Positions 1 through 64,000 of a stretch of 64,000 nucleotides of DNA are shown piece by piece. Under the pieces are notes generated by a model. That model worked only from the letters and a program-made list of their open reading frames with translations. It made no database searches and was not told where the DNA came from. Each line of letters begins with the position of its first letter. The first letter of the stretch is position 1. This DNA is from a virus. Made by a program: the position numbers and the translations under genes. The stretch covers positions 1 through 64,000 of IMG/VR virus record IMGVR_UViG_3300047510_003392; one strand, 5' to 3'.

Positions 1-364
1 CACACAACTTGCCTACGATGGGAATTTGAAACTCTCTTAGCCCCGTCGTCTGCTTAACCTGATAATCTTCAAGATTGCTCTGTGTAGGAATATCAATCTT
101 CTTAGCAGGATTATCTTGCCCAAAATCCTGACGAAAATCTGACTTATAAGTCTGCCATTCATATAATGCCCATTGATTGAGTTTGTTTTTTCCGATGCTA
201 TATCCCTGTGCCTTCAACTTTACTTTATTATTGTTCCAAAATACAAAAAACCCCTCAAGATAATCTTGAGGTATAACCCACCAGCGAACCCACTTTTGAC
301 CATACTTGGTGTATGTCTTGTTGGGTTCTGACCAGTTGATGAATAGTTTTTTGTCAGTTCCCAT
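1..364 (-). CDS. Partial CDS (runs off the window start), possibly N-terminus of a superfamily-2 helicase
   Basis: Read by hand: ATG at 364, MGTDKKLFINWSEP...GLREFQIPIVGKLC, open to position 1; LREFQ resembles a helicase Q-motif. Not in the ORF track because truncated. Confidence 0.45.
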   Translation of the reverse strand, partial: MGTDKKLFINWSEPNKTYTKYGQKWVRWWVIPQDYLEGFFVFWNNNKVKLKAQGYSIGKNKLNQWALYEWQTYKSDFRQDFGQDNPAKKIDIPTQSNLEDYQVKQTTGLREFQIPIVGKLC

Positions 365-671
365 GAACGTCTTTGCTGCGAATAAATCTGTCCGCTTCAA
401 AGATATTGCATTTTACAGGACTAGAGTCCTTGCGAATAACGCCAATATTGAAATATTGTTCCATCATTTCGTAAAATGCTCTGCCAGTAGGTTCGTCGGC
501 AGAATGACCAACACTTTCTGCATTGTTCATATATTGAGCACGAGTGTGCTTAAACTGACGCTGGCACATTACTTCTAAATGTTTAATAACGCCAGGTATG
601 CTTTCAAATAGCATTACTGGATTTTTGCCGTTCTGTTTGACGGTACTATCTACGATATAATATTTTGACAT
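354..671 (-). CDS. Hypothetical phage protein
   Basis: 105 aa ORF, overlaps next gene start, same strand as neighbours. Confidence 0.65.
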   Translation of the reverse strand: MSKYYIVDSTVKQNGKNPVMLFESIPGVIKHLEVMCQRQFKHTRAQYMNNAESVGHSADEPTGRAFYEMMEQYFNIGVIRKDSSPVKCNIFEADRFIRSKDVHGN

Positions 672-693
672 ATGACCTTTGTATAAGTTGTTT

Positions 694-849
694 TTAGCCT
701 AACCTCAAATCGCCCGTGATCCTAACAAGATGCGTAACGTCGTTCTTGAGCCAAATATTACCATCCGCGTCAACATCTATTAGATTGAGATCAACAGCCT
801 GCTGAACAGTGATAGGATTGTTTTGATAATAGATTTGTCCGGTGTACAT
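694..849 (-). CDS. Small hypothetical protein (51 aa)
   Basis: Hand-read MYTGQIYYQNNPITVQQAVDLNLIDVDADGNIWLKNDVTHLVRITGDLRLG*, fills gap. Confidence 0.5.
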   Translation of the reverse strand: MYTGQIYYQNNPITVQQAVDLNLIDVDADGNIWLKNDVTHLVRITGDLRLG

Positions 850-937
850 AGTGTGATATATATGGTTGTATATATAAGTATAAGCTTGAAAGCATAATGA
901 ACGTTGATAATGTGTTTGTCAACATATATTTATATAC

Positions 938-1339
938 ATGGCTTTACTAAAGAAAATACTAGAACAACAAGGTGGTGATATAGAAAATAAAGTGGCGGCA
1001 TTTGAACGCACACTGCAATCATCATACCCAGAGTTGGATAAAGTAGGAATGTATTATGATCGTAGTAATGGCAGTTTGTTTCTTAGCGACCTTTATGTAA
1101 AAGAAGAGCACAGAGGAACTGGAGTGGGCACAAAAGTAATGAATAGTATAACTAAGTTCGCAGATGCTGAAAACTTGCCTATTGTTCTAATACCGGAACC
1201 GGATGATGACAATATTTCACCAAAAAAGTTGATGGATTTTTATAAGAAGTTTGGATTTATAATAAACAAAGGCAAACGTATGGATTATACATTTAGTATG
1301 CCTTTTGCCACAACGATGTATAGAATGCCAAGAAGTTGA
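938..1339 (+). CDS. GNAT-family acetyltransferase
   Basis: LYVKEEHRGTGVGTKVM acetyl-CoA motif A and FYKKFGF motif B; TATTTATA at 927-934 just upstream. Confidence 0.8.
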   Translation: MALLKKILEQQGGDIENKVAAFERTLQSSYPELDKVGMYYDRSNGSLFLSDLYVKEEHRGTGVGTKVMNSITKFADAENLPIVLIPEPDDDNISPKKLMDFYKKFGFIINKGKRMDYTFSMPFATTMYRMPRS

Positions 1340-2455
1340 TTACTTCTTTTTGGTTGTTAGCCTGCCGTATTCAGCAAGTTTTTGATCTATATACTTCTCA
1401 ATGGTCTTGTCTGCTACTTCAACAACTTCTCCACTCTTGTTGGTCTTGTATTTTGTATTCCATTCTTGCAGACTCTTTTTTACCTGACCATATGTTTCGC
1501 CGGAAGTTTCCTTGAGATCTTGTATGGCGTTTACCATATTATCATTACTTGTTTCAGCAATGTTATGTTTGTATAATACAAAACCAATAGCAGCGGCGGC
1601 TCCAACCAATCCAACGGTCAATACCATCCAAGGTTGAATATACATTATTGCCACGGCTACAAATGCCAACACAAATGATATAACTGCCAATCCACCCTTG
1701 CCAACCGGAGAATATACCGCACCCGCCATTGCTATTGCTGCTCCTATGCCACACCATATCATTATCTCGCGTTTAGTCTTTTCAAGTTTTTCGGCACTTT
1801 CGCGTCTTTCTTTTTCAGCAGCAATAGCGGCGGCGGATGAAGCAAGTGCTTCGCTGTTTGCTTGATTCACTTTTTCCTGTGCTACTGTTATTTGTTTAGC
1901 GGCAGTTTCTTTGATTTCTTCTTTTTGTACTTGAAGTTGTTTTACTTCTTGCTTTGCTTCTTCTGTAGTTTTTACCAGCACTCCTTTTTCCGCCAACAAC
2001 TTTTTGTTTTCTTCTTGTAGACGCTTTATTTCATCCTTGTTATCTTTATCAAAAGCATCAATATATTCTTGTAGTTTTTTTGGACCATTCAATATTTCGT
2101 CGATGGTTGGAGATTTACCAAGAGCAGCAAAGCCAAGTCCAGTTTCACGCTTTGAATACTCAAGTGCACCAAGCTTTGGAAAAAAAGCATATGCTTGATT
2201 TATAGAATATAACGAGTTTGCCGCACTCTGTATCTGTTTTTCTTGAGCGATTATAACGCTGTCTTTTGCGGATGATATACGTTCTTGAACTTCAATCAAA
2301 TCCTTGTTGTATTTGTCTTTTAGTTCTTTTAGTTGCGACTCTGCTTGTGCTTTTTTGACATATTTATCTTCCAGATCTTTCTGCGTCATTGCCACGTAAG
2401 ATTGGCAACCAGTCAGCATCAATAGCATCGCAAACAATAAAACCGTTGTTTTCAT
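1340..2455 (-). CDS. Lipoprotein with long coiled coil and C-terminal transmembrane segments
   Basis: Signal peptide with lipobox LTGC, ~200 aa K/E/Q/A-rich heptads, then 2-3 hydrophobic helices. Confidence 0.7.
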   Translation of the reverse strand: MKTTVLLFAMLLMLTGCQSYVAMTQKDLEDKYVKKAQAESQLKELKDKYNKDLIEVQERISSAKDSVIIAQEKQIQSAANSLYSINQAYAFFPKLGALEYSKRETGLGFAALGKSPTIDEILNGPKKLQEYIDAFDKDNKDEIKRLQEENKKLLAEKGVLVKTTEEAKQEVKQLQVQKEEIKETAAKQITVAQEKVNQANSEALASSAAAIAAEKERRESAEKLEKTKREIMIWCGIGAAIAMAGAVYSPVGKGGLAVISFVLAFVAVAIMYIQPWMVLTVGLVGAAAAIGFVLYKHNIAETSNDNMVNAIQDLKETSGETYGQVKKSLQEWNTKYKTNKSGEVVEVADKTIEKYIDQKLAEYGRLTTKKK

Positions 2456-2456
2456 A

Positions 2457-2654
2457 TTATTCTATAACATCTTCCTCTTTCATCGGAGGAGTTTCTTTTT
2501 TATTATGCGTATCAGTATCAAATGCTTTTATTGTCCAGCGACCAGACATATCGCTAGTAATACCGGCACGAGGTTCTTTTATATTTGAACCTCCCTCGTT
2601 TATTGCTTCCTGTATAAGAAAGCAATAATGGTCGATTGGATCATAGTTTACCAT
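2457..2654 (-). CDS. Hypothetical protein
   Basis: 65 aa ORF tightly packed between neighbours. Confidence 0.5.
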   Translation of the reverse strand: MVNYDPIDHYCFLIQEAINEGGSNIKEPRAGITSDMSGRWTIKAFDTDTHNKKETPPMKEEDVIE

Positions 2655-3658
2655 TTTTCGTGAATACCTGCTTGGATTTGACTTGCGAAGTGGTTTAGTG
2701 GATCTGCTGGACCAGTGATGGTTGGTGTTTTCCCATATACCACCGTGTTCTTGTCATTGACTACCTTTGTTTCTGGTGCAGTTAGGTGTGTTGACTTCAA
2801 CGGAGCAGGAGCACCGGCTCCAAGACCAGAACTCTTGAGAGGCTTTTGAGCATCTACTTCTGGTCCAACCGGAGCAGCAAGAGTTACTACAGCGACCGTA
2901 GGAGTATCCATATCACCACATTCTTCAAGACCAGCAGCCTTGAGTTTGCTATAGTACTTTGGATCTTCTGCCAAATGATCCATGGCAATCTTCTTTGCTA
3001 GTGCTTCATCTTGAGTATGTTCTTTTTCAACTGCCATACCCATTTCTAGTTCTTTAGGGTCAACGTTTTCCATAATTTTTCCTTGTTTGTCTGATTTAAA
3101 ATACATATCCAAGTCGCTATAATACTTGGGATTGGTTTGTAGATTTTTGATTACGATTGGGCGGGCAACATCCTTGCTTGGATATTCCATATGTTTCATT
3201 TCCCAACGTAGTCCTGCCATTATTTCATCTGAATCAAATCTGTCATCCTTCAGGTCATCTTGAGTGATTGTATCATATAATGAACTACCAATCACGGTAT
3301 TGCCCTGCATATATGTGTATCTACGGCTTGCTGGATAATCTTTTAGGCGGCGTGATGTTTGATTGCTTGAGAACGTGCCTGCCCAGTTTGTTGGTGCTAC
3401 AGCACCTCCAGCCATTGCTCCGCCGCCATATCCAGCAGATTGACCAACGTAATATTCTATCAATGATATATCCGGTTCGGTCGGTTTCAAGTCTTGTATT
3501 CGTACCATCAAGCCGTCGTTTGTATCATCAAGTTTCACCAAGCAGTTTTCACCATTTATCTGTACTACCTTACCTGTTCTTTGGTGCCAATCCAAATCAT
3601 CCGGCGTATTGATTTCAACGTAGTCGCCAACTTTTATTGTGTTTTCAGTATCATCCAT
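2648..3658 (-). CDS. Phage protein with N-terminal KOW/SH3-like domain and two DUF5661-like repeats
   Basis: IKVGDYVEI...GKVV; ELEMGMAVEKEHT...AKKIAMDHLAEDPKYYSKL and a degenerate copy EIMAGLRWEMKHM...NLQTNPKYYSDL; start moved to MDDTEN (3658). Confidence 0.6.
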   Translation of the reverse strand: MDDTENTIKVGDYVEINTPDDLDWHQRTGKVVQINGENCLVKLDDTNDGLMVRIQDLKPTEPDISLIEYYVGQSAGYGGGAMAGGAVAPTNWAGTFSSNQTSRRLKDYPASRRYTYMQGNTVIGSSLYDTITQDDLKDDRFDSDEIMAGLRWEMKHMEYPSKDVARPIVIKNLQTNPKYYSDLDMYFKSDKQGKIMENVDPKELEMGMAVEKEHTQDEALAKKIAMDHLAEDPKYYSKLKAAGLEECGDMDTPTVAVVTLAAPVGPEVDAQKPLKSSGLGAGAPAPLKSTHLTAPETKVVNDKNTVVYGKTPTITGPADPLNHFASQIQAGIHEKW

Positions 3659-3944
3659 AAAGCATTCCTTTTTTGATTGTTGGCTCATTACGCACTCCCA
3701 TTTTTCCTTTCAGCATATTGAGTGCTGCTCTTGGATTCATCTTGCCAAAATTCACGCCAAGAATGCCGTGTTCATTACAAAATTTTTCCAGTTCCTTTAC
3801 ATCTTCAGGATTATATTCCATAGTGGCTGGTTCAGATGAACGATTCTTCAGCATATTTGTAATATCTGATAAAGATACTTCGTCCTTTGCTTTACCAGTT
3901 GGTCTAAGCATAGATGTATTTAGCATTGGCCAAGATTCATTCAT
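3651..3944 (-). CDS. Hypothetical protein
   Basis: 97 aa ORF preceded by TATTTATA motif (3958-3965). Confidence 0.65.
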   Translation of the reverse strand: MNESWPMLNTSMLRPTGKAKDEVSLSDITNMLKNRSSEPATMEYNPEDVKELEKFCNEHGILGVNFGKMNPRAALNMLKGKMGVRNEPTIKKGMLYG

Positions 3945-4087
3945 ATATATGGTCTTATATAAATATAAACCAGAACATGTAATATGTCTTTTTATATATC
4001 AAAAGAACATATCCAACATAACCAATACTATCCATATTATGAACACCATCGCCGCAACATTTTGGATTGCGTGTTTTAGTTTTTTTA

Positions 4088-4513
4088 TCATCTATAACTG
4101 CCAAGGCCCAACTTCTGCTTTTCTTCTGGAGTCAATATATTTTTTACAAAATGTTTGGTGATTCTGCCACTCATAGTATTTGCTTCATCTTCTATTGGCC
4201 CACCGATTTCAGGATATGGTTCATCTAGTTCGCCATTGATGTCCTGCTTCATATGAGTTAGTTCGTGAGCAATCGTTCTACAATAATCTACAAGATGTCG
4301 CCCGCCCGCTATACTACTTACTGTTTTATCTTTTGGACTATATGCCCCAGTAGTAATAGGTTCGTTTGGATTTGGTCCAAGTAATCTGATAGTAATAGGC
4401 GTATCATCCAATCCAAGTTGCTCAACAGCATATTTTACATACTTGGCAATAAGACGTTGACTATCTTCGTCTATTTTAGGGCATCCTTTGACTATTACTA
4501 ACTTAGCATTCAT
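4088..4513 (-). CDS. HEXXH zinc metallopeptidase-like protein
   Basis: TIAHELTHMKQ...IEDEAN; start moved to MNAKLV. Confidence 0.65.
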   Translation of the reverse strand: MNAKLVIVKGCPKIDEDSQRLIAKYVKYAVEQLGLDDTPITIRLLGPNPNEPITTGAYSPKDKTVSSIAGGRHLVDYCRTIAHELTHMKQDINGELDEPYPEIGGPIEDEANTMSGRITKHFVKNILTPEEKQKLGLGSYR

Positions 4514-4542
4514 AATAATAAATATATACCACTTTATATAAA

Positions 4543-4570
4543 TTGACACTTTTTTAGGTGCCCCTAAAAT
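4543..4570 (+). promoter_or_regulatory. Sigma70-type promoter for guaC
   Basis: TTGACA-16 nt-TAAAAT, 19 nt before ATG 4590. Confidence 0.6.
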
Positions 4571-4589
4571 AGGTGACGTAAAATAAATT

Positions 4590-5669
4590 ATGCAAAAATC
4601 ACAATATCTATCATATCAGGACGTTTTTCTAAAGCCGCAATACTCAAAGTATCATTCTCGCTCAGAAGCAGATGTTTCTGTAGAATTTGGACCAAAGAAG
4701 TTCAAGTTGCCTGTTACTCCCGCTAATATGAAATGCACCATTGATGCCAAGACGGCAAAATGGATGAGTGAAAATGACTATTTTTATGTGATGCATCGCT
4801 TCAATATCAGCCATCACGACACTCCTAATACTGATAATATCAACTTCATTGAAAAAGCCAATGAAGAGAACTGGAAGAACATCAGCATCAGTCTTGGCGT
4901 AAAGCAGGAAGATATGGATCTGGTTGAGCATTGCATCAAAAAGAATCTTCGTATTGATTATATCACCATTGATATTGCTCACGCACACAGCATTAGAATG
5001 AGAGAGATGCTTGCTTATATTGTGCGTATGTATCGCAGCAGCATTTGTTCAGTTGAAAAGCCTTTTATTATCGCTGGAAATGTGGCAACATCCGCAGCGG
5101 TTGTTGATCTTGAAAACTGGGGAGCGGACAGCGTGAAGGTTGGTATTGCTCAAGGCGATGCCTGCACAACATATGGTCAGACCGGATTTGGTATGCCTAT
5201 GTTCACTTGTATGCTAGAATGTTCTGCTGCTGCCAGAAAGCCATTGGTCGCTGATGGTGGAATTAGAATGAATGGAGATATTGCCAAGGCTATTCGTGCT
5301 GGCGGTCAGATGGTTATGGTAGGCAGCGTGTTCGCTGCTTGTGTTGACTCTCCCGCCGAAACCATCCAGAAGGTCGTAAGAATGAACGAACTAAAAGAAA
5401 CAATGAAGGTCAGTCCAAAAGGAGTTCTTGAACAAAGTCTGGATGAAATGCTTGCCAAGAAAAAGTATAAGCAGTATTACGGCTCCGCTTCTGCCATCAA
5501 CAAGGGATCAAATACTCACGTCGAGGGAAGATTGGTTACGCTCGAATGTAATGGAGTTACATACGAACAGAAACTCAAGGAAATGACTGAGAGCCTACAA
5601 AGCAGTATGTCATATGCCGGTGGAGACATTCGCCTCGCCGATTGGGGTATTATCTACCACAAACACTAA
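4590..5669 (+). CDS. guaC: GMP reductase
   Basis: PANMKCTID, YITIDIAHAHS, IAGNVAT, KVGIAQGDACTT, ADGGIR..GDIAKA, YYGSAS, HVEG, SSMSYAGG. Confidence 0.9.
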   Translation: MQKSQYLSYQDVFLKPQYSKYHSRSEADVSVEFGPKKFKLPVTPANMKCTIDAKTAKWMSENDYFYVMHRFNISHHDTPNTDNINFIEKANEENWKNISISLGVKQEDMDLVEHCIKKNLRIDYITIDIAHAHSIRMREMLAYIVRMYRSSICSVEKPFIIAGNVATSAAVVDLENWGADSVKVGIAQGDACTTYGQTGFGMPMFTCMLECSAAARKPLVADGGIRMNGDIAKAIRAGGQMVMVGSVFAACVDSPAETIQKVVRMNELKETMKVSPKGVLEQSLDEMLAKKKYKQYYGSASAINKGSNTHVEGRLVTLECNGVTYEQKLKEMTESLQSSMSYAGGDIRLADWGIIYHKH

Positions 5670-5839
5670 AGCAACTTGCGGAGAAAATCCAAGTGATTTA
5701 CTCCTTCATACTTGCTCAAATAATAACAAAACGCCGCTACAACAGCGGCGTTTTCTTTTTCTAGTTTTTGAGACAGTTCCAGATACTTAGCATCGCGGAA
5801 CAATTCAAGATAATCTACACATTTATCATCAACGCTCAT
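5666..5839 (-). CDS. Small hypothetical protein (MSVDDKC...)
   Basis: ATG at 5839 overlaps the stop of the upstream small ORF; better than the track start at 5923. Confidence 0.55.
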   Translation of the reverse strand: MSVDDKCVDYLELFRDAKYLELSQKLEKENAAVVAAFCYYLSKYEGVNHLDFLRKLL

Positions 5840-5990
5840 CGTCTTCTTGATGAGCGTCTTTTTGTTTAGGCTTGTTCTTGCCTTTTTTCTTGGGACGAAA
5901 TTTTTCAAACTTTTCAGTTTCAATTTCGTCGAGTTCTTCTACGTCAATATTTGAATAATCTTCTTTGTATCTATAATTATTTTTGCTCAT
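5829..5990 (-). CDS. Small charged hypothetical protein (53 aa)
   Basis: Hand-read MSKNNYRYKEDYSNIDVEELDEIETEKFEKFRPKKKGKNKPKQKDAHQEDDER*; TATTTATA upstream at 6016-6023. Confidence 0.6.
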   Translation of the reverse strand: MSKNNYRYKEDYSNIDVEELDEIETEKFEKFRPKKKGKNKPKQKDAHQEDDER

Positions 5991-6054
5991 GTTATTCTGC
6001 AATAAACTTTACAAATATAAATATAAGGTAAAAAATAAAACAATTAACTATAAA

Positions 6055-6708
6055 TTATAGTTTTACAATCAAAGTTTTGGAATAAGGATGAACTGTACCA
6101 GAATCATCTACAACACAAAGTCCTTTCATTCCACTTTCTTCATACTCATATATTTCACCATGAAAATTTCCCATATAAACTTCAACTTTTTCCATGTTGA
6201 GTTCTCCGGTTTTATTTTCCGCAAAAAACTTTTTAACGGTTGTTGCTTTTTTTAGCGTAAATTTTTTAAATTCCGGTTTGGATAGTATATCTGTTGACCC
6301 AAATCCGCCTCCGCCTCGCTGAGTATTATCCAAATTATTTGTTTCAACAAAATCAACGGGGTTATAAAACTCAAATATAATTTGAGCAATCTTATCTCCA
6401 ATAATTACATTGACATCTTCTTGACCGAGGTTGATAAGAATGACTCCAATTTCTCCACGATAATCTTCATCGATTACACCTGCCATAACATCTATACCCT
6501 TTTTGTATGCCAGACCGCTTCTTGGTGCGATTCTACCATACATCCCAGATGGAATAGACATAGATAATCCTGTCTTGAACAATTTTCTTTCACCAGGTTT
6601 CAATACATAAAACTCTGTAGTGTACAGGTCATACCCCGCTGCTCCAGTACTTCCTCGTGTGGGAATTATTGCCTTGCTTTCTAGTTTTGTAATAGATACT
6701 TTTTTCAT
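6055..6708 (-). CDS. dut: Trimeric dUTPase with C-terminal extension
   Basis: AAGYDL, GRIAPRSGLA, GVIDEDYRGEI, KIAQII, RGGGGFGST motifs. Confidence 0.93.
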   Translation of the reverse strand: MKKVSITKLESKAIIPTRGSTGAAGYDLYTTEFYVLKPGERKLFKTGLSMSIPSGMYGRIAPRSGLAYKKGIDVMAGVIDEDYRGEIGVILINLGQEDVNVIIGDKIAQIIFEFYNPVDFVETNNLDNTQRGGGGFGSTDILSKPEFKKFTLKKATTVKKFFAENKTGELNMEKVEVYMGNFHGEIYEYEESGMKGLCVVDDSGTVHPYSKTLIVKL

Positions 6709-6714
6709 AAAATT

Positions 6715-7023
6715 TTAATATACACTAACTACCAAATCGGTATGTGTCAATCCATAATCACCTTTCCAACCTTCTTCACTAACTCCAAATATTATATGTT
6801 CTTCGGTTCCTTCAACTCGATATATCACCATATTTGGATGTTCTTCGGATGTTACTTTCTTGTATTTTACAAACTTGGCTATTTCTGGTTCTAGTAGGAA
6901 CTCATCAAACAACTTAGTAATCTGCTCCAACGGAGTTTTTCTTACAATAACAACTCCACGACCATTTCCTCCAAGATTGCGAACATATTCAACTGCGAAT
7001 ATAAAAAGATTTTTAGGGTTCAT
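6715..7023 (-). CDS. Hypothetical protein
   Basis: ORF in operon; likely start MNPKNL. Confidence 0.6.
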   Translation of the reverse strand: MNPKNLFIFAVEYVRNLGGNGRGVVIVRKTPLEQITKLFDEFLLEPEIAKFVKYKKVTSEEHPNMVIYRVEGTEEHIIFGVSEEGWKGDYGLTHTDLVVSVY

Positions 7024-7624
7024 AATTAAATTTATCAAACATATACTTTTCGGTTTTATATATTATTTCTTTAGATTTATCGGATATACTTCTGTTGTAT
7101 TCTTGTCGGTTTTGACTATGTATCAACCTCTGGTCTTTGTTTACATTATCCACCAGAAACTTAAAATCATCATCCGAAAATTTTTCTTGGGCGTTTGTTA
7201 ATGCGATATGAAGGTCAGAAAAAAGATTTTCCGTTTTTCCAATAAAATTCATTTTTACATTTGAACTATATATTGGATCATCGCCTATATACCTCGACAC
7301 AAGTTTAGAATAATGTCCCATCCAAAAAGGGCCATAATCATTTATCCAAGTATCAAAATCTGGACATTCTCTTTCCATGAAACTAAATCTATCTTTTTTA
7401 CTCCATTGCCAAAAGGATGGCCACCAAGTGTAAGGATGTCTCACGAAACAAAAATTATATATGTTTTCACTTTCTACCATCTGGTGCAAAAATAAATGAC
7501 CATTCTGTGGTTCAGTATATCTCTTTAACCCAAGCTTTAACCTGAACAAAAAATTTTGTACTATAGACCCACCACATTTTGGAATGTGAATAAAGCTAGA
7601 TTTACGCAAAAGAATATTGCTCAT
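7013..7624 (-). CDS. Sulfotransferase family 2-like protein
   Basis: FIHIPKCGGS (5'-PSB loop), FVRHPYTW..S, FIGKTENL..D. Confidence 0.75.
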   Translation of the reverse strand: MSNILLRKSSFIHIPKCGGSIVQNFLFRLKLGLKRYTEPQNGHLFLHQMVESENIYNFCFVRHPYTWWPSFWQWSKKDRFSFMERECPDFDTWINDYGPFWMGHYSKLVSRYIGDDPIYSSNVKMNFIGKTENLFSDLHIALTNAQEKFSDDDFKFLVDNVNKDQRLIHSQNRQEYNRSISDKSKEIIYKTEKYMFDKFNYEP

Positions 7625-8805
7625 AACTTAATCAGCGACGGTGTAATGTCCTTTAATTCTCCAATCGTTTTCAGTTTAAATATCCCAAGCATCATTTCCG
7701 AATCTGGCTCATACCCTTCCGATATTATCGTACCAAGATTTTGTATGATGCTCATATTTTCCATAGGATTGTTAGCGATAAAATCCTTCTGTGAAAAATA
7801 CAATAGCATATTGTTTTTGTTTTGTTCAATATAATCGTGATTGAATATACGAGTTCTTAAATCTACGGTAGAATTTGGCTGTTCTCTGGCTATATATCGT
7901 TCTGCCAATATAGAGTTGTTGATATAGATGTGCGTAGCATATGGCTCTATATGATAAATAAAGTTTTCATCGGTAACATCTGTAACTACAAATCCAATAT
8001 TCAGTTTCTTTGATATGATTGGATGTTGGTATTGATTATTCTGAATCCAACTCTGCCACTTTCTCATATAATATCTGGCAGAACGATTTCGCATAGCATG
8101 AAACTTCGGATCTTGTGTTTGCTTTTCAACGCCATCTTGAAACTGCCCGCCTCTACAAGTAAAATGATATACAAGAGCATCCCACGATTGTATCATTTTA
8201 CATCCACTCAATATCATTCTCTGGAATATATCAGAGTCTTCATAATATGAATGCAGCGTTTCATCGTGCATACCAATATCTGTCAATGTCTTCTTGTATG
8301 TCAGCCACGGTGCAAATATTCCGTTGGTAATAGCATCCTTGTTTTTGACATTCAAGTTTGCGACATAAGCATCAAACTCGCTCTTCTTGAAATCTTCAGG
8401 ATACATTCCAAAGTGCTCTACTATCTTTTCCTTTCCCGCTGGATGTAATGGGGGTTCTATTCTAGTAGCCGCCACAACAGTATCTGCCTTTAGATGCTTT
8501 ATTAGATTAACATCAAATCCCTTGCCCATATACATATCAGCGTGAAACATACATACAACATCTGATGTAGATTGTTCTATACAGCGATTATATCCATAAG
8601 CAATACCTTTATACTCACTTGAAGTGTTCTTGGTATATTTTACTTCGGGAGCATTATACTTCAGCCATTCTTCTGTGCCGTCATTATCGGCATCAATATA
8701 CACAACTATTTCATATTGAAGTATAGAGTTCTCCTTGATAGATTGTATAGAACCCTTCAAATATCTAAGGTTGTTTTTTGTTGGCAGGCAGTATGATATT
8801 TTCAT
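7621..8805 (-). CDS. Glycosyltransferase family 2
   Basis: ISYCLPTKN, D..NDGT, HADMY, YEDSD. Confidence 0.85.
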   Translation of the reverse strand: MKISYCLPTKNNLRYLKGSIQSIKENSILQYEIVVYIDADNDGTEEWLKYNAPEVKYTKNTSSEYKGIAYGYNRCIEQSTSDVVCMFHADMYMGKGFDVNLIKHLKADTVVAATRIEPPLHPAGKEKIVEHFGMYPEDFKKSEFDAYVANLNVKNKDAITNGIFAPWLTYKKTLTDIGMHDETLHSYYEDSDIFQRMILSGCKMIQSWDALVYHFTCRGGQFQDGVEKQTQDPKFHAMRNRSARYYMRKWQSWIQNNQYQHPIISKKLNIGFVVTDVTDENFIYHIEPYATHIYINNSILAERYIAREQPNSTVDLRTRIFNHDYIEQNKNNMLLYFSQKDFIANNPMENMSIIQNLGTIISEGYEPDSEMMLGIFKLKTIGELKDITPSLIKL

Positions 8806-8987
8806 GTTTTTCCGTGTTCTATACCAACTACATCAAGTAGTTGTTGTTCTTTTTCAGTCATTTCGTTGTATACTCTATACATTTCTTTTCGCGTCTTGTT
8901 GGCAAGCAAACCATCCTTCTCGCCTTCATCAATGCAGCGTTGTAGTTTATAATACAACTCAAAATATTTTTTAGCAGCTTCTGTCAT
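8802..8987 (-). CDS. Small hypothetical protein
   Basis: 61 aa ORF overlapping both neighbours. Confidence 0.55.
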   Translation of the reverse strand: MTEAAKKYFELYYKLQRCIDEGEKDGLLANKTRKEMYRVYNEMTEKEQQLLDVVGIEHGKT

Positions 8988-9810
8988 ATAATTTTAGTTC
9001 TTTTGTTCTCTCGTTGTATCTGTAAAATCTACAGCCAGTATACTGTATGATTTTGTTCATTCTGTCAATATCTTTTTGTTTTAGTTTTCCTCCACTATAA
9101 TGATGTCTCTCATCATACTCCACTACAATATTTCGTTCCTTATCATATCCGTCCACAAAATATCTTTTTATCAAACATTCTCCCCCGTTTTCCGCGTGCT
9201 GTAAATTCCACCCCATTTCTTCGGACAATTTATTCAAATATAAACAAGCATTTTTATTATATCTGTGTGGTATAGATGATGATACTCTTGCTGCATCTTT
9301 GCGTTCCTCCGACCAATTTTGTCTGTAATTCGGATTATTTTTTCCGTATCTGTGTATTCCGTGCATCGGATTGTTCTTCCCAGATGCAGCGAAAGGATTT
9401 TTCTTGTAATATTCTTTTCTATGTCCGCTTATCAGTTGCCGCGTGCTTTGTGAAAAAATCCTTCCCTTGTTGCTCTGTGATATTTTACGTTTTACAATTT
9501 TTGCTTTGTTCTTACCAAGCCGTTCTTCAAACGATTTTCCCTTATATGCTTCGGAAGTTTGATTTGATTGGCACGACTTACATACCGTCATTTTTCTGTC
9601 AGCCACACGCTTTGCTTTTATTTCTTTATAAAATATTTGACATCTACACTTCGGACATTTTCTCGACAGTTCTTCTTCGGTATATACAACTTTGGTTCGT
9701 CGGCTATTTAATTTATATCCACATTCTTGACATAGACATTTAGATTTTATCAAACATTTACTCTTTGTCCATATATCCTTGTTGCATTCAGGACAGCTTC
9801 TTCTCCACAT
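8971..9810 (-). CDS. Homing-type endonuclease: Zn-ribbons, NUMOD3-like repeats, C-terminal PD-(D/E)XK-like domain
   Basis: CPEC/CQEC/CPKC/CKSC, SGKNNPMHG, YFVDGYDKERNIVVEYDERHH; probable start MWRRSCP (9810) coupled to small upstream ORF; frame is also open from ATG 9951. Confidence 0.75.
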   Translation of the reverse strand: MWRRSCPECNKDIWTKSKCLIKSKCLCQECGYKLNSRRTKVVYTEEELSRKCPKCRCQIFYKEIKAKRVADRKMTVCKSCQSNQTSEAYKGKSFEERLGKNKAKIVKRKISQSNKGRIFSQSTRQLISGHRKEYYKKNPFAASGKNNPMHGIHRYGKNNPNYRQNWSEERKDAARVSSSIPHRYNKNACLYLNKLSEEMGWNLQHAENGGECLIKRYFVDGYDKERNIVVEYDERHHYSGGKLKQKDIDRMNKIIQYTGCRFYRYNERTKELKLYDRSC

Positions 9811-9943
9811 TTTTATTCCTCCAGTATCTTTCCATAGCGGCTGCGTTGAGTCGCTCTTTATGCTTATCGTAATATCGCTTGGCTCTTGCTCGTTGCTGCT
9901 CAAGGAGTTCGTCTTTTGTCTTATGTAATTTTTTTCGTCCCAT
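9788..9943 (-). CDS. Small basic protein (51 aa), copy A
   Basis: Hand-read MGRKKLHKTKDELLEQQRARAKRYYDKHKERLNAAAMERYWRNKNVEKKLS*; paralog at 11624-11767 differs by synonymous and conservative changes in this frame. Confidence 0.8.
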   Translation of the reverse strand: MGRKKLHKTKDELLEQQRARAKRYYDKHKERLNAAAMERYWRNKNVEKKLS

Positions 9944-10001
9944 TTGTTCATACTCCTATAAATATAACGTCATAGAATAAAACGTCATAAAAATAGTTAT
10001 T

Positions 10002-10898
10002 TTATTTTATTATTTCTTCGTAGTCCCCGACTAAATATTTATCTCTGTTTTTCTTGTATATTTCACGCATATTATCAGTTACTTGGATAAATCCCAACGA
10101 GTCAAATTTTGGACTTTCCCCCCAAATTTTTAGCCATCGGTGATAATTTCGTGACTCTGTTATCCTTTGGCGGTCAGATGTCCCCAGTAGTTTGTCGTGT
10201 TGCCCAAGAAAATGACTGCTGCGTGCTCCAAAGTGCCATACAAGTGCTTTTGAAGTAACCACAAAGTCGTATCCTTCGAGTTGCATTCTTACACTCTGGT
10301 CGTGGTCTTCATAAGATGTGGGACGCCAAGCATCTGAATTTTTCATAAAATACTTGGTTCGCATCATATATGATACGCCTTCTACTTTTCTAAAACCAGA
10401 TGGGTTTGGAGATTGTACGAAATGATCGGCCCAATATAAAAACTCCTCTTTTAGAAAATCGTGATGATATACACCAAACCCACCATTTACTGGGGCAAAC
10501 ATTGTTCCAACCCTATCTTCGTTATTGAATATGTTGGGTTCCAGACGCCAAGCACAAGCAACTAACGGTTTTTCTGTGCTTGAAACAAGATCATACAGCG
10601 GAGCATCGTATTTTTTTGATATATACATGTCCGAGTGTATCAAAGAAAATATGTCAGTTTTTACTTTTGACACCGCAACATTTACACCTCCACCAATTCC
10701 TCTTGGAACTTCATTTCTTTCATATATAGTTTCAATATCCGGTTGCTGTTTCAACCATTCGTAGGTTTCCTCGTCATTCTCACAAAATACAATTATTGGT
10801 TGGTTTTTATAAAAAGAGTTGTCTCTTATGGACTCCACGGCGAGCCGTAAGTAAGGCAAACTTTTATATGTGTTCAAGACCCATGTAAATTTACTCAT
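10002..10898 (-). CDS. Glycosyltransferase family 2
   Basis: GIGGGVN, IHSDMY, RLEP, SYEDHD, VWHFG; paralog of 7621-8805. Confidence 0.8.
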   Translation of the reverse strand: MSKFTWVLNTYKSLPYLRLAVESIRDNSFYKNQPIIVFCENDEETYEWLKQQPDIETIYERNEVPRGIGGGVNVAVSKVKTDIFSLIHSDMYISKKYDAPLYDLVSSTEKPLVACAWRLEPNIFNNEDRVGTMFAPVNGGFGVYHHDFLKEEFLYWADHFVQSPNPSGFRKVEGVSYMMRTKYFMKNSDAWRPTSYEDHDQSVRMQLEGYDFVVTSKALVWHFGARSSHFLGQHDKLLGTSDRQRITESRNYHRWLKIWGESPKFDSLGFIQVTDNMREIYKKNRDKYLVGDYEEIIK

Positions 10899-11631
10899 TG
10901 TTCTTTTTTCCTAATTTATATTCTTTTATTTCACTTTCTGTGGCTGTTCCGAATTGTATTTTCGTGGCCAAAGATAATTTTCGCTTTGTTTCTTCGCTAT
11001 GTGGCTTTCTCTTCTTGCCCATTCTAGACAATGCCATATTTTTTATCCATTCTGGGGATAATTTCCTTCCTTTTATTGAATTTGACATGTTTCGTCGCAT
11101 TTCATCTGTCCATTTCCTACCAGTCATTGCTGCGGATAATTTTTCTCTAGTTTCATCTGTAATAACCCAATCTCTGCTTACTTTTTTCTGCGAGTCTGAC
11201 ATTTTTTTCTTACTTTCTTCGGAAAAAATTCGTCCTTTCAACTTTTTAGAGCGTTTTGCTCTGGACTCTATAGATTGCTTTGCGTTATTTCCTCCGTCGG
11301 TAAGATTGTATCCTAGCGGGTTGTCATTTACAAATGTGCTAAACATTTTTATATAAAATCTTTCCAGTTCATTCAATCTACCAATGTCGGTATTATGCTC
11401 TAAAATATAACATTTGAACCTTTTCGGATATTTCCTCAATTTTCGTTGAAACAAATAGGCTTTTTGCTTTCTTATATGCGAAATACATCTGCTTTTTATT
11501 TTTTGATATGTCTGTCCAACATAACAAGGATACTCCACCCCATCTCTTGTTTCTGTCCATAGATATACTACGTGGGACTTGTTGTCTCCAAGATATTCGC
11601 CAGTCTCTCCATTGTAGCAAAGTTTATACAT
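10891..11631 (-). CDS. GIY-YIG homing endonuclease with NUMOD3 repeats
   Basis: VVYLW...YVGQT...R..SH, LNELERFYIK, GYNLTDGG, repeated SEESKKKMS/SEETKRKLS; probable start MYKLCY (11631); frame also open from ATG 11778. Confidence 0.85.
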   Translation of the reverse strand: MYKLCYNGETGEYLGDNKSHVVYLWTETRDGVEYPCYVGQTYQKIKSRCISHIRKQKAYLFQRKLRKYPKRFKCYILEHNTDIGRLNELERFYIKMFSTFVNDNPLGYNLTDGGNNAKQSIESRAKRSKKLKGRIFSEESKKKMSDSQKKVSRDWVITDETREKLSAAMTGRKWTDEMRRNMSNSIKGRKLSPEWIKNMALSRMGKKRKPHSEETKRKLSLATKIQFGTATESEIKEYKLGKKNNE

Positions 11632-11767
11632 CCAATTTAGACTTCCAATAGCGTGCCATGCGTTCATCATTGAGCCGCTTCTTATTTCTTTCATAGAACC
11701 GCTTGGATCGCTGGCGTTGCTGCTCAAGCAACTCTTCTCTTGTTCTGTGTAGTTTCTTTCGTCCCAT
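11624..11767 (-). CDS. Small basic protein (47 aa), copy B
   Basis: Hand-read MGRKKLHRTREELLEQQRQRSKRFYERNKKRLNDERMARYWKSKLDV*; last codons overlap the nuclease ATG. Confidence 0.8.
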   Translation of the reverse strand: MGRKKLHRTREELLEQQRQRSKRFYERNKKRLNDERMARYWKSKLDV

Positions 11768-11822
11768 ATAGTATTCATCAACTATAAATATAGCGTTGTG
11801 ACATAAAACGTCGTATAAATAC

Positions 11823-12602
11823 TTATTTTATTTCATATTTTTCTGCCTCTGCTCTAAGAGCCATATAATCGTTGTACATATTTGTTTTTACAAAGAAATT
11901 CTTCATTCCAGTTTCAGCAAGGCGACAATATGTTGGAATATCCAATCCAGCCACACCTCTTTTTACCGTGAGAGAATTATGATGTAGAATACAGGCTCTA
12001 TCAACTACACCAATCTTATATCCAAGTTTTTTAGCGGTCAGAGCAAACAGCCAATCTGGTCCCCATCCATACATAAGGTCCGAATCTATACTTCCAACCG
12101 CCTCAATCAATCTGCGAGAAATTAGAGGACATTGAAAATCAGAATATACAACTTGTCTTATTTCCTTAGAACATCTGCTATGCATTCCTTTCCAATGACA
12201 TTGTTGGTTTGGCTCTATGTTGTAAAAAGATGGAGCAACTATATCGTATTCTATATCGGTGTACGCTACCGGAAACTCTAGATACACCAGCTTAAACATT
12301 TCTTCGCGTAATGTTTTAACAAAATTGTATGGATGAACTGTAAGGTCGTTACTAAGAAACAATAAAGAATCATATTGCGGATTTTCTTTTACAAACTCCA
12401 TCGAGGCATTCAATCCACCGCCAAAATATACGTTTGTTTCCAACTGAAATGAAGTATATTTACTTCTACCTTCAGGTTTAGATGCGTTATCTAATACAAA
12501 CAACTCATAATCGTCTCTTTCATACGGCTTTAGAGACTCATACAGCATATCTGTATAGTCTGGCATATTATGATTTAGAATAATTGCGGCGGTTTTACCC
12601 AT
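11823..12602 (-). CDS. Glycosyltransferase family 2
   Basis: IILNHN, VLDNAS, FGGGLN, LSNDL, GWGPD; start MGKTAAI. Confidence 0.8.
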   Translation of the reverse strand: MGKTAAIILNHNMPDYTDMLYESLKPYERDDYELFVLDNASKPEGRSKYTSFQLETNVYFGGGLNASMEFVKENPQYDSLLFLSNDLTVHPYNFVKTLREEMFKLVYLEFPVAYTDIEYDIVAPSFYNIEPNQQCHWKGMHSRCSKEIRQVVYSDFQCPLISRRLIEAVGSIDSDLMYGWGPDWLFALTAKKLGYKIGVVDRACILHHNSLTVKRGVAGLDIPTYCRLAETGMKNFFVKTNMYNDYMALRAEAEKYEIK

Positions 12603-13020
12603 AACTGGTTCCTCCATTGAATATTTTCATTTTGATACTTTTACCAGACATCTCGGCGGGTTCTATAAAGAACTTTTTGTCTGGCGCTGTAATGCTAAAG
12701 AATAGTTCAAGTTCTTCTTCGTCATCCGCAAACATCATAAACGATTCTTCTGTGCCACTCTCTCTACACTTAAACAAGTTGTATTTTGTAGTGGTCACAG
12801 TAGTATATCCTTCTCTGTGTTTCATTGCCTCGGATATAATCATAAATTCGGCTGCGATGATTGCCGCTACTTGTATAGTTGTTACAATATTAGTACGCCA
12901 AGTGTCATTCAGTATAGCGTCCTTTATATAGAACAAAGACATAACCATTAGTGGCAGGCCAATGATGGAAAATACAACCATCAAATAAAAATATAAACTT
13001 TTTTTAGGCTTAGAAGTCAT
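12595..13020 (-). CDS. Membrane protein (2 TM)
   Basis: Two hydrophobic helices; own promoter TTGACA-16-TATCAT immediately upstream. Confidence 0.65.
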   Translation of the reverse strand: MTSKPKKSLYFYLMVVFSIIGLPLMVMSLFYIKDAILNDTWRTNIVTTIQVAAIIAAEFMIISEAMKHREGYTTVTTTKYNLFKCRESGTEESFMMFADDEEELELFFSITAPDKKFFIEPAEMSGKSIKMKIFNGGTSYG

Positions 13021-13055
13021 TTTTAATATGATAGAGCATTTAACTAATCTGTCAA

Positions 13056-13742
13056 TTAATTAAATGTCATTCCGTGCTTTAAAAAGATTTCTTTCAATGC
13101 ATATTTTAATGGAAGATGTCTAATCAGCAATCGTTCTAGCATTTTTAGGTCATATGGATATACTTTTTCCAGACTACACTGTGTATAAGGATCGGTAGCT
13201 CCTTGTTCTATGATACCATACGGTCCCCAATGTGCCTGAACTAAAAATCCTCCACTATCTATTGCCCTACGAAGTTGTTTTCGTGTTAGTACCCAACAAG
13301 CTTGGTGTTGGTTGGCAGCTACCCATTTTTTCTCGTATGCTTTTTGAACCATTGGGCCATAATATTCGCACAAATTTACTATAATTTTTTTGTCCTCTTT
13401 CTGCTCATACAATAAAAATCCAGCAACTTGATTATCTGGCAGCGTGTAGTTATATTCCAAAAATGCATCTAAATTATCTTCGGTGATAAGGATGTCATTT
13501 TCCGTGTATATAAACAAATCAAAATCGTCTATGGCATCTGCCATTTCCCACCTACAAGGATAGGGCAATCCTTGTGTAATTTCTTCAGGGTGTATGACCT
13601 GCTTTTCCTTCATCAGCGGAACCGTCGTGTGTATAGTTATGTCCGCTTTATATTTTTTCATGGATCGGTATTCTTTTAGTACTTGGTCCAAATACTGTAA
13701 TTGAGTTTTGCCAAAGTTATTTACACATATTTTTGTTTTCAT
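13056..13742 (-). CDS. Putative glycosyltransferase (GT-A-like)
   Basis: FIYTENDILIT DXD-like motif; cluster context. Confidence 0.5.
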   Translation of the reverse strand: MKTKICVNNFGKTQLQYLDQVLKEYRSMKKYKADITIHTTVPLMKEKQVIHPEEITQGLPYPCRWEMADAIDDFDLFIYTENDILITEDNLDAFLEYNYTLPDNQVAGFLLYEQKEDKKIIVNLCEYYGPMVQKAYEKKWVAANQHQACWVLTRKQLRRAIDSGGFLVQAHWGPYGIIEQGATDPYTQCSLEKVYPYDLKMLERLLIRHLPLKYALKEIFLKHGMTFN

Positions 13743-14608
13743 AGGATGTTGATAATTTGTTGAGCACGAGTTTCTGCACGATGGTATACATTTACTTTAC
13801 TATATATTCTTTCCGATAAAGTTTCACGAACATATTCATTGTTCAGTAAATATTCTATTTTCTCGACGGCTTCTTTTGGGTTAGAATAATACATTATGTC
13901 TCTACCGTCCACGAAAAGATCATATATCCCTGTGGATGTAGATATTCTATTTGTAACTACGGCAAGTTTGCAGCCGCCTGCTTCAAATAATCTACGAGTT
14001 ACTTCGTCATATCTGGCATACTGAAACGCTATAGTACCAGAATTATAAAATGATGTATTTTCTTGAGCAGGTATTTTTTTGTTTATGAACTTATCTCCAA
14101 GAGCAGATTGAATATAATCAACGCCGGGTCTATCTCCACAGGTTGTGATACATACGTTTTTCCTTGGCACTTCTTCTTTATATTTGAATAAAAACTCATC
14201 TCCCCAATGGTTGAGCCAATATACGTTTTTAAATCCCATCTCCTTGTATCTTGCACAACATCTCGCGTCCGGTGTATATATCGCATCCGCTATTTTTGCT
14301 CTTTCAAATCCTTGCCCAAATGTTTGTGGCTCGTCTCCCATATCAAGTATTAGTTTTGTTTTACTGATAGTTTTTAGTTTCTTTAGAGAGATATCTAGAG
14401 AAGGTGATGCCCAAGGCCAAAAAGCACCTATGAAATCATATTTATCTGCATTAGGATACAATCTATCCAAATTACAATTGCCAGCATCAAACTTATATAC
14501 ATCTACATTATGTCCCAACCGTTTGAAAGCAAATGAAAGTCCGAGAGGGCAATTCCAATAGTCCTCCGGTTGACTTTCATCTCCGTGCCATAACATTGCT
14601 ATGTTCAT
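13739..14608 (-). CDS. Glycosyltransferase (CgeB/Glyco_trans_1_2-like)
   Basis: RLFEAGGC, LFVDGRDIMYY, KIEYLL...H....RAQQI. Confidence 0.75.
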   Translation of the reverse strand: MNIAMLWHGDESQPEDYWNCPLGLSFAFKRLGHNVDVYKFDAGNCNLDRLYPNADKYDFIGAFWPWASPSLDISLKKLKTISKTKLILDMGDEPQTFGQGFERAKIADAIYTPDARCCARYKEMGFKNVYWLNHWGDEFLFKYKEEVPRKNVCITTCGDRPGVDYIQSALGDKFINKKIPAQENTSFYNSGTIAFQYARYDEVTRRLFEAGGCKLAVVTNRISTSTGIYDLFVDGRDIMYYSNPKEAVEKIEYLLNNEYVRETLSERIYSKVNVYHRAETRAQQIINIL

Positions 14609-15429
14609 AGTTTTTCAAGTATTTTATCCACCGCTTGGAATATATTGTATTTTTGACGAAAGCCAAGATTTCTTATCTTTTCACAATCCATAAAGAAGTT
14701 CGGCGCTTGAACTATTTGATGAAACTCTGGTACGTCAACATATGTTATTTTACTCGTTGAGCCAGTCTTTTTGATTACATAGTCTAGAATATCTATCAGC
14801 TTTATACTTTCTTCCGCGCCTATGTTATATATTTCATTAAACTTTCCACTATATGTCGCCAAGTTTATGGCCGCACATACATCTTCAACGTGCATAAAGT
14901 TTCTGTAATTGTCGCCCTTGTATATGCTTACTGGATCGTTTCTGACAATGTTTCCGATGAGATACTCCAGTGCGTTTTTCTTTTTTCCTGCACCAACATC
15001 TCCGCCAATTACATTACACAAACGTAATATTCTATAATTTCTGTGGAATGTGCGGCAAAACGATTCTGTCAGATCTTCGGCGGTTTTTTTAGTTATTGAA
15101 TAAAATCCCTTGGGATTGCACGGATCTCCTTCTTTGGCTGGGCGATACTTGGTATACCCCTCACCATATACAAACCAACTACTTACAAAGTTGAATGTGC
15201 CTTGAACATTTGGCAATACATCCATTAGCTTATTTAGATTAGTATTGATATCCTTATGGAGATCGTCGAATAAATGATAGTTGTGAGTGGTGCTAATAAG
15301 ATATAGCACATCTCTCATATTCTCAGACCAATTTTCATCACGAGGCATTATTATGCTTTTTTGTGGATATAGTTTGGCAAAATTACTGCCAACAAATCCT
15401 GAACCGCCAAATATTGTTAGTTCGTCCAT
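14605..15429 (-). CDS. NAD-dependent epimerase/dehydratase
   Basis: GGSGFVG, SSWFVYG, YSITK, LRLCNVIG, RNFMHVED; start MDELTIF. Confidence 0.9.
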   Translation of the reverse strand: MDELTIFGGSGFVGSNFAKLYPQKSIIMPRDENWSENMRDVLYLISTTHNYHLFDDLHKDINTNLNKLMDVLPNVQGTFNFVSSWFVYGEGYTKYRPAKEGDPCNPKGFYSITKKTAEDLTESFCRTFHRNYRILRLCNVIGGDVGAGKKKNALEYLIGNIVRNDPVSIYKGDNYRNFMHVEDVCAAINLATYSGKFNEIYNIGAEESIKLIDILDYVIKKTGSTSKITYVDVPEFHQIVQAPNFFMDCEKIRNLGFRQKYNIFQAVDKILEKL

Positions 15430-16727
15430 GTTGATAATACAGTTTCGATATGATTTAGATTGTCCGACGATATTGTTGGTGCACATCCCACGAAGAATAC
15501 AAGATCAAGAACTTTATTTGATTCTGGGTATTTCTTATAGTCGTCAAGATGTTTGTATCCATTATGCACGAGCAGGTTTCCAGCAAAATAGTTTCTCGTC
15601 TGTACCCCATTCTTTTCCAAGAATGCAACAAGCGTTTCTTTTTGCTTTCTATCTCTGCAAATAATTGGGACACCAAAAGGAACCCAATCTGTTTCGGCGA
15701 ATGTGTTTGGAAAATTCAAACCGTCAACATATTTCTTCAATGTAGATTGTATTGCATCCTTATTAGATTGTCTTGTCTTACAGATATAATCAAGTTTCTT
15801 CAACTGCTCCAAACCTATAGCAGCTTGTAGGTCCAATGGTTTCAGGTTCCAACCAATTCTGTTGAATACATATTTGTGGTCGATGATAAGCTCTGGGAAC
15901 TCTGGTAGCCAGTTTGAGAATCTCTTATTACACGAACCATTGCACAGCAAGTTTGCTGCCCCCACGCAATAGCAATCTCTACCCCAAGTACCAAAGCTTC
16001 TGGCCAAGTCAACAATTTCCTGTATATCCGAGGATACCATTCCACCTTCAAGTGTTGTTATTTCGTGTGCTGGATAAAAAGAACAACTGGAAGCTATGGC
16101 GTATTCGTTTAGATATTTTCCGCGCCACTTGGAACCGAGAGAATCGCAATTATCCAAAAGGAGTCTCAGGTTATGCTTTTTAGTAATAGCAAGCATTTCA
16201 TCCATGTCAGGAGGATTTCCCAATACTGGACTCAAAAATACTGCCTTGGTTTTTTCAGTTATCTTTTCTTCGATCTTTACCAAATCAAAATTCAATGTAG
16301 ACCATTCAATGTCTATAAATACGGGCTTTAGATTATTATGTACAATTGCAGATACGGTGGTTGGAAATCCTACCGCAGAAACAATGATCTCATCCCCATC
16401 TTTCCATCCAAAATATTCCTTGCACGCCGCAATAAGCAATAAGTTGGCACTCGATCCGCTATTGCAGAAGAATGAAAACTTGTTATTGATATGTCTTCCG
16501 AACTCTCTTTCAAATCTTGCACAAGTTTCTCCGGAAGAAGACCACTTTCCAAATAACAGTGTTTCTATGGCAGCTACCAGTTCGCTGTTATCAAAGTATG
16601 GACCTGAATAGTATACCTTCTTTTTGTCTTTTGCCACTATATTGTGAGCAAACTTTGGCACAAATCCATATTTGGATGTCATGCTTTCTATGAATTTAGA
16701 AATATCTTCTTTTTGATTGTTTTCCAT
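15417..16727 (-). CDS. rfbH: CDP-4-keto-6-deoxyglucose 3-dehydratase-like (RfbH/DdhC, DegT family)
   Basis: NSGSSANLL, FPTT, DNCDSLGS, SFYPAHEIT..EGG (His replaces PLP Lys), WGRDCYC...C Fe-S motif, DHKY, TRNYFAGN. Confidence 0.85.
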   Translation of the reverse strand: MENNQKEDISKFIESMTSKYGFVPKFAHNIVAKDKKKVYYSGPYFDNSELVAAIETLLFGKWSSSGETCARFEREFGRHINNKFSFFCNSGSSANLLLIAACKEYFGWKDGDEIIVSAVGFPTTVSAIVHNNLKPVFIDIEWSTLNFDLVKIEEKITEKTKAVFLSPVLGNPPDMDEMLAITKKHNLRLLLDNCDSLGSKWRGKYLNEYAIASSCSFYPAHEITTLEGGMVSSDIQEIVDLARSFGTWGRDCYCVGAANLLCNGSCNKRFSNWLPEFPELIIDHKYVFNRIGWNLKPLDLQAAIGLEQLKKLDYICKTRQSNKDAIQSTLKKYVDGLNFPNTFAETDWVPFGVPIICRDRKQKETLVAFLEKNGVQTRNYFAGNLLVHNGYKHLDDYKKYPESNKVLDLVFFVGCAPTISSDNLNHIETVLSTWTN

Positions 16728-16731
16728 AAAT

Positions 16732-17460
16732 TTAAAAATAATTGCAGGTTTTATTATATACTTCTTCCCAATTTACTACTGGACTCATATATTTTGGTTC
16801 GCAGTGAGTAGAATATCCAGGTATAGAATTTATTAGAGTTTTTCCTTCTTTTGCAAGATGTCTGAATTTATCAAAATCTCTAGTTAATCCTTTCTGGATA
16901 TCGCAGTATTTTACGTGTATGGCGAAATCTCTTCGCAACGTACTTCCTTTGCACGCATATGTGTTGGTAGTATTTGGTATCGTGCGCCAATGAGCGCTGG
17001 GCGTGCATCCAACCTTTGATACCAAGTCTTCATACATTTCATAAAAATATTTATCGTTATGATCGTATAATGTTATGTAATCCACGTCAATATATTTAAA
17101 TCCTTCTCTCAATATTTTTGGCCAACCAACATTGTGTAAATAATCATCCTCTACAAAATATAATATGTCTTCGTCGGAAAAGTCGGATGCGATAGCTGTA
17201 TCCAGTAGATTCAAGAAGCTTTGGGCGTCGCTGCCACCTGTTTTTTCATATAAATTGAACTTTCCCTTGTATTTTTCATTTTCCAAGAAATGTCCGCTTC
17301 CAGAAAGAACACCATCAAAGCATACATTGAGTTCGCAGTGCTCATCTATAGTATTAAGAAAACTATTAAAGCATCCTTCCCTACTAAAGAAGGATGGTCT
17401 TTCTTTGTTGGCAGAATTGCTGGAGAACTTGCAGTGTCTGGCAAATATTTTTATTTTCAT
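16732..17460 (-). CDS. Putative glycosyltransferase (GT2-like)
   Basis: ILYFVEDDYLH, STHCE. Confidence 0.65.
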   Translation of the reverse strand: MKIKIFARHCKFSSNSANKERPSFFSREGCFNSFLNTIDEHCELNVCFDGVLSGSGHFLENEKYKGKFNLYEKTGGSDAQSFLNLLDTAIASDFSDEDILYFVEDDYLHNVGWPKILREGFKYIDVDYITLYDHNDKYFYEMYEDLVSKVGCTPSAHWRTIPNTTNTYACKGSTLRRDFAIHVKYCDIQKGLTRDFDKFRHLAKEGKTLINSIPGYSTHCEPKYMSPVVNWEEVYNKTCNYF

Positions 17461-18218
17461 TCTATCTTTAAGTTTAGATAAGGTTCTACGGTATTATACT
17501 CGAACCCAAAAATAACATCTTTTCCACGGAATGGCTCAGAAAACTCTTGATGCACGAGTGCTGTCCAGTCCTTGTCCTTGTTATGACTCCAGCAACTTAC
17601 CTTCTTTAACATAGTTTCTTTGGATCTCACCCAAGAGTAGTGATGAATGAACGGCTTTCCTTTGTATGTAACATTTCGTGCTTTGCTGTCGTATGGCACA
17701 TAGTCAAATACGCCAGAACGTTCATTTTCGTGCATTATGAACTGGTCGGCAGTGTATGTACCTTTTTCTACGAGCGCGATAGAATCTTGCCAATCTTTGC
17801 ATTGATACTTGAAATCTCTGAAATAGAAATAATTTGCCAACTTATAACTCATTAGAGGTCCGCTCTGCTGCTCTGTCCACCAAGCGTTGAATTCTTCCGG
17901 CACAATTATTTCGTCTGTATCAAGAAACATAAAATAATCTGTGTCATCTGGGGCAACTTCTATTCCTATCTTACGTGAAATATTACAATGCCAACGAGAA
18001 CTTTCTGTGCTACAATAATCGAATTCAATAAACTCGGCATCTGGATTTTCTCCCGCCGATCTAAGCAATAATGCTCGGTCCTGTTCAGTTCCATCGTGAA
18101 AATGAGTGCAGAATGGAACGATGACTTTGTGAGAAACCTTGAGTGCAGCGTCTACGCACGGTTTAAGAAACACATAATCGTTTGTGCAGTAGTTTATAAT
18201 CGTAGTTATTTTCTTCAT
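17457..18218 (-). CDS. Putative glycosyltransferase (GT2-like)
   Basis: FLDTDEI, HHYSWVR..MLKKV..WSH. Confidence 0.65.
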   Translation of the reverse strand: MKKITTIINYCTNDYVFLKPCVDAALKVSHKVIVPFCTHFHDGTEQDRALLLRSAGENPDAEFIEFDYCSTESSRWHCNISRKIGIEVAPDDTDYFMFLDTDEIIVPEEFNAWWTEQQSGPLMSYKLANYFYFRDFKYQCKDWQDSIALVEKGTYTADQFIMHENERSGVFDYVPYDSKARNVTYKGKPFIHHYSWVRSKETMLKKVSCWSHNKDKDWTALVHQEFSEPFRGKDVIFGFEYNTVEPYLNLKIE

Positions 18219-18219
18219 A

Positions 18220-19041
18220 TTAGTTGTTTATGGTGTAGCTGCTGTAGTTGATATCTCTTTGCCAATCGGTTCGTTCAAACTTCAACGACACAGATTTTGC
18301 ATCTATAATGTCTACAGGATGTCCAACATCTTTCATTATTTCATCAATGTCTCCCATTTTCTCTCTCGGTATAGCAACGTGATCGCAGGGATATTCTGTA
18401 TTAATTCTTACCAATACATACCCCAGCGACAATATTTTGTTCAATAGCATTTCAGAGTTTTTTCCAAATGAATTCAGCCACTGGTTTTCCACTTCTATAA
18501 ACATTATTGGTCTAGAATTGCGAATCATTGTGTCTGCACCCTCTAACAAAAAGATTTCAGAACCTTGTACATCTATTTTCACGAAAGAAGCTCCGGAATT
18601 TATGACATTATCAATTTTTATCATTTCTACCATATCACCACCAACACCGACTTTAGTTGCTCCTATATTGATTCCCTGTGGTCTATCCACATCAACATAG
18701 TCCATTTGAATCATTTTATTTTCATTTCCTAATGCCACATTGAAACAAAATACATTTCTAAGGTCGTTTATGAATACATTACCACATAGCTGTTGATATA
18801 TTACTCGCAATGGCTCGAATGATATCACTTTCCCACTACTTCCTGCCAATTTTGCCATTGTTATTGTATGATATCCAAGATTGGCACCACAGTCTAAACA
18901 AATATCGCCAAATTTTATTACATTTTTTGCTACATTATAGAAATGCGGCTCAAAATCATTTTTTTGAATCAGTGCTTGTCCAAGAGCATCGTTGGGCAAG
19001 ACCATAAACTTACCGTGTACTGTATCTGTTATTGCTGGCAT
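18220..19041 (-). CDS. FkbM-family methyltransferase
   Basis: LDCGANLGYH, SFEP, KIDVQGSE...EGA, RPIMFIE. Confidence 0.88.
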   Translation of the reverse strand: MPAITDTVHGKFMVLPNDALGQALIQKNDFEPHFYNVAKNVIKFGDICLDCGANLGYHTITMAKLAGSSGKVISFEPLRVIYQQLCGNVFINDLRNVFCFNVALGNENKMIQMDYVDVDRPQGINIGATKVGVGGDMVEMIKIDNVINSGASFVKIDVQGSEIFLLEGADTMIRNSRPIMFIEVENQWLNSFGKNSEMLLNKILSLGYVLVRINTEYPCDHVAIPREKMGDIDEIMKDVGHPVDIIDAKSVSLKFERTDWQRDINYSSYTINN

Positions 19042-19042
19042 A

Positions 19043-19990
19043 TTATTTTATAAAAACTTCGTTAAACTTATTCATTACATTCCGAGGAGAGTATCTTTCT
19101 GAATATACATCATAATTTACCTTGGGGTCAATTATATTTTTAATATTTTCGAATATATAATCTATTTGTTCTTTGTTAGAATAATATATTCCAGCATCTC
19201 TTAATATTTCTATATGCTGTCGTTCTCTGCTATCAAAATATGTTATAACTGGTTTATTTGCACAAGAAAACTCTGCTATGGCAAGTCCAAAAGTTTCTCC
19301 TCTGTGTCTGGCGTGTATCATGGCATCACAAGTGTTAATAAACATTCCCTTGATTGACATATCATATGTAAATGGAAAATGAATTATATTAGGCAAATTT
19401 TTACAAAACGGTCTAGCACCAACAAACAGAAAGTATGTATTTTTATTTTTTCGTGCACATTCATACACAGATTCTTGTACAAATTTAATGTCAAAACTAT
19501 CAGCGCCTCCATGATATCCAAATACAAACGAATCGTTCGGAATACCAAGGGTTCCTCGTAAATTTCTGTTCTCCGGATTCTTTTCTACCATATACGGGAC
19601 ATAAGGCATATTTCCTCTGTAGCAAAAGTTGGATAGCCATTCCGAAATATATGCGTACACTTCTCCGTGAGGTTCTTTCGCCGGAAAAACTGCGTGCACG
19701 GCGGTTTTGCATGATTTGCAAATTTTTTTGTCGTTTTCTCCAGATTTTGTTATGTAAAATAAATCTACTTTATTTTTTTCACATATCTTATCTACATTTG
19801 AAAAATCATCATACAGTTCAACTTTAAACCTAGTTTTAAATTTATTGTACGCAGAAAGCTTCGACGGTTCAGAGTGTGCGATTATGATCGATTGATTGCC
19901 CAATATTTCTTCGTTATATTTTGCATAATCGTACATGGCAACTTCTGTACCTCTGTATCCCAATTGTTCGCTATGAAATGCTATTTTCAT
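19043..19990 (-). CDS. Glycosyltransferase (GT-B/GT4-like)
   Basis: RGTEVAMYDYA, FINTCDAMIHARHRGETFGLAIAEF. Confidence 0.8.
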   Translation of the reverse strand: MKIAFHSEQLGYRGTEVAMYDYAKYNEEILGNQSIIIAHSEPSKLSAYNKFKTRFKVELYDDFSNVDKICEKNKVDLFYITKSGENDKKICKSCKTAVHAVFPAKEPHGEVYAYISEWLSNFCYRGNMPYVPYMVEKNPENRNLRGTLGIPNDSFVFGYHGGADSFDIKFVQESVYECARKNKNTYFLFVGARPFCKNLPNIIHFPFTYDMSIKGMFINTCDAMIHARHRGETFGLAIAEFSCANKPVITYFDSRERQHIEILRDAGIYYSNKEQIDYIFENIKNIIDPKVNYDVYSERYSPRNVMNKFNEVFIK

Positions 19991-20933
19991 TATCTATGAA
20001 TACTTGTTTAAACTGTTTCATTACATTTTTTGGGGAGAACTTGGTTGAATAACAATCCCAATTCACATCTTTCACATAATTTTTATCTATCTGCATTAAA
20101 TATGCAATCAAATCGTTTCCATCTTTGTATAGCAGAGCTTTTTCTCCCAAGATATCTATATGTGCTCTCATATACCACCAATAAGGAGCATCGTAAGTAA
20201 AAATTGGCTTATTTCTTGAAGAAAATTCCGCAACCGCTAGTCCGAATGTTTCTCCATCAGATCTTGCGTGCAACATCGCATCACAAGTGTTAATAAATTT
20301 TGTTTTATAAAAATTACTTGGATTATACGGTAAGAACTTTACACGCGGATGTTCTACAAACTTTTCCGTGTTCAAGAATATTGCCCACATATCTTTTCTA
20401 TTTTGTAGTGCATACATCAACGCCTGCTTTGCAAATATTAAATCAAATTGCTTACTTCCACCCAATCTGCCGACAACAAACGCATCCATTGGAATTCCTA
20501 GTTCTTCGTGGAGCGTTTCATTGGTGTCGGGCAAATTTACCATATGAGGAACCCATTCTTTTCTATCAAACCTTTTTGCCAACCATTCACTAACTCCAGC
20601 ATATACGTCGCCGTGAGGTTCCTCCATGCTAAAAATACAATGTATAGCATTTTTACAATTCGTTGGAAGCAATCCTTCGCTTCTTCCACCAGCTTTTGCA
20701 GTATAAAATAAGTCTATATTTTCTTTATCAATTATATATGGAATTTCCGACTCACTTTCATATAGCTCACACTTGAATTCTGTATATTTTTCTATGGGAG
20801 ATGTTGATTCCGGTCTAGAACTTATGATTACGGGCTCAATCCCAAGATGGTCTCTTATACCGGCGGAATAGTCATAGGCAACCGTGCCACAGCCTCTTTG
20901 GTCCAGTTGTTTTACGTGTACTGCTATTTTCAT
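19971..20933 (-). CDS. Glycosyltransferase (GT-B/GT4-like), tandem paralog
   Basis: RGCGTVAYDY, FINTCDAMLHARSDGETFGLAVAEF. Confidence 0.8.
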   Translation of the reverse strand: MKIAVHVKQLDQRGCGTVAYDYSAGIRDHLGIEPVIISSRPESTSPIEKYTEFKCELYESESEIPYIIDKENIDLFYTAKAGGRSEGLLPTNCKNAIHCIFSMEEPHGDVYAGVSEWLAKRFDRKEWVPHMVNLPDTNETLHEELGIPMDAFVVGRLGGSKQFDLIFAKQALMYALQNRKDMWAIFLNTEKFVEHPRVKFLPYNPSNFYKTKFINTCDAMLHARSDGETFGLAVAEFSSRNKPIFTYDAPYWWYMRAHIDILGEKALLYKDGNDLIAYLMQIDKNYVKDVNWDCYSTKFSPKNVMKQFKQVFIDNENSIS

Positions 20934-21667
20934 GGTACGATTCTCCGAAGCGTATGCATTTCTGGAGACAAATTCTTAAGGTTTTTCCAGTCATCCCATT
21001 TTGCACTTATGAATTTACCAGAAACTCCATCACTTTTTTCAGAAATCAACCATTCTACTAGTTGCATTGCAGGTTCTGGGTCGTCTCCATTTTCACTTTG
21101 GCGCTTTGCCTTTTCATACTCTTGAATGCCGATTATTTCTGGTCCCGCATTTATTGGCCCGTCCACAATTCCAGTTTTTATTGCACCAGGAGCTACAGCA
21201 TTAATATCCAAGGTCGGCTCTTCCAAGGCCATCGTTTCTACCAACCTAACTACAGCAGTTTTTGCTACTGCGTATGCAGAAAAATATGCTCTGCCATTTC
21301 CGGCACCACCTCCAGCCATACATACTATCTTTTGCCGCTTGTCGGTGCGCATCAATGGATAAAATTCTCTCAAAACATTATATGTTCCGTCCAAGTTTAT
21401 TCTTATTGTTTGTGACCAATTTTCCGGATTTGTCTTTGATACTTTACCCAGTTCACCCTGCGTCCCAGCACACGTAATGATTGCATCAAAATAAACATCG
21501 CAATCAAGAAAGTAGTTAGCCCATCCACGTACTTCTTCTATATTTGATACATCGCAAGGATATTTTGAAGAACGAGAAAGACCATAGACATTGTGTCCAT
21601 TTTTCTCAAACCTATCAGATAGCATCTTTCCAATACCAAAAGTATTACCTGTTATTAGAATGTTCAT
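20930..21667 (-). CDS. Short-chain dehydrogenase/reductase
   Basis: ITGNTFGIG, CAG, YAVAK, NAVAPG; start MNILITG. Confidence 0.88.
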   Translation of the reverse strand: MNILITGNTFGIGKMLSDRFEKNGHNVYGLSRSSKYPCDVSNIEEVRGWANYFLDCDVYFDAIITCAGTQGELGKVSKTNPENWSQTIRINLDGTYNVLREFYPLMRTDKRQKIVCMAGGGAGNGRAYFSAYAVAKTAVVRLVETMALEEPTLDINAVAPGAIKTGIVDGPINAGPEIIGIQEYEKAKRQSENGDDPEPAMQLVEWLISEKSDGVSGKFISAKWDDWKNLKNLSPEMHTLRRIVP

Positions 21668-22388
21668 CGTTCGATTTCTTAATTGATGGAATGAGAGACA
21701 GGCCAAGATTGTATTTTTGGTCCAATTGAATCAGATTGTGTATTTCTCTTCCGAGTGTGTCATTGGTATATGGTCCACCAGCTTTTAGATAAGACAACTT
21801 ACCTATACGTTTATCTGTTTGCAATCCTGCGGTTATATCTGACGAATTTGCTCCCACCGCCTTTGCAACTTTATCTATTTCATTTATAAATGCAATAGAC
21901 ATCGCCAAATATGAATTCAATGCGTGTTTTACCATTTCAGCAGACTCCAAACTCATCCAAATTATATCGGAAGACAATGGACGAAACAATTCGGTAAGTA
22001 CATCTTTTGAGAATCTATCGCATCCAACAACAATTCGTTCTGGGTTCAGAAAATCATTTATTGCTCTACCTCGCCTTAGATTTTCTGGAGAACAGGCAAT
22101 TCTGATATCTGTATATACGTTCTCCAGCATTCTGCACGTTCCAACTGGAACTTGGGTGGATATCAAAGCAATAGCATTATTTTTGGCAAATGGAAGTACT
22201 CTTCCCAACCATTCAAATATAATTTTTGAATCTGGCTTTCCGTCTTTATCAACCGGCGTGTCATAGCAAACCCAAATAACGTCACTATCTCCAACCTTAG
22301 AATCATCAACATTTACTTGATGAAATTGTTCCATACAAGCGGCAGTTATATATGCCAAATGTCCGTGTCCTATTACTGATATTTTCAT
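21645..22388 (-). CDS. UDP-glucose/GDP-mannose dehydrogenase-like protein (short, degenerate)
   Basis: VIGHGHL, DTPVD, STQVPVGT, SPENLRRG, SAEMVKHALNSYLAMSIAFINE, DKRIG; lacks GGSC catalytic Cys and C-terminal domain. Confidence 0.75.
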   Translation of the reverse strand: MKISVIGHGHLAYITAACMEQFHQVNVDDSKVGDSDVIWVCYDTPVDKDGKPDSKIIFEWLGRVLPFAKNNAIALISTQVPVGTCRMLENVYTDIRIACSPENLRRGRAINDFLNPERIVVGCDRFSKDVLTELFRPLSSDIIWMSLESAEMVKHALNSYLAMSIAFINEIDKVAKAVGANSSDITAGLQTDKRIGKLSYLKAGGPYTNDTLGREIHNLIQLDQKYNLGLSLIPSIKKSNDEHSNNR

Positions 22389-22391
22389 AAT

Positions 22392-23075
22392 TTATCCTTG
22401 TCCCATGTTGGCTTGTTTAGACCAGTTTTGGTTATAAAACAAGTTTTGCGCACGTTGCCTGTCTATTGTTTTATCATGAATGATAGCCCAATCTACTTCT
22501 TTTGGAAGCATGGTGACATATTCCGCACCCATCACAGTTTCGTGTAGTGGCTTTTGCCATTGTATCTTTAGACTATTTTTGTATATACGAGATTGATAAT
22601 CGCCGTGATTCCAATTTATTATTGGTTCATTGCCAAAATATTCCGGTAATGTACTAAGATGCCATCCCCACATCGCGGCATCTTGCTGAGTTGCTCCTCG
22701 TACAATATTTACTCTCGGGACTCTATATAATTCAACTTTTGGGTTTGATTTTATCAACTCTTGCATATTTTGCAACAGTTCGGGCCGCAGATACTCGTCT
22801 GCGTCAAGCTGAACAATATAATCTCCAACACAACGCTTGCTACCATAATTTTTATGTTCTGCGAAGTTTTTATTTAGCGCGTGTTGAATTACACTAAATC
22901 CGTAGCTTTTTCCTTTTTCGAGTATCTTTTTGGTATCCTCGTTGTCGGAAAAATCATCGAGAATAACAACTTCGTCGCTAGAAGCATTTGACTCGATGTG
23001 AGTGTTGAGCCTCTCAACTAACCCAAGAAGCTCAACAGTCTCATTCTTACATGTAACCAAATAACTTATTTTCAC
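22392..23075 (-). CDS. Glycosyltransferase family 2
   Basis: LDDFSD, FAEHKN, QLDADE, PRVN, DYQSRIY, LHE. Confidence 0.85.
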   Translation of the reverse strand: MKISYLVTCKNETVELLGLVERLNTHIESNASSDEVVILDDFSDNEDTKKILEKGKSYGFSVIQHALNKNFAEHKNYGSKRCVGDYIVQLDADEYLRPELLQNMQELIKSNPKVELYRVPRVNIVRGATQQDAAMWGWHLSTLPEYFGNEPIINWNHGDYQSRIYKNSLKIQWQKPLHETVMGAEYVTMLPKEVDWAIIHDKTIDRQRAQNLFYNQNWSKQANMGQG

Positions 23076-24370
23076 GATGTCGTCGGAGTTATTTTTTTGA
23101 ATTTTGGAAGCGTAATTCCTACCTTCTTTTCGAAGACGGGAAGATGTTTGTCTAACACATCTACTAGTACTTTCCCAGCAGCTTCAAGACTAAACTTTTC
23201 TGCATTTTGAACACGCAGTTTTTCGGCGTTTGGAATATAGTTTATATAGTTTGTGTATATATCTTCCAACTTCTGTGCAGCAACGCTGTAGTTTGCATTA
23301 AACCACTGACCTTCTTTTACCAGCCATTCGTTGCACGCACTTGGAGGTACGTTTACCATTGTACCAGGTAACAAGTTTGCAAGATTCTCTGGAAGAAAAT
23401 CTACGTGACCACTCCAATTAGTAGTAAGTAGCGGTTTTCCGCTTAGAGTTGCCTCTAGCAACGGTCTTCCAAATCCTTCACCGTGCGTAAGGCTTACGTG
23501 AGCTTTTACCTTTGGATGATTATATAAACGATTCAACTCTGTAGTAGTCAGTTCACCGTGTATTAGGTATATATTAGGAAGAGTTCCAGATATAGGCGCA
23601 CGAATGTCGTTTATTTTTTTAAGTATTTCGGTTTTATCTATCTTCGAGAATGTTGCCCCGCTAGTCTTGAGAATCAACGCTGGTGCATTTTTCTTGTTCT
23701 TAAATACTTCACTAAATATCTTTACAAGCATTCCGACATCTTTTCTGTCTGCGCCAAGGTCGCCTTGAATCCAATGTCCTACGAACAGATAGCAGAATGT
23801 TTCTGGTATTGCATTTAGTGCAGAATCTATTTCTTCGGACGGTTCGTTCGTTTTCTTGTAAATACTTGTATCTACCCCCTCGAATACAACTTCAATCGGT
23901 TTATTAAGTTGAATTTTCTCTACTACCCCAGTTCTTTCGTCTCTGCGGTCATAAACAGTTTTTACAAATACTTCTTTGGCAAAATTAGAAGGAACGATAT
24001 TCAAGTTCATTCTATTAAGACCTTCCAACCACTCTGGTTTTGGTACAGTACTTTCAATACCCGCCGTCACTCCGATATTATATTTTCCTCGTGGCTGGAA
24101 TTCGTTTGGAATGGATACTTGCACAAACAATTCGGGTTGTGCAGTTAGTTGTGTGGTCAATATTCTATTCTTGATTTCTCTAACCATAGGACGGCTTTCG
24201 TCGTCCAACATGGTATTGGGGCATACTCCCCATCGCATTGGTACGATCTTAACGTCGAACTTATCATACTTGATAATGTCAGCCGCTAATGCGAAGCAAT
24301 GGTCGCCATATCCAGAGCGCGATGCTATTGGACCTTGTATGACACATACTGGTTTAATTTCGTTACTCAT
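23072..24370 (-). CDS. Glycosyltransferase family 4
   Basis: SRSGYG, DRKDVG, THGEGFGRPLLEA, WSGHVDF. Confidence 0.85.
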   Translation of the reverse strand: MSNEIKPVCVIQGPIASRSGYGDHCFALAADIIKYDKFDVKIVPMRWGVCPNTMLDDESRPMVREIKNRILTTQLTAQPELFVQVSIPNEFQPRGKYNIGVTAGIESTVPKPEWLEGLNRMNLNIVPSNFAKEVFVKTVYDRRDERTGVVEKIQLNKPIEVVFEGVDTSIYKKTNEPSEEIDSALNAIPETFCYLFVGHWIQGDLGADRKDVGMLVKIFSEVFKNKKNAPALILKTSGATFSKIDKTEILKKINDIRAPISGTLPNIYLIHGELTTTELNRLYNHPKVKAHVSLTHGEGFGRPLLEATLSGKPLLTTNWSGHVDFLPENLANLLPGTMVNVPPSACNEWLVKEGQWFNANYSVAAQKLEDIYTNYINYIPNAEKLRVQNAEKFSLEAAGKVLVDVLDKHLPVFEKKVGITLPKFKKITPTTS

Positions 24371-24389
24371 TTATATAACCTTTTGTTTG

Positions 24390-24581
24390 TTATGGTGCTG
24401 TACCCGGCGTGTTTTGACCTTCTTGTTCTTGAATAATAGCTTCCATCTCAGATTTAACATCGTTGATGCGATCTTTGAAGTCAGTCATAACAACTCGCTT
24501 TTCCATTTCGATTTCACGAAGTTGCTTGGCAAGTTCGTAGATTTTTGTCTTTGCTTCTTCTTTAGTCAATGCTTTAGCCAT
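24390..24581 (-). CDS. Small coiled-coil protein
   Basis: 63 aa heptad pattern, in operon. Confidence 0.6.
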   Translation of the reverse strand: MAKALTKEEAKTKIYELAKQLREIEMEKRVVMTDFKDRINDVKSEMEAIIQEQEGQNTPGTAP

Positions 24582-24589
24582 AATGTTCC

Positions 24590-26068
24590 TTATTTGTTAT
24601 ATTTTTTTAGTACTTCATCCTTGTTGATCTTTGGAATTGGAAATCCAAGACTGTTATTTGGCATGTTGTGCCCAACATATTCGTCGTGACGATGAAGATT
24701 AAATCTTTCGCGACCTTTCCAGTTTGCCATCATATTTTCTAAGCCAGATGCCATTTTTTCACACATGCTTTCTGCACTTAGTCCACCAACTCCGCACATC
24801 CATTCTCTACCTTCCAGTGCATACTCACGGCGCTTTTCCTTGCTGGTCAAATACCAATACATAAATGCTTCAGCACAATCTTCCCACTTGGCATAATCGG
24901 CAAGAATATATGGAGTAGGAATACTACCTTGCATCATTCTTGCACCCGGAAAGATTGGTGTAACCCATCTACCGTGTTTCTTATATCTACCATCGGCATT
25001 AGTTCCCCATCCATTTTCAAATTGGACAGGATTTCCGGCATCGTCTGTAAATCCGCACTGGTCCTGAAGTCCTCCCGTAACCGTAACGATGATTGGAGTA
25101 CCCGCCATTACACTCTCCGCAGTAGCAATACCAAATCCCTCGTTGTCGGAAAGATTTACCGTCACATCTGCCATGTTGTAGAGTTGATTCATTCTTTCTG
25201 GTAGAACCTTTTCAACGCTGAATATCACATCATAGTTCGGGCAAAATGCCTGCTTACACGCGGGCAAATCAGTGCCTGCTTCATCTACTGGGTGTGTATG
25301 TAGAAACAATACGCACTTTGCTGCTTCTTCTTTTGGTAGATTGTCGCAGAATGCTCTGTAGGCAAGCATTATTGTACTGGTTTGCTTACGACGAATATTT
25401 CTATTGTTATAGAATATTACAAACTTATAGTCCTTCTTGAAATACTGTCTGCGTATTAGTTGCAGTTCACTTAGTTCAGCATCTGTGGTCAACGGTCTAA
25501 ACATCTTGCGATTGATGCCGTGCGGTACATACGATACAGTTGTAGGATTATTTAGTGTAGTTCCAAGAATATTCTTTACGATATTTTCTGTCTGCTTGCT
25601 GATACAACCAATCCAATCGCACGATTCATAATATGGACGATTATACATAGGATATGGAAGATCGTCCCAGATGCTATAGAACCCGATTGGAATCTTCTGA
25701 CGCAATTCACGCTCGATTTGATATAACCAGATCCAAAAACGCGGATCAGTAAAATGAAGCAGCGCATCAGGCTTTTCCATCTTAATAACTTCGTTTAGAA
25801 GATTGGCGTCGCCATAACCATCAACCGGATATAGGCGAACGTATGCGTCGTCTATGCCAGCAACTTGGTTGGTGGCTTGGTCAAGATTCATTATCTTGCC
25901 TTTTTCAGGATGCGTAACGCTACCTGCCATTTGTACCCAGTTGTATTTGCCTGCCAAGCCTGTAACAAACTCTCTTGCCATTGTAGCAATACCAGAATGC
26001 ATTCTCAGGTCATCGCAAAGCAGTATAATCTTCTTTCTGTCCTTCTGAGGAATATAACTATTTACCAT
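24590..26068 (-). CDS. Glycosyltransferase family 4
   Basis: DDLRMHSGIAT, TDPRFW, NRNIRRK, NEGFGIATAES, TGGLQDQ; promoter TTGACA-16-CATAAT upstream. Confidence 0.88.
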   Translation of the reverse strand: MVNSYIPQKDRKKIILLCDDLRMHSGIATMAREFVTGLAGKYNWVQMAGSVTHPEKGKIMNLDQATNQVAGIDDAYVRLYPVDGYGDANLLNEVIKMEKPDALLHFTDPRFWIWLYQIERELRQKIPIGFYSIWDDLPYPMYNRPYYESCDWIGCISKQTENIVKNILGTTLNNPTTVSYVPHGINRKMFRPLTTDAELSELQLIRRQYFKKDYKFVIFYNNRNIRRKQTSTIMLAYRAFCDNLPKEEAAKCVLFLHTHPVDEAGTDLPACKQAFCPNYDVIFSVEKVLPERMNQLYNMADVTVNLSDNEGFGIATAESVMAGTPIIVTVTGGLQDQCGFTDDAGNPVQFENGWGTNADGRYKKHGRWVTPIFPGARMMQGSIPTPYILADYAKWEDCAEAFMYWYLTSKEKRREYALEGREWMCGVGGLSAESMCEKMASGLENMMANWKGRERFNLHRHDEYVGHNMPNNSLGFPIPKINKDEVLKKYNK

Positions 26069-26113
26069 ATATAACCTTGTATTATGTTTTAAATCTGCGT
26101 TATGTCAAATTAT

Positions 26114-26323
26114 TTAAAATGCAGAACCGCTGATTTGTAAAGAATTTTCTTCGTTGAGCTTCTTTCTGAACTCTGGATCGTTGATATAAAGATATACACA
26201 GCGATTTACGAGTTTTTGCAGCGTCATTCCGCTTGATACACCTGCTTCCTTGAAAGCAGTATATTTGTCCTTGAACAGGTGTACAGAAGTGAATGATGTT
26301 TCGTGGCTAGTTTTTAGTTTCAT
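26114..26323 (-). CDS. Small conserved phage protein (possible ribbon-helix-helix)
   Basis: TSVHL..Y..FK....TLQKLVNR.VYLY. Confidence 0.55.
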   Translation of the reverse strand: MKLKTSHETSFTSVHLFKDKYTAFKEAGVSSGMTLQKLVNRCVYLYINDPEFRKKLNEENSLQISGSAF

Positions 26324-26388
26324 ATATATGATTGTTAGATTTCTCTATATACATATATATGAAACTAGGTTTTCCGTATATATAAAAA

Positions 26389-27504
26389 TTATGCATCTAT
26401 GATTTTTGGTTCTTTTACATTGCCCCGTTTCCATAGTAACCACTCACTTTCCCAAATATATTTAATGTTGTATCCCAGAAGCTTCAATTTATCAAAGCGT
26501 TCAAACGTTTTTTTATATGCTTCAGACGCGGTCTGACCACCACGGCAACGTATTTTTGTGTTACCGTCATATGTTTTTGGGTTGCCGTGCCAATAATCTC
26601 CCAGATATTCAAAAATAGTTTTTGTTCTTTTATCAAGCCCATCAACTACATATTTCGTTGATGGTATTGAAAAATTTCTAAACTTTTTAGGTATTTTACA
26701 ATAATCTAAAAACTCGGACTCTCCTCTCGATGTCATTCCGGCATCAAAACATTTTCTACAACCTCTCGGTCCATCTTTGCGCAAATGAGAATGCGGCGTC
26801 ATAAAAAAAGGACCGTGTTTCTTGCATATAATTACTACTTTGTCCGCACTAGTTTTATATTCAACCTTGGAATAGTCATATTTGTCCCCGTGAAGTTTAA
26901 TTGCATTTTTTATAAATTCTTCCTTGGTTCCCTTCCTACATTCCAAACAATTAAATCCAGCCAAATGTGCCTTTGGTAGTTGCTCAACCACCCCATGTCG
27001 CTTACATATTATTTTTACTTTTTTTGAAGAGTGGATGTATTTTGCCAGTGAATAGTCGTATCTGTCACCGTGTATTTTTTTGGACTCTATAATAAACTCG
27101 TCGGTCGTATAACTCAACTTCTCATGTCCACACTTTCTGCACCCAAACCCTCTGAGGTGGGTGACCGCTTTTTGTTCAAATTTCCCGTGAACTTTACATA
27201 TTATTTTTATCTTACTTGCCGCAGATTTATATTTGACCAGCGAGTAATCATATTTTTCTCCGTGAATTAATTTTGCTTTATCCAAAAATTCATATAATGA
27301 AAACCGTAAATTGTCATGTTGACATTTTGAACAGCCTTTTCCTCTAGAATGATTGGTTGCCGACTGTTGGAACACGCCGTGGATTTTACATACAATTTTT
27401 ACGCGATCAAATGCAGTTCTATATTGAACCAAAGAGTAATCATAAGTATCCCCGTGCACCCTGCGAGCATCCGTTATAAATTCTGCGGTTGTTTTCCGGC
27501 GCAT
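26389..27504 (-). CDS. DUF723-repeat homing-type endonuclease
   Basis: Four repeats F...HGD.YDYS.V.Y.....KV.I.CK.HG...H..G..C..C plus C-terminal VDG...IFEYLGDYWHGN...LGYNIKYIWE nuclease domain. Confidence 0.8.
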   Translation of the reverse strand: MRRKTTAEFITDARRVHGDTYDYSLVQYRTAFDRVKIVCKIHGVFQQSATNHSRGKGCSKCQHDNLRFSLYEFLDKAKLIHGEKYDYSLVKYKSAASKIKIICKVHGKFEQKAVTHLRGFGCRKCGHEKLSYTTDEFIIESKKIHGDRYDYSLAKYIHSSKKVKIICKRHGVVEQLPKAHLAGFNCLECRKGTKEEFIKNAIKLHGDKYDYSKVEYKTSADKVVIICKKHGPFFMTPHSHLRKDGPRGCRKCFDAGMTSRGESEFLDYCKIPKKFRNFSIPSTKYVVDGLDKRTKTIFEYLGDYWHGNPKTYDGNTKIRCRGGQTASEAYKKTFERFDKLKLLGYNIKYIWESEWLLWKRGNVKEPKIIDA

Positions 27505-27512
27505 AAAAACTA

Positions 27513-28523
27513 TTAGCCTTCTTTTCCATTACAATAAAGTTCTCCGGTATCGTTCTTGAGTGTCTTGAAGATACAATACTTGCAGTTTTTGCGGCCCTTG
27601 CCAGGATTCTTTAGAAACACAGCGTCTTTATTATATTCGCCGTTGTCATCAAAACCATTTTTTATAAAGTCAAGAAAAGCAGATTCTACTTCTTTCATGT
27701 TCATCTTTCCATCTGGTGGCGATATACGTTGAATACGCTGCTGCGGAAACTCAGCATCTTCAAGCAACTTACGCTTGACTACAAAGAACTCAACTTCTAT
27801 ATCAGACATAGGCACCTTGAATACCTGATGATAAAATCTCTTATATAGCAATAGTTGATCAATCTTTGTTCTATCTGCCTTTTGATATTTGTTCCAGCCA
27901 AGACGACTTGTCTTGAAATCTAAAATAAGTATCTTGTTGGTCGTTTTATCCTTGAACACGATATCCAGAAAGCCTTTGTATGTTATAGTATTGTTCTTTA
28001 GCGGTATTTCAAGCGGTAGTTCTATTCCCACTACATCATACTTCTTTGACGGAAAATGCTTGCTGCGTATGGCATAACTGGTTACGTGGTCAAGAATAGT
28101 TCTGCCATCCGACTTGAACTCTGCTACTTGAGATGGCGTAACCAATCCAAGTTCTTCTATATCTTCAGCAGACAATGTAGATACTTGCTCATCAGTTGCC
28201 AGTTTGAGTTGTTTTAGTTCTTCATCAAACGCTGATATGAACTTAGCATAACAATCAAACTCATCTGCTGCCGACGAGCCTACATTATATAACAATCTAA
28301 GATATTCTTGTAATGCTTCATGAATGCCAGTTCCAAACGCAGTATTGATATTGGCTTCATATGGTGCCAACTTGTCTATATACGACAACTTCCATTGCTG
28401 CGGGCACTTTAGCCACATAGCATATTGAGAAAAACTTACGGTCTTGTTCTTCTTCTTTTCTTCAGTTGGAGTTACAGTAGGCACTTCTGCTACTGGTTCG
28501 GCGTAAAAATCATTTATAGACAT
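27513..28523 (-). CDS. PD-(D/E)XK exonuclease (RecB/Cas4-like)
   Basis: SFSQY..W.KCP, FGTGIHEALQ, GFLDIV..ILDFKTS, QLLLYK, CKYC...C; start MSINDF after TTGACA-16-TATACT. Confidence 0.85.
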   Translation of the reverse strand: MSINDFYAEPVAEVPTVTPTEEKKKNKTVSFSQYAMWLKCPQQWKLSYIDKLAPYEANINTAFGTGIHEALQEYLRLLYNVGSSAADEFDCYAKFISAFDEELKQLKLATDEQVSTLSAEDIEELGLVTPSQVAEFKSDGRTILDHVTSYAIRSKHFPSKKYDVVGIELPLEIPLKNNTITYKGFLDIVFKDKTTNKILILDFKTSRLGWNKYQKADRTKIDQLLLYKRFYHQVFKVPMSDIEVEFFVVKRKLLEDAEFPQQRIQRISPPDGKMNMKEVESAFLDFIKNGFDDNGEYNKDAVFLKNPGKGRKNCKYCIFKTLKNDTGELYCNGKEG

Positions 28524-28604
28524 AAAATCAGTATATATCAAGTATTGTTGATGTCAATTGTAAAGAGTTTATATTTATTTACATAAACAAAAAATATATC
28601 ATAT

Positions 28605-29069
28605 ATGGATAATAAAACATTCACACACATTCTACAGAAAAAGGGAGTATTGCGTACTTTTTCGGTGGCAAAGGTTGTAAAGAAGAAAGACATAGATGAG
28701 TTAAAAACTTTGATCAAAAGTATTGCGTCGAATGATGAAGAGTATAATCAGATGCTAAAAGAAGAAATGGCTAAACTATCTGATATGCATAGCGATAAAA
28801 ATCCAATACCTGGCATCATATACAATAATGATGAGTTGTCAGCACGCAGAAACTTGATATATGCCATCGCAAACAAGTTCTCAAAAAATATCAAGAGCAT
28901 GAACTTTGATAAGGGAGAACTTGCTTTCTTGATTTCTTCCATCGTGGCTAAACTTGAGTTAGAGCACGAAGATTTTATCAAACTAAGTGAAGAACTTGAT
29001 AATGAACTTGGCGAAGATGGCGACGAAGATGATGAAGATCAAGAAGATGGCGATGAATACAAATACTAA
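28605..29069 (+). CDS. Hypothetical protein with acidic tail
   Basis: 154 aa ORF, convergent with dNMP kinase. Confidence 0.7.
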   Translation: MDNKTFTHILQKKGVLRTFSVAKVVKKKDIDELKTLIKSIASNDEEYNQMLKEEMAKLSDMHSDKNPIPGIIYNNDELSARRNLIYAIANKFSKNIKSMNFDKGELAFLISSIVAKLELEHEDFIKLSEELDNELGEDGDEDDEDQEDGDEYKY

Positions 29070-29683
29070 AACTTTTGTATCCAGATCTTCATAAACTTTT
29101 CTACGTGTTCGTTCAGTTTTGGATTTAGCAATAGTTCCTCAGTAGTCATCTTGCCTTCATCTTCCCACTCAATCCGATGTTGTGCGGCGGATTTGATTTT
29201 TGGATTGTTGGCTTCTTCGTGGTCATTGGCGGGCAATACAAACTTCTTTACGCCATCAACGATGCTATACTTGCTGATATGACACAGCACTCCTTTGGTT
29301 TCATTCTTCAAGAAGTATAGTTCATCTTTCTCGTATACATCATATCGCACATCCGTAACGATATAAAAGTCATAGTCTGATTCATCAATCGTTTTCTTGG
29401 CAAGATCAATCCAGTATCTGCCATTAGTACGCTTGCGTTGAGCATCGCCATACCATACAAGCATAGGACGAATAAGAACTTTTTCTTCAGGAACTTGTGT
29501 AAAAGCAGATATGCCAAGGTTTTCCAATAAAAACTTATCGCAATGCTGCTTTAGCGGGTCAGCAAATGCGACCTTCTTGACGCTATAACCAGCCTGCTGT
29601 AGTTTCATTTCTACAATAGAAGCAAATGTATCTTTACCGCTGCGGGCTGCGCCTCCAACTCCTATAACATTTTTATTAGACAT
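29066..29683 (-). CDS. Deoxynucleoside monophosphate kinase
   Basis: IGVGGAARSGKDT, AFADPLK, IRPML...G...R, VTDVRY..E; start MSNKNV. Confidence 0.8.
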   Translation of the reverse strand: MSNKNVIGVGGAARSGKDTFASIVEMKLQQAGYSVKKVAFADPLKQHCDKFLLENLGISAFTQVPEEKVLIRPMLVWYGDAQRKRTNGRYWIDLAKKTIDESDYDFYIVTDVRYDVYEKDELYFLKNETKGVLCHISKYSIVDGVKKFVLPANDHEEANNPKIKSAAQHRIEWEDEGKMTTEELLLNPKLNEHVEKFMKIWIQKF

Positions 29684-29687
29684 ATGT

Positions 29688-30122
29688 TTATTCCCATTTA
29701 CGGTGATCTTCTGCCACCCATTCCCAACCATCATATTCAGCAATATGCCATTTTACATCGTCGGGCACTTCAACGATTTTTATTTTACAACTGCTTCCAC
29801 TTGCTGCCTCTGATCCAAGTTCTTCAATCGCCTCAATCAAAAACTTATTGGTTCTGTCATCTGTAAACCCGTCGCCTATGCGATAATCATGTGGATTTTT
29901 TTGCTCTTGAGGATTTGGTATAGAAAACGCAAGATTGTCGCGGCTATATTTTCCATGGTCAGTCAGATCATATGCAGGAACAAGTTTGCTCCTGAGCGTG
30001 GGTTCAGTAGTATATTCATACTTGAAGAAATAACAACTTATGCCTGCTTTTTCGCAGTATAGTTTTAGTGCTTCAGGTGATAGACCAAACCCTCCATAAG
30101 ATGCGTTGATGGCTACTTTCAT
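29688..30122 (-). CDS. Conserved phage protein
   Basis: KVAINASYGGFGLS...IEELG..ASG....KIVEVPDDV.WHIAEYDGWEWVAE pattern seen in many phages. Confidence 0.7.
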   Translation of the reverse strand: MKVAINASYGGFGLSPEALKLYCEKAGISCYFFKYEYTTEPTLRSKLVPAYDLTDHGKYSRDNLAFSIPNPQEQKNPHDYRIGDGFTDDRTNKFLIEAIEELGSEAASGSSCKIKIVEVPDDVKWHIAEYDGWEWVAEDHRKWE

Positions 30123-30125
30123 ATG

Positions 30126-30596
30126 TTATGCCTCCATTAGTTCTTTGATTTGCTTTTCGTTATATCCGTATTTGCCAACAATGCCAACAATATCAGCCTT
30201 TGTCAAGATGGATATATACTCAAGCACATTTCTTTCGCTGTCTTGAAAATGGTTGGATAGCAGAGTGAGTAGAGCAGGATTATACTTCTCACTCTTGCTC
30301 TTGATATATGGATAAAATGCCTTACGCTTTGGCACAAAAGCAATCAGAACCTTATAAAACTCTTTGGGAGATAATACGCCGCTATATTTCTGTACGTGAT
30401 TCAATGTATCAATAAGTTCAGGTTGCATGCTTAGAAAACGGCATACCATAAAGTTGGACCAACTCTTTTTGTCGGCGTCGGTAAGTTTGTCAAAATAATC
30501 AATGTCCTGCTTTTCGCGAACATGATTGATATGATCAAACAATCCCTTGGGCTTTGTTATGGCAGCAATAGTTTCTGTTGCTTTTTTTCTTGGCAT
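30126..30596 (-). CDS. Putative clamp-loader small subunit (T4 gp62-like)
   Basis: LFDHIN...WSNFMVCRFLSM...N...Y..L...VPKRKAFYPYIK; start MPRKKA. Confidence 0.55.
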   Translation of the reverse strand: MPRKKATETIAAITKPKGLFDHINHVREKQDIDYFDKLTDADKKSWSNFMVCRFLSMQPELIDTLNHVQKYSGVLSPKEFYKVLIAFVPKRKAFYPYIKSKSEKYNPALLTLLSNHFQDSERNVLEYISILTKADIVGIVGKYGYNEKQIKELMEA

Positions 30597-30597
30597 T

Positions 30598-30807
30598 TTA
30601 GGATTTAGTCCAGACACGCTTATCGTATTGTACAAAGGTTGTCAATCCAAAGCCATTCTTGGCATTGGACCATACACCAGCATCATTTTTTGACGATGTA
30701 ATCTTTGTAAATACAGCAGAAGTTGATTCTACAGGCTTAGTCAAGTAAAACTTGCTGCCAATAGCCAACTTGCCAAACTCAATCTGCTTTGTTGTTTCGT
30801 CGCTCAT
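30598..30807 (-). CDS. Small hypothetical protein
   Basis: MSDETTKQIEFGKLAIGSKF... Confidence 0.6.
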   Translation of the reverse strand: MSDETTKQIEFGKLAIGSKFYLTKPVESTSAVFTKITSSKNDAGVWSNAKNGFGLTTFVQYDKRVWTKS

Positions 30808-31123
30808 TTTTGTTTTCCTCTTTTGGTAGTTCAACCGGTTCTTTGTCCTTTGATAAAAGACGCTGAACGTGCTGTTCTAATCTATGAAATCGTGATTGAT
30901 ATTCTGTATGTTTGCCTGATAGTTTATCCAACTTGCTGGTTTGACGCTTTAGATTGTCAAATATTATTCTTAGTGTTTCTGTGATGGCGTTGCCATTTTC
31001 AACTATAGTAGTTTTATTTGTCTTGTCCATCTTCTTTATCATAAGATAAAACTTATAACAAGAATACGCCAGACACAACTCAATAATGAATACCGCAGCC
31101 AGAAGTATATAAAAAAAGGTCAT
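30779..31123 (-). CDS. Membrane-anchored coiled-coil protein
   Basis: N-terminal TM helix then heptads. Confidence 0.6.
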   Translation of the reverse strand: MTFFYILLAAVFIIELCLAYSCYKFYLMIKKMDKTNKTTIVENGNAITETLRIIFDNLKRQTSKLDKLSGKHTEYQSRFHRLEQHVQRLLSKDKEPVELPKEENKNERRNNKAD

Positions 31124-31164
31124 AAATAAATACCCCGATAATATAAATCAGGGTATTGTTGTTG

Positions 31165-31824
31165 TCAAGATGCTATTTCTTGCCTTATTTCGGTAACATT
31201 ATCCAAGAAATGTATCCAACTTGGATGATGTGCGATTTGTATGGTTGAACTTACTGGCACAGCCCTTGGTGCCTTTGGCTTGCGAATAAGTTTTAGCCCA
31301 GCCTGCTCTGGTGTTTTATCACCTTTCTTGCTGTTTATTTCTTTATGACACCATACCATATTCTCAAACGTATTCTTGCCACCCTTGGTTCTAGGAATAA
31401 CGTGGTCAATGTTGCCGTCTTTCCAAGAAATCTGACGACCCGTATATTGACATACTCCACCATCACGCTTACGAATGCTTTCTTTGGTCGGACGAGGAGT
31501 AACTACAGGCATCTTGCTATAGTTTGGCTGAATAATGACACGCGGAGCCCGAATAGTCATATTAGAGGTATGTATAGCAAGATCATAATCTCTTATAGGC
31601 AGATTCTTCCAAGTTTCCCAATCAACCGGCTGAACATATTCTGGATTATCCCAATCCACGCTGCCATTTTCATCCACAGGAAAGTTCATATCTATGGCAA
31701 GAGCAGGCGGATTATTGCCATCAACCCCGCCCAGCATAGAAATAAGAGCCTCCTTGACAGTCTTTGTATTCAAAGCCTGCCATAAGTTATTTAGGCACAA
31801 TACTGGTTGGGAGATAACATTCAT
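31165..31824 (-). CDS. HNH endonuclease (McrA-like)
   Basis: VLCLN, IRKRDGGVCQYTG, NIDHVIPRTKGG..TFENMV.C...NSKKGDKTPEQAGL. Confidence 0.88.
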   Translation of the reverse strand: MNVISQPVLCLNNLWQALNTKTVKEALISMLGGVDGNNPPALAIDMNFPVDENGSVDWDNPEYVQPVDWETWKNLPIRDYDLAIHTSNMTIRAPRVIIQPNYSKMPVVTPRPTKESIRKRDGGVCQYTGRQISWKDGNIDHVIPRTKGGKNTFENMVWCHKEINSKKGDKTPEQAGLKLIRKPKAPRAVPVSSTIQIAHHPSWIHFLDNVTEIRQEIAS

Positions 31825-31876
31825 AATATATCCTTTCAGATATAACTATGACTACAATAATATAAAAAGTCAAGTG

Positions 31877-32080
31877 TTATTTCTTGGCAGGTATAACTTT
31901 TTCAATCCTGAAGTATGGGTCAAAGTCAATCTCCATATCATCATCAAATAATACAACGGTTCTATTGGCCTTTTGTATTACCGTGGTTACTTTCATTTTT
32001 TTACCTGTTGAAGATATTACAACATCTCCAACTTCAAGACGCTTGGCGATTTTGTCTGTATGTGCTGTTTTTGTCATCAT
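31877..32080 (-). CDS. Small beta-barrel-like hypothetical protein
   Basis: AKRLEVGDVV pattern. Confidence 0.55.
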   Translation of the reverse strand: MMTKTAHTDKIAKRLEVGDVVISSTGKKMKVTTVIQKANRTVVLFDDDMEIDFDPYFRIEKVIPAKK

Positions 32081-32089
32081 AAATAAATA

Positions 32090-32275
32090 TTAGTATTTTG
32101 TAGAAAGATGCCAATATCCGCAATAGCTACATTTGTATGGTGTTCTATCACTACGATACTCTGTCAGTATTCTTTTAGCATCACGAATCGCATCGTTGCG
32201 AGATTCATAGTTTGTTTTAGTTTCGCAAGATAGTTTATGATGGTTATTGAGTTTGGTAATATGCTTTCTTTTCAT
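32090..32275 (-). CDS. Small Zn-finger-like protein
   Basis: C..K..Y.S...A....YKCSYCGYWHLS. Confidence 0.65.
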   Translation of the reverse strand: MKRKHITKLNNHHKLSCETKTNYESRNDAIRDAKRILTEYRSDRTPYKCSYCGYWHLSTKY

Positions 32276-32307
32276 AACATATTATGCGAAGAATATATAG
32301 TGTCAAT

Positions 32308-32339
32308 AAAAAATCCCCCAAAGTAACTTGGGGGATTTT
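32308..32339 (-). terminator. Intrinsic terminator
   Basis: aaaatcccccaa-agtaac-ttgggggatttt hairpin with U-tract on minus strand. Confidence 0.7.
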
Positions 32340-32361
32340 GTTACAGCTATGCTTCTTATCG

Positions 32362-32568
32362 TTAGGCAATGACCGAACGAAGAGCAGCAACCTGGCGACC
32401 AGTCAAGCGGATACGGGTGAACTTACCAGTTTCCGGATTTGTGCCACCAAGAGTGAGAAACGTAGAAACGCTCTTCTTGTTAGCCTTAGAGAAGTACAGA
32501 GCAAAACCATCGTTGATGACGGTAGTAGCAGTCTTCTTACCATTGTGTGTCTTTGTAACCTTTTTCAT
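32362..32568 (-). CDS. Small basic protein
   Basis: 68 aa ORF with own promoter (TTGACA-16-CATAAT) and terminator. Confidence 0.65.
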   Translation of the reverse strand: MKKVTKTHNGKKTATTVINDGFALYFSKANKKSVSTFLTLGGTNPETGKFTRIRLTGRQVAALRSVIA

Positions 32569-32634
32569 ATGTTTATGTAGTTTGTTTTGTGTTTTATTAT
32601 TCTTATGTTGAATAAGATAAATACATTATGTAGA

Positions 32635-33594
32635 TTACTCGCAGATTGTCAATAGATTTTCGCGAGAAATCTTAGTTATAGCGAGTTCTTTCTGCTTAAA
32701 CTCGAAGTCAAGGTGTAGATTACCTTTGTAATTGGCATAAATGGACGGCATCATAGTGGGAAAGTCGGCGTGAGCACGCGGATTTTTACCGGGCAATGAC
32801 TCGCTGAAATGAAACAATGGAATAACGCCAGTTGGCCAAGTTGATATTGCCGTCTCAAAAGCAAACTCCTCACTGGTTGAGTCGGGATTACACATATGAT
32901 GAAGATTGTCAAATGTGATTGGAATGCCCAGCCGCTTGTATGTGTTTTCATACAATGCCATTACACTCCAACTCTTTAGCTTATCTTCGTTCTCCAACAC
33001 TAAACGACTACGCACACCGTCGCTCATATTATGATATACTTTCTGAAATCTATCTGTTGTTTCGGCGTAGTTACCGTTGTTATAACAGTTCATATGAATA
33101 TTGATAGGAGCTTCATAGCTTCGTGGAAGCTCAAGCATATCCATAATCATAGCGTGTTGATCCAAGTCTCGTATAGAGTTTTCAACAACTTTTGGATTTG
33201 GACTGGCAGGCACAACAAACTGGTCCGGATGCATGCTACAACGAATGCTGTGTTTCTTGATGGTGTTTGCCGCAGCACTAAACTCGGCGTATATAGCATC
33301 AGCATTGTAAAAATCATCCACACCAAAACTCAAATCTGGATGTGTCATTAGCGGAAACACATTACTACCGATACGATAGTTCCAGTTATTGACCGCACAT
33401 TCTTTTAGAATAGCATGAATAGTTTTGATATTGTTATATGAACGGTCAGCAAGAACTTTCATTGCTTGCTTCTTGCCCAACTTTTTATATTGGGCATATG
33501 TCATTACATTGAACTTGGTTTCTTGCTCTTGTAGTCCTACGTGGATACAACAAAGAGATGGAGTAATATTAGATGGTAAAATCATGACATACAT
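32635..33594 (-). CDS. uvsE: UV-damage endonuclease
   Basis: YRIGSNVFP, RCSMHPDQF, INIHM, RLVLENED, ITFDNLHH, PLFHFSES, RAHAD, EFKQKELAI. Confidence 0.9.
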   Translation of the reverse strand: MYVMILPSNITPSLCCIHVGLQEQETKFNVMTYAQYKKLGKKQAMKVLADRSYNNIKTIHAILKECAVNNWNYRIGSNVFPLMTHPDLSFGVDDFYNADAIYAEFSAAANTIKKHSIRCSMHPDQFVVPASPNPKVVENSIRDLDQHAMIMDMLELPRSYEAPINIHMNCYNNGNYAETTDRFQKVYHNMSDGVRSRLVLENEDKLKSWSVMALYENTYKRLGIPITFDNLHHMCNPDSTSEEFAFETAISTWPTGVIPLFHFSESLPGKNPRAHADFPTMMPSIYANYKGNLHLDFEFKQKELAITKISRENLLTICE

Positions 33595-33622
33595 ATTATA
33601 CCATAAAATGTTGTTGTCAAAG

Positions 33623-34299
33623 CAATAAAAAAGAGCCTCTAAATAACTTAATAACAGCCAGTCGCTTATTCTATATTTGTAAGTTTAAAACTCGCCATTC
33701 CGCCGTAGGAAATTTTTTCCCACGCATAGTTTTTATATTTTTCTTTGATTTTTTGGAGCATCACTTCTCCGGTTTTATGCAAGTTATCCATGTCATCGTT
33801 TTCGTGCGGCCATTCTTCAAAAATTATTTCTCTAATTTTTATTTTGTTTAAGTCTATAGATTCTAGTATTTCACAATCTAATCCCTCGGTATCTATGGAT
33901 AATTGAAAAATTTCATTTATTTCCAGTAACTCGCACATAGTACTAAACTTGACAGTTTCTATCGTGATAGACCCAGATAAATGCGGATACGTTTTTCTGC
34001 GCATTAAACTGCTCAATCCACTGTGTCCATATAGGTGCAAATTCGCTTCGCCTTCTTTAACTGATATCCCTTTATTAAAATATATAATATTGTGTTTTTT
34101 ACTCAACGTAGAATAATTTGATTGTAATTCATTTAATAGTTGAACATTTGGTTCCACCAAAACAACACGCACACTTTCTGTCAATCCTTCTATCATCCGC
34201 TGAAATTCGTCGTTTCCTACATTGGCACCAATTTGAACATATGTATTCATTTAATAATATATATAAAGGATTGGCATAAAACCAATAAAAAAGAGCCTC
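33623..34299. repeat. 17-bp direct repeats flanking an FkbM gene
   Basis: caataaaaaagagcctc at 33623-33639 and 34283-34299. Confidence 0.8.
33666..34250 (-). CDS. FkbM-family methyltransferase
   Basis: VQIGANVG, LVEPN, LSIDTEGLD.EIL. Confidence 0.8.
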   Translation of the reverse strand: MNTYVQIGANVGNDEFQRMIEGLTESVRVVLVEPNVQLLNELQSNYSTLSKKHNIIYFNKGISVKEGEANLHLYGHSGLSSLMRRKTYPHLSGSITIETVKFSTMCELLEINEIFQLSIDTEGLDCEILESIDLNKIKIREIIFEEWPHENDDMDNLHKTGEVMLQKIKEKYKNYAWEKISYGGMASFKLTNIE

Positions 34300-34312
34300 G
34301 TTGGAGGCTCTT
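34287..34312 (-). terminator. Intrinsic terminator
   Basis: aagagcctc-gttg-gaggctctt hairpin with U-tract on minus strand. Confidence 0.7.
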
Positions 34313-34340
34313 GTTTATAACCAAGTTGTGGTATGTTATA

Positions 34341-35057
34341 TTAGAACTTGACGGTAACAAATCCACCAACCCAACTATCGTTGGTTGTGACAGAGTTATT
34401 GAGGTAATTATGGCGATAGCCAGCACCAACAACGACATTCTGTGCTTCATACACCAAGTCAAGCTTACCAGTTACATAATAATACGAATCCTTGACAGTA
34501 GGACCACGACGCTCGGGCAGAGCATCCTTGGCACCAACCCATCCAAGGGTAGCGGCAGGAACCAACTTGAAACCCTTAGCAAGCAAGAAAAGGTTGATTG
34601 GCTGGCTGAGAGAGCCTTCGGCAAACACCTGACGTAGATTCAGGTCATAGCCTGCGGCTACGGTTGGGCTCAAGAAAGCATCATAAGCCAGAGAGCCAAA
34701 CACTTCAACGCTATAATTTGTTTCGCCTTTTGCTGGTGCAGCCTTGGGATAAAAATATCCAACGCCACCGACCTTGAGGGTGGTTGCCTTGTCAATAGCA
34801 TATCCCTGCGTCAAGGCCACGTCAAGCTCGCGAACGGTTGTATTCAAATTGTCGAAGTTCCATAGACCAAGCACAGTCAAACTGGTCTTGGATGGCAGAT
34901 TGACGGTGACTTCGGAAGTACCTACATTGGTTCCTCCAGCAACTCCGCGAAACACATAGTCACTCTCAAATCCAGCAGTAGCCGATACTGTCTGGGAAAA
35001 AGAAACCGATGTGATTGCAATCAATCCTACGATTAGTTTAGTAATATATTTCTTCAT
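34341..35057 (-). CDS. Outer-membrane beta-barrel protein (TIGR02001/TorF-like, Opitutus-type)
   Basis: Signal peptide, ESDYVFRG, ELD, alternating beta strands, C-terminal Phe (VGGFVTVKF). Confidence 0.75.
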   Translation of the reverse strand: MKKYITKLIVGLIAITSVSFSQTVSATAGFESDYVFRGVAGGTNVGTSEVTVNLPSKTSLTVLGLWNFDNLNTTVRELDVALTQGYAIDKATTLKVGGVGYFYPKAAPAKGETNYSVEVFGSLAYDAFLSPTVAAGYDLNLRQVFAEGSLSQPINLFLLAKGFKLVPAATLGWVGAKDALPERRGPTVKDSYYYVTGKLDLVYEAQNVVVGAGYRHNYLNNSVTTNDSWVGGFVTVKF

Positions 35058-35135
35058 ATTTATTTTATATTTAGTTATTGTTTCTTCACGTTTTTCGCAA
35101 AGTACCGATAACTATACGATATAAAATCTTTTATG

Positions 35136-35825
35136 TCAATATATAAAATCCGGGTTGGTTCGCGTGGAATATTTTCTAATATAATCTTTTGATTTAAAAA
35201 AAGGATGCAATCTAGCATAACTTCCATTTGTTATTTGTAAATTCAACACATTTTTTCCGACGAGCCTATCTGCTTCCCAAGCTCCAAATTTTTTTGCAAA
35301 GTCGATGATCTTCTTCGATCCAGAAGGCGAAATTATATACGCATAGCATCCAGCAAAATGTTCTCCGGTAAATTCTCTATCTGAGGTCCATTTGTTGGAG
35401 TTTAAAAAATCTTTTACTCCCGTTGGGTGTTCCTTGGAAAGTATTTCATTATAATTGCTTCTATATGGTCTGCTAGGATCTAAATGACACACATCTTGTA
35501 TTTGATCTATAATGTCGTCTATATTTCTTAGCAATAATCCATCGTGTTCTAGTATTAGAACTTTCTCATTTATATCTACACACTTTTGCCACAAACAATA
35601 ATGACTCGCAAAGCAAGCTTGTGTGGCAAGTTCTGTTGCTTTTTTTATCATAAACTCTTCGGACATTTTTACATCATATTCCGAAAAAAATTTATTTAGT
35701 GTTTTTGGTACTATGGCATCAAAGTAACACGCATCTATACCAAATTTAATACAAGATTCGTATGCATCTTTTGCAAGTTTAGTCGAAAATTCATGACCTA
35801 ATATACGAATAATAAAACCTTTCAT
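35136..35825 (-). CDS. Glycosyltransferase family 25-like
   Basis: ACFASHYCLWQKC, LILEHDG, AYIISPSGSKKII. Confidence 0.8.
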   Translation of the reverse strand: MKGFIIRILGHEFSTKLAKDAYESCIKFGIDACYFDAIVPKTLNKFFSEYDVKMSEEFMIKKATELATQACFASHYCLWQKCVDINEKVLILEHDGLLLRNIDDIIDQIQDVCHLDPSRPYRSNYNEILSKEHPTGVKDFLNSNKWTSDREFTGEHFAGCYAYIISPSGSKKIIDFAKKFGAWEADRLVGKNVLNLQITNGSYARLHPFFKSKDYIRKYSTRTNPDFIY

Positions 35826-35829
35826 AAAA

Positions 35830-36210
35830 TGGTGGACGTGAGGGGAGTTGAACCCCTGTGCTGTATAATATAACTACAACCATATACATGCTTATCTCTT
35901 ATAATCCGACTAAGTTTGGTAGAGCACCACTTAGAAGTTGAGGACTCGTGTTTCTCGCTGTTGTTACGACCCTCGTCCTTACAACAGCAAGCAGATGGTC
36001 GAGCGTTTTATTCTATATATCTGCGTCAATAGATAAAACGGGTAGCAACTTAGGCTACAGCAACTTCGCTCTTACGGCTTACGCTTAGGAACGATGTCTT
36101 AGCAAGATTTCTCTTAGCATTTATTTTTTCCAACGGGTATTATACAGAGACATTAGACTCTGTGCATGCGGACTGCATCTACACTATATAGTAGAATCCA
36201 GAACACGCCC
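35830..36210 (-). ncRNA. ssrA: tmRNA; tag peptide (A)AKRNLAKTSFLSVSRKSEVAVA* at 36118-36050
   Basis: 5' GGGCGTG pairs with 3' CACGTCC-ACCA incl. G3.U Ala determinant; GGATTCTAC after acceptor; T arm AGGGG-TTCAACT-CCCCT; 381 nt; AUAAAU before GCU resume codon. Confidence 0.93.
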
Positions 36211-36221
36211 ATAATAAAAAA

Positions 36222-36405
36222 TAGAAAACGTGTAGGGGCTAGGTGTTTGGGCACCGGCACCGGAAATACATTCGGGTATTTCATCCTATCCCAACAACTT
36301 CGGCTATTTAGACAAGAATAAAACTTGATGCCTACTATGATGTTATGTGAGAATAGTCGCAAGTTTTACAAACAACGACTCTTTTAACTACCCTACACGC
36401 TTCTA
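36222..36405 (-). ncRNA. Candidate structured RNA upstream of tmRNA
   Basis: Closing stem cgtgtaggg (36229-36237)/ccctacacg (36391-36399), internal hairpins, no convincing ORF. Confidence 0.45.
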
Positions 36406-36537
36406 AAAGTGATTCAAAGAACGACAACTATAATTATCTAGATATATCGTCTTGTCAATACTTTTTATTTGAGGAAATTTTTATAAAAATTATATTCTGG
36501 TTGACATATACAATACTTAGAATAATATTTTATTTTT

Positions 36538-36891
36538 ATGTATAAACTATTTCTTGATGATGTAAGAGAACCGGAACAAGTGACTTGGGTAAAACTACCA
36601 GATGGTCCTTGGGAAATTGTGCGTAACTATGGTCAATTCGTTGAGCATATCTCAAAGAATGGTATTCCATCATTTGTTGCCTTTGACCACGACCTTGCGG
36701 AAGAGCATTATGGTGCTAACCCAAGAAGTGAATTCAAAGAGAAAACGGGATATCATTGTGCCAAGTGGCTGATTGAAAAGTGTATGAACGAAGACACAAA
36801 CTTTCCGCACTATGTTGTTCATAGCATGAATCCCGTAGGAAAGATGAATATCACCAGTTTGGTTGAAAACTTCAAGAATACCATCAAGTGA
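36538..36891 (+). CDS. Cyclic-phosphate-processing receiver-like domain protein
   Basis: KLFLDDVR, FDHDL, TGYHCAKWL, VHSMNPVG. Confidence 0.75.
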   Translation: MYKLFLDDVREPEQVTWVKLPDGPWEIVRNYGQFVEHISKNGIPSFVAFDHDLAEEHYGANPRSEFKEKTGYHCAKWLIEKCMNEDTNFPHYVVHSMNPVGKMNITSLVENFKNTIK

Positions 36892-37553
36892 AGAAGTTAT
36901 CATTCAAGAGTTCTGAGCAAAAGATATGGTTTGTGTCCGACTTACACGTTGGACACAACAAGCCATTTATATTAAACCCTCGCTTTTACAATAATGTAAA
37001 TGAGGCAGTTCAGCACACTTTTGATATGATGTATAGTCATATTGGTCCAGATGATATACTATTCAATCTTGGCGATATGGTATGCGGTGCAGGCCAAGCT
37101 TCAGAAGAATATGCCAAAAGAGTGGTAAATATACCTTGTAAGCAACATTACTATATTTGGGGCAATCATAGTGCTGGCATCAAGGGGTTATATGACAAAG
37201 TAAGAAATGATATTGGCTTGCTTGCAGATGACATTGATATGTATCCTCTTCCATATCCAAATAGTCCATTTATTTTTCTTGGACATTATGCGGAAGTATT
37301 CATTGATAGCACGCCAGTTGTATTGACTCATTATCCTATTGCTTCGTGGAATCATATGGGGGATGGTGGGTATAATATCCACGGTCATTGTCATAGAAGC
37401 ATGAAAGAGGATAATAGTCTTAAGCGTCTTGATGTAGGATGGGATTGGAAAAAGCGACCTGTTGAATGGAATGAGATTGTGCGAGAACTTAAATCAAACA
37501 AGTTTAGCCCAGTGGATCATCATGGTGCAGACACCAGTTCTTTTTTTGAATAA
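36888..37553 (+). CDS. Calcineurin-like metallophosphoesterase
   Basis: SDLHVGH, LGDM, GNH, THYP, HGHCH, DVGWD. Confidence 0.88.
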   Translation: MKKLSFKSSEQKIWFVSDLHVGHNKPFILNPRFYNNVNEAVQHTFDMMYSHIGPDDILFNLGDMVCGAGQASEEYAKRVVNIPCKQHYYIWGNHSAGIKGLYDKVRNDIGLLADDIDMYPLPYPNSPFIFLGHYAEVFIDSTPVVLTHYPIASWNHMGDGGYNIHGHCHRSMKEDNSLKRLDVGWDWKKRPVEWNEIVRELKSNKFSPVDHHGADTSSFFE

Positions 37554-37558
37554 AATTT

Positions 37559-38041
37559 ATGAAAAAACTAATACACAAAGATGGTAATCTGCTTACAGCA
37601 ACGGACGTTGAAGTAATTGCTCATCAAGCCAACTGCCAAAACATATTTGGAGCAGGTATTGCCAAAAGCATAAAAGAAATGTATCCCAAGGCATATCACG
37701 CAGATACTATGGCATACAAGGATGGTAAGGCAGTGCTTGGAAGTTATAGTTTTTGTCATATGGATGGAAATCCTTTCAAGAAGATTTTCAACCTATATGG
37801 TCAAAATTTGTATGGCTCAAAGACTAGAATGACAAACTACAATGCGTTGTATGATGCTCTTGAAGGTATGAAGAACTATCTTGTAGACAATGACGAAGAT
37901 TTGCCAGTTCCGAATATTGGATTTCCATATCTTATGGGATGTGGACTTGGCGGTGGCGATTGGAGAATAGTAGAAAGATTGATTGAAGTCGCCTTTCACA
38001 ACTATGAAGGTGATATAGTAATATATAAATTAAAAGGATAA
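37559..38041 (+). CDS. Macro domain protein (ADP-ribose/Appr-1-p processing)
   Basis: GNLL, IAHQANC..FGAGIA..IK..YP, NLYGQ, FPYLMGCGLGGGDW. Confidence 0.88.
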   Translation: MKKLIHKDGNLLTATDVEVIAHQANCQNIFGAGIAKSIKEMYPKAYHADTMAYKDGKAVLGSYSFCHMDGNPFKKIFNLYGQNLYGSKTRMTNYNALYDALEGMKNYLVDNDEDLPVPNIGFPYLMGCGLGGGDWRIVERLIEVAFHNYEGDIVIYKLKG

Positions 38042-38042
38042 C

Positions 38043-38078
38043 AAAAAAGCCCCGAGAAATCGGGGCTTTTGTTTTTTT
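38043..38078. terminator. Bidirectional intrinsic terminator
   Basis: aaaaaagccccga-gaaa-tcggggcttttgtttttt between convergent genes. Confidence 0.8.
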
Positions 38079-38093
38079 ACTAAATTTGCTTAT

Positions 38094-38780
38094 TTACCAA
38101 ACAAGCGTTACCATTCCTGCACCGCCGGTTCCCTCGGTTTTGACAGGAGTACTGCTTTCTCCGGAGTATCCGCCGCCACCACCGCCGCCTGGCAAATCGC
38201 CATCGGTTGCGGTAATGAGCCTTGAACATGGGCCAGCATCGTAATATGCGGCATTTCCGCCGTTACCTCCACCCGCTGCTGCACCAGATGCACCAAGAGA
38301 CCCGGTCAGAGAGTGACCAAATTGGGAGAAAGATGCACCCGTATCAAGTCCATCTCCTGCGGAGATTCCATTTCCTAGTCCGCCAGCCGCCGATCCGCCA
38401 CCAGCAGCGCCATAATTTCCATACGCACCCAAGAACGTTCCTCCGGTTCCTCCTGTGTATTTTGTACTTCCGGTGTTAAATGCCGTTTGACCGGTAATTG
38501 TTCCATCGGATCTTCCACCAGCAGCTTGAAGAACGATTACGCTGGCAGATATAAAATTTGATACTCCTCCGTTGCCAAGACCATCCGCATTGGGTTGGCC
38601 TATGTTTATGGTGTATGACCCAGATTCGACGCTGAACGACTTTACGGCATAAGAGGCACCAGATCCTCCAGTACCATTAGGATTTCCATTTCCACCGGCT
38701 CCCCAGCAGGAAGCAGTGATATTTCTCAGAGATTCCGTAACGGCTAATATTCCGGACGTGTAGTATGTTGTTGTAGGCAT
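38094..38780 (-). CDS. Glycine-rich virion/tail-associated protein
   Basis: CWGAGG.G...GGSGASY, PGGGGGGG, GGAGMVTLVW glycine-rich domain. Confidence 0.7.
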   Translation of the reverse strand: MPTTTYYTSGILAVTESLRNITASCWGAGGNGNPNGTGGSGASYAVKSFSVESGSYTINIGQPNADGLGNGGVSNFISASVIVLQAAGGRSDGTITGQTAFNTGSTKYTGGTGGTFLGAYGNYGAAGGGSAAGGLGNGISAGDGLDTGASFSQFGHSLTGSLGASGAAAGGGNGGNAAYYDAGPCSRLITATDGDLPGGGGGGGYSGESSTPVKTEGTGGAGMVTLVW

Positions 38781-38855
38781 AATTTATAATATGATTATTG
38801 TTCAGTTATAATTATAATATATTTTCAATAAAACTTAACTTTTATCATATATAAG

Positions 38856-38882
38856 AAAAATCCCACCGCAGGGTGGGATTTT
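38856..38882 (-). terminator. Intrinsic terminator
   Basis: aaaatcccacc-gcag-ggtgggatttt. Confidence 0.7.
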
Positions 38883-38885
38883 ATT

Positions 38886-39308
38886 TTATACATCAGTTGG
38901 TGATGGAGTAGGAGTTGGTGTAGGAGATAATGGATCAAATGTAGGTTCTGGAGTTGGTGTAGGTGTTGCCCAAGGAGGTGGCAAATATGCAATTGGAGGA
39001 TTTATTAAGTTATCAATTTGTTGATCTATCGACGAGCGCATTGATGCAAGTTTTTCTGCACCCAGAGATTCTTCCACCCATTCCTGAACAATAGCTTCTG
39101 TAAGTTGTTCGTATGGTATAAATGGACGACTGCCAGAAACAAATGGAGATATTGTTTGTGCTCCAAACATTTGATAGCTATGACTTCCAGAGTCAGGACT
39201 GCAATTTCCGGTATAATACCAGTGTACTATATATACCACATTTTCTAAACCCTCTTGATGTGTATATGTTTGTAATGTAGGAAATGTCCAAGTATATGTA
39301 TTTGCCAT
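38886..39308 (-). CDS. Tail-fibre-associated phage protein with Pro-Thr tail
   Basis: TYTW...VHW..G...FIPYEQLTE..VQEWV...LINPP; C-terminal (TP)n repeats. Confidence 0.65.
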   Translation of the reverse strand: MANTYTWTFPTLQTYTHQEGLENVVYIVHWYYTGNCSPDSGSHSYQMFGAQTISPFVSGSRPFIPYEQLTEAIVQEWVEESLGAEKLASMRSSIDQQIDNLINPPIAYLPPPWATPTPTPEPTFDPLSPTPTPTPSPTDV

Positions 39309-39316
39309 AATGTTAT

Positions 39317-42300
39317 TTAAAATAAATATGTTGTTCCAGAAGTTCTATTATTACCAACAAACGGTATAGGATATGATGAAGCACTGGGGTTATAATTTGT
39401 ATATATGTCAATTGATTCTATTACTGCGCCTGCTCGTGGGAATCCTCCAGTTTGACTGCTGTATTGATTGGTCAAATTTACTTGTGCTCGCACAATACTT
39501 CCAGATCGTATATTCTCGCCGTGTATCCACGCTGTTCCTGTACCATAGCCTGCTACTTTTATTTGACCTTGTGTAATTGAGCCAGAATAAAAAGATATTG
39601 CCTCTATACTTGCAGTTATTAATGAACTTTGGCCATTTATTCTTTCACCAACAACAAAATTAGTGGTCATGTTTTGGAATTCTACCCAGTATCCATTTGG
39701 TTGTATTCTTACCTCAAAATCAAATTCAGTTGGCAACACTTCGGCGGAAAGATTTGCTGCGGTTAGTGCCTTAAAAGTACCTCCATTGATACTATAATCT
39801 ACATCAAGTGAAGCTGGCTTTGTAAGTCTGAACTGTTCAGTTTGATTTCCTGTGAGAAGATGATAATATCTTGGTTCTTGTGCTCTAAACCCTGTTATAT
39901 TTCTACATTTCCAAGGTAGTTTAAACGATGCAGAACCAAATAGTCCCGCCGTTCTTAGCCGCCCGTCTCCAGTAAATCCAAATGAACCAGAAGTAATAGT
40001 TTTTAAATCCGTTGTTTTTTCTGTACCATTGAATCGTAAAGCAAGCAGTCCGTTTCCATTGCCTTGATTAAGCTCAAACCAATTAGTGTCTGCGACTTGT
40101 GTCCAAAATCTTGCGACTCCTAATCCTTGACCGACAGAAGCTCCTGATACAATAGAAAAATTATATGGATCATATCCACCGTCAACATTTCTAACTATCC
40201 AATTGGACAAGCCAAAACTGTTTCCTGCTCCTTGAAATCCTCTTGTATAAAGACCGCCGTGTCTAACATTTTGATAATATATATTTTTATTATCGTTGCT
40301 TCCTACCGCAGGTGTTGGTTGATTTTGATTTATAGAGCCAAGCCAGCCTTCTATCATAGGCACGGCGTCCAAGTTATCTATGACTAAACCGTCCGTGGTG
40401 CTACCTACACTAAATGTTCTCATGCAGTTTTTCCACTGCCCATTAGTTTTTACATTTGTTATTACAACATTTTTAATCGTACCAGTGTTCAGTCCTCCAT
40501 AAAATCTTTGTGCATCATTTTCTGATGCTGGATATATATGGTCATATGGATGATGCTCATAGTTTTTTATTACACAGTTTGTGAATACTGAAAAAGTTGG
40601 AGCACGAGTACCGTTGCTATATATTCCCCACGACATCATATTTTCAAACGTAGGTTCAAACGCAGCAGATTGTGTAGATACATGCAGAGCTTTGAATGGA
40701 TTGTGTTGATTTTGAGCCCAGTAAGCAAATGTAGAATAGAATGTTCCAATTGCCATGTTTGGCCATTGCCATTCAACATATGGTCGCAATATACTGCCCG
40801 TAAGCGGCGCAGTTGCTCCTGTATTTATAATGGTTCTTGCCAAAGAGCCGCTATCCAAGTTTGCTCCATTTGTAAATATTATACTAGATGATGGAAATAC
40901 ATCTGCTCTACCACTTACATTACCTATACTACACGTTAAATACGATACTCCCGCCGGTAATGTAACCGACGCTGTGCATAGCGTCCAACTGCCACCAAGA
41001 TTATAACTTGATGAAATTATAGTTGAACCATATTGTACAGCAACTTCCACAGATCCCGTTGTTAGCATATTACACAATAGTGTACACAAGGTATATGTGC
41101 TATTAGGCAACAACCCAGATACCGTTTGAGATACTCTAGCATTAGACCCAGTAGAATTTAATCTGTCAACTGTTAGATTAGTATTATCTATGATTGAATA
41201 TGGATATGTAACATCCGACGCCACATTTACCGCATTTTTTGTCCACGTTGCATCGCTGAAAGTAGTTCCCCATCTTAAAAACTGATATAGCGAATGTGTA
41301 AATTTTGGTATTGCTTCATGTATAGGAGAATCTTCAAACGTACCATTCTGATAATGTCTGCGATATATATAATAGTACGGCGTGTTGTTGACTACAGATC
41401 TATCTTCCCACGATTGTGATACAAACGGGAAGGTGCCAATACTGTTTCCAGCACTTGGTGTAAATACTGAACTTGTACTTTTAAATATTTGAGAAGGAAA
41501 TGTGGCGTTGTTTCCCGCTACTCCGACATTATCGTTTGTCCAAACTATCCACACCGACGCACTACTAGGCTCAAATCTAAGTCTTGCTGGAAAACTTTGG
41601 CTAACTGGCATGAATGGTACAATATTGAATACATTTTCACTTTCTACTCCCATCAAGTAGTTATTATCTTTATATGTCTTTGCCTTGAAATAATATTTTT
41701 GACCAAGCTGCCAATTATTTCCATAATGGTCGCTTCTAAATCTTTGTACCGGGTCTGATGTAAATCTAAAAGCATTTGCTCTGTTCCAATAACCAGATGA
41801 ATGTGAAAATACAAGTCCATCTATAGTACAATCCGAAAAATTTTCCCAAACTGAAGAAGCTCCATAAATTTTTATATTCTTTAGTGTAGTATTGTTGAAA
41901 TATCTCCAATAAGTTTCGTATGTGAGTTGATGAATAGGAAATATTTGCTGAAATTTTAGGTCTTGTATATAGCAGTTTTTGAAAGCATCAAAAGATTGTC
42001 CATAAGTCGAGCCACCATATCGGTAATGGTTATATGCCGTAACAATGAATATATTTTTAAAAACAGAATTAATTTGACTTCCCATGAATGGACTACCGTC
42101 CGGATTTCTTCTGTCTGTATTGACATCCATGTATTTATTTGGCACACCAGTACCTGGAATATAAAAGTGTGCCATCGGAATTGTTCTGATGAAATTTATT
42201 ACTGACGCATTTCTGTTTTCCGAAAATGTATTGAACGTATAGGTTCCTTGTGCAACATTCAGTACATCCAAATTTCTCGCCTGCACACAGCTAAAATATG

Positions 42301-43060
42301 GATAACTAATCAAACAATTTCTCATTACTACGCAGCCTTTTTCGTCTGTATTGATACCACTCATATTAATACGATCCGTCCATCTTGCTTCGGAATAATC
42401 CGTTATTACTATGTTTGGTATAAATACTTTACATCCATTCGGTACTGCTGCTCCTCCACTCGCTATGCTGCCTCCAAAATATACTTGGTTGGTAAAATAG
42501 TCTGCAAATGTAGAACCAGTATGTATTGTATTTTCATCGGTACAACCCTGCTTAAAAAAATAACCTCTGTCGTCGTTAGCGGTATATTGTATAAGATCTG
42601 GGTATGGTCCCCAAGAAAATCCATTTGGTCTTACTGTTACATTTGCCCACAAATTAAATCTATCTTCTGGCAATGAAGCCGTGGCAGAGCCTGGACTTTT
42701 TTCTATAAATAATCCTGGTATATAATCTGTACACCACGCCGTAAACGTTTGACCCGGCTGACCATTCCCAGTTCCTAAACTAATAAGCTCGCCTTCTACT
42801 CGCAATGTTCCACCGTCGTCAATATTGATCAATGAGGCATTTGTATTTAATGCACCTCTGCCCAATCCAACTCTTATACCAGAACCAGTACTTTCATTTT
42901 TTATGAGTAGTGTTCCCTGTATCACATTCATGTTTAACCACCATTTTGTTTGGGTAGTGTTTATGGTTGCCACTGCACCGTTGTATATATCCAAGGTGTC
43001 GTTATTTGCCCAAGGAAGAGTATCTAAGTTTAGACTCGATGTAACTAGAAATGTTGCCAT
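39317..43060 (-). CDS. Large virion protein (beta-helix/FN3/carbohydrate-binding-like; tail spike or fibre)
   Basis: 1247 aa, Asn/Thr/Ser/aromatic-rich, beta-helix-like N-X-X-I-X-N repeats, W.D..V.N.TPYYY FN3-like segment. Confidence 0.6.
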   Translation of the reverse strand: MATFLVTSSLNLDTLPWANNDTLDIYNGAVATINTTQTKWWLNMNVIQGTLLIKNESTGSGIRVGLGRGALNTNASLINIDDGGTLRVEGELISLGTGNGQPGQTFTAWCTDYIPGLFIEKSPGSATASLPEDRFNLWANVTVRPNGFSWGPYPDLIQYTANDDRGYFFKQGCTDENTIHTGSTFADYFTNQVYFGGSIASGGAAVPNGCKVFIPNIVITDYSEARWTDRINMSGINTDEKGCVVMRNCLISYPYFSCVQARNLDVLNVAQGTYTFNTFSENRNASVINFIRTIPMAHFYIPGTGVPNKYMDVNTDRRNPDGSPFMGSQINSVFKNIFIVTAYNHYRYGGSTYGQSFDAFKNCYIQDLKFQQIFPIHQLTYETYWRYFNNTTLKNIKIYGASSVWENFSDCTIDGLVFSHSSGYWNRANAFRFTSDPVQRFRSDHYGNNWQLGQKYYFKAKTYKDNNYLMGVESENVFNIVPFMPVSQSFPARLRFEPSSASVWIVWTNDNVGVAGNNATFPSQIFKSTSSVFTPSAGNSIGTFPFVSQSWEDRSVVNNTPYYYIYRRHYQNGTFEDSPIHEAIPKFTHSLYQFLRWGTTFSDATWTKNAVNVASDVTYPYSIIDNTNLTVDRLNSTGSNARVSQTVSGLLPNSTYTLCTLLCNMLTTGSVEVAVQYGSTIISSSYNLGGSWTLCTASVTLPAGVSYLTCSIGNVSGRADVFPSSSIIFTNGANLDSGSLARTIINTGATAPLTGSILRPYVEWQWPNMAIGTFYSTFAYWAQNQHNPFKALHVSTQSAAFEPTFENMMSWGIYSNGTRAPTFSVFTNCVIKNYEHHPYDHIYPASENDAQRFYGGLNTGTIKNVVITNVKTNGQWKNCMRTFSVGSTTDGLVIDNLDAVPMIEGWLGSINQNQPTPAVGSNDNKNIYYQNVRHGGLYTRGFQGAGNSFGLSNWIVRNVDGGYDPYNFSIVSGASVGQGLGVARFWTQVADTNWFELNQGNGNGLLALRFNGTEKTTDLKTITSGSFGFTGDGRLRTAGLFGSASFKLPWKCRNITGFRAQEPRYYHLLTGNQTEQFRLTKPASLDVDYSINGGTFKALTAANLSAEVLPTEFDFEVRIQPNGYWVEFQNMTTNFVVGERINGQSSLITASIEAISFYSGSITQGQIKVAGYGTGTAWIHGENIRSGSIVRAQVNLTNQYSSQTGGFPRAGAVIESIDIYTNYNPSASSYPIPFVGNNRTSGTTYLF

Positions 43061-43070
43061 ATATTTTTAT

Positions 43071-43499
43071 TTATGCATTTACATTAAGTTGTAATGTACA
43101 TTTTTGTATGTTTGTGGCCGCAGTTGGCACATAAAACGAAATAATGTCATTAGCAGCAATAGAAGATGTGCTCCATGTAGTAACATCATCACTTGAAGCC
43201 TTTAATGAGCCACTAATAGTTGGATATCTGCTAGAAGAACCTGGCATAGAGTTATTTTCTGTTGGTGGATAATTGTCATATGTTGTTTTCCATATATCAA
43301 TTGATATAACTCCGGTTTGGTCGGCAAACATTTTCCAAGATTTTATTACACACGCTCTTGGAACTTGAATAAATCCATAAGTTCCAGGTGCAATAGGAAA
43401 CCCGCCCCCATCAAGTGATATACCAATTCCGTTCAAGCCGGGCGACATAGTATAACTTGATGTTGCTGCGTATTTGGATGCGATGGGAACTATGCTCAT
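43071..43499 (-). CDS. Tail-associated phage protein
   Basis: LDGGG..I..G..G...VP..C.I..W...ADQTG.I.IDIWK..Y..YPP pattern; start MSIVPI after TATTTATA. Confidence 0.65.
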   Translation of the reverse strand: MSIVPIASKYAATSSYTMSPGLNGIGISLDGGGFPIAPGTYGFIQVPRACVIKSWKMFADQTGVISIDIWKTTYDNYPPTENNSMPGSSSRYPTISGSLKASSDDVTTWSTSSIAANDIISFYVPTAATNIQKCTLQLNVNA

Positions 43500-43526
43500 A
43501 TTATAGTAATAATATATATAAATATA

Positions 43527-43561
43527 AAAAAATAGGGCAGATTTTATCATCTGCCCTTTTT
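43527..43561 (-). terminator. Intrinsic terminator
   Basis: agggcagat-tttatc-atctgccct with U-tract on minus strand. Confidence 0.6.
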
Positions 43562-43577
43562 ATATTTTATCTATTCA

Positions 43578-44432
43578 CTAAAACTTCCTGTTTCTGAAGC
43601 GTTTTGCTGCTTGTCCTTGAAACTTTCTTATGTCTGCTCCCGCATTTGCCTTCAAGAACTCTATGATCTTTTTCAACACTTGCATAAGCATTTTGACATC
43701 TTCTTTGGCATCGTGCCAGCCATCGATCTTTACTCCAAGTGCTTGTCCTAACTTACCAAGACTTGAGCTATAGCTTTTGTATTTTGTTTTAGCCAGCAAG
43801 CCATCTAATACCTTCTTGGCTTCTGGGTTTGTTTCTAATGCTTGTAATGCTGGGATGAAAAAGAATCTGGATATATTCACTGTATCTAACACAGGATATT
43901 TCTTCATTGGCGGCAAACCGTGCAGTTTTCGCCTTGCTGCAATAACTTTCATATCAAATGTAGCATTGTGGGCTAATATCACAACATTCTGAAATCCATC
44001 TAAAAACTTCTCAAACTCAATCAGTGCTTCTTTTTCGTCAAGCTTTTCTGCGTTTGGCACATCATAGCCAGTCATCTTGAGTGCGTCTCTTGGATGAAGG
44101 TCTGGCTTACCATACTTCTTTTGTCTGCGTGCCATTTCTTTATCAAGATGTTTTGCTTCAGCACTATTTGGATCATTCAATGCGTTGTTTAGTGCAGGTC
44201 CAATATTTATCTTTTTGCTAAACTCGCCGATTTCATTGAATGTTGAACCATCATATACCATAGCAGCAATATGTGTTACTTGAATATATGATGTGTTTGG
44301 TTCTAAGCCAACGGTTTCTGTGTCAAACAATACTATTGTTTTACCGTCAAACTGCAAAAACTTTTCTAATACTTCACGTATATTAAAGGAATATAGCTTG
44401 GCTTCTTTTAGTATGTCTTTGAGTTTGATCAT
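43578..44432 (-). CDS. DEDDh 3'-5' exonuclease (DnaQ-like)
   Basis: FDTETVGL, AHNATFD, LDT, WHDAKEDV; true start MIKLKDILKE (44432). Confidence 0.88.
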   Translation of the reverse strand: MIKLKDILKEAKLYSFNIREVLEKFLQFDGKTIVLFDTETVGLEPNTSYIQVTHIAAMVYDGSTFNEIGEFSKKINIGPALNNALNDPNSAEAKHLDKEMARRQKKYGKPDLHPRDALKMTGYDVPNAEKLDEKEALIEFEKFLDGFQNVVILAHNATFDMKVIAARRKLHGLPPMKKYPVLDTVNISRFFFIPALQALETNPEAKKVLDGLLAKTKYKSYSSSLGKLGQALGVKIDGWHDAKEDVKMLMQVLKKIIEFLKANAGADIRKFQGQAAKRFRNRKF

Positions 44433-44452
44433 ATCTATAAATATAATGATAT

Positions 44453-44482
44453 AAAAAAAGAGGGTGGATTTCTCCACCCTCT
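44453..44482 (-). terminator. Intrinsic terminator
   Basis: gagggtgga-ttt-ctccaccctc with U-tract on minus strand. Confidence 0.75.
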
Positions 44483-44503
44483 ATGGTTTTCTTTTTTATT
44501 GGC

Positions 44504-44575
44504 TTATTTTGAGTAATCTTGATCAAAAATAATGACCAAGCCCAAAATAGCCCAACATACAACGGCTGCTACCAT
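44504..44575 (-). CDS. Small hydrophobic peptide (23 aa)
   Basis: MVAAVVCWAILGLVIIFDQDYSK*, AGGAGA Shine-Dalgarno upstream, hairpin at 44597-44623. Confidence 0.45.
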   Translation of the reverse strand: MVAAVVCWAILGLVIIFDQDYSK

Positions 44576-44712
44576 GATATGTTTCTCCTATCTTAGAGCC
44601 ACAGACCCTAGGGTTTGGTGGCTGTTATAACTGAGCATATAACTATATGCCCGATATTATAATAAATAGAGAAAATACATCGCCGAGAATATATTGTTGT
44701 TATAAAAAGTGC

Positions 44713-45519
44713 TTATTCTGGTGCAATAAATCCAACCTTCTCCACGATTTCTTTACCTTTTGGACTTAGTGTAAACTCTATAAACTTTGCTGCTTGAGGA
44801 CTTGGTGCTGCATTTACATAATAAAATGTTGGACGAGCATATGGATATGTTTTCTTTAGTATAGACTCCTTGGTTGGCAAAGCATTATCAATCGGCACAA
44901 CTTTTATGCCGGGTGATTTGATATATGCCAATCCAACATAACCAATGGCATTTGGATTTTTACTTACTTCAGCGAGGATTTGTTCATTGCCAGCCAACTT
45001 TTGTGATGACTTTACATAATCACGCTTGTTCATTGCCATTTCCTTGAAGTCGGAATATGTGCCAGAAGATGTATTTCTGGTATAGATTGAAATCTTACCT
45101 TGCTTTCCACCAATCATAGCCCAATCAGTTACATCGCCTGTAAATATTTGTTCTATTTGGCGGCGAGATAGTTTGGCTATTGGATTTTTTGCATTCACGA
45201 TTATAGCCATTCCATCATATGCGACGATGATTGGCTTTAGTGTGACGCCTTTTGATGCTGCGGTAGACATTTCGGTTGCCTTTGCTCTACGAGAACTCAT
45301 TCCAATGTCTGCTGTGCCATCAATAATAGCAGACAATCCAGTTGTAGAACCTTCGGCGGCAATTTCAAATGCAACATCTTTGTTGAATGTTTTGTACTCT
45401 TCAGCAAGTGTAGGCACAAGCTTTGCTCCAAGCGTATCTGATCCTTTGATAATCAGTTTCTGGGAATAGCCTATTGGGGCGATTAGCAATGCGATTAGTG
45501 ATATTAGTATTTTCTTCAT
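44713..45519 (-). CDS. pstS: Phosphate ABC transporter substrate-binding protein
   Basis: IKGSDT, EGSTTG, ADIGMSSR, RNTSSGT, AIGYVGLAY, YPYARP. Confidence 0.92.
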   Translation of the reverse strand: MKKILISLIALLIAPIGYSQKLIIKGSDTLGAKLVPTLAEEYKTFNKDVAFEIAAEGSTTGLSAIIDGTADIGMSSRRAKATEMSTAASKGVTLKPIIVAYDGMAIIVNAKNPIAKLSRRQIEQIFTGDVTDWAMIGGKQGKISIYTRNTSSGTYSDFKEMAMNKRDYVKSSQKLAGNEQILAEVSKNPNAIGYVGLAYIKSPGIKVVPIDNALPTKESILKKTYPYARPTFYYVNAAPSPQAAKFIEFTLSPKGKEIVEKVGFIAPE

Positions 45520-45525
45520 AATATA

Positions 45526-46761
45526 TTAGAACTGAATTTGTAGTTGCGAACGAACTCCGCGTGTTGTGGCTTTGGTTGTATTATTCTTTACTTCGCCAGA
45601 TAATGCCCCAAGTTGGAACTTCATATCTTGACCTCTGATATACCAGTTTGCTCCAACATAATATTCATTGAAAAGGTTCATATTTGCTGAAGCTGGTGCT
45701 GAACGAACAACATCGCTTAGATTTACTCCACGGTTGTCTGTATCAAGACGCTGATATCTAAAAACAAACTCAATGGTTTCATTGAAATATACCGTAGGTT
45801 GAACAAACCAACCATATGGGCTTGCATCATTATTTCCTGCACCTTTGTCAATATTGGCATACAGATATTCTGCCATCAGAGTATATCTTAGATATGATAC
45901 GTCAAGATATAAAGAGTGTATGCTCAAATCATATCCCTTTCCTATGTTGGATACTCCAAATCCACCTTGGTCTGGTAATATACCTATGCCATATCCAATA
46001 ATAGCATTTCCATTTTCAGGCAGCTTGGCGGTAAATCCAACATTTCCCCATAATGCCTTTTTGTTGTTGCCTGCATTTCCAGATGAAGAAGCACCAGCAA
46101 ATGTTTCATCTCTTTGTGGGTTTGTTATTGCCGCACTATATACAAGACCATATTTGTTTGTTAGTTCTTTTTTACCATCAACAAATACTCCTATACGATA
46201 GCTTGCTGCACCCAATCTTCTGCCATTGTTGCTTTCAACGAAATATCTTGTTACTCCAGAACGTTCTATTGAACGTAGATTGCCGCTGGTTGCTCTTTCT
46301 TCGTATGCGACATTTACTTTTCTAAGACCAAAGTTAAAAGTCAAATCTGGCGTTGGTTTATATTCTACAATAGCGTCGTCATATCCACCACTCGCAAAAT
46401 CATACGTCATTGTTGCTCCCCAGCCAGCACCTACGCCAGCCTTGAGTGTAAAATACATACGGCGTGTAAAAAACTGGTCAGTATATGCTGGCTTGGCTGC
46501 GGTATGAACATCTGTGCTTAGATTAGCATACTGAAGTTGCATTCTCATACCTACGCTCAATCTATCCGTGGATTTTCCGCCAGCGATGGCTTGTGATGGT
46601 ATTGTATTATTTTCTCGCACCAAATCAGCACGTATATCTTCTGCCTCCTGATTGGTTAGAATACCTTTTCGTATAAGTGCTTCAATAAGAGCACCGCTGT
46701 CTTGAGCGAGAGAAGGTATGATTAGCAACGCAAATATCAATGGATATAGAATTTTCTTCAT
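45526..46761 (-). CDS. Phosphate-selective porin (OprO/P-like)
   Basis: Signal peptide, AQDSGALIEALIRKGIL N-terminal helix, RRMYF, TSSGNLRSIERS-type segment, GANWY, C-terminal Phe; directly upstream of pstS. Confidence 0.78.
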   Translation of the reverse strand: MKKILYPLIFALLIIPSLAQDSGALIEALIRKGILTNQEAEDIRADLVRENNTIPSQAIAGGKSTDRLSVGMRMQLQYANLSTDVHTAAKPAYTDQFFTRRMYFTLKAGVGAGWGATMTYDFASGGYDDAIVEYKPTPDLTFNFGLRKVNVAYEERATSGNLRSIERSGVTRYFVESNNGRRLGAASYRIGVFVDGKKELTNKYGLVYSAAITNPQRDETFAGASSSGNAGNNKKALWGNVGFTAKLPENGNAIIGYGIGILPDQGGFGVSNIGKGYDLSIHSLYLDVSYLRYTLMAEYLYANIDKGAGNNDASPYGWFVQPTVYFNETIEFVFRYQRLDTDNRGVNLSDVVRSAPASANMNLFNEYYVGANWYIRGQDMKFQLGALSGEVKNNTTKATTRGVRSQLQIQF

Positions 46762-46777
46762 ACATCCATACATAGCG

Positions 46778-46817
46778 ATTATAAAAATCTGTGACTATGC
46801 TGTCACTAACTTGTAAC
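46778..46817 (-). promoter_or_regulatory. Pho-box-like promoter
   Basis: GTNAC half-sites at 46791, 46802, 46813 (exact 11-bp period; ctgtgac/ctgtcac/ttgtaac) followed 7 nt later by TATAAT on the minus strand. Confidence 0.7.
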
Positions 46818-46837
46818 ACGTTCTGAGAAAAATATTT

Positions 46838-47446
46838 TTATCTGACTACTAAACTTGTAGTTTCACTTTTTACAAGTCCAGCAGTATTGCGTGCTTCTAC
46901 TTTATAGTTTCCTGAATCAGCAGTTGTAATATTGGCTAGTTTTAGGCTTGCATTTGTTTTGCCCGCTAAAACTACATTATTTTTATACCATACAAATCTT
47001 AATGGCCCAGTTGCAGCAGCATCAACATTTGCTTTTATAGTAATATCATCGCCAACATATGCATCTGCTTGTAGACTATATAAATCACCTTCAAGCAACC
47101 AAAAGTTTCTGCTTATTCTGGTTAGTTTCCATTGCGAACCCATTTTTCGCGTTCTAAAAGCATCATCTGATTGTAGTATAACTACGCCATTTTCACCAAC
47201 AATATTTATTGTACCATCTGATAATGCTGTGCCATATATTTCTGTACCCGTGCCAAATACATTAGTTCTTTCAAATGGCACAACAAATCTAACCGTCGAG
47301 TTATTTGGCGTTTGCATCGCAATCAAATAACCAGAATCTCTGTTTGTTATTTTATATTCAGTGTTTGTGCTTATGGTTTTTACATCCAAAGCATATGATG
47401 TAAGAGCAACTGTCAAGAATGTCAGTAGTAGAAATATCTTTTTCAT
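46838..47446 (-). CDS. Exported protein with C-terminal immunoglobulin domain
   Basis: Signal peptide; GPLRFVWYKNN...SLKLANITTADSGNYKVEARN. Confidence 0.75.
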   Translation of the reverse strand: MKKIFLLLTFLTVALTSYALDVKTISTNTEYKITNRDSGYLIAMQTPNNSTVRFVVPFERTNVFGTGTEIYGTALSDGTINIVGENGVVILQSDDAFRTRKMGSQWKLTRISRNFWLLEGDLYSLQADAYVGDDITIKANVDAAATGPLRFVWYKNNVVLAGKTNASLKLANITTADSGNYKVEARNTAGLVKSETTSLVVR

Positions 47447-47564
47447 ATGCCATATAACTATAATATATATGGCATGAAAATGTTATAAACCGTTGATTAG
47501 TTTCTAATCATGCTGACTATTCACATCACTAATATATGGCGTGAATAATCAAACCTCAATAATT

Positions 47565-47909
47565 TTATCCGCGAATAATCTGAATCTTTACTTGATTAGG
47601 AGCAACTGGCGTAACAACAACAATAGCAAGTGTATCACTATCAGCAGTGCCCCAGTTATTGGTTGCACGTAGCTTGTATGTGCCTGCATCTGTTAGAGCA
47701 ATGGCGTTGAATACAAGATTTGCACCAGTAGCAACTTGCACATCATTCTTGAACCACGCATAAGTGATAGGTGCAGTACCTTGTGCTTCACCAGCAAGTG
47801 TGATCTTTGTGCCAGTGTATTCTGTCGATGATGCAGGAGTTGTTTGAGCAAACAAACTCGTAACCGAAACTAACAATGCGAATATGCCTGAGAATAGTAG
47901 TTTTTTCAT
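47565..47909 (-). CDS. Exported single Ig-domain protein
   Basis: Signal peptide; GTAPITYAWFKN...DAGTYKLRATN. Confidence 0.8.
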   Translation of the reverse strand: MKKLLFSGIFALLVSVTSLFAQTTPASSTEYTGTKITLAGEAQGTAPITYAWFKNDVQVATGANLVFNAIALTDAGTYKLRATNNWGTADSDTLAIVVVTPVAPNQVKIQIIRG

Positions 47910-47987
47910 AATTTATGGATTTTATCTTTCAACCATAAATATGTGCGTATATATGAAAAACGTATATATAAAAACTTATTGGAAAAA

Positions 47988-48149
47988 TCACCAACGATGT
48001 ATTACGCCAGCAATAATAAACATATTGGTGATGATATAAAAAAGTACAATGATGGTGCGAATAAATGCAACTTTATCTGCTTCACAATTATCTTCACTTG
48101 CTTTTTCACCAAGTGATTTTGCCCATATTCTCCAAAATGATTTTAGCAT
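47988..48149 (-). CDS. Small membrane protein conserved in large myophages (53 aa)
   Basis: Hand-read MLKSFWRIWAKSLGEKASEDNCEADKVAFIRTIIVLFYIITNMFIIAGVIHRW*. Confidence 0.65.
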   Translation of the reverse strand: MLKSFWRIWAKSLGEKASEDNCEADKVAFIRTIIVLFYIITNMFIIAGVIHRW

Positions 48150-48156
48150 AAATTAT

Positions 48157-48246
48157 TGGTGGGCATAGTCGGACTCGAACCGACACGGACAATTTAACGT
48201 CCAAGAGTTTTTAAGACTCTTGTGGCTCCCATTACACCATATGCCC
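48157..48246 (-). tRNA. tRNA-Leu(TAA)
   Basis: GGGCATA/TATGCCC-ACCA, anticodon loop CTTAAAA, long variable arm. Confidence 0.92.
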
Positions 48247-48253
48247 AAAAAAC

Positions 48254-48330
48254 TGGTGGTCGCGAGGGGACTTGAACCCCTGACACCATCGATGTAAACG
48301 ATGTGCTCTAACCAACTGAGCTACGCGACC
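48254..48330 (-). tRNA. tRNA-Val(TAC)
   Basis: GGTCGCG/CGCGACC-ACCA, loop TTTACAT. Confidence 0.93.
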
Positions 48331-48335
48331 AAATA

Positions 48336-49208
48336 TTAAATTTTTCCAAATTGTTTTTTCTGCCAATATCCTACAGGTTTTGTTTGTATTTCATATGTCT
48401 TACACCATTTTCTAACAGCATTTCCAGATACTCCATATTGTTTTCCGATGCTTTCTATTGGAACAGAATCTATCAGATTTGTCAAGTGCTCTTTTGAGGG
48501 ACGTTCTACTTTTCTACAATAATGCTTTGGTTTTGTTCTCCAGTTGGGGTCTTTAGGAATTTTGGGAACCCGTTCAATTTCTACTTTATCCAGATAAGAC
48601 AATAACTTTATTCCGTTCTTTTCTGCAACCTTTCTTATTCTACTGTAATATCTAGAACCCTTTTGTGTGCTTATTGCTTTTGCTATATCTGTTATGCAAT
48701 TGTATTTTTTACACGCCTCCAATATTTGCTCATCGCCAACTTTCATATTTTTTCTATGAGAAGTTTCTGTTTGTGAGTGGCAGTTAGGACACAAAAATCG
48801 GAGATTTTCTCTTCTATTATCTCTCCAATTTCCATCTTTGTGGTCTACTTCTAGTGTTATTGGAAGGTCGTTATAAGAATTTATATTACATTTTTCACAC
48901 TTATATTCTCGTCCAATTTCTCGCAATGCTCTTGTTAAGATATTTCCGTGAACTCTTTTATCTCGCGTCGAAAATATCAATATTTCATTGGCAGATTTTC
49001 TTGTATTTTCTGCTCTTCTTTTAGCTCCTTTCAACATCCCCGCCACACTTGATTGGAAGTGTGAAGTGTCAATACCATATTCTTTTATTTTTCGACTGAT
49101 ATGGTTATGTCCTCCGCCCGACATTGGGCAATTTACAATACGCATTACTTCTGTGACCGATTTCGCTTTTTTTGCGGCATCTTCTAATATTTGTTTAGTG
49201 TATTTCAT
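48336..49208 (-). CDS. HNH homing endonuclease inside tRNA cluster
   Basis: CEKC...LEVDHKDGNWRDNRRENLRFLCPNCHSQT; HTH-like ends; start MKYTKQ. Confidence 0.88.
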   Translation of the reverse strand: MKYTKQILEDAAKKAKSVTEVMRIVNCPMSGGGHNHISRKIKEYGIDTSHFQSSVAGMLKGAKRRAENTRKSANEILIFSTRDKRVHGNILTRALREIGREYKCEKCNINSYNDLPITLEVDHKDGNWRDNRRENLRFLCPNCHSQTETSHRKNMKVGDEQILEACKKYNCITDIAKAISTQKGSRYYSRIRKVAEKNGIKLLSYLDKVEIERVPKIPKDPNWRTKPKHYCRKVERPSKEHLTNLIDSVPIESIGKQYGVSGNAVRKWCKTYEIQTKPVGYWQKKQFGKI

Positions 49209-49264
49209 ATACAATAAATAGTATACACGATACAAAAAACATCACCCGTTTACTATTTTTTTAA

Positions 49265-49356
49265 TGGTAGCATCGGTGGGGCTCGAACCCACACGGGAAT
49301 ATTTCACCCATCGGTTTTTGAGACCGACCTGTTTGACCAATTACAAGCACGATGCC
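49265..49356 (-). tRNA. tRNA-Leu(CAA)
   Basis: GGCATCG/CGATGCT-ACCA, loop CTCAAAA, long variable arm. Confidence 0.88.
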
Positions 49357-49363
49357 AAAAGAA

Positions 49364-49452
49364 TGGTGGGCGAGACAGGACTCGAACCTGCACTCCATAA
49401 TATAAGGAAAAAGTTCCTAAGACTTTCGCGGCTACCGTTACGCCACTCGCCC
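49364..49452 (-). tRNA. tRNA-Leu(TAG)
   Basis: GGGCGAG/CTCGCCC-ACCA, loop CTTAGGA, long variable arm. Confidence 0.9.
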
Positions 49453-49455
49453 AAT

Positions 49456-49498
49456 TCAAAGAACACCTACACTCTACACACTTTATTTATTTCGTCAA
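49456..49498 (-). promoter_or_regulatory. Sigma70-type promoter plus boxA-like GTTCTTTGA for tRNA cluster
   Basis: TTGACG-16-TAGAGT then TGTTCTTTGA 3 nt before tRNA-Leu. Confidence 0.6.
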
Positions 49499-49840
49499 GA
49501 ACTTTCTACGATAAACTGCATATCCCAATCCAATCATTCCTGCAAACAATGCATATGTAGACGGTTCAGGTACAGCAGGACCGCAATAATCTTTATCATA
49601 ACCACCTCCGCCGCCATAATATGGACGCTTGTATTTATCGTCATCATCGTCATCATCGTCATCATCTTCATCGTCATCATCCCAATCATAACTGCTGCTC
49701 ATACTAATCATCTGCACAGGGTCTGTATATGACGGCTGAAATGTGCTCATAATATCATAATTACCAAAATCTACAACAGAGTCATTGGCAAAAATGCCGC
49801 TAACAAACATAGTAAAGATAAACAATAGTTTCTTATTCAT
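49487..49840 (-). CDS. PEP-CTERM sorting-domain protein with poly-Asp tract
   Basis: Signal peptide; DDDDEDDDDDDDDD; AVPEPSTYALFAGMIGLGYAVYRRK. Confidence 0.88.
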   Translation of the reverse strand: MNKKLLFIFTMFVSGIFANDSVVDFGNYDIMSTFQPSYTDPVQMISMSSSYDWDDDDEDDDDDDDDDDKYKRPYYGGGGGYDKDYCGPAVPEPSTYALFAGMIGLGYAVYRRKFLTK

Positions 49841-49907
49841 ATAACATAACTATACAGATTTTTGTGCTATACTCAAGCATAAAATCTATAATAAGTAAAA
49901 CAACGTA

Positions 49908-50354
49908 TTATATCTTATAATCTTCGTGCTGTATGCTCTTTAGATTATTGTGTATATAATCTACCCAATAATCAAGTTCGTGTGATTCATCTACTTTCAA
50001 ATGATATTCATTTGGTTGCGTAAACAACTTTGTTGTATCACTAAAATCTCGCACCGGTTTTCTTGCCATTAATATTACATAAGCATCTTTGGCTCCAAAT
50101 GCTTCTCGTGCTGCTGCTGTAGGACATACAAAATCTGCTATGGCATATACACCTGTTCTATTTACGATATCGCACAATATGCCCATTCTTTTTGCGTGTT
50201 CTATTCTATCAGCTACATCAAAAGTAAGATCTTTATTTATTTTGGCTCTTATTTCATCGGCATTGAAATGAACAGCGTTCATTGCTTTTGCCAACGCAGT
50301 AGATAATGTTGTTTTGCCCGAACCGGGTAGTCCCATAACAAGTATTTTTTTCAT
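49908..50354 (-). CDS. Adenylylsulfate kinase-like protein
   Basis: MGLPGSGKTT, FNADEIR...DLTF...DRIEHAKRM, ADFVCP. Confidence 0.75.
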   Translation of the reverse strand: MKKILVMGLPGSGKTTLSTALAKAMNAVHFNADEIRAKINKDLTFDVADRIEHAKRMGILCDIVNRTGVYAIADFVCPTAAAREAFGAKDAYVILMARKPVRDFSDTTKLFTQPNEYHLKVDESHELDYWVDYIHNNLKSIQHEDYKI

Positions 50355-50397
50355 AATATTTAAAATATAAATTATTTTTTAATTCTTCAATTTATAA

Positions 50398-51102
50398 TTA
50401 CATCCACTTGCCATAAATTTTATAATCTTCCGCATATCTTTTTTTTACAAATTCTTCTATAATTTTTGATGTCTCGTACTTCTCTACTTTGTTGCTATTG
50501 AAATGAAATTTTGGTAATGACTTTGCACTTTTTTCTTCCATATATTTTTTAACCTTATCCATTTCATTGATATTGAATATATCCGAAAACACAGTTGGAT
50601 CTCTGCCAATACTCTGTACAATAGAGTTGGTGTGACTGATTGCTTTTTTCCAAGCCATTTCACGATCTGAGGTTTTTGTTTTTATTCCACGAATAAATTC
50701 TTCTACACTTATATATTTTCCAAACACATTATGTCGCATCACAAGATGAGTATATGCACTATAAAATCTAGAAAGAGGGTCACGGATAACACAAAAAGAT
50801 TTGGTACTGTCGTTTTTTTTACGACGACGAGGTATTTCCAAATGCTGCAATCGCTTGATTATTCTTCTTTGGATTGGAGATTTTCTTTTTAGCATCGCTC
50901 TGTCAACCGCACCATTATAAGTGGAAAATTCCACATTCATGTCAGATATTTTTTCGTTATTGACTTTGGCAATTGCCTCTATTTCTTTATATACTCCATC
51001 ATCGTTAATGAGTTCAATCCATCCATTGATGGTAGTGTTACCACATTTAAACAAACGATAATACAAAAGTTCATCGGGTATTACTTGAATTATTTTTGGC
51101 AT
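50398..51102 (-). CDS. Sulfotransferase family 2-like protein
   Basis: KCGNTT, VIRDPLSRFYSAY, YAEDY. Confidence 0.72.
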   Translation of the reverse strand: MPKIIQVIPDELLYYRLFKCGNTTINGWIELINDDGVYKEIEAIAKVNNEKISDMNVEFSTYNGAVDRAMLKRKSPIQRRIIKRLQHLEIPRRRKKNDSTKSFCVIRDPLSRFYSAYTHLVMRHNVFGKYISVEEFIRGIKTKTSDREMAWKKAISHTNSIVQSIGRDPTVFSDIFNINEMDKVKKYMEEKSAKSLPKFHFNSNKVEKYETSKIIEEFVKKRYAEDYKIYGKWM

Positions 51103-51114
51103 GTTTAATATATA

Positions 51115-52014
51115 CTATCCATCTTCTCTTCTATCTCTAAAATATTGTAGAATTAGTTCTGTATTATAAGTATTGTTGTTTGCTAGTTCGAGTATTCCTT
51201 GCGAGTTAATATATATGTCTTTTAGAGTTAATTCGGGAACGGACGAATATCGCGTTTTATATTTTCTGTGTTCGAAGTTTCCGTGCCATTCGTGATAAAT
51301 TATACCATTTATATATGCTACATCATTTAGTATGTAATCTTTTATTGCAGTTTTCCAATTTATATATTGATGGCTATCGTCGTGAATTTTTGAATTTACT
51401 ATATCTCGAATGCGGTCTGTTTTTGGTGTATCAAATATGCTGTGAACGAACATATTATCTCCTCCGCCTAAAAAACAATATGGATATAATCCACCGTGTT
51501 TCCACATTTCTCTTCTAGCCGCCCAAGCATAACCAACACTCCCATTAACTTGCAAATTATTATGCGAGATAAATGCTCGGTGTATCAAATTATTCATAAA
51601 AGATTGGCGTACTTCTTTTATTTTTCCATACTCATCTGTGACGGATACTTTGTTATACATCTGCACTAATTTGACACTATTCAACGCGATAGAAGTTTGA
51701 TCGTACCAGTCATCGTTTGAAAAAAATATGTCGTGGTCAATCCACGCAATTTTGCTATATTTTTCGGGTATATAATCGACGCAAGAATTTATGCACGCCT
51801 CTTTTTGAAAGAATATATTTTTCTCTGAAACTTTTATTTTCCTTATGGAATCTATATCTTTGGTCTCAAAAGAATCGGACAGCGACAATTCTATTCCATA
51901 TAAAGGTATATTTTTTGATTTTATATATCTTAAAAATCTATGTAAATTTCTAGACAATGATTTATAACCTACCCAGTTATAGTGGACTACTACTATTGCC
52001 ATATCGTTTTCCAT
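51115..52014 (-). CDS. Putative glycosyltransferase (GT-A)
   Basis: FQKEACIN, IAWIDHDI, GYAWAARR, GGGD, HEWHG. Confidence 0.65.
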   Translation of the reverse strand: MENDMAIVVVHYNWVGYKSLSRNLHRFLRYIKSKNIPLYGIELSLSDSFETKDIDSIRKIKVSEKNIFFQKEACINSCVDYIPEKYSKIAWIDHDIFFSNDDWYDQTSIALNSVKLVQMYNKVSVTDEYGKIKEVRQSFMNNLIHRAFISHNNLQVNGSVGYAWAARREMWKHGGLYPYCFLGGGDNMFVHSIFDTPKTDRIRDIVNSKIHDDSHQYINWKTAIKDYILNDVAYINGIIYHEWHGNFEHRKYKTRYSSVPELTLKDIYINSQGILELANNNTYNTELILQYFRDRREDG

Positions 52015-52070
52015 ATCAATATATATAAAATTTATATATAATGGTTAACCCGAGTAGTAGTATTTATATT

Positions 52071-52156
52071 TGGTGCTAGGGGCGGGATTCGAACCCGCGA
52101 AGCCTTACGGCGAGAGCTTATGAAACTCCTTGTTTTAGCCACTTACCTACCCTAAC
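52071..52156 (-). tRNA. tRNA with CAT anticodon and long variable arm (Ile2/Met, identity uncertain)
   Basis: GTTAGGG/CCCTAGC-ACCA, loop TTCATAA, V-arm GCC-GTAA-GGC. Confidence 0.8.
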
Positions 52157-52160
52157 AATT

Positions 52161-52254
52161 TGGTAGTCCCAGAGGGAATCGAACCCCCGCTCGGCACTAA
52201 TCAGGTGCGCACAGGTTATAAATCTGTCGGTGCTTCCAGTTACACTATGGGACC
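52161..52254 (-). tRNA. tRNA-Ile(TAT) with long variable arm
   Basis: GGTCCCA/TGGGACT-ACCA, loop TTTATAA, V-arm GCAC-CTGATTA-GTGC. Confidence 0.8.
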
Positions 52255-52305
52255 AAAAGTAAAGAACGATGATAAGTATGGATATTTTTCGTCAGAAGTC
52301 AATAA

Positions 52306-53298
52306 CTATTTTTCAATTAAGTTTTGTTTGAATATTTTCCAGCAGTTTTCCCAAGTCCAATATGAACCATTCATCGCAACTATATCACGGTTTAGTTTTA
52401 GCGATTTGTTGATACAATCTTCAAGATTATCTCCCATATATCCAGTCAATCCATCTTGAACAATATCTATTGGACCAGAAACAGGATATGCTGCTATTGG
52501 CGTGCCTAAACTCATTGCTTCTATCAAAACTATACCAAATGTGTCTGTTTTGCTGGGAAAACAAAATACATCCGCGTTTATATATTCATTTGCTAAATCT
52601 TTTCCGGTTTTGTATCCAAGGAACTTTACATTTTTATATTTTTTCTCTAAATGTTTTCTATATGGGCCATCACCAACCAAGCGAACTTCATATTTGTCTT
52701 GTAGAACACACAAGTCATCCAGATTTTTTTCAAGGGATATTCTGCCAACATATAGCACAACAGGAACTTCATTATTTTTTCTTTGCGTTGTTGGCGTCAG
52801 CAGATTTTTATCAACACCTCTTGTCCATATAACCATATCAACGTCAAAATTGTTTTTACTCAGTTCATTCATCATTGACTTGGTAGTAACCAATACTCTG
52901 CCAGAATGTTTATGAAACCATCTTACATAAGAATATGTGATACACTTTGGTATTTTATACATTTCATTCACATACTCTGGAAACTTTGTGTGATATGAAG
53001 TGTTGTATTTGTATTTCTTACTATCACAATATAGTTTGGCGAAAAGTCCAAGCGGACCTTCGGTGGAAATATGAATATAGTCTGGATTGTATTCTTCTAT
53101 CTTTTTTCCTAATCCGAATGGCAGGCTCATTTTTACTTCTGGATATCTTGGCATACTAAAATGCTTATACATTTCCGGTGAAATAAAGCATACCGTATAT
53201 CCATCATTTTCCGCCTGTATCTTTATATTCTTGTATGTAGTTACAACGCCGTTTATTTGCGTGAAAAGATTATCCGTTACTATTAGTATCTTTTTCAT
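52306..53298 (-). CDS. agt: GT4 diacylglycerol glycosyltransferase (Agt-like)
   Basis: IVTD...QINGVVTT, PRYPEVKMSL, IHISTEGPLGL, TSYHTKFPEY, YVRWFH, WTRGVD, VGRISLEKNL, FPSKTDTFG.V.IEA, AAYPV.GP. Confidence 0.8.
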   Translation of the reverse strand: MKKILIVTDNLFTQINGVVTTYKNIKIQAENDGYTVCFISPEMYKHFSMPRYPEVKMSLPFGLGKKIEEYNPDYIHISTEGPLGLFAKLYCDSKKYKYNTSYHTKFPEYVNEMYKIPKCITYSYVRWFHKHSGRVLVTTKSMMNELSKNNFDVDMVIWTRGVDKNLLTPTTQRKNNEVPVVLYVGRISLEKNLDDLCVLQDKYEVRLVGDGPYRKHLEKKYKNVKFLGYKTGKDLANEYINADVFCFPSKTDTFGIVLIEAMSLGTPIAAYPVSGPIDIVQDGLTGYMGDNLEDCINKSLKLNRDIVAMNGSYWTWENCWKIFKQNLIEK

Positions 53299-54037
53299 TA
53301 TAGTGTATCAACTCAAATGTTCCATTATGGTGTTCTACTATGGCGGTCAATGATTCTACCCAATCGCCGCAGTTCATATAATGAACATCATTTATATGTT
53401 TCATTTCTGGATGATGTATATGACCGCATATTACGCCAACATATCCTTTTCTTTTACAATGATTGGATATATTAGTCTCAAACTTGAATATGAAATCAAC
53501 GGCCTTTTTGACGCGATGTTTTAGATATTTGCTGAAACTCCAATAACCAAATCCAAGTTTATGTCTTATCCAGTTATATTTTGTATTTAGTGCAAGAATA
53601 AAGTCATATCCTTTGTCTCCAAGAAAACTAAGCCACGGAGCCAATCTTGTTATACCATCAAATAAATCTCCGTGAACAACAAGATATTTTTCACCATATA
53701 CACTAATATGTTCTATTTCATTACATAACTTGATGTTTCCTACTTCAAGTTCATATGGCAGCATCAACCTGAAAAACTCATCGTGATTGCCAATAACATA
53801 TACTATTTTGGTATCATTACGATGTAGTTTCAACAATCGTCTAATAACTTCAGAATGGCTGTTTTTCCATTTTGACCTGTTTTGCTGAAACTTCCAACCG
53901 TCTATGACATCACCGACAAGATATAGAGTCTCGCAACTGTTACATTTTAGAAAATTTTCTACCTCTTTCGCCTTGCTATTTTTAGAACCGAGATGCAGGT
54001 CGGATATAAAAATAGAGCGATATTTAGGTAGTTTCAT
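53270..54037 (-). CDS. plcP: PlcP-like phospholipase C (LpxH-like metallophosphoesterase)
   Basis: YRSIFISDLHLG, LYLVGDVIDGW, GNHDE, HGDLFD, WLSFLGD..Y, GYWSFSKYLKHRVKKAV, CGHIHH, NCGDWVESLTAIVEH. Confidence 0.8.
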   Translation of the reverse strand: MKLPKYRSIFISDLHLGSKNSKAKEVENFLKCNSCETLYLVGDVIDGWKFQQNRSKWKNSHSEVIRRLLKLHRNDTKIVYVIGNHDEFFRLMLPYELEVGNIKLCNEIEHISVYGEKYLVVHGDLFDGITRLAPWLSFLGDKGYDFILALNTKYNWIRHKLGFGYWSFSKYLKHRVKKAVDFIFKFETNISNHCKRKGYVGVICGHIHHPEMKHINDVHYMNCGDWVESLTAIVEHHNGTFELIHYNEKDTNSNG

Positions 54038-54340
54038 TTAGTCCGCTTTATCTCCAAACATAAACTTGTTGGCAATAACATCTATGTTATGAAATGCTAT
54101 GCTAACCTTATCTATCATCCAAGGGTCTAACTTTACAGTTTCACTTGCCATAATCTCTTTTATACGCTTACACTTTTCTTCTATGGCAGTTAGTTGATAT
54201 TCAATCATATCCTGCTGGCGTTCTGGATTTAGTTCAACGTCATCCTTTATCATTTTCTGTCCCTTGAACCAGTCCTGATCCATTGCGGCTGTTTCTTCTA
54301 CAATTTCACGAATAAGTGCTTTAAGTTCTGATTTCTTCAT
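54038..54340 (-). CDS. Hypothetical protein with MKKSELKALIREIVEE leader
   Basis: True start at 54340 after TATTTATT motif. Confidence 0.7.
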   Translation of the reverse strand: MKKSELKALIREIVEETAAMDQDWFKGQKMIKDDVELNPERQQDMIEYQLTAIEEKCKRIKEIMASETVKLDPWMIDKVSIAFHNIDVIANKFMFGDKAD

Positions 54341-54364
54341 ATAATAATAAATATATACACCAAA

Positions 54365-54394
54365 CAAAAAAACCCAGCATTTACGCTGGGTTTT
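54365..54394 (-). terminator. Intrinsic terminator
   Basis: aaaacccagc-atttac-gctgggtttt. Confidence 0.7.
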
Positions 54395-54419
54395 CGTGAG
54401 TTGATATATATTAACTATA

Positions 54420-56384
54420 TCAAGGCTTTGGAGGCAGGAATGTGCCTGTACCAGCATTGACTGGATATACTCCACTCAAGTTGGCAGCAAAACTCAATGC
54501 ACTCAAATCTGTTACTCCCTTGGCATTGAATGTAAGTGCCGAGGTCTTTAGCAGATTGGACAGCGTGATACTGCCACCCGCAGTCAGGGTCAAGGGGCCG
54601 ACCACAGAGTTGGTCGCCTGTGCAGATGTATTGAAGATGTCCGCACCGCTGGTGACGCTAGTAACGCCGCCGTTCAATAGACCAATGTTAGCAGAAGCAA
54701 GTTCAACAACATTGATTGCACCGGTACCAGTAGTGATAGAGATCAAGCCAAAGTTGTTGTTTGGCTGAGTCAGTGCCACTTCAGCATTGTTGGTGTTTAC
54801 AGTAACATTACCACGAACATCAGCAGATGTAGCAGGTACTTGAGTAACTGTGGAGCCCTCAAGACCAACTGTAGATACAGTCAAGTTACCACCAACAACG
54901 GTAGTACCAAGAACTGTGCTGCGAGCCTGTGTGATATTAGCATCAGCAGTAGCAGTTAGCGTAACATTACCGAGGTTGTTTAGACCAGCAGGGTCGTTAA
55001 GAGTAACATTGCCACCAGACAGATTGCTAGTAGCAGCAGTCACACGGCTAGTAGCCAGCAACTGTACGATGTCGTTCTTGCTAGCAGCAACCAGATTGCC
55101 AGTAACAGCAACACGGTTCAAGTTCAGCGTAGCGTCTTCAAGGATAGTAGCATTACCACCAACGGTCAGACTTACAGGACCAAAACTGTGCTTGGCGCGT
55201 GTAATATTAGTGTCGCCAGTTGTAACAAAGGCTGTTGGACCGTATACGAACAGTCCTTCAGCACCATCAACGATGCTAGGAGCGGTGAATGTAGTGTTAC
55301 CTGTGCTAGCAATAGCAACCTTATTCAGCGAGACGCGGGAGTTGGCAGATACATTAGTATCACCAGTTCCGCTGCTGGCAACATCAGTAAGATTTACCAT
55401 GTTACCAGACAATGTCAGGTTACCAGAAGCAAGTGCGGTATAGTTAGTAGTAGCAGCAGTGCTGGCTACAACAATATTGTTACCAGACACAGTCACATTT
55501 GTGCTAGAAACTCTGGGTAGAGAAATGTCCTTACCAGACACAGCCAGATTAGCAACATTGAGTGTACCAGTTCCCTGCGTAACTGCACCAGCAGCAATAT
55601 TACCGGTGGCATTGATAGTGATGTTACCCGTGGATGTAATAAATCCATTCGGAGCAATCACGACGCTTCCGCCAGATGTAGACACATCAGTCTTGCCGTT
55701 GAGCACCATGGGAGCAGATGCAGACGAGCCAATCGTGGCTGTGCCACCATAGGTATTGACAACAAGGTTACCAGTTACTACAGCACCACCGATATTAGCA
55801 GCACGCGAAGCAATTGTGATGCTGTCACCAACAGACTGAATGATGGCACCATCATTTACAGTGACACCGTTAACCAGAACGCTGGTGGGTAGATTGTCTT
55901 GGCTGGGCAACTTACCATTGGTATTCCAGTATCCAAGAGATACAGTGGGATCATCCACAGTGCTAACATACAGTCCAGCAACATTGATGGTGCTGGTGCC
56001 GCCGATCAAAACGCCGCCCGGATTAAGGATAAACACTTTGCCATTGGACTCAATAGCACCGTTGATTGTAGATGCTGCTCCGCCAGTAACAATGTTTAGA
56101 ACAGATGAACCGGCAGACGGCAGTGTATATTCGATGCGTTCACCCGTATTGAATGTGCTTGTACCGCTACCAAATGCCTGCCAAGACAACACGGCCTTGT
56201 TTGGTGCAGAAACATTCAGCGTGGTCGCTGTTCCTGTTACATTTACACCCGTTGTGGTTTGTAGATTGCTGACATCAATGCTAGGAATAGCAAAGACATA
56301 ACCAGCGAATACAAACGCCATGAACAAAGAAAAAGTCTTTGTCCAAAACGAGTTATTTCGTGTATTAGTATTATTGTATTTCAT
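54420..56384 (-). CDS. Filamentous-haemagglutinin-like (TpsA) beta-helix protein
   Basis: Signal peptide; AVLSWQAF, SVLNIVTGGAASTINGAIESNGKVFILNPGGVLIG secretion domain; Thr/Gly/Asn/Val beta-helix repeats. Confidence 0.85.
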   Translation of the reverse strand: MKYNNTNTRNNSFWTKTFSLFMAFVFAGYVFAIPSIDVSNLQTTTGVNVTGTATTLNVSAPNKAVLSWQAFGSGTSTFNTGERIEYTLPSAGSSVLNIVTGGAASTINGAIESNGKVFILNPGGVLIGGTSTINVAGLYVSTVDDPTVSLGYWNTNGKLPSQDNLPTSVLVNGVTVNDGAIIQSVGDSITIASRAANIGGAVVTGNLVVNTYGGTATIGSSASAPMVLNGKTDVSTSGGSVVIAPNGFITSTGNITINATGNIAAGAVTQGTGTLNVANLAVSGKDISLPRVSSTNVTVSGNNIVVASTAATTNYTALASGNLTLSGNMVNLTDVASSGTGDTNVSANSRVSLNKVAIASTGNTTFTAPSIVDGAEGLFVYGPTAFVTTGDTNITRAKHSFGPVSLTVGGNATILEDATLNLNRVAVTGNLVAASKNDIVQLLATSRVTAATSNLSGGNVTLNDPAGLNNLGNVTLTATADANITQARSTVLGTTVVGGNLTVSTVGLEGSTVTQVPATSADVRGNVTVNTNNAEVALTQPNNNFGLISITTGTGAINVVELASANIGLLNGGVTSVTSGADIFNTSAQATNSVVGPLTLTAGGSITLSNLLKTSALTFNAKGVTDLSALSFAANLSGVYPVNAGTGTFLPPKP

Positions 56385-56509
56385 ATTTATTTTTATGTAT
56401 TTGTCTTTTACGACTTTGAACCGATAAATATGCAGATTTATACGACTAAATCAAGCAAAAACTTCTTATATATATTTTTATATATACGATTTGATATATA
56501 TTATCACTT

Positions 56510-56935
56510 ATGTACACATATAAATGCCGCATCAACAAAGTTTTAGACGGTGACACCGTTGAAATAGATTTGGACTTGGGTTTCAATACGACTCTTGCTA
56601 ACCAAAAAGTAAGATTGCTTGGTATAGACGCACCAGAGTCTCGTACAACAAATAAAGAAGAAAAAGTGCGTGGTAATATTTCTAAAAAGAAACTACAAGA
56701 AAAACTACCTATAGGCTGTTCTGTAAAGATTATTACTCACAAAAACGACAACAACGACGACAAGTTTGGTCGCATACTTGGCGAGTTTATTCTTGATGAT
56801 GGCACCAATCTAAACAAATGGATGATAGAGAATAACTATGCTGTTCCTTATCTTGGTGAAAATAAGGAACTGGTGCAAGAAGCACATCAAATCAATAAGA
56901 AGAAACTTATTGAGCGTGGCGAGTTGACTGCTTAA
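56510..56935 (+). CDS. Thermonuclease (SNase-like)
   Basis: KVLDGDTV..DLGF....VRLLGIDAPE, KFGRILG, N..MI...YAVPY. Confidence 0.88.
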   Translation: MYTYKCRINKVLDGDTVEIDLDLGFNTTLANQKVRLLGIDAPESRTTNKEEKVRGNISKKKLQEKLPIGCSVKIITHKNDNNDDKFGRILGEFILDDGTNLNKWMIENNYAVPYLGENKELVQEAHQINKKKLIERGELTA

Positions 56936-57612
56936 CTATCCAACTCTCTTGGGTCGATTATATTCCAGCCATCTGGCTTGCGGGTGTCACCGAACTTACG
57001 ATTATACATCCAATATAGTTTGGTGATTATTTCTGGCCATACAAACACTTTTGCGTTTGTGCCAATCAACTTGAGTGTGCTCTTATCAAAATATCTTCCG
57101 CGAATAATGATTGGACCGCCATCTTTGTTTTTACAGTTGATAAAAGTAAATCTGCGTGTCTTTGGACGATCTTGCTGGTCATAGATGCTATAATCACCAA
57201 GTAGTATGTCGTTGAATACACAACTGCTAAAAGTAACATCGTGTACGCCGCCCTTTATACCAATATCACATACTTCATTTAATGCATATGGCGATTTGAT
57301 TGTTTGACGCACACCATCATTTACAAATGTGCAATCTGTAAAAGCAACATTAGCTCCACGAACCATATCAAATGCTCGTGCGGTTCCATTTTTGAATATA
57401 CAGTTCTTATATTCAAGACCAAACGTTAGTGATGCTTTACCGCCCCACCTAGTGTCTTGACCGTCTATAGTGCAGTTGTTTACAGCACTATCATCATTTT
57501 GACTAAAGCAGAAAACAGATAATCCGTCGGTTCTGTTGTCTGGTGTATCTGGATTAAACGTGTTTGATTTATCAAACGTTTGATTTTCTATTACGATATT
57601 TGTTGTAGCCAT
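56932..57612 (-). CDS. Parallel beta-helix protein
   Basis: Repeated NCTI/NCIF/DCTF/SCVF motifs. Confidence 0.6.
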   Translation of the reverse strand: MATTNIVIENQTFDKSNTFNPDTPDNRTDGLSVFCFSQNDDSAVNNCTIDGQDTRWGGKASLTFGLEYKNCIFKNGTARAFDMVRGANVAFTDCTFVNDGVRQTIKSPYALNEVCDIGIKGGVHDVTFSSCVFNDILLGDYSIYDQQDRPKTRRFTFINCKNKDGGPIIIRGRYFDKSTLKLIGTNAKVFVWPEIITKLYWMYNRKFGDTRKPDGWNIIDPRELDS

Positions 57613-57653
57613 AATGGCTATAAATATCGTTTTTGAGGAAAAATTTACACGGC

Positions 57654-57902
57654 TTAGTTTGTAGGTGCGCTACTTGGTGTTACTTCGGGCGTAGCCATCG
57701 GAAATTCGACATTATTTTCAAGTTTCTTGCTTGATGCAAAATAACTAGCAACTTCTGTCATAGTCAATCCAGTAGACTCCAACAATGGATGTAAATAGTC
57801 TACTCTATTTTGACGAGTGTTTTTGTGACCGCCCAATTTATCCAAAAGATGTGCCATGTTCCAAGAAGAGCTGGCCATAGCGATGAGTTCTTGCGAGTTC
57901 AT
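57654..57902 (-). CDS. Small hypothetical protein
   Basis: 82 aa, TATTTATA upstream; resembles 58766-59053. Confidence 0.6.
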   Translation of the reverse strand: MNSQELIAMASSSWNMAHLLDKLGGHKNTRQNRVDYLHPLLESTGLTMTEVASYFASSKKLENNVEFPMATPEVTPSSAPTN

Positions 57903-57977
57903 ATTTTATTTAATATAAATATAAGCCAGTTAACATAAAATATAATCATAGATTATAAATTATTTTTATGATAAAAA

Positions 57978-58676
57978 CTAAGGTTTAGTCACAGAATACA
58001 GAAATTTGTTTTTAAACCCAAAAAATTTAAATTCAGATTCTTGTACAAGATCTCTAGTGTGTATTATTTTTACATCAAACCCAGCAGAAACGAGTTTGTT
58101 AAAAAAATCTTGTTTTCCATACAACCTTACTCTGTTTACTTGTCCGTATAATTCTTTTCTTTGTTCCGGAGTATTTGCGCTTTCATGATATATGGTAGTA
58201 TCTCCTTTAGTTGGTATTACAAATATTCCGTTTCCTCCAACTTTCAGCGTTCTGAACATTTCGGAAATTGCGGCAGTATCGTTTTGTATATGTTCTAGTA
58301 CATGACTGCAATATATAAAATCAAAATAGTTATCTTCTATATCCAAACTTGTTAACGCCGAATGATCACAACCAAATTTAAGTTTTAAATCAATCGCGTG
58401 ATAGTTTCTCATTCCAATTTTTTTCAACAAAGGTTCGATGGAATCTTCAGGGCATATATGTAATATTTTTGCTCGCGGAAATAGCCATTTTTCTTGAGAT
58501 GTTATATATTTCCAAGAAAATCTGTGGCGTTCGAGTGAACCACATTTTGGACATTTAGCTTTTGGTCTGGGAGGATTTCCGTGAGGTATAAACTGTTTTA
58601 TTTTGCAATTGCAAATTGTGCAAAATCCTTTTGCGGTAGAGTCGTTTATAGCGTTTTTAATAAAAATTGGAGACAT
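57978..58676 (-). CDS. Class I SAM-dependent methyltransferase
   Basis: CPKCGSLERHR, ILHICPE, FDFIYCSHVLEHI, RTLKVGG, YGQ..RVRLYG. Confidence 0.82.
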   Translation of the reverse strand: MSPIFIKNAINDSTAKGFCTICNCKIKQFIPHGNPPRPKAKCPKCGSLERHRFSWKYITSQEKWLFPRAKILHICPEDSIEPLLKKIGMRNYHAIDLKLKFGCDHSALTSLDIEDNYFDFIYCSHVLEHIQNDTAAISEMFRTLKVGGNGIFVIPTKGDTTIYHESANTPEQRKELYGQVNRVRLYGKQDFFNKLVSAGFDVKIIHTRDLVQESEFKFFGFKNKFLYSVTKP

Positions 58677-58712
58677 ATATATACATATATACGAATTATA
58701 AAACTAATCAAG

Positions 58713-58748
58713 AAAAAAAAAGAGCAACCCGTCAGGTTGCTCTTTTTT
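58713..58748 (-). terminator. Intrinsic terminator
   Basis: aagagcaacc-cgtca-ggttgctctt flanked by A/T tracts. Confidence 0.75.
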
Positions 58749-58765
58749 GATAAATGGCTAAACTA

Positions 58766-59053
58766 TCAAGCCGCAGGAGTTGTTGCTGGGGTATTAGCTG
58801 CCTTGGCTGCCAAAATTTCTGCTTTCTTTTGAAGCTGGGCTGCTCTCTTTTGTGGATTGAATGCCGCCAACAATTGCGTCTTTGTTATGCTGTGCTGCGT
58901 CAGTAATGTTTTCAAATACGCGGCAGCTTCTTCCAAAGTTGCTTTATTGGCTTGTCGCTTTAGTTTTTTTGTTAGCGCAAGTCTTCCGCCACAAGTACCA
59001 GCGAGTAATAGTAGTTCTTCTTTAGTCATAGGTTCTAAAATTTGATTGTTCAA
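58766..59053 (-). CDS. Small basic hypothetical protein
   Basis: TTG at 59053 or ATG at 59029; TATTTATA upstream. Confidence 0.6.
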   Translation of the reverse strand: MNNQILEPMTKEELLLLAGTCGGRLALTKKLKRQANKATLEEAAAYLKTLLTQHSITKTQLLAAFNPQKRAAQLQKKAEILAAKAANTPATTPAA

Positions 59054-59143
59054 CTATAAATATAATTAAGAAGTACAAAATAGCCAAAAATTAAAGTATT
59101 TTATTTTTAATAGTCTAATAAACTATCGCACCATTGCTCTTGG

Positions 59144-59833
59144 TTATACGATACCCTGCGAGTGGTTTGTAAAAAATAATTCAACGCAATTTCTTATTTT
59201 TCTCGGCACATCAACCGCATAAATTTTTCCCATCTTATTATGGTCGTGTATCACCCATCTAACTAGACCATATTCGTTTATAATAACAACTCTGGGTATG
59301 AGTTTGAACATTTCTTGATGTGCTGCTTGATGTATCCAAAACTGTGGAGTTTTTTGACACACCGATATAAATCCCATTCCTGCACATCGCGTGGTGTTCA
59401 CCGCTTCCACCGGGTTCTCCGCGTCGGGAATATAATATTCCTTTTTGGATTTAAGATCATACTTGGTTCCTACAGCATATACAATAAACGACTCGTATTT
59501 ATCTTTGTTTTCTGAATACGTATTTTGTATTTTCTCTATGTATGTTGGACCCATATAATCGTCACAGTCTTGCCTTGTTTGAACATCAAATTTTATTGCA
59601 TTAGATTTTAATTCTCCCATTCTAGAAAATAATGAATAATTTTTTATTCCGTACTTCTCCAGTTCGGTTTTAATGAAAAATCTATGCATGTCTCGCACAC
59701 AAATAAGAAGATGAAAATTTTTATTTGTCTGCTGGTGCAAACTTGGAAAATATACACTCTTCATCAATTCAAAATAATTATTGAAGGCGATGTCGTCTTC
59801 TAAATTTATTCTCGTTATAATTGCGTGATTCAT
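59144..59833 (-). CDS. Putative glycosyltransferase (rhamnosyltransferase-like)
   Basis: HAIITR, FPSLHQQTNKNF, TRQDCDD. Confidence 0.65.
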   Translation of the reverse strand: MNHAIITRINLEDDIAFNNYFELMKSVYFPSLHQQTNKNFHLLICVRDMHRFFIKTELEKYGIKNYSLFSRMGELKSNAIKFDVQTRQDCDDYMGPTYIEKIQNTYSENKDKYESFIVYAVGTKYDLKSKKEYYIPDAENPVEAVNTTRCAGMGFISVCQKTPQFWIHQAAHQEMFKLIPRVVIINEYGLVRWVIHDHNKMGKIYAVDVPRKIRNCVELFFTNHSQGIV

Positions 59834-59856
59834 CGTAAAATATAATTATCCGATAT

Positions 59857-59946
59857 TGGCGGAAGAGGTGAGATTCGAACTCACGGTGACATTACTGCCA
59901 CGACGGTTTTCAAGACCGTTGCCTTAAACCACTCAGCCACTCTTCC
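59857..59946 (-). tRNA. tRNA-Ser(TGA)
   Basis: GGAAGAG/CTCTTCC-GCCA, loop CTTGAAA, long variable arm. Confidence 0.93.
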
Positions 59947-59956
59947 ATACAAATAA

Positions 59957-60706
59957 TTATATAACAATTGAAGTTTGCATATGTGCTTGAATATATATTT
60001 CTTCCGTCCATTCGTCAATGAAAATTTTATTATGAAGACCCATACCTTGCCGTATGTTGTTTTCGCACATTCTAGAATACGCTATTTTAGCTTTATCGAT
60101 ATGGTATGAATACGATAATCTCCTATAGTGAAGAAGTTTTAACACGTCCTCGCCATATTTTGATGGAATAACTTCTCCGACGGGGCTGGCATCATGACTG
60201 CCCGCAGACCATCGCATATCGGTTATTTTTTGTGGATTAAAAATTACATTTTTTGTATATGCAATAGACCGTTTTCCTCTTTTAACTTGGCGTGTAATAG
60301 GAAATTTTGGGTCCGGAAAATCGAGGGAAGCCATATCATATCCAACTACATTCGGATATGTTACCCGTTGGGCTTTAAATTGTAAAAGAATATCATATAT
60401 TTTTGGATGATACAACAACTCATCATTATCACACACAATCATCCAATCAAAATTTTCCGCACCATCTTTCCATGCGCTGTTTCTTATTTCTCCCAAAAGA
60501 ACGTCGTCTACGTATTGCCCGGTATCTTTTGACCACGTTTGTATTTTTGTTTTACCTTTTCCTAAATCTAAGGCAATTTCAACACTTCTATCCGAACTGT
60601 GGCCATCTATTATAAGAATTTCATCGACCCAAGGTTCGTAATGGTTGATGAAGAACGGCATAATCCGTTCTTCATCTTTGCATACTGTTACTACTTTTAT
60701 TTTCAT
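59957..60706 (-). CDS. Glycosyltransferase family 2-like (tandem copy 1)
   Basis: CKDEERIMPFF, DGHSSDRS, VCDNDELL. Confidence 0.8.
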   Translation of the reverse strand: MKIKVVTVCKDEERIMPFFINHYEPWVDEILIIDGHSSDRSVEIALDLGKGKTKIQTWSKDTGQYVDDVLLGEIRNSAWKDGAENFDWMIVCDNDELLYHPKIYDILLQFKAQRVTYPNVVGYDMASLDFPDPKFPITRQVKRGKRSIAYTKNVIFNPQKITDMRWSAGSHDASPVGEVIPSKYGEDVLKLLHYRRLSYSYHIDKAKIAYSRMCENNIRQGMGLHNKIFIDEWTEEIYIQAHMQTSIVI

Positions 60707-60735
60707 GCAATTTAGTCGCGACTCAATAAAAATAA

Positions 60736-61482
60736 TTATATAACAATTGAAGTTTTCGAATATTCTTGGACATATGTTTCTTCAGACCACTCAATAATTT
60801 CTTTGTAATGATGCCCCATATTATATCGTATGTTATTTTCGGACAGCTTAGAGTGCCTTATTTTAGCTTTATTAATATAATATGAATAAGACAATCTGCT
60901 ATAATGAAGAAGTTTTAACACATCGTCTCCATATTTTGGATAAATAATCTCCCCCACCGGTGCGCTGTTATGACTGCCCTCGCTCCACCCCATGCTTGAT
61001 ATTTTTTTTGGGTTGAATATTATATTTTTTGTATAATTGCGAGACCTTATTCCGGTTTTGATTTGGTCCACAATCGGTAAATTGCAATCTGGAAAATCCA
61101 GCGAAGCCATATCATATCCTACTACATTTGGTATCGTTATACCTCGTTTATTAAAATCTAGGAGCGTATCATATATTTTTGGATGATACAACAACTCATC
61201 GTTGTCGCAGACAACCATCCAATCAAAATTTTCTGCGCCATCTTTCCACGCAGTGTTTCGTATTTCTTGTAGAACAATATCATCTAAGTAATGTCCAGTA
61301 TCTTTTGACCACGTTTGTATTTTTGTTTTACCTTTTCCTAAATCTAAGGCAATTTCAACACTCTTATCTGTACTATACCGGTCGATTACAAGTATTTCGT
61401 CTACCCATGGTTCGTAATTTTTAATAAAAAACGGCATAATCCGTTCTTCATTTTTACACACCGTTACTACTTTGATTTTCAT
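60736..61482 (-). CDS. Glycosyltransferase family 2-like (tandem copy 2)
   Basis: Highly similar to 59957-60706 along whole length. Confidence 0.8.
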   Translation of the reverse strand: MKIKVVTVCKNEERIMPFFIKNYEPWVDEILVIDRYSTDKSVEIALDLGKGKTKIQTWSKDTGHYLDDIVLQEIRNTAWKDGAENFDWMVVCDNDELLYHPKIYDTLLDFNKRGITIPNVVGYDMASLDFPDCNLPIVDQIKTGIRSRNYTKNIIFNPKKISSMGWSEGSHNSAPVGEIIYPKYGDDVLKLLHYSRLSYSYYINKAKIRHSKLSENNIRYNMGHHYKEIIEWSEETYVQEYSKTSIVI

Positions 61483-61496
61483 ATAATTTATAAACT

Positions 61497-61588
61497 TGGC
61501 GGTGAGTATAGGATTTGAACCTATGGTAGGATTTTACTCCTACAACGCTTTAGCAAAGCGCCGCTATAGACCACTCAGCCAACTCACC
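61497..61588 (-). tRNA. tRNA-Ser(GCT)
   Basis: GGTGAGT/ACTCACC-GCCA, loop TTGCTAA, long variable arm. Confidence 0.93.
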
Positions 61589-61650
61589 ATATAACAAAAG
61601 AACCCTACGATATAAGTAGGGTTCTGTCAAGATTATAAATTTATTATATC

Positions 61651-62034
61651 TTATTTAGAAGTACTTACTTCTATAGCATCTAATGGCGTAGGTGCTGTTG
61701 TATAACCCGGCTTTTTTGTTTCTCTTGCTCTACAACAATCATCGCATTTGCAGGTAGTTGAACTGCCGCCGCCAACAAAAAATCCATATTCATGTTTTTC
61801 TGTGTTGGCAAAGATGCCAACTTCTTTTCTGCCACCAAGCAACAACAATCCGCATAGCAGAATAACAAGCAGTAGTATTACAACAGGAGTAATCTTTGTT
61901 TTACATCTGCCATCGCAATCTGGTTCAGACACAAACAATGATACAATAAATGCCCATATTGCCAAAATGACATTACGAACTGCACGAACAACACTGCCAA
62001 TTAATCCTAATATATAGTTTATTATAGTTTTCAT
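61651..62034 (-). CDS. Membrane protein with Cys-rich segments
   Basis: Two hydrophobic helices, CKCDDCC. Confidence 0.55.
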   Translation of the reverse strand: MKTIINYILGLIGSVVRAVRNVILAIWAFIVSLFVSEPDCDGRCKTKITPVVILLLVILLCGLLLLGGRKEVGIFANTEKHEYGFFVGGGSSTTCKCDDCCRARETKKPGYTTAPTPLDAIEVSTSK

Positions 62035-62046
62035 ATGTGTAAAAAG

Positions 62047-62757
62047 TTATATTCTACCACCTTGACTCATAATCCAGTTTTGTGCAACTCTATTTCGTGG
62101 TAGTATTTTTGCCCACGAGTTTATCTTTCCATACAACCCACTCGCAATAGTACCGGCATTAGCTGCTCTACTTTCGCTATTATCAATGATAATCATATTC
62201 TGCCCACCAAATAATCCTTGAAAATGACCTATATTACTTTGAACTTCTTGCCACATTTTTTCTACTTGTGTGGGAGGCAATGTACGAACTCGGTTTGCAT
62301 TTCTTTCTTGAGCAGTTTCCAAGTCTGTATTCACCATCACCATCATTGTATCATAACCAAACTGTTTTAGCCACGCATTTGTTTTTGATATTTTGTTATA
62401 ATCTTTACCCGTTCCATCTATTACAATACCAAGTCTTCCATCTACCCAATCTTCTTCTCTTTGGTATGTTAGTTCTTTTGCTCTGCCTCTAATTTGCTGC
62501 CCCTTTGGGGAATATATAGAATCTGGCGTCAGTGGCATTCCAGCTTTTTTCATCAATGTTTCATATACAATATCAGAATTCAATATTTTGAATCCCATAC
62601 CTTCAAATCCAATCTGTCTTACAATATAACTTTTACCAGAACCTGGTCCGCCTGCCATAAATACTGCCTTGAATATAATAGGATCATCTACACCTTCATT
62701 GATACCAAGGCTTTCGAGCATCAACTTTTTATGCTTTTCAAATGTGTTTATATCCAT
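62047..62757 (-). CDS. Zeta-toxin-like P-loop kinase
   Basis: KAVFMAGGPGSGKS, NSD, IVIDGT, VNTDLETAQERNANR. Confidence 0.78.
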   Translation of the reverse strand: MDINTFEKHKKLMLESLGINEGVDDPIIFKAVFMAGGPGSGKSYIVRQIGFEGMGFKILNSDIVYETLMKKAGMPLTPDSIYSPKGQQIRGRAKELTYQREEDWVDGRLGIVIDGTGKDYNKISKTNAWLKQFGYDTMMVMVNTDLETAQERNANRVRTLPPTQVEKMWQEVQSNIGHFQGLFGGQNMIIIDNSESRAANAGTIASGLYGKINSWAKILPRNRVAQNWIMSQGGRI

Positions 62758-62795
62758 ATCTTATTATAAGTATAAGGATATATACGAAGTAAACA

Positions 62796-63392
62796 CTATT
62801 TTTTCCACGCAAACCCGATACCAAGATCGTCTGCATCATTATCACAAGCATTTGGTGTTACATTCCAAATATCCAAATTTAGATTATTTATAAATTTATT
62901 TGGACCATAATGATACGCCGTGTCGTGAAACCCAACAATTCCAGCACCTGAAAGGTATTTTGTATATTCCCAGTCGTTTAGAACTTGATTGATGCTGTGG
63001 TTTCCATCTATGAATATAAAATCAAACTGCGTTATTCCGATTGAATTCGCATATTTCATCACAACATCAATATTGGATGAGTTTTCTCTGATGGTGTATA
63101 TGTTTTCATCCTTATTGTTCAAGAACGTCTTTTCCACAATATCAACGCCAAGATAAGCGGTTTCTTTCAGCTTGTTTTTTAGCAATATCTGTGTGAATGA
63201 ATCTTGACCGTTTCTGTTAACTCCAATTTCAAGGATTGACTTGCAATATGGCTTGACTCTTGAAAAATAACTAAGCAACGCAGCCTTGTTTCCCTCCGTA
63301 ATTTCGCGAGGGCAATTTTTTGTACAGCCGTCGATTTCATCAAACGGCGAATGAGTGCGTATATCAATTACTAAATCAGTGTTCCATTGCAT
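62796..63392 (-). CDS. Class I SAM methyltransferase (Methyltransf_24-like)
   Basis: ILEIGV, GVDI, FDFIFIDGNHS, GIVGFHD. Confidence 0.8.
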   Translation of the reverse strand: MQWNTDLVIDIRTHSPFDEIDGCTKNCPREITEGNKAALLSYFSRVKPYCKSILEIGVNRNGQDSFTQILLKNKLKETAYLGVDIVEKTFLNNKDENIYTIRENSSNIDVVMKYANSIGITQFDFIFIDGNHSINQVLNDWEYTKYLSGAGIVGFHDTAYHYGPNKFINNLNLDIWNVTPNACDNDADDLGIGFAWKK

Positions 63393-63436
63393 AATGTATA
63401 TCTATATTTTATTATAAATATACGTATATATAAAAA

Positions 63437-63604
63437 CTATTTATCTAATCTTGTGTATCTAGAATATACAGATTCTGGTACAGAGTTCTGTTTTAGGAAC
63501 TTATCTGCCATCTTAGCAATTTTTTTGTGGGATACTCCATCATAAAATGCATCAGATATTTCTTTGGCAGTTATTGGCTTTATGGACTTTTTCTTTTTTG
63601 GCAT
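63437..63604 (-). CDS. Small basic hypothetical protein (55 aa)
   Basis: Hand-read MPKKKKSIKPITAKEISDAFYDG...RLDK*. Confidence 0.5.
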   Translation of the reverse strand: MPKKKKSIKPITAKEISDAFYDGVSHKKIAKMADKFLKQNSVPESVYSRYTRLDK

Positions 63605-63607
63605 ATA

Positions 63608-64000
63608 TCACCGCACATAAAGTGCGTCTCCCCACCGACAATGGGTTATTTCGGTTTCTACTCTGGAAAATCCGAATGAGCTAAGATAATTGTCCATTTC
63701 ATGGATTAAACAGCAATTTTTATATAAAGGCTCTTCATTTACCTCGGAATATATGTATTTTATTGAGTCCATTATTTTTCCACAACCTTTTAGTGCCAAA
63801 AGTTCAGCACCCTGTATATCAAGGTTGATAAAATTTCTAGAACTAAATGATATATTATTTTCAGTAAATAATGTATCAAGTCTTTTGGTATTGAATTCTT
63901 TTACTTCGGTAACTTGTATTCCAGGATAGTAATCTTTATGTGTTCCAAATTCAAGAATTGAAGACGATTGCCCATTGTTTGTTATATAAAACTTTGTTGG
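63608..64000 (-). CDS. FkbM-family methyltransferase, partial (starts beyond window)
   Basis: NNGQSSSILE, FINLDIQGAELLALKG, YIYSEVN..PLY, WGDALY. Confidence 0.82.
   Translation of the reverse strand, partial: PTKFYITNNGQSSSILEFGTHKDYYPGIQVTEVKEFNTKRLDTLFTENNISFSSRNFINLDIQGAELLALKGCGKIMDSIKYIYSEVNEEPLYKNCCLIHEMDNYLSSFGFSRVETEITHCRWGDALYVR

Follow-up and report, generated by a model that had tools for sequence, protein, structure and literature searches.

The bacterial plcP-agt operon is the closest described system to the locus considered here. Its members, as listed in the cited passages of the published accounts (PMC4796936, PMC8528852, PMC13691135), include MED193_17359 in Phaeobacter, PB7211_983/PB7211_960 in SAR11 HTCC7211, PA3219-PA3218 in P. 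aeruginosa and BCAL2364-2366 in B. cenocepacia. According to the same passages, characterised PlcPs are 46-47% identical to one another and characterised Agt-type GT4 glycosyltransferases 35-41%. For the glycosyltransferase GTcp, the cited portion of the report names Thr162, Arg163 and Trp320 as crucial for diacylglycerol binding (PMC8231724).

We analyzed a window of 64,000 nt from an IMG/VR virus record, in which a PlcP-type phosphoesterase gene is directly followed by an Agt/GTcp-type GT4 gene. In our preferred reading, with a probability of about 0.62, this cassette represents the bacterial plcP-agt operon for lipid renovation in a viral form of long standing, and would convert host phospholipids into glycosyl-diacylglycerol.

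Gene organization

The phosphoesterase and GT4 genes overlap by 29 nt (53270-53298) and are both encoded on the minus strand. The sequence-only reading had recognized the two overlapping genes, with coordinates that agree exactly with the ORF list, and the motifs it had named in the phosphoesterase (YRSIFISDLHLG, VGDVIDGW, HGDLFD, GYWSFSKYLKHRVK and NCGDWVES) and in the GT4 (QINGVV, HISTEGPLG, YHTKFPEY, RWFH and WTRGVD) are all present in the translations. Upstream of the pair is a 100-aa ORF, and in the sequence its TAA stop codon is immediately followed by the ATG of the phosphoesterase gene; therefore, the unit consists of three genes (Table 1). The product of this ORF looks helical by eye, and the Pfam and NCBIfam searches assigned it to no family. 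Its homologs are located immediately 5' of the PlcP homolog in eight viral loci (L002-L009).

An intrinsic-terminator-like hairpin marks the end of the upstream gene for a TPS-domain protein and forms the upstream border of the lipid unit, while a pair of tRNA genes directly 3' of the GT4 gene forms its lower border. For positions 52000-54500 no RNA data set is listed; one sequencing run labelled 'RNA?', which is probably DNA, covers only pieces of the tRNAs and positions 54071-54231.

Table 1. Features of the lipid unit and other genes named in the text (positions in the window unless marked as contig)
Feature	Position	Strand	Details
Galactose-3-O-sulfotransferase-like gene	contig 67040-67792		About 13 kb off; the pair separates it from the Sulfotransfer_2 gene
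Intrinsic-terminator-like hairpin with T run	54368..54395	-	12-pair stem, 5 G-C pairs, T tail
100-aa acidic ORF	54038..54340	-	ATG at 54340; 'taaatg' junction with the phosphoesterase gene
PlcP-type, LpxH-fold metallophosphoesterase	53270..54037	-	255 aa; putative phospholipase C yielding diacylglycerol
Agt/GTcp-type GT4	52306..53298	-	330 aa; putative glycosyl-diacylglycerol synthase
tRNA-Ile(tat) and tRNA-Met(cat)	52071..52254	-	52161-52254 and 52071-52156, respectively; ARAGORN
Sulfotransfer_2 gene	50398-51102		About 1.2 kb downstream of the GT4 gene
APS kinase gene	49908-50354		
Pho-box-like site	46790..46817	-	Three GTnACA hexamers with an 11-bp period, by TTATAAT; ahead of the porin and pstS genes
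Phosphate-selective porin gene	45526-46773	-	Porin_O_P, E 6.5e-9
PstS-like gene	44713-45519	-	PHROG 5385, phosphate transporter subunit, E 3.6e-23

The phosphoesterase and its cellular relatives

The phosphoesterase matches the Pfam family Metallophos (E 1.9e-11). Among 22 viral and cellular PlcP-like sequences all five metal-binding motifs are invariant, as are the residues D13, H15, D43, N84, H85, H122, H206 and H208. The AlphaFold model (mean pLDDT 82) has a helical insertion at approximately residues 124-196. In the Foldseek search with this model, the top 24 matches are all full-length LpxH structures (E about 1e-10), and nucleases score about four orders of magnitude weaker. The predicted structure thus has an LpxH-type fold, in which the helical cap suggests that the substrate is a lipid.

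Despite the shared fold, the protein falls far below both NCBIfam equivalog cut-offs for LpxH, scoring 56 bits against NF003743 (cut-off 134) and 42.8 against TIGR01854 (cut-off 190.35). Its best sequence match in the PDB is also LpxH, at only 32 bits, and 'UDP-2,3-diacylglucosamine hydrolase' is the sole name in the ESM Atlas clusters. A tree built from 120 distinct rows places three true LpxHs beyond a long branch (SH-aLRT 100), and in it the viral phosphoesterases form a clade separate from all sampled cellular PlcPs. Two paralogs are present in genome G007: a true LpxH (E 4.6e-35 to E. coli LpxH) and, encoded separately, a PlcP-like protein that is 46% identical to the phage phosphoesterase. 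In the Rhodopseudomonas genome G006, the best match of the E. coli LpxH query is the PlcP-like gene itself, with an E value of 1.1e-5.

Identity of the phage protein to cellular homologs is 42-52%, the best value among 474 genomes being 52%; its distance from cellular PlcPs is thus no greater than that between characterised PlcPs. The phosphoesterase is a PlcP-type paralog distinct from LpxH, with putative Mn-dependent phospholipase C activity; this orthology rests on gene context and identity ranges, the trees holding no experimentally characterised PlcP or Agt. The sequence-only reading had preferred PlcP over LpxH, and its choice is borne out by the equivalog scores, the long supported branch and the presence of both paralogs in G007.

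The genomic context of the cellular relatives was analyzed in 62 loci. A GT4 gene is located directly 3' of the PlcP-like gene in 35 of them, followed by DUF3419/BtaA in four cases and by UDP-glucose dehydrogenase in one. Genes of the DUF3419 family, which we take to be BtaA, are found downstream in 9/62 loci. The arrangements include plcP-GT4, plcP-DUF3419(BtaA)-methyltransferase and plcP-GT4-ugd. Judged by this context, the cellular relatives are lipid-remodelling genes, matching the plcP-agt operon as outlined in the cited passages (PMC4796936, PMC8528852, PMC13691135).

The glycosyltransferase

The GT4 protein matches the Pfam families Glycos_transf_1 (E 1.1e-24) and Glyco_transf_4 (E 7.8e-12) and contains the UDP-sugar motifs GRISLEKN at position 185 and FPSKTDTFG at position 247. 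R186, E190, K191, T253, G255 and E260 do not vary across 21 viral and 36 cellular rows; F254 is constant among the viral rows and conserved in 33 of the 36 cellular ones. H103 is likewise invariant across the aligned rows. Position 252 is Asp in the window protein, Asp in 15 and Glu in 6 viral rows, and Asp in 33 and Glu in 3 cellular rows. T159 is present in 20/21 viral rows, R160 is invariant, and W316 is found in all 21 viral and in 35/36 cellular rows. The two other GT4s of the window have Tyr and Glu in the columns of H103 and D252.

By motif and numbering offsets of 1 to 4 residues, H103/D252, T159/R160 and W316 correspond to His104/Asp256, Thr162/Arg163 and Trp320 of GTcp, as numbered in the cited portion of its description (PMC8231724). 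In a tree of 59 GT4 rows, all 57 plcP-linked rows group together (SH-aLRT 95), the sole outgroups being the other two GT4s of the window, on branches of 5-8 changes per column. Identity to the cellular plcP-linked GT4s is 36-42%. The protein carries every residue that defines the SAR11 Agt/GTcp and is a predicted glycolipid synthase. The sequence-only reading had called it Agt-type and not a generic GT4; the GTcp-defining residues and the clade shared with plcP-linked GT4s agree with that call.

Occurrence in viruses

The window derives from a 73-kb contig (IMG/VR virus record G000; CheckV 32%) that encodes eight tRNAs, one tmRNA, HNH endonucleases and phage-type exonucleases. Pfam and PHROG profile searches of the 73 kb detected neither a capsid gene nor one for a portal or terminase. 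Searches for Terminase_6N and Gp23 over the whole of the near-identical records G001 and G002 gave nothing, nor did the same searches of records G004 and G005; all four are fragments. The DNA of positions 50001-58000 has no match among isolate phages, and a 1247-aa ORF of the window, with neither an isolate-phage match nor a Pfam or PHROG family, provides no viral hallmark.

Relatives of the phosphoesterase are encoded on 135 IMG/VR stretches. Of the 80 viral loci kept, 74 have a glycosyltransferase gene directly downstream, of the GT2 type in 45 and of the GT4 type in 29, and three contain a ugd gene. The GT2 partner was assigned to no specific family in the family searches, and it is found beside plcP in none of the 62 cellular loci. 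Complete T4-like phages with genomes of 170-369 kb carry the same cassette. Among the cassette-bearing virus records with a completeness of 90% or more, all seven that were tested contain a T4-type Gp23. In the trees, both proteins fall inside clades of viral records that include complete Gp23-bearing phages. These phages are no close kin of the source: the complete phage G003 has only 10/87 ORFs in common with it.

The source is probably a large uncultured freshwater phage, for whose host Verrucomicrobiota is no more than a lead, and an intact variant, about 97% identical, occurs in lake metagenomes from other studies. Both genes are under strong purifying selection, and are kept functional: dN/dS lies between 0.025 and 0.059 in the PlcP-like gene and between 0.029 and 0.18 in the GT4 gene. 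The viral setting assumed in the sequence-only reading agrees with the record, its tRNAs, tmRNA and phage-type nucleases, and with the seven near-complete Gp23-bearing records. Its proposal to look for terminase and capsid genes elsewhere on the contig had a divided outcome: the 73 kb have neither, and Gp23 is present in each of those seven records.

Isolate phages (Mosig and S-SRM01) and virome surveys carry the phosphoesterase gene under the name 'lpxH'. The phage PlcP-type gene is mislabelled in databases as the lipid A enzyme LpxH, and the pair is common to many aquatic phages. A literature search for phage plcP found no description, although virome AMG tables may list viral lpxH/plcP more widely. 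The earlier suggestion that the pair was undescribed in phages thus stands as far as printed descriptions go, but the gene itself was already listed as 'lpxH'.

Phosphate genes and Pho-box-like sites

The PHROG and Porin_O_P matches (Table 1) confirm that pstS and a phosphate porin lie in the same window as the pair. Apart from the GTnACA repeats ahead of these two genes, the window has no sites of this kind. Pho boxes were searched with an exact and a one-mismatch pattern and then in a looser scan with two consensus sequences; the porin boxes served as the control and were recovered. In the 520 nt that precede the plcP start, no Pho-box-like repeat was detected, either in the window or in the loci L002, L006, L008, L009, L010 and L011. 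The lipid unit thus seems to be outside the Pho-box control that the porin-pstS operon is predicted to have.

In none of the 80 viral loci does a homolog of PstS or of the porin occur in the 6 kb on either side of PlcP, and a search of the complete phage G003 for either revealed none. In the Pelagibacter phage Mosig the phosphoesterase homolog is located back to back with a pstS-type gene. The purpose put forward from the sequence alone, that of stripping phosphate from the host for the phage genome, finds no backing in the Pho-box searches at the lipid unit, in the linkage across the 80 loci or in G003.

Proposed function

In the proposed mechanism, the phosphoesterase would cleave host glycerophospholipids during infection into diacylglycerol and a phosphorylated head group. 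The GT4 would then add a sugar from a UDP-sugar to the diacylglycerol, producing glucosyl-, galactosyl- or glucuronosyl-diacylglycerol, a product that would keep the bilayer intact, while host phosphatases could pass the head-group phosphorus on to nucleotide synthesis. The substrates, the timing and the phosphorus benefit of the cassette are what we infer; family membership was judged from the sequences and their key residues, the fold, the order of the genes and the trees. Both enzyme families of the 'full swap' claimed in the sequence-only reading are present, but the phrase was too strong: judging from the published pathway, PlcP would yield phosphorylated head groups instead of free phosphate, so the process would still depend on phosphatases and UDP-sugars of the host.

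The same enzymes could serve another purpose than phosphorus gain, namely a change of envelope glycolipids that blocks superinfection, alters receptors or stabilises the membrane. We regard this as unlikely, though worth serious attention. A surface-modification role fits equally well with the position of the cassette, which is part of a large island of glycan and sulfation genes encoding glycosyltransferases, sulfotransferases, an APS kinase, an aminotransferase, a dehydrogenase and a TPS-domain surface protein. The unit without a Pho-box-like site and the lack of general pstS linkage are in line with such a role; so are the cited part of a pelagimyophage paper, which takes phage glycosyltransferases and UDP-glucose dehydrogenase as host-surface modification, and two papers that, by title and abstract, connect the lipid composition of membranes with phage therapy and attachment (PMC9804370, PMC9938194). 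However, glycolipids of the inner membrane would not be obviously exposed to other phages, the Mosig homolog adjoins a pstS-type gene, and the present phage has both a phosphate porin and PstS. We give little credence to a further possibility, in which the GT4 builds a glycosyl-diacylglycerol, the APS kinase provides PAPS and one of the two sulfotransferases of Table 1 sulfates the glycolipid, creating in the infected cell an anionic, phosphorus-free stand-in for phosphatidylglycerol; it would be made without the phosphate-starvation switch of the host.

Other readings concern the identity of the genes. It is rather improbable that the phosphoesterase is a pyrophosphatase for UDP- or polyprenyl-linked sugars, paired with a glycan-building glycosyltransferase, neither acting on phospholipid or diacylglycerol. 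Such a function would suit a viral clade that stands apart from every cellular PlcP sampled (52% identity at best among 474 genomes) and whose commonest partner is a GT2 without family assignment; moreover, going by PDB entry titles, a UDP-linked lipid is the substrate of the LpxH fold itself. Against it, the GT4 of the window keeps the residues described in the cited portion of PMC8231724 as crucial for diacylglycerol binding in GTcp, the phosphoesterase is as near to cellular PlcPs as characterised PlcPs are among themselves, and the UDP-glucose dehydrogenase of some viral loci would make the donor for glucuronosyl-diacylglycerol. The view that the database annotation is correct, and the gene an auxiliary gene of lipid A (LPS) biosynthesis, draws on the names of JGI homologs, on GenBank annotation in Mosig and S-SRM01, on KEGG-based AMG lists and on the LpxH-like fold. 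It is highly improbable given scores far under both equivalog cut-offs, the long, fully supported branch, the true LpxH that coexists in G007 and the failure of E. coli LpxH to find anything better than the PlcP-like gene in G006; in addition, the cellular relatives adjoin GT4, DUF3419 and methyltransferase genes and not lipid A genes. An LpxH identity is close to refuted by the equivalog scores, the tree branch, the G007 coexistence and the gene context. Equally hard to credit is that the contig is cellular DNA or a misassembly holding an ordinary bacterial plcP-agt operon, as 73 kb without a structural phage gene and many genes of bacterial function (porin, PstS, TPS domain, sugar enzymes) might suggest. 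The IMG/VR viral call (CheckV 32%), the eight tRNAs with a tmRNA, the HNH endonucleases and the phage-type exonucleases speak against it, as do the clades of viral records, complete Gp23-bearing phages included, that contain both proteins, and none of the 474 cellular genomes sampled comes nearer than 52%.

If lipid renovation is indeed the role of the cassette, large aquatic phages mine the membrane phospholipids of their hosts, an internal phosphorus store, while the cell is kept intact, and their phosphorus strategy goes beyond boosted phosphate uptake (pstS). The cassette would then represent a new class of auxiliary metabolic gene, and viral "lpxH" genes in virome surveys would have to be reread from LPS synthesis to lipid renovation. 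Viral infection would also be tied to the glycolipid signals used as phosphorus-stress markers in lakes and oceans. The idea lends itself to direct testing, since the Pelagibacter phage Mosig, with a homolog adjoining a pstS gene, provides a cultured system.

Comparison with known systems

The phage unit resembles the bacterial plcP-agt operon in gene order (the phosphoesterase first, the GT4 directly 3' on one strand), in the two families and in the conserved catalytic motifs, and for both PlcP and GT4 the phage-to-cellular identity is within the range between characterised members. It differs in being phage-borne, in the virus-only clades of both proteins and in the additional 5' 100-aa ORF. 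Furthermore, bacterial plcP-agt operons are Pho-regulated according to the cited accounts, whereas the phage unit has no detected Pho box and no dagK, and its enzymes are putative.

The phage GT4, with 330 aa, is close in length to GTcp/Agt (334 aa; WP_008545403.1 of SAR11 HTCC7211 and Atu2297 of A. tumefaciens; PMC8231724). As far as the cited portion of that report describes GTcp, the two share the GRVAxEKN-type and FPSxTDTFG motifs, the His/Asp dyad in which Asp replaces the usual Glu of GT4 enzymes, and counterparts of the diacylglycerol-binding Thr-Arg and Trp. LpxH, the UDP-2,3-diacylglucosamine diphosphatase (PDB 5b49, 6ph9, 5k8k), is the best structural match of the phosphoesterase, with the same calcineurin-like core and, as an insertion that separates motif IV from motif V, a helical cap that binds lipid. 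Nevertheless, LpxH is only 18-22% identical to it, the cut-offs for the LpxH families are missed, and the two are separate paralogs in different genomic contexts. Finally, like pstS and phoH of cyanophages and pelagimyophages, as presented in the cited passages (PMC12379486, PMC8557907), the cassette is a candidate host-derived phosphate-stress function in large aquatic myoviruses; those genes serve uptake from outside, whereas the PlcP-Agt cassette would tap an internal pool, the membrane lipids.

Organization and viral setting of the cassette

The cassette in the window represents a phage-borne form of an established bacterial pathway, pairing a gene for a putative LpxH-like phospholipase C (PlcP) with one for a putative GT4-family glycosyl-diacylglycerol synthase (Agt/GTcp). 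The gene pair described in the sequence-only reading was confirmed: both minus-strand ORFs lie where it placed them, every motif it quoted is present in the translations, and the two genes overlap by 29 nt. Since a small ORF abuts the phosphoesterase start, a hairpin lies in front and two tRNA genes (tRNA-Ile(tat) and tRNA-Met(cat), both with long variable arms) come next after the GT4 gene, the unit consists of the small ORF, the phosphoesterase and the GT4. No family match was obtained for the small ORF, whose homologues stand immediately before the PlcP homologue only in loci L002-L009. The neighboring TPS-domain gene lies within a stretch of higher G+C content (0.45 vs ∼0.35 around).

Coordinates of the cassette and related features (window positions unless another record is named)
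Feature	Position	Strand	Remarks
Phosphoesterase ORF	53270-54037	-	255 aa
GT4 ORF	52306-53298	-	330 aa
Acidic ORF	54038-54340	-	100 aa; ATG at 54340; TAA abuts ATG of the 255-aa gene
Strong terminator-like hairpin	54395-54368	-	3' of the TPS-domain gene, which ends at 54420
TPS secretion domain protein (filamentous-haemagglutinin type)	54420-56384	-	654 aa; own terminator
Pho-box-like repeat	46790-46817	-	three GTnACA hexamers, 11-bp period, next to TTATAAT; before phosphate porin and pstS genes
APS-kinase-like and Sulfotransfer_2 genes	49908-51102	-	
Galactose-3-O-sulfotransferase-like gene	contig 67040-67792 (L111:4040-4792)	-	
tmRNA gene	35830-36210		
tRNA genes	between 48157 and 61588		8 on the contig
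Phage-type genes (capsid, PlcP) in G009, a bacterial MAG	C1:49024-50007, C3:82703-83671, C31, C110		
GT2-partner loci	L012, L018-L020, L024 and others		45/80 viral loci; e.g. L024:1760-2476
Pelagibacter phage Mosig locus (L178)	MT647606.1 93031-94866		PlcP-like gene back to back with 'putative phosphate ABC transporter' (pstS-type)

The contig is a 73,233-bp IMG/VR virus record with a CheckV estimate of 32%. It encodes glycosyltransferases, an aminotransferase, a dehydrogenase, sulfotransferases, APS kinase, the TPS-domain protein, HNH endonucleases, a PD-(D/E)XK exonuclease, UvdE, a DnaQ-like exonuclease, a PstS-like protein and a phosphate-selective porin. A check for capsid and terminase genes, proposed in the sequence-only reading, found none on the contig itself: no capsid, portal or terminase gene was recognized by Pfam, PHROGs or NCBIfam among 46 window and contig-tail ORFs, and thus its viral call rests on IMG/VR, gene content and the tree placement of both proteins. 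The cassette is, however, present in phage records that bear the T4-type capsid protein Gp23. Among them is G003, a T4-like phage record of 369,145 bp with terminal repeats (100% complete), in which the pair (65% and 58% identity) occurs together with a large terminase and Gp23 (E 2.8e-78). Gp23 was found in all seven tested phosphoesterase-bearing records of at least 90% completeness (G003 and six others) and not in three less complete ones, supporting the viral setting of the cassette. The contig and G003 have only 10 of 87 ORFs in common at E≤1e-5, and conservation is much the strongest in the pair, the other shared ORFs showing 26-52% identity over 40-228 residues. To judge from these sequences, the low sharing fits a cassette common to otherwise unrelated phages.

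The APS kinase and sulfotransferases form a phage sulfation module near the putative glycolipid synthase gene. A long series of sugar-modifying genes on the minus strand at ∼6000-26100, bounded at its end by an HNH endonuclease, includes GT2, GT4s, an aminotransferase, a dehydrogenase and numerous ORFs without assignment, and resembles a glycan island, very large for a phage. The nearest Atlas clusters of the porin are mostly from Verrucomicrobiota, which is no more than a lead to a host in this phylum.

Family assignment of the two proteins

The sole Pfam match of the 255-aa protein is Metallophos. Its five metal motifs are invariant in a 22-sequence alignment, from which an AlphaFold model (mean pLDDT 82) was obtained, with a calcineurin-like core and an all-helical insertion (∼124-196) between motifs IV and V. 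The top 24 Foldseek matches are all LpxH, the lipid A enzyme (full length, E ∼1e-10), followed by Mre11-type nucleases and others at ∼1e-6, and among PDB sequences the closest is P. aeruginosa LpxH (32 bits). Yet the protein misses the cut-offs of both NCBIfam LpxH equivalogs (56 and 42.8 bits vs 134 and 190.35, respectively). Thus the fold says lipid phosphoesterase, whereas the sequence says not LpxH. Using E. coli K-12 LpxH (annotated b0524) as a query on five cellular genomes with PlcP-like genes, we found in G007 a true LpxH (E 4.6e-35) and, on a different contig, a PlcP-like gene with 46% identity to the phage protein. The same query applied to Rhodopseudomonas telluris (G006) yielded nothing but a weak match (E 1.1e-5) to the PlcP-like gene itself; Alphaproteobacteria use LpxI in place of LpxH. 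LpxH identity was rejected on the basis of the equivalog scores, the separate paralogs in G007 and the long tree branch described below.

The GT4 protein was compared with GTcp, a 334-aa enzyme with clade motifs GRVAxEKN and FPSxTDTFG. According to PMC8231724, GTcp has a His104-Asp256 dyad, in which Asp to Glu replacement loses >90% of activity, a donor pocket including Arg190, Lys195, Thr257, Phe258, Gly259 and Glu264, and diacylglycerol-binding residues His104, Thr162, Arg163 and Trp320. In the phage protein the counterparts are GRISLEKN (185-192), FPSKTDTFG (247-255), H103, D252, E260, T159-R160 and W316, matched to GTcp through the motifs and through residue numbers that differ by 1-4. Across 21 viral and 36 cellular rows there is little or no variation at these positions; in the two other GT4s of the window, used as an outgroup, Tyr replaces the His and Glu replaces the Asp.

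Phylogeny and search for a cellular donor

The PlcP tree (IQ-TREE quick search, LG+G4) was built from 120 distinct rows out of 146 by merging identical rows, omitting duplicate loci of the same place and dropping matches with <180 aligned residues; like the 59-row GT4 tree, it comes from a short search without bootstraps, and its support values are SH-aLRT only. Separating PlcP from LpxH, as the sequence-only reading proposed, the tree places three LpxHs in an outgroup whose branch measures 1.4 + 1.4 changes per column (SH-aLRT 100). A single clade (SH-aLRT 99) unites all 56 distinct viral rows with four MAG contig rows (L082, L083, L084 and L115); within it the window groups with L002 and L006-L009 (SH-aLRT 99). 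In the GT4 tree, 21 viral rows and two of the same MAG contigs likewise form one clade (SH-aLRT 99), where the window protein groups with L002/L003, L006-L009 and L010. This clade lies beside the cellular plcP-linked GT4s and extremely distant from the two other GT4s of the window, in agreement with the proposed Agt assignment.

The four 'cellular' rows within the viral clade are plausibly misbinned phage contigs. G009, the Haliscomenobacter-labelled MAG of L082 and L115, has two T4-type Gp23 genes and two viral-clade PlcP genes, and the Gp23 genes imply that the bin contains phage DNA; G010, a Polynucleobacter-labelled MAG, has one viral-clade copy on a 6-kb contig (C115). The viral-clade contigs of both are probably phage DNA binned with bacteria. 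With such contigs set aside, a hidden cellular donor was sought in 151 genomes from the order of G006, 101 each from the phyla of G008 and G009, and 121 from the class of G010. PlcP homologues occur in 105, 33, 33 and 30 of these, respectively (E-value limits differed), none closer than 52% identity.

In the phylum of G008, PlcP-like matches lie in frames of 600-700 aa (G008, G250, G267, G253, G232 and G256; e.g. L103:3849-5771). These may be N-terminal-domain fusions or merely long open frames in G+C-rich DNA; L103 has no GT4 similarity.

Gene neighbors of PlcP homologues

For 80 viral and 62 cellular loci we classified the next gene downstream on the same strand, up to 1.6 kb away. The cellular neighbors are GT4 (35 loci), DUF3419 (9), which we take to be the BtaA family, and GT2 (3), with nothing recognized in 15. 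Among the 35 GT4 loci, DUF3419 comes next in four and UDP-glucose dehydrogenase in one, L110 from a gammaproteobacterial MAG; a methyltransferase follows DUF3419 in L086, L093 and L098. PMC4796936 describes the plcP-agt arrangement as well as plcP paired with other glycosyltransferases and btaBA at other places in the genomes, and published operons include plcP-agt-dagK in B. cenocepacia and PA3219-PA3218 in P. aeruginosa.

A glycosyltransferase lies directly downstream in 74 of the 80 viral loci, either a 238-aa GT2 (45) or a GT4 (29); UDP-glucose dehydrogenase (L017, L021 and L026) and nothing recognized account for three each. The GT2 partner matches Pfam Glycos_transf_2 and, weakly, Glyco_transf_21 (24.6 bits vs cut-off 21.7), with no NCBIfam assignment near a cut-off, and was seen next to cellular plcP only on MAG contigs within the viral clade. 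The dehydrogenase would make UDP-glucuronate, the donor for glucuronosyl-diacylglycerol.

Distribution, selection and the phosphate link

In viral pairs with unsaturated dS, the Nei-Gojobori method gives low dN/dS for both genes: 0.025-0.059 in 7 pairs of the phosphoesterase and 0.029-0.18 in 9 pairs of the GT4, four of which have dS >1.7. Relatives are encoded in 135 IMG/VR stretches by pattern scan, and freshwater or lake metagenome runs of many studies contain about half or more of the sampled words of the stretch. In three such runs one contig carries a ∼97% identical variant that extends across the GT4 and the phosphoesterase into the small ORF, with indels confined to intergenic DNA. Among isolates, homologues occur in Pelagibacter phage Mosig (46%, annotated 'putative UDP-2,3-diacylglucosamine hydrolase') and Synechococcus phage S-SRM01 (35%), neither with an adjoining glycosyltransferase. 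Mosig, a cultured pelagimyophage, offers a ready experimental system for the PlcP-like gene.

The sequence-only reading proposed that the pair frees phosphate from host membranes, alongside pstS and a phosphate porin. In favor of this, the latter two genes are indeed in the window, with the Pho-box-like repeat in front, and the Mosig homologue also adjoins pstS. Within the window the repeat is unique to the porin site; at one mismatch the pattern gave three matches, all at this site, vs 4.2 expected, which is not above chance. The cassette itself, however, has neither a Pho-box-like site nor a general pstS linkage: a looser scan of the 520 nt preceding the plcP start detected no Pho-box-like pair in the window, L002, L006 or L008-L011, and neither G003 nor any of the 80 viral loci, taken with 6 kb on either side, contained a homologue of the window PstS, the window porin or the Mosig PstS. 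Because the products of PlcP would be phospho-head groups, the pair would still depend on host phosphatases; its putative benefit would be phosphorus for phage DNA.

As the sequence-only reading suspected, the phage plcP-agt pair is apparently unreported in print. We found no paper on phage-encoded plcP in the literature searched (mostly outside subscription journals and supplements), including searches on LpxH as an auxiliary metabolic gene, pelagimyophage lipid or phosphate metabolism, Mosig and S-SRM01. The accessible text of the Mosig announcement does not mention the terms sought, nor that of the S-SRM01 paper the gene. Phage homologues are mislabelled in databases, and in their available parts PMC10653327 and PMC9611531 file viral 'lpxH' under LPS biosynthesis, a pelagimyophage survey reads phage glycosyltransferases and UDP-glucose dehydrogenase as O-chain modification, and a virocell paper discusses phospholipid strategies without PlcP.

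Comparison with characterized PlcP and Agt proteins

Sequence, fold, residues, neighbors and trees support the PlcP/Agt family assignment, and from fold, family and context we infer the enzymology of the pair with good support. Identity to cellular homologues is 42-52% for the phage phosphoesterase and 36-42% for the GT4. Published values for PA3219 are 47% identity to the Phaeobacter PlcP and 46% to that of Sinorhizobium; against Phaeobacter Agt, PA3218 shows 41% and PA0842 35%. The phage proteins are thus no more distant from their cellular counterparts than proven members are from one another.
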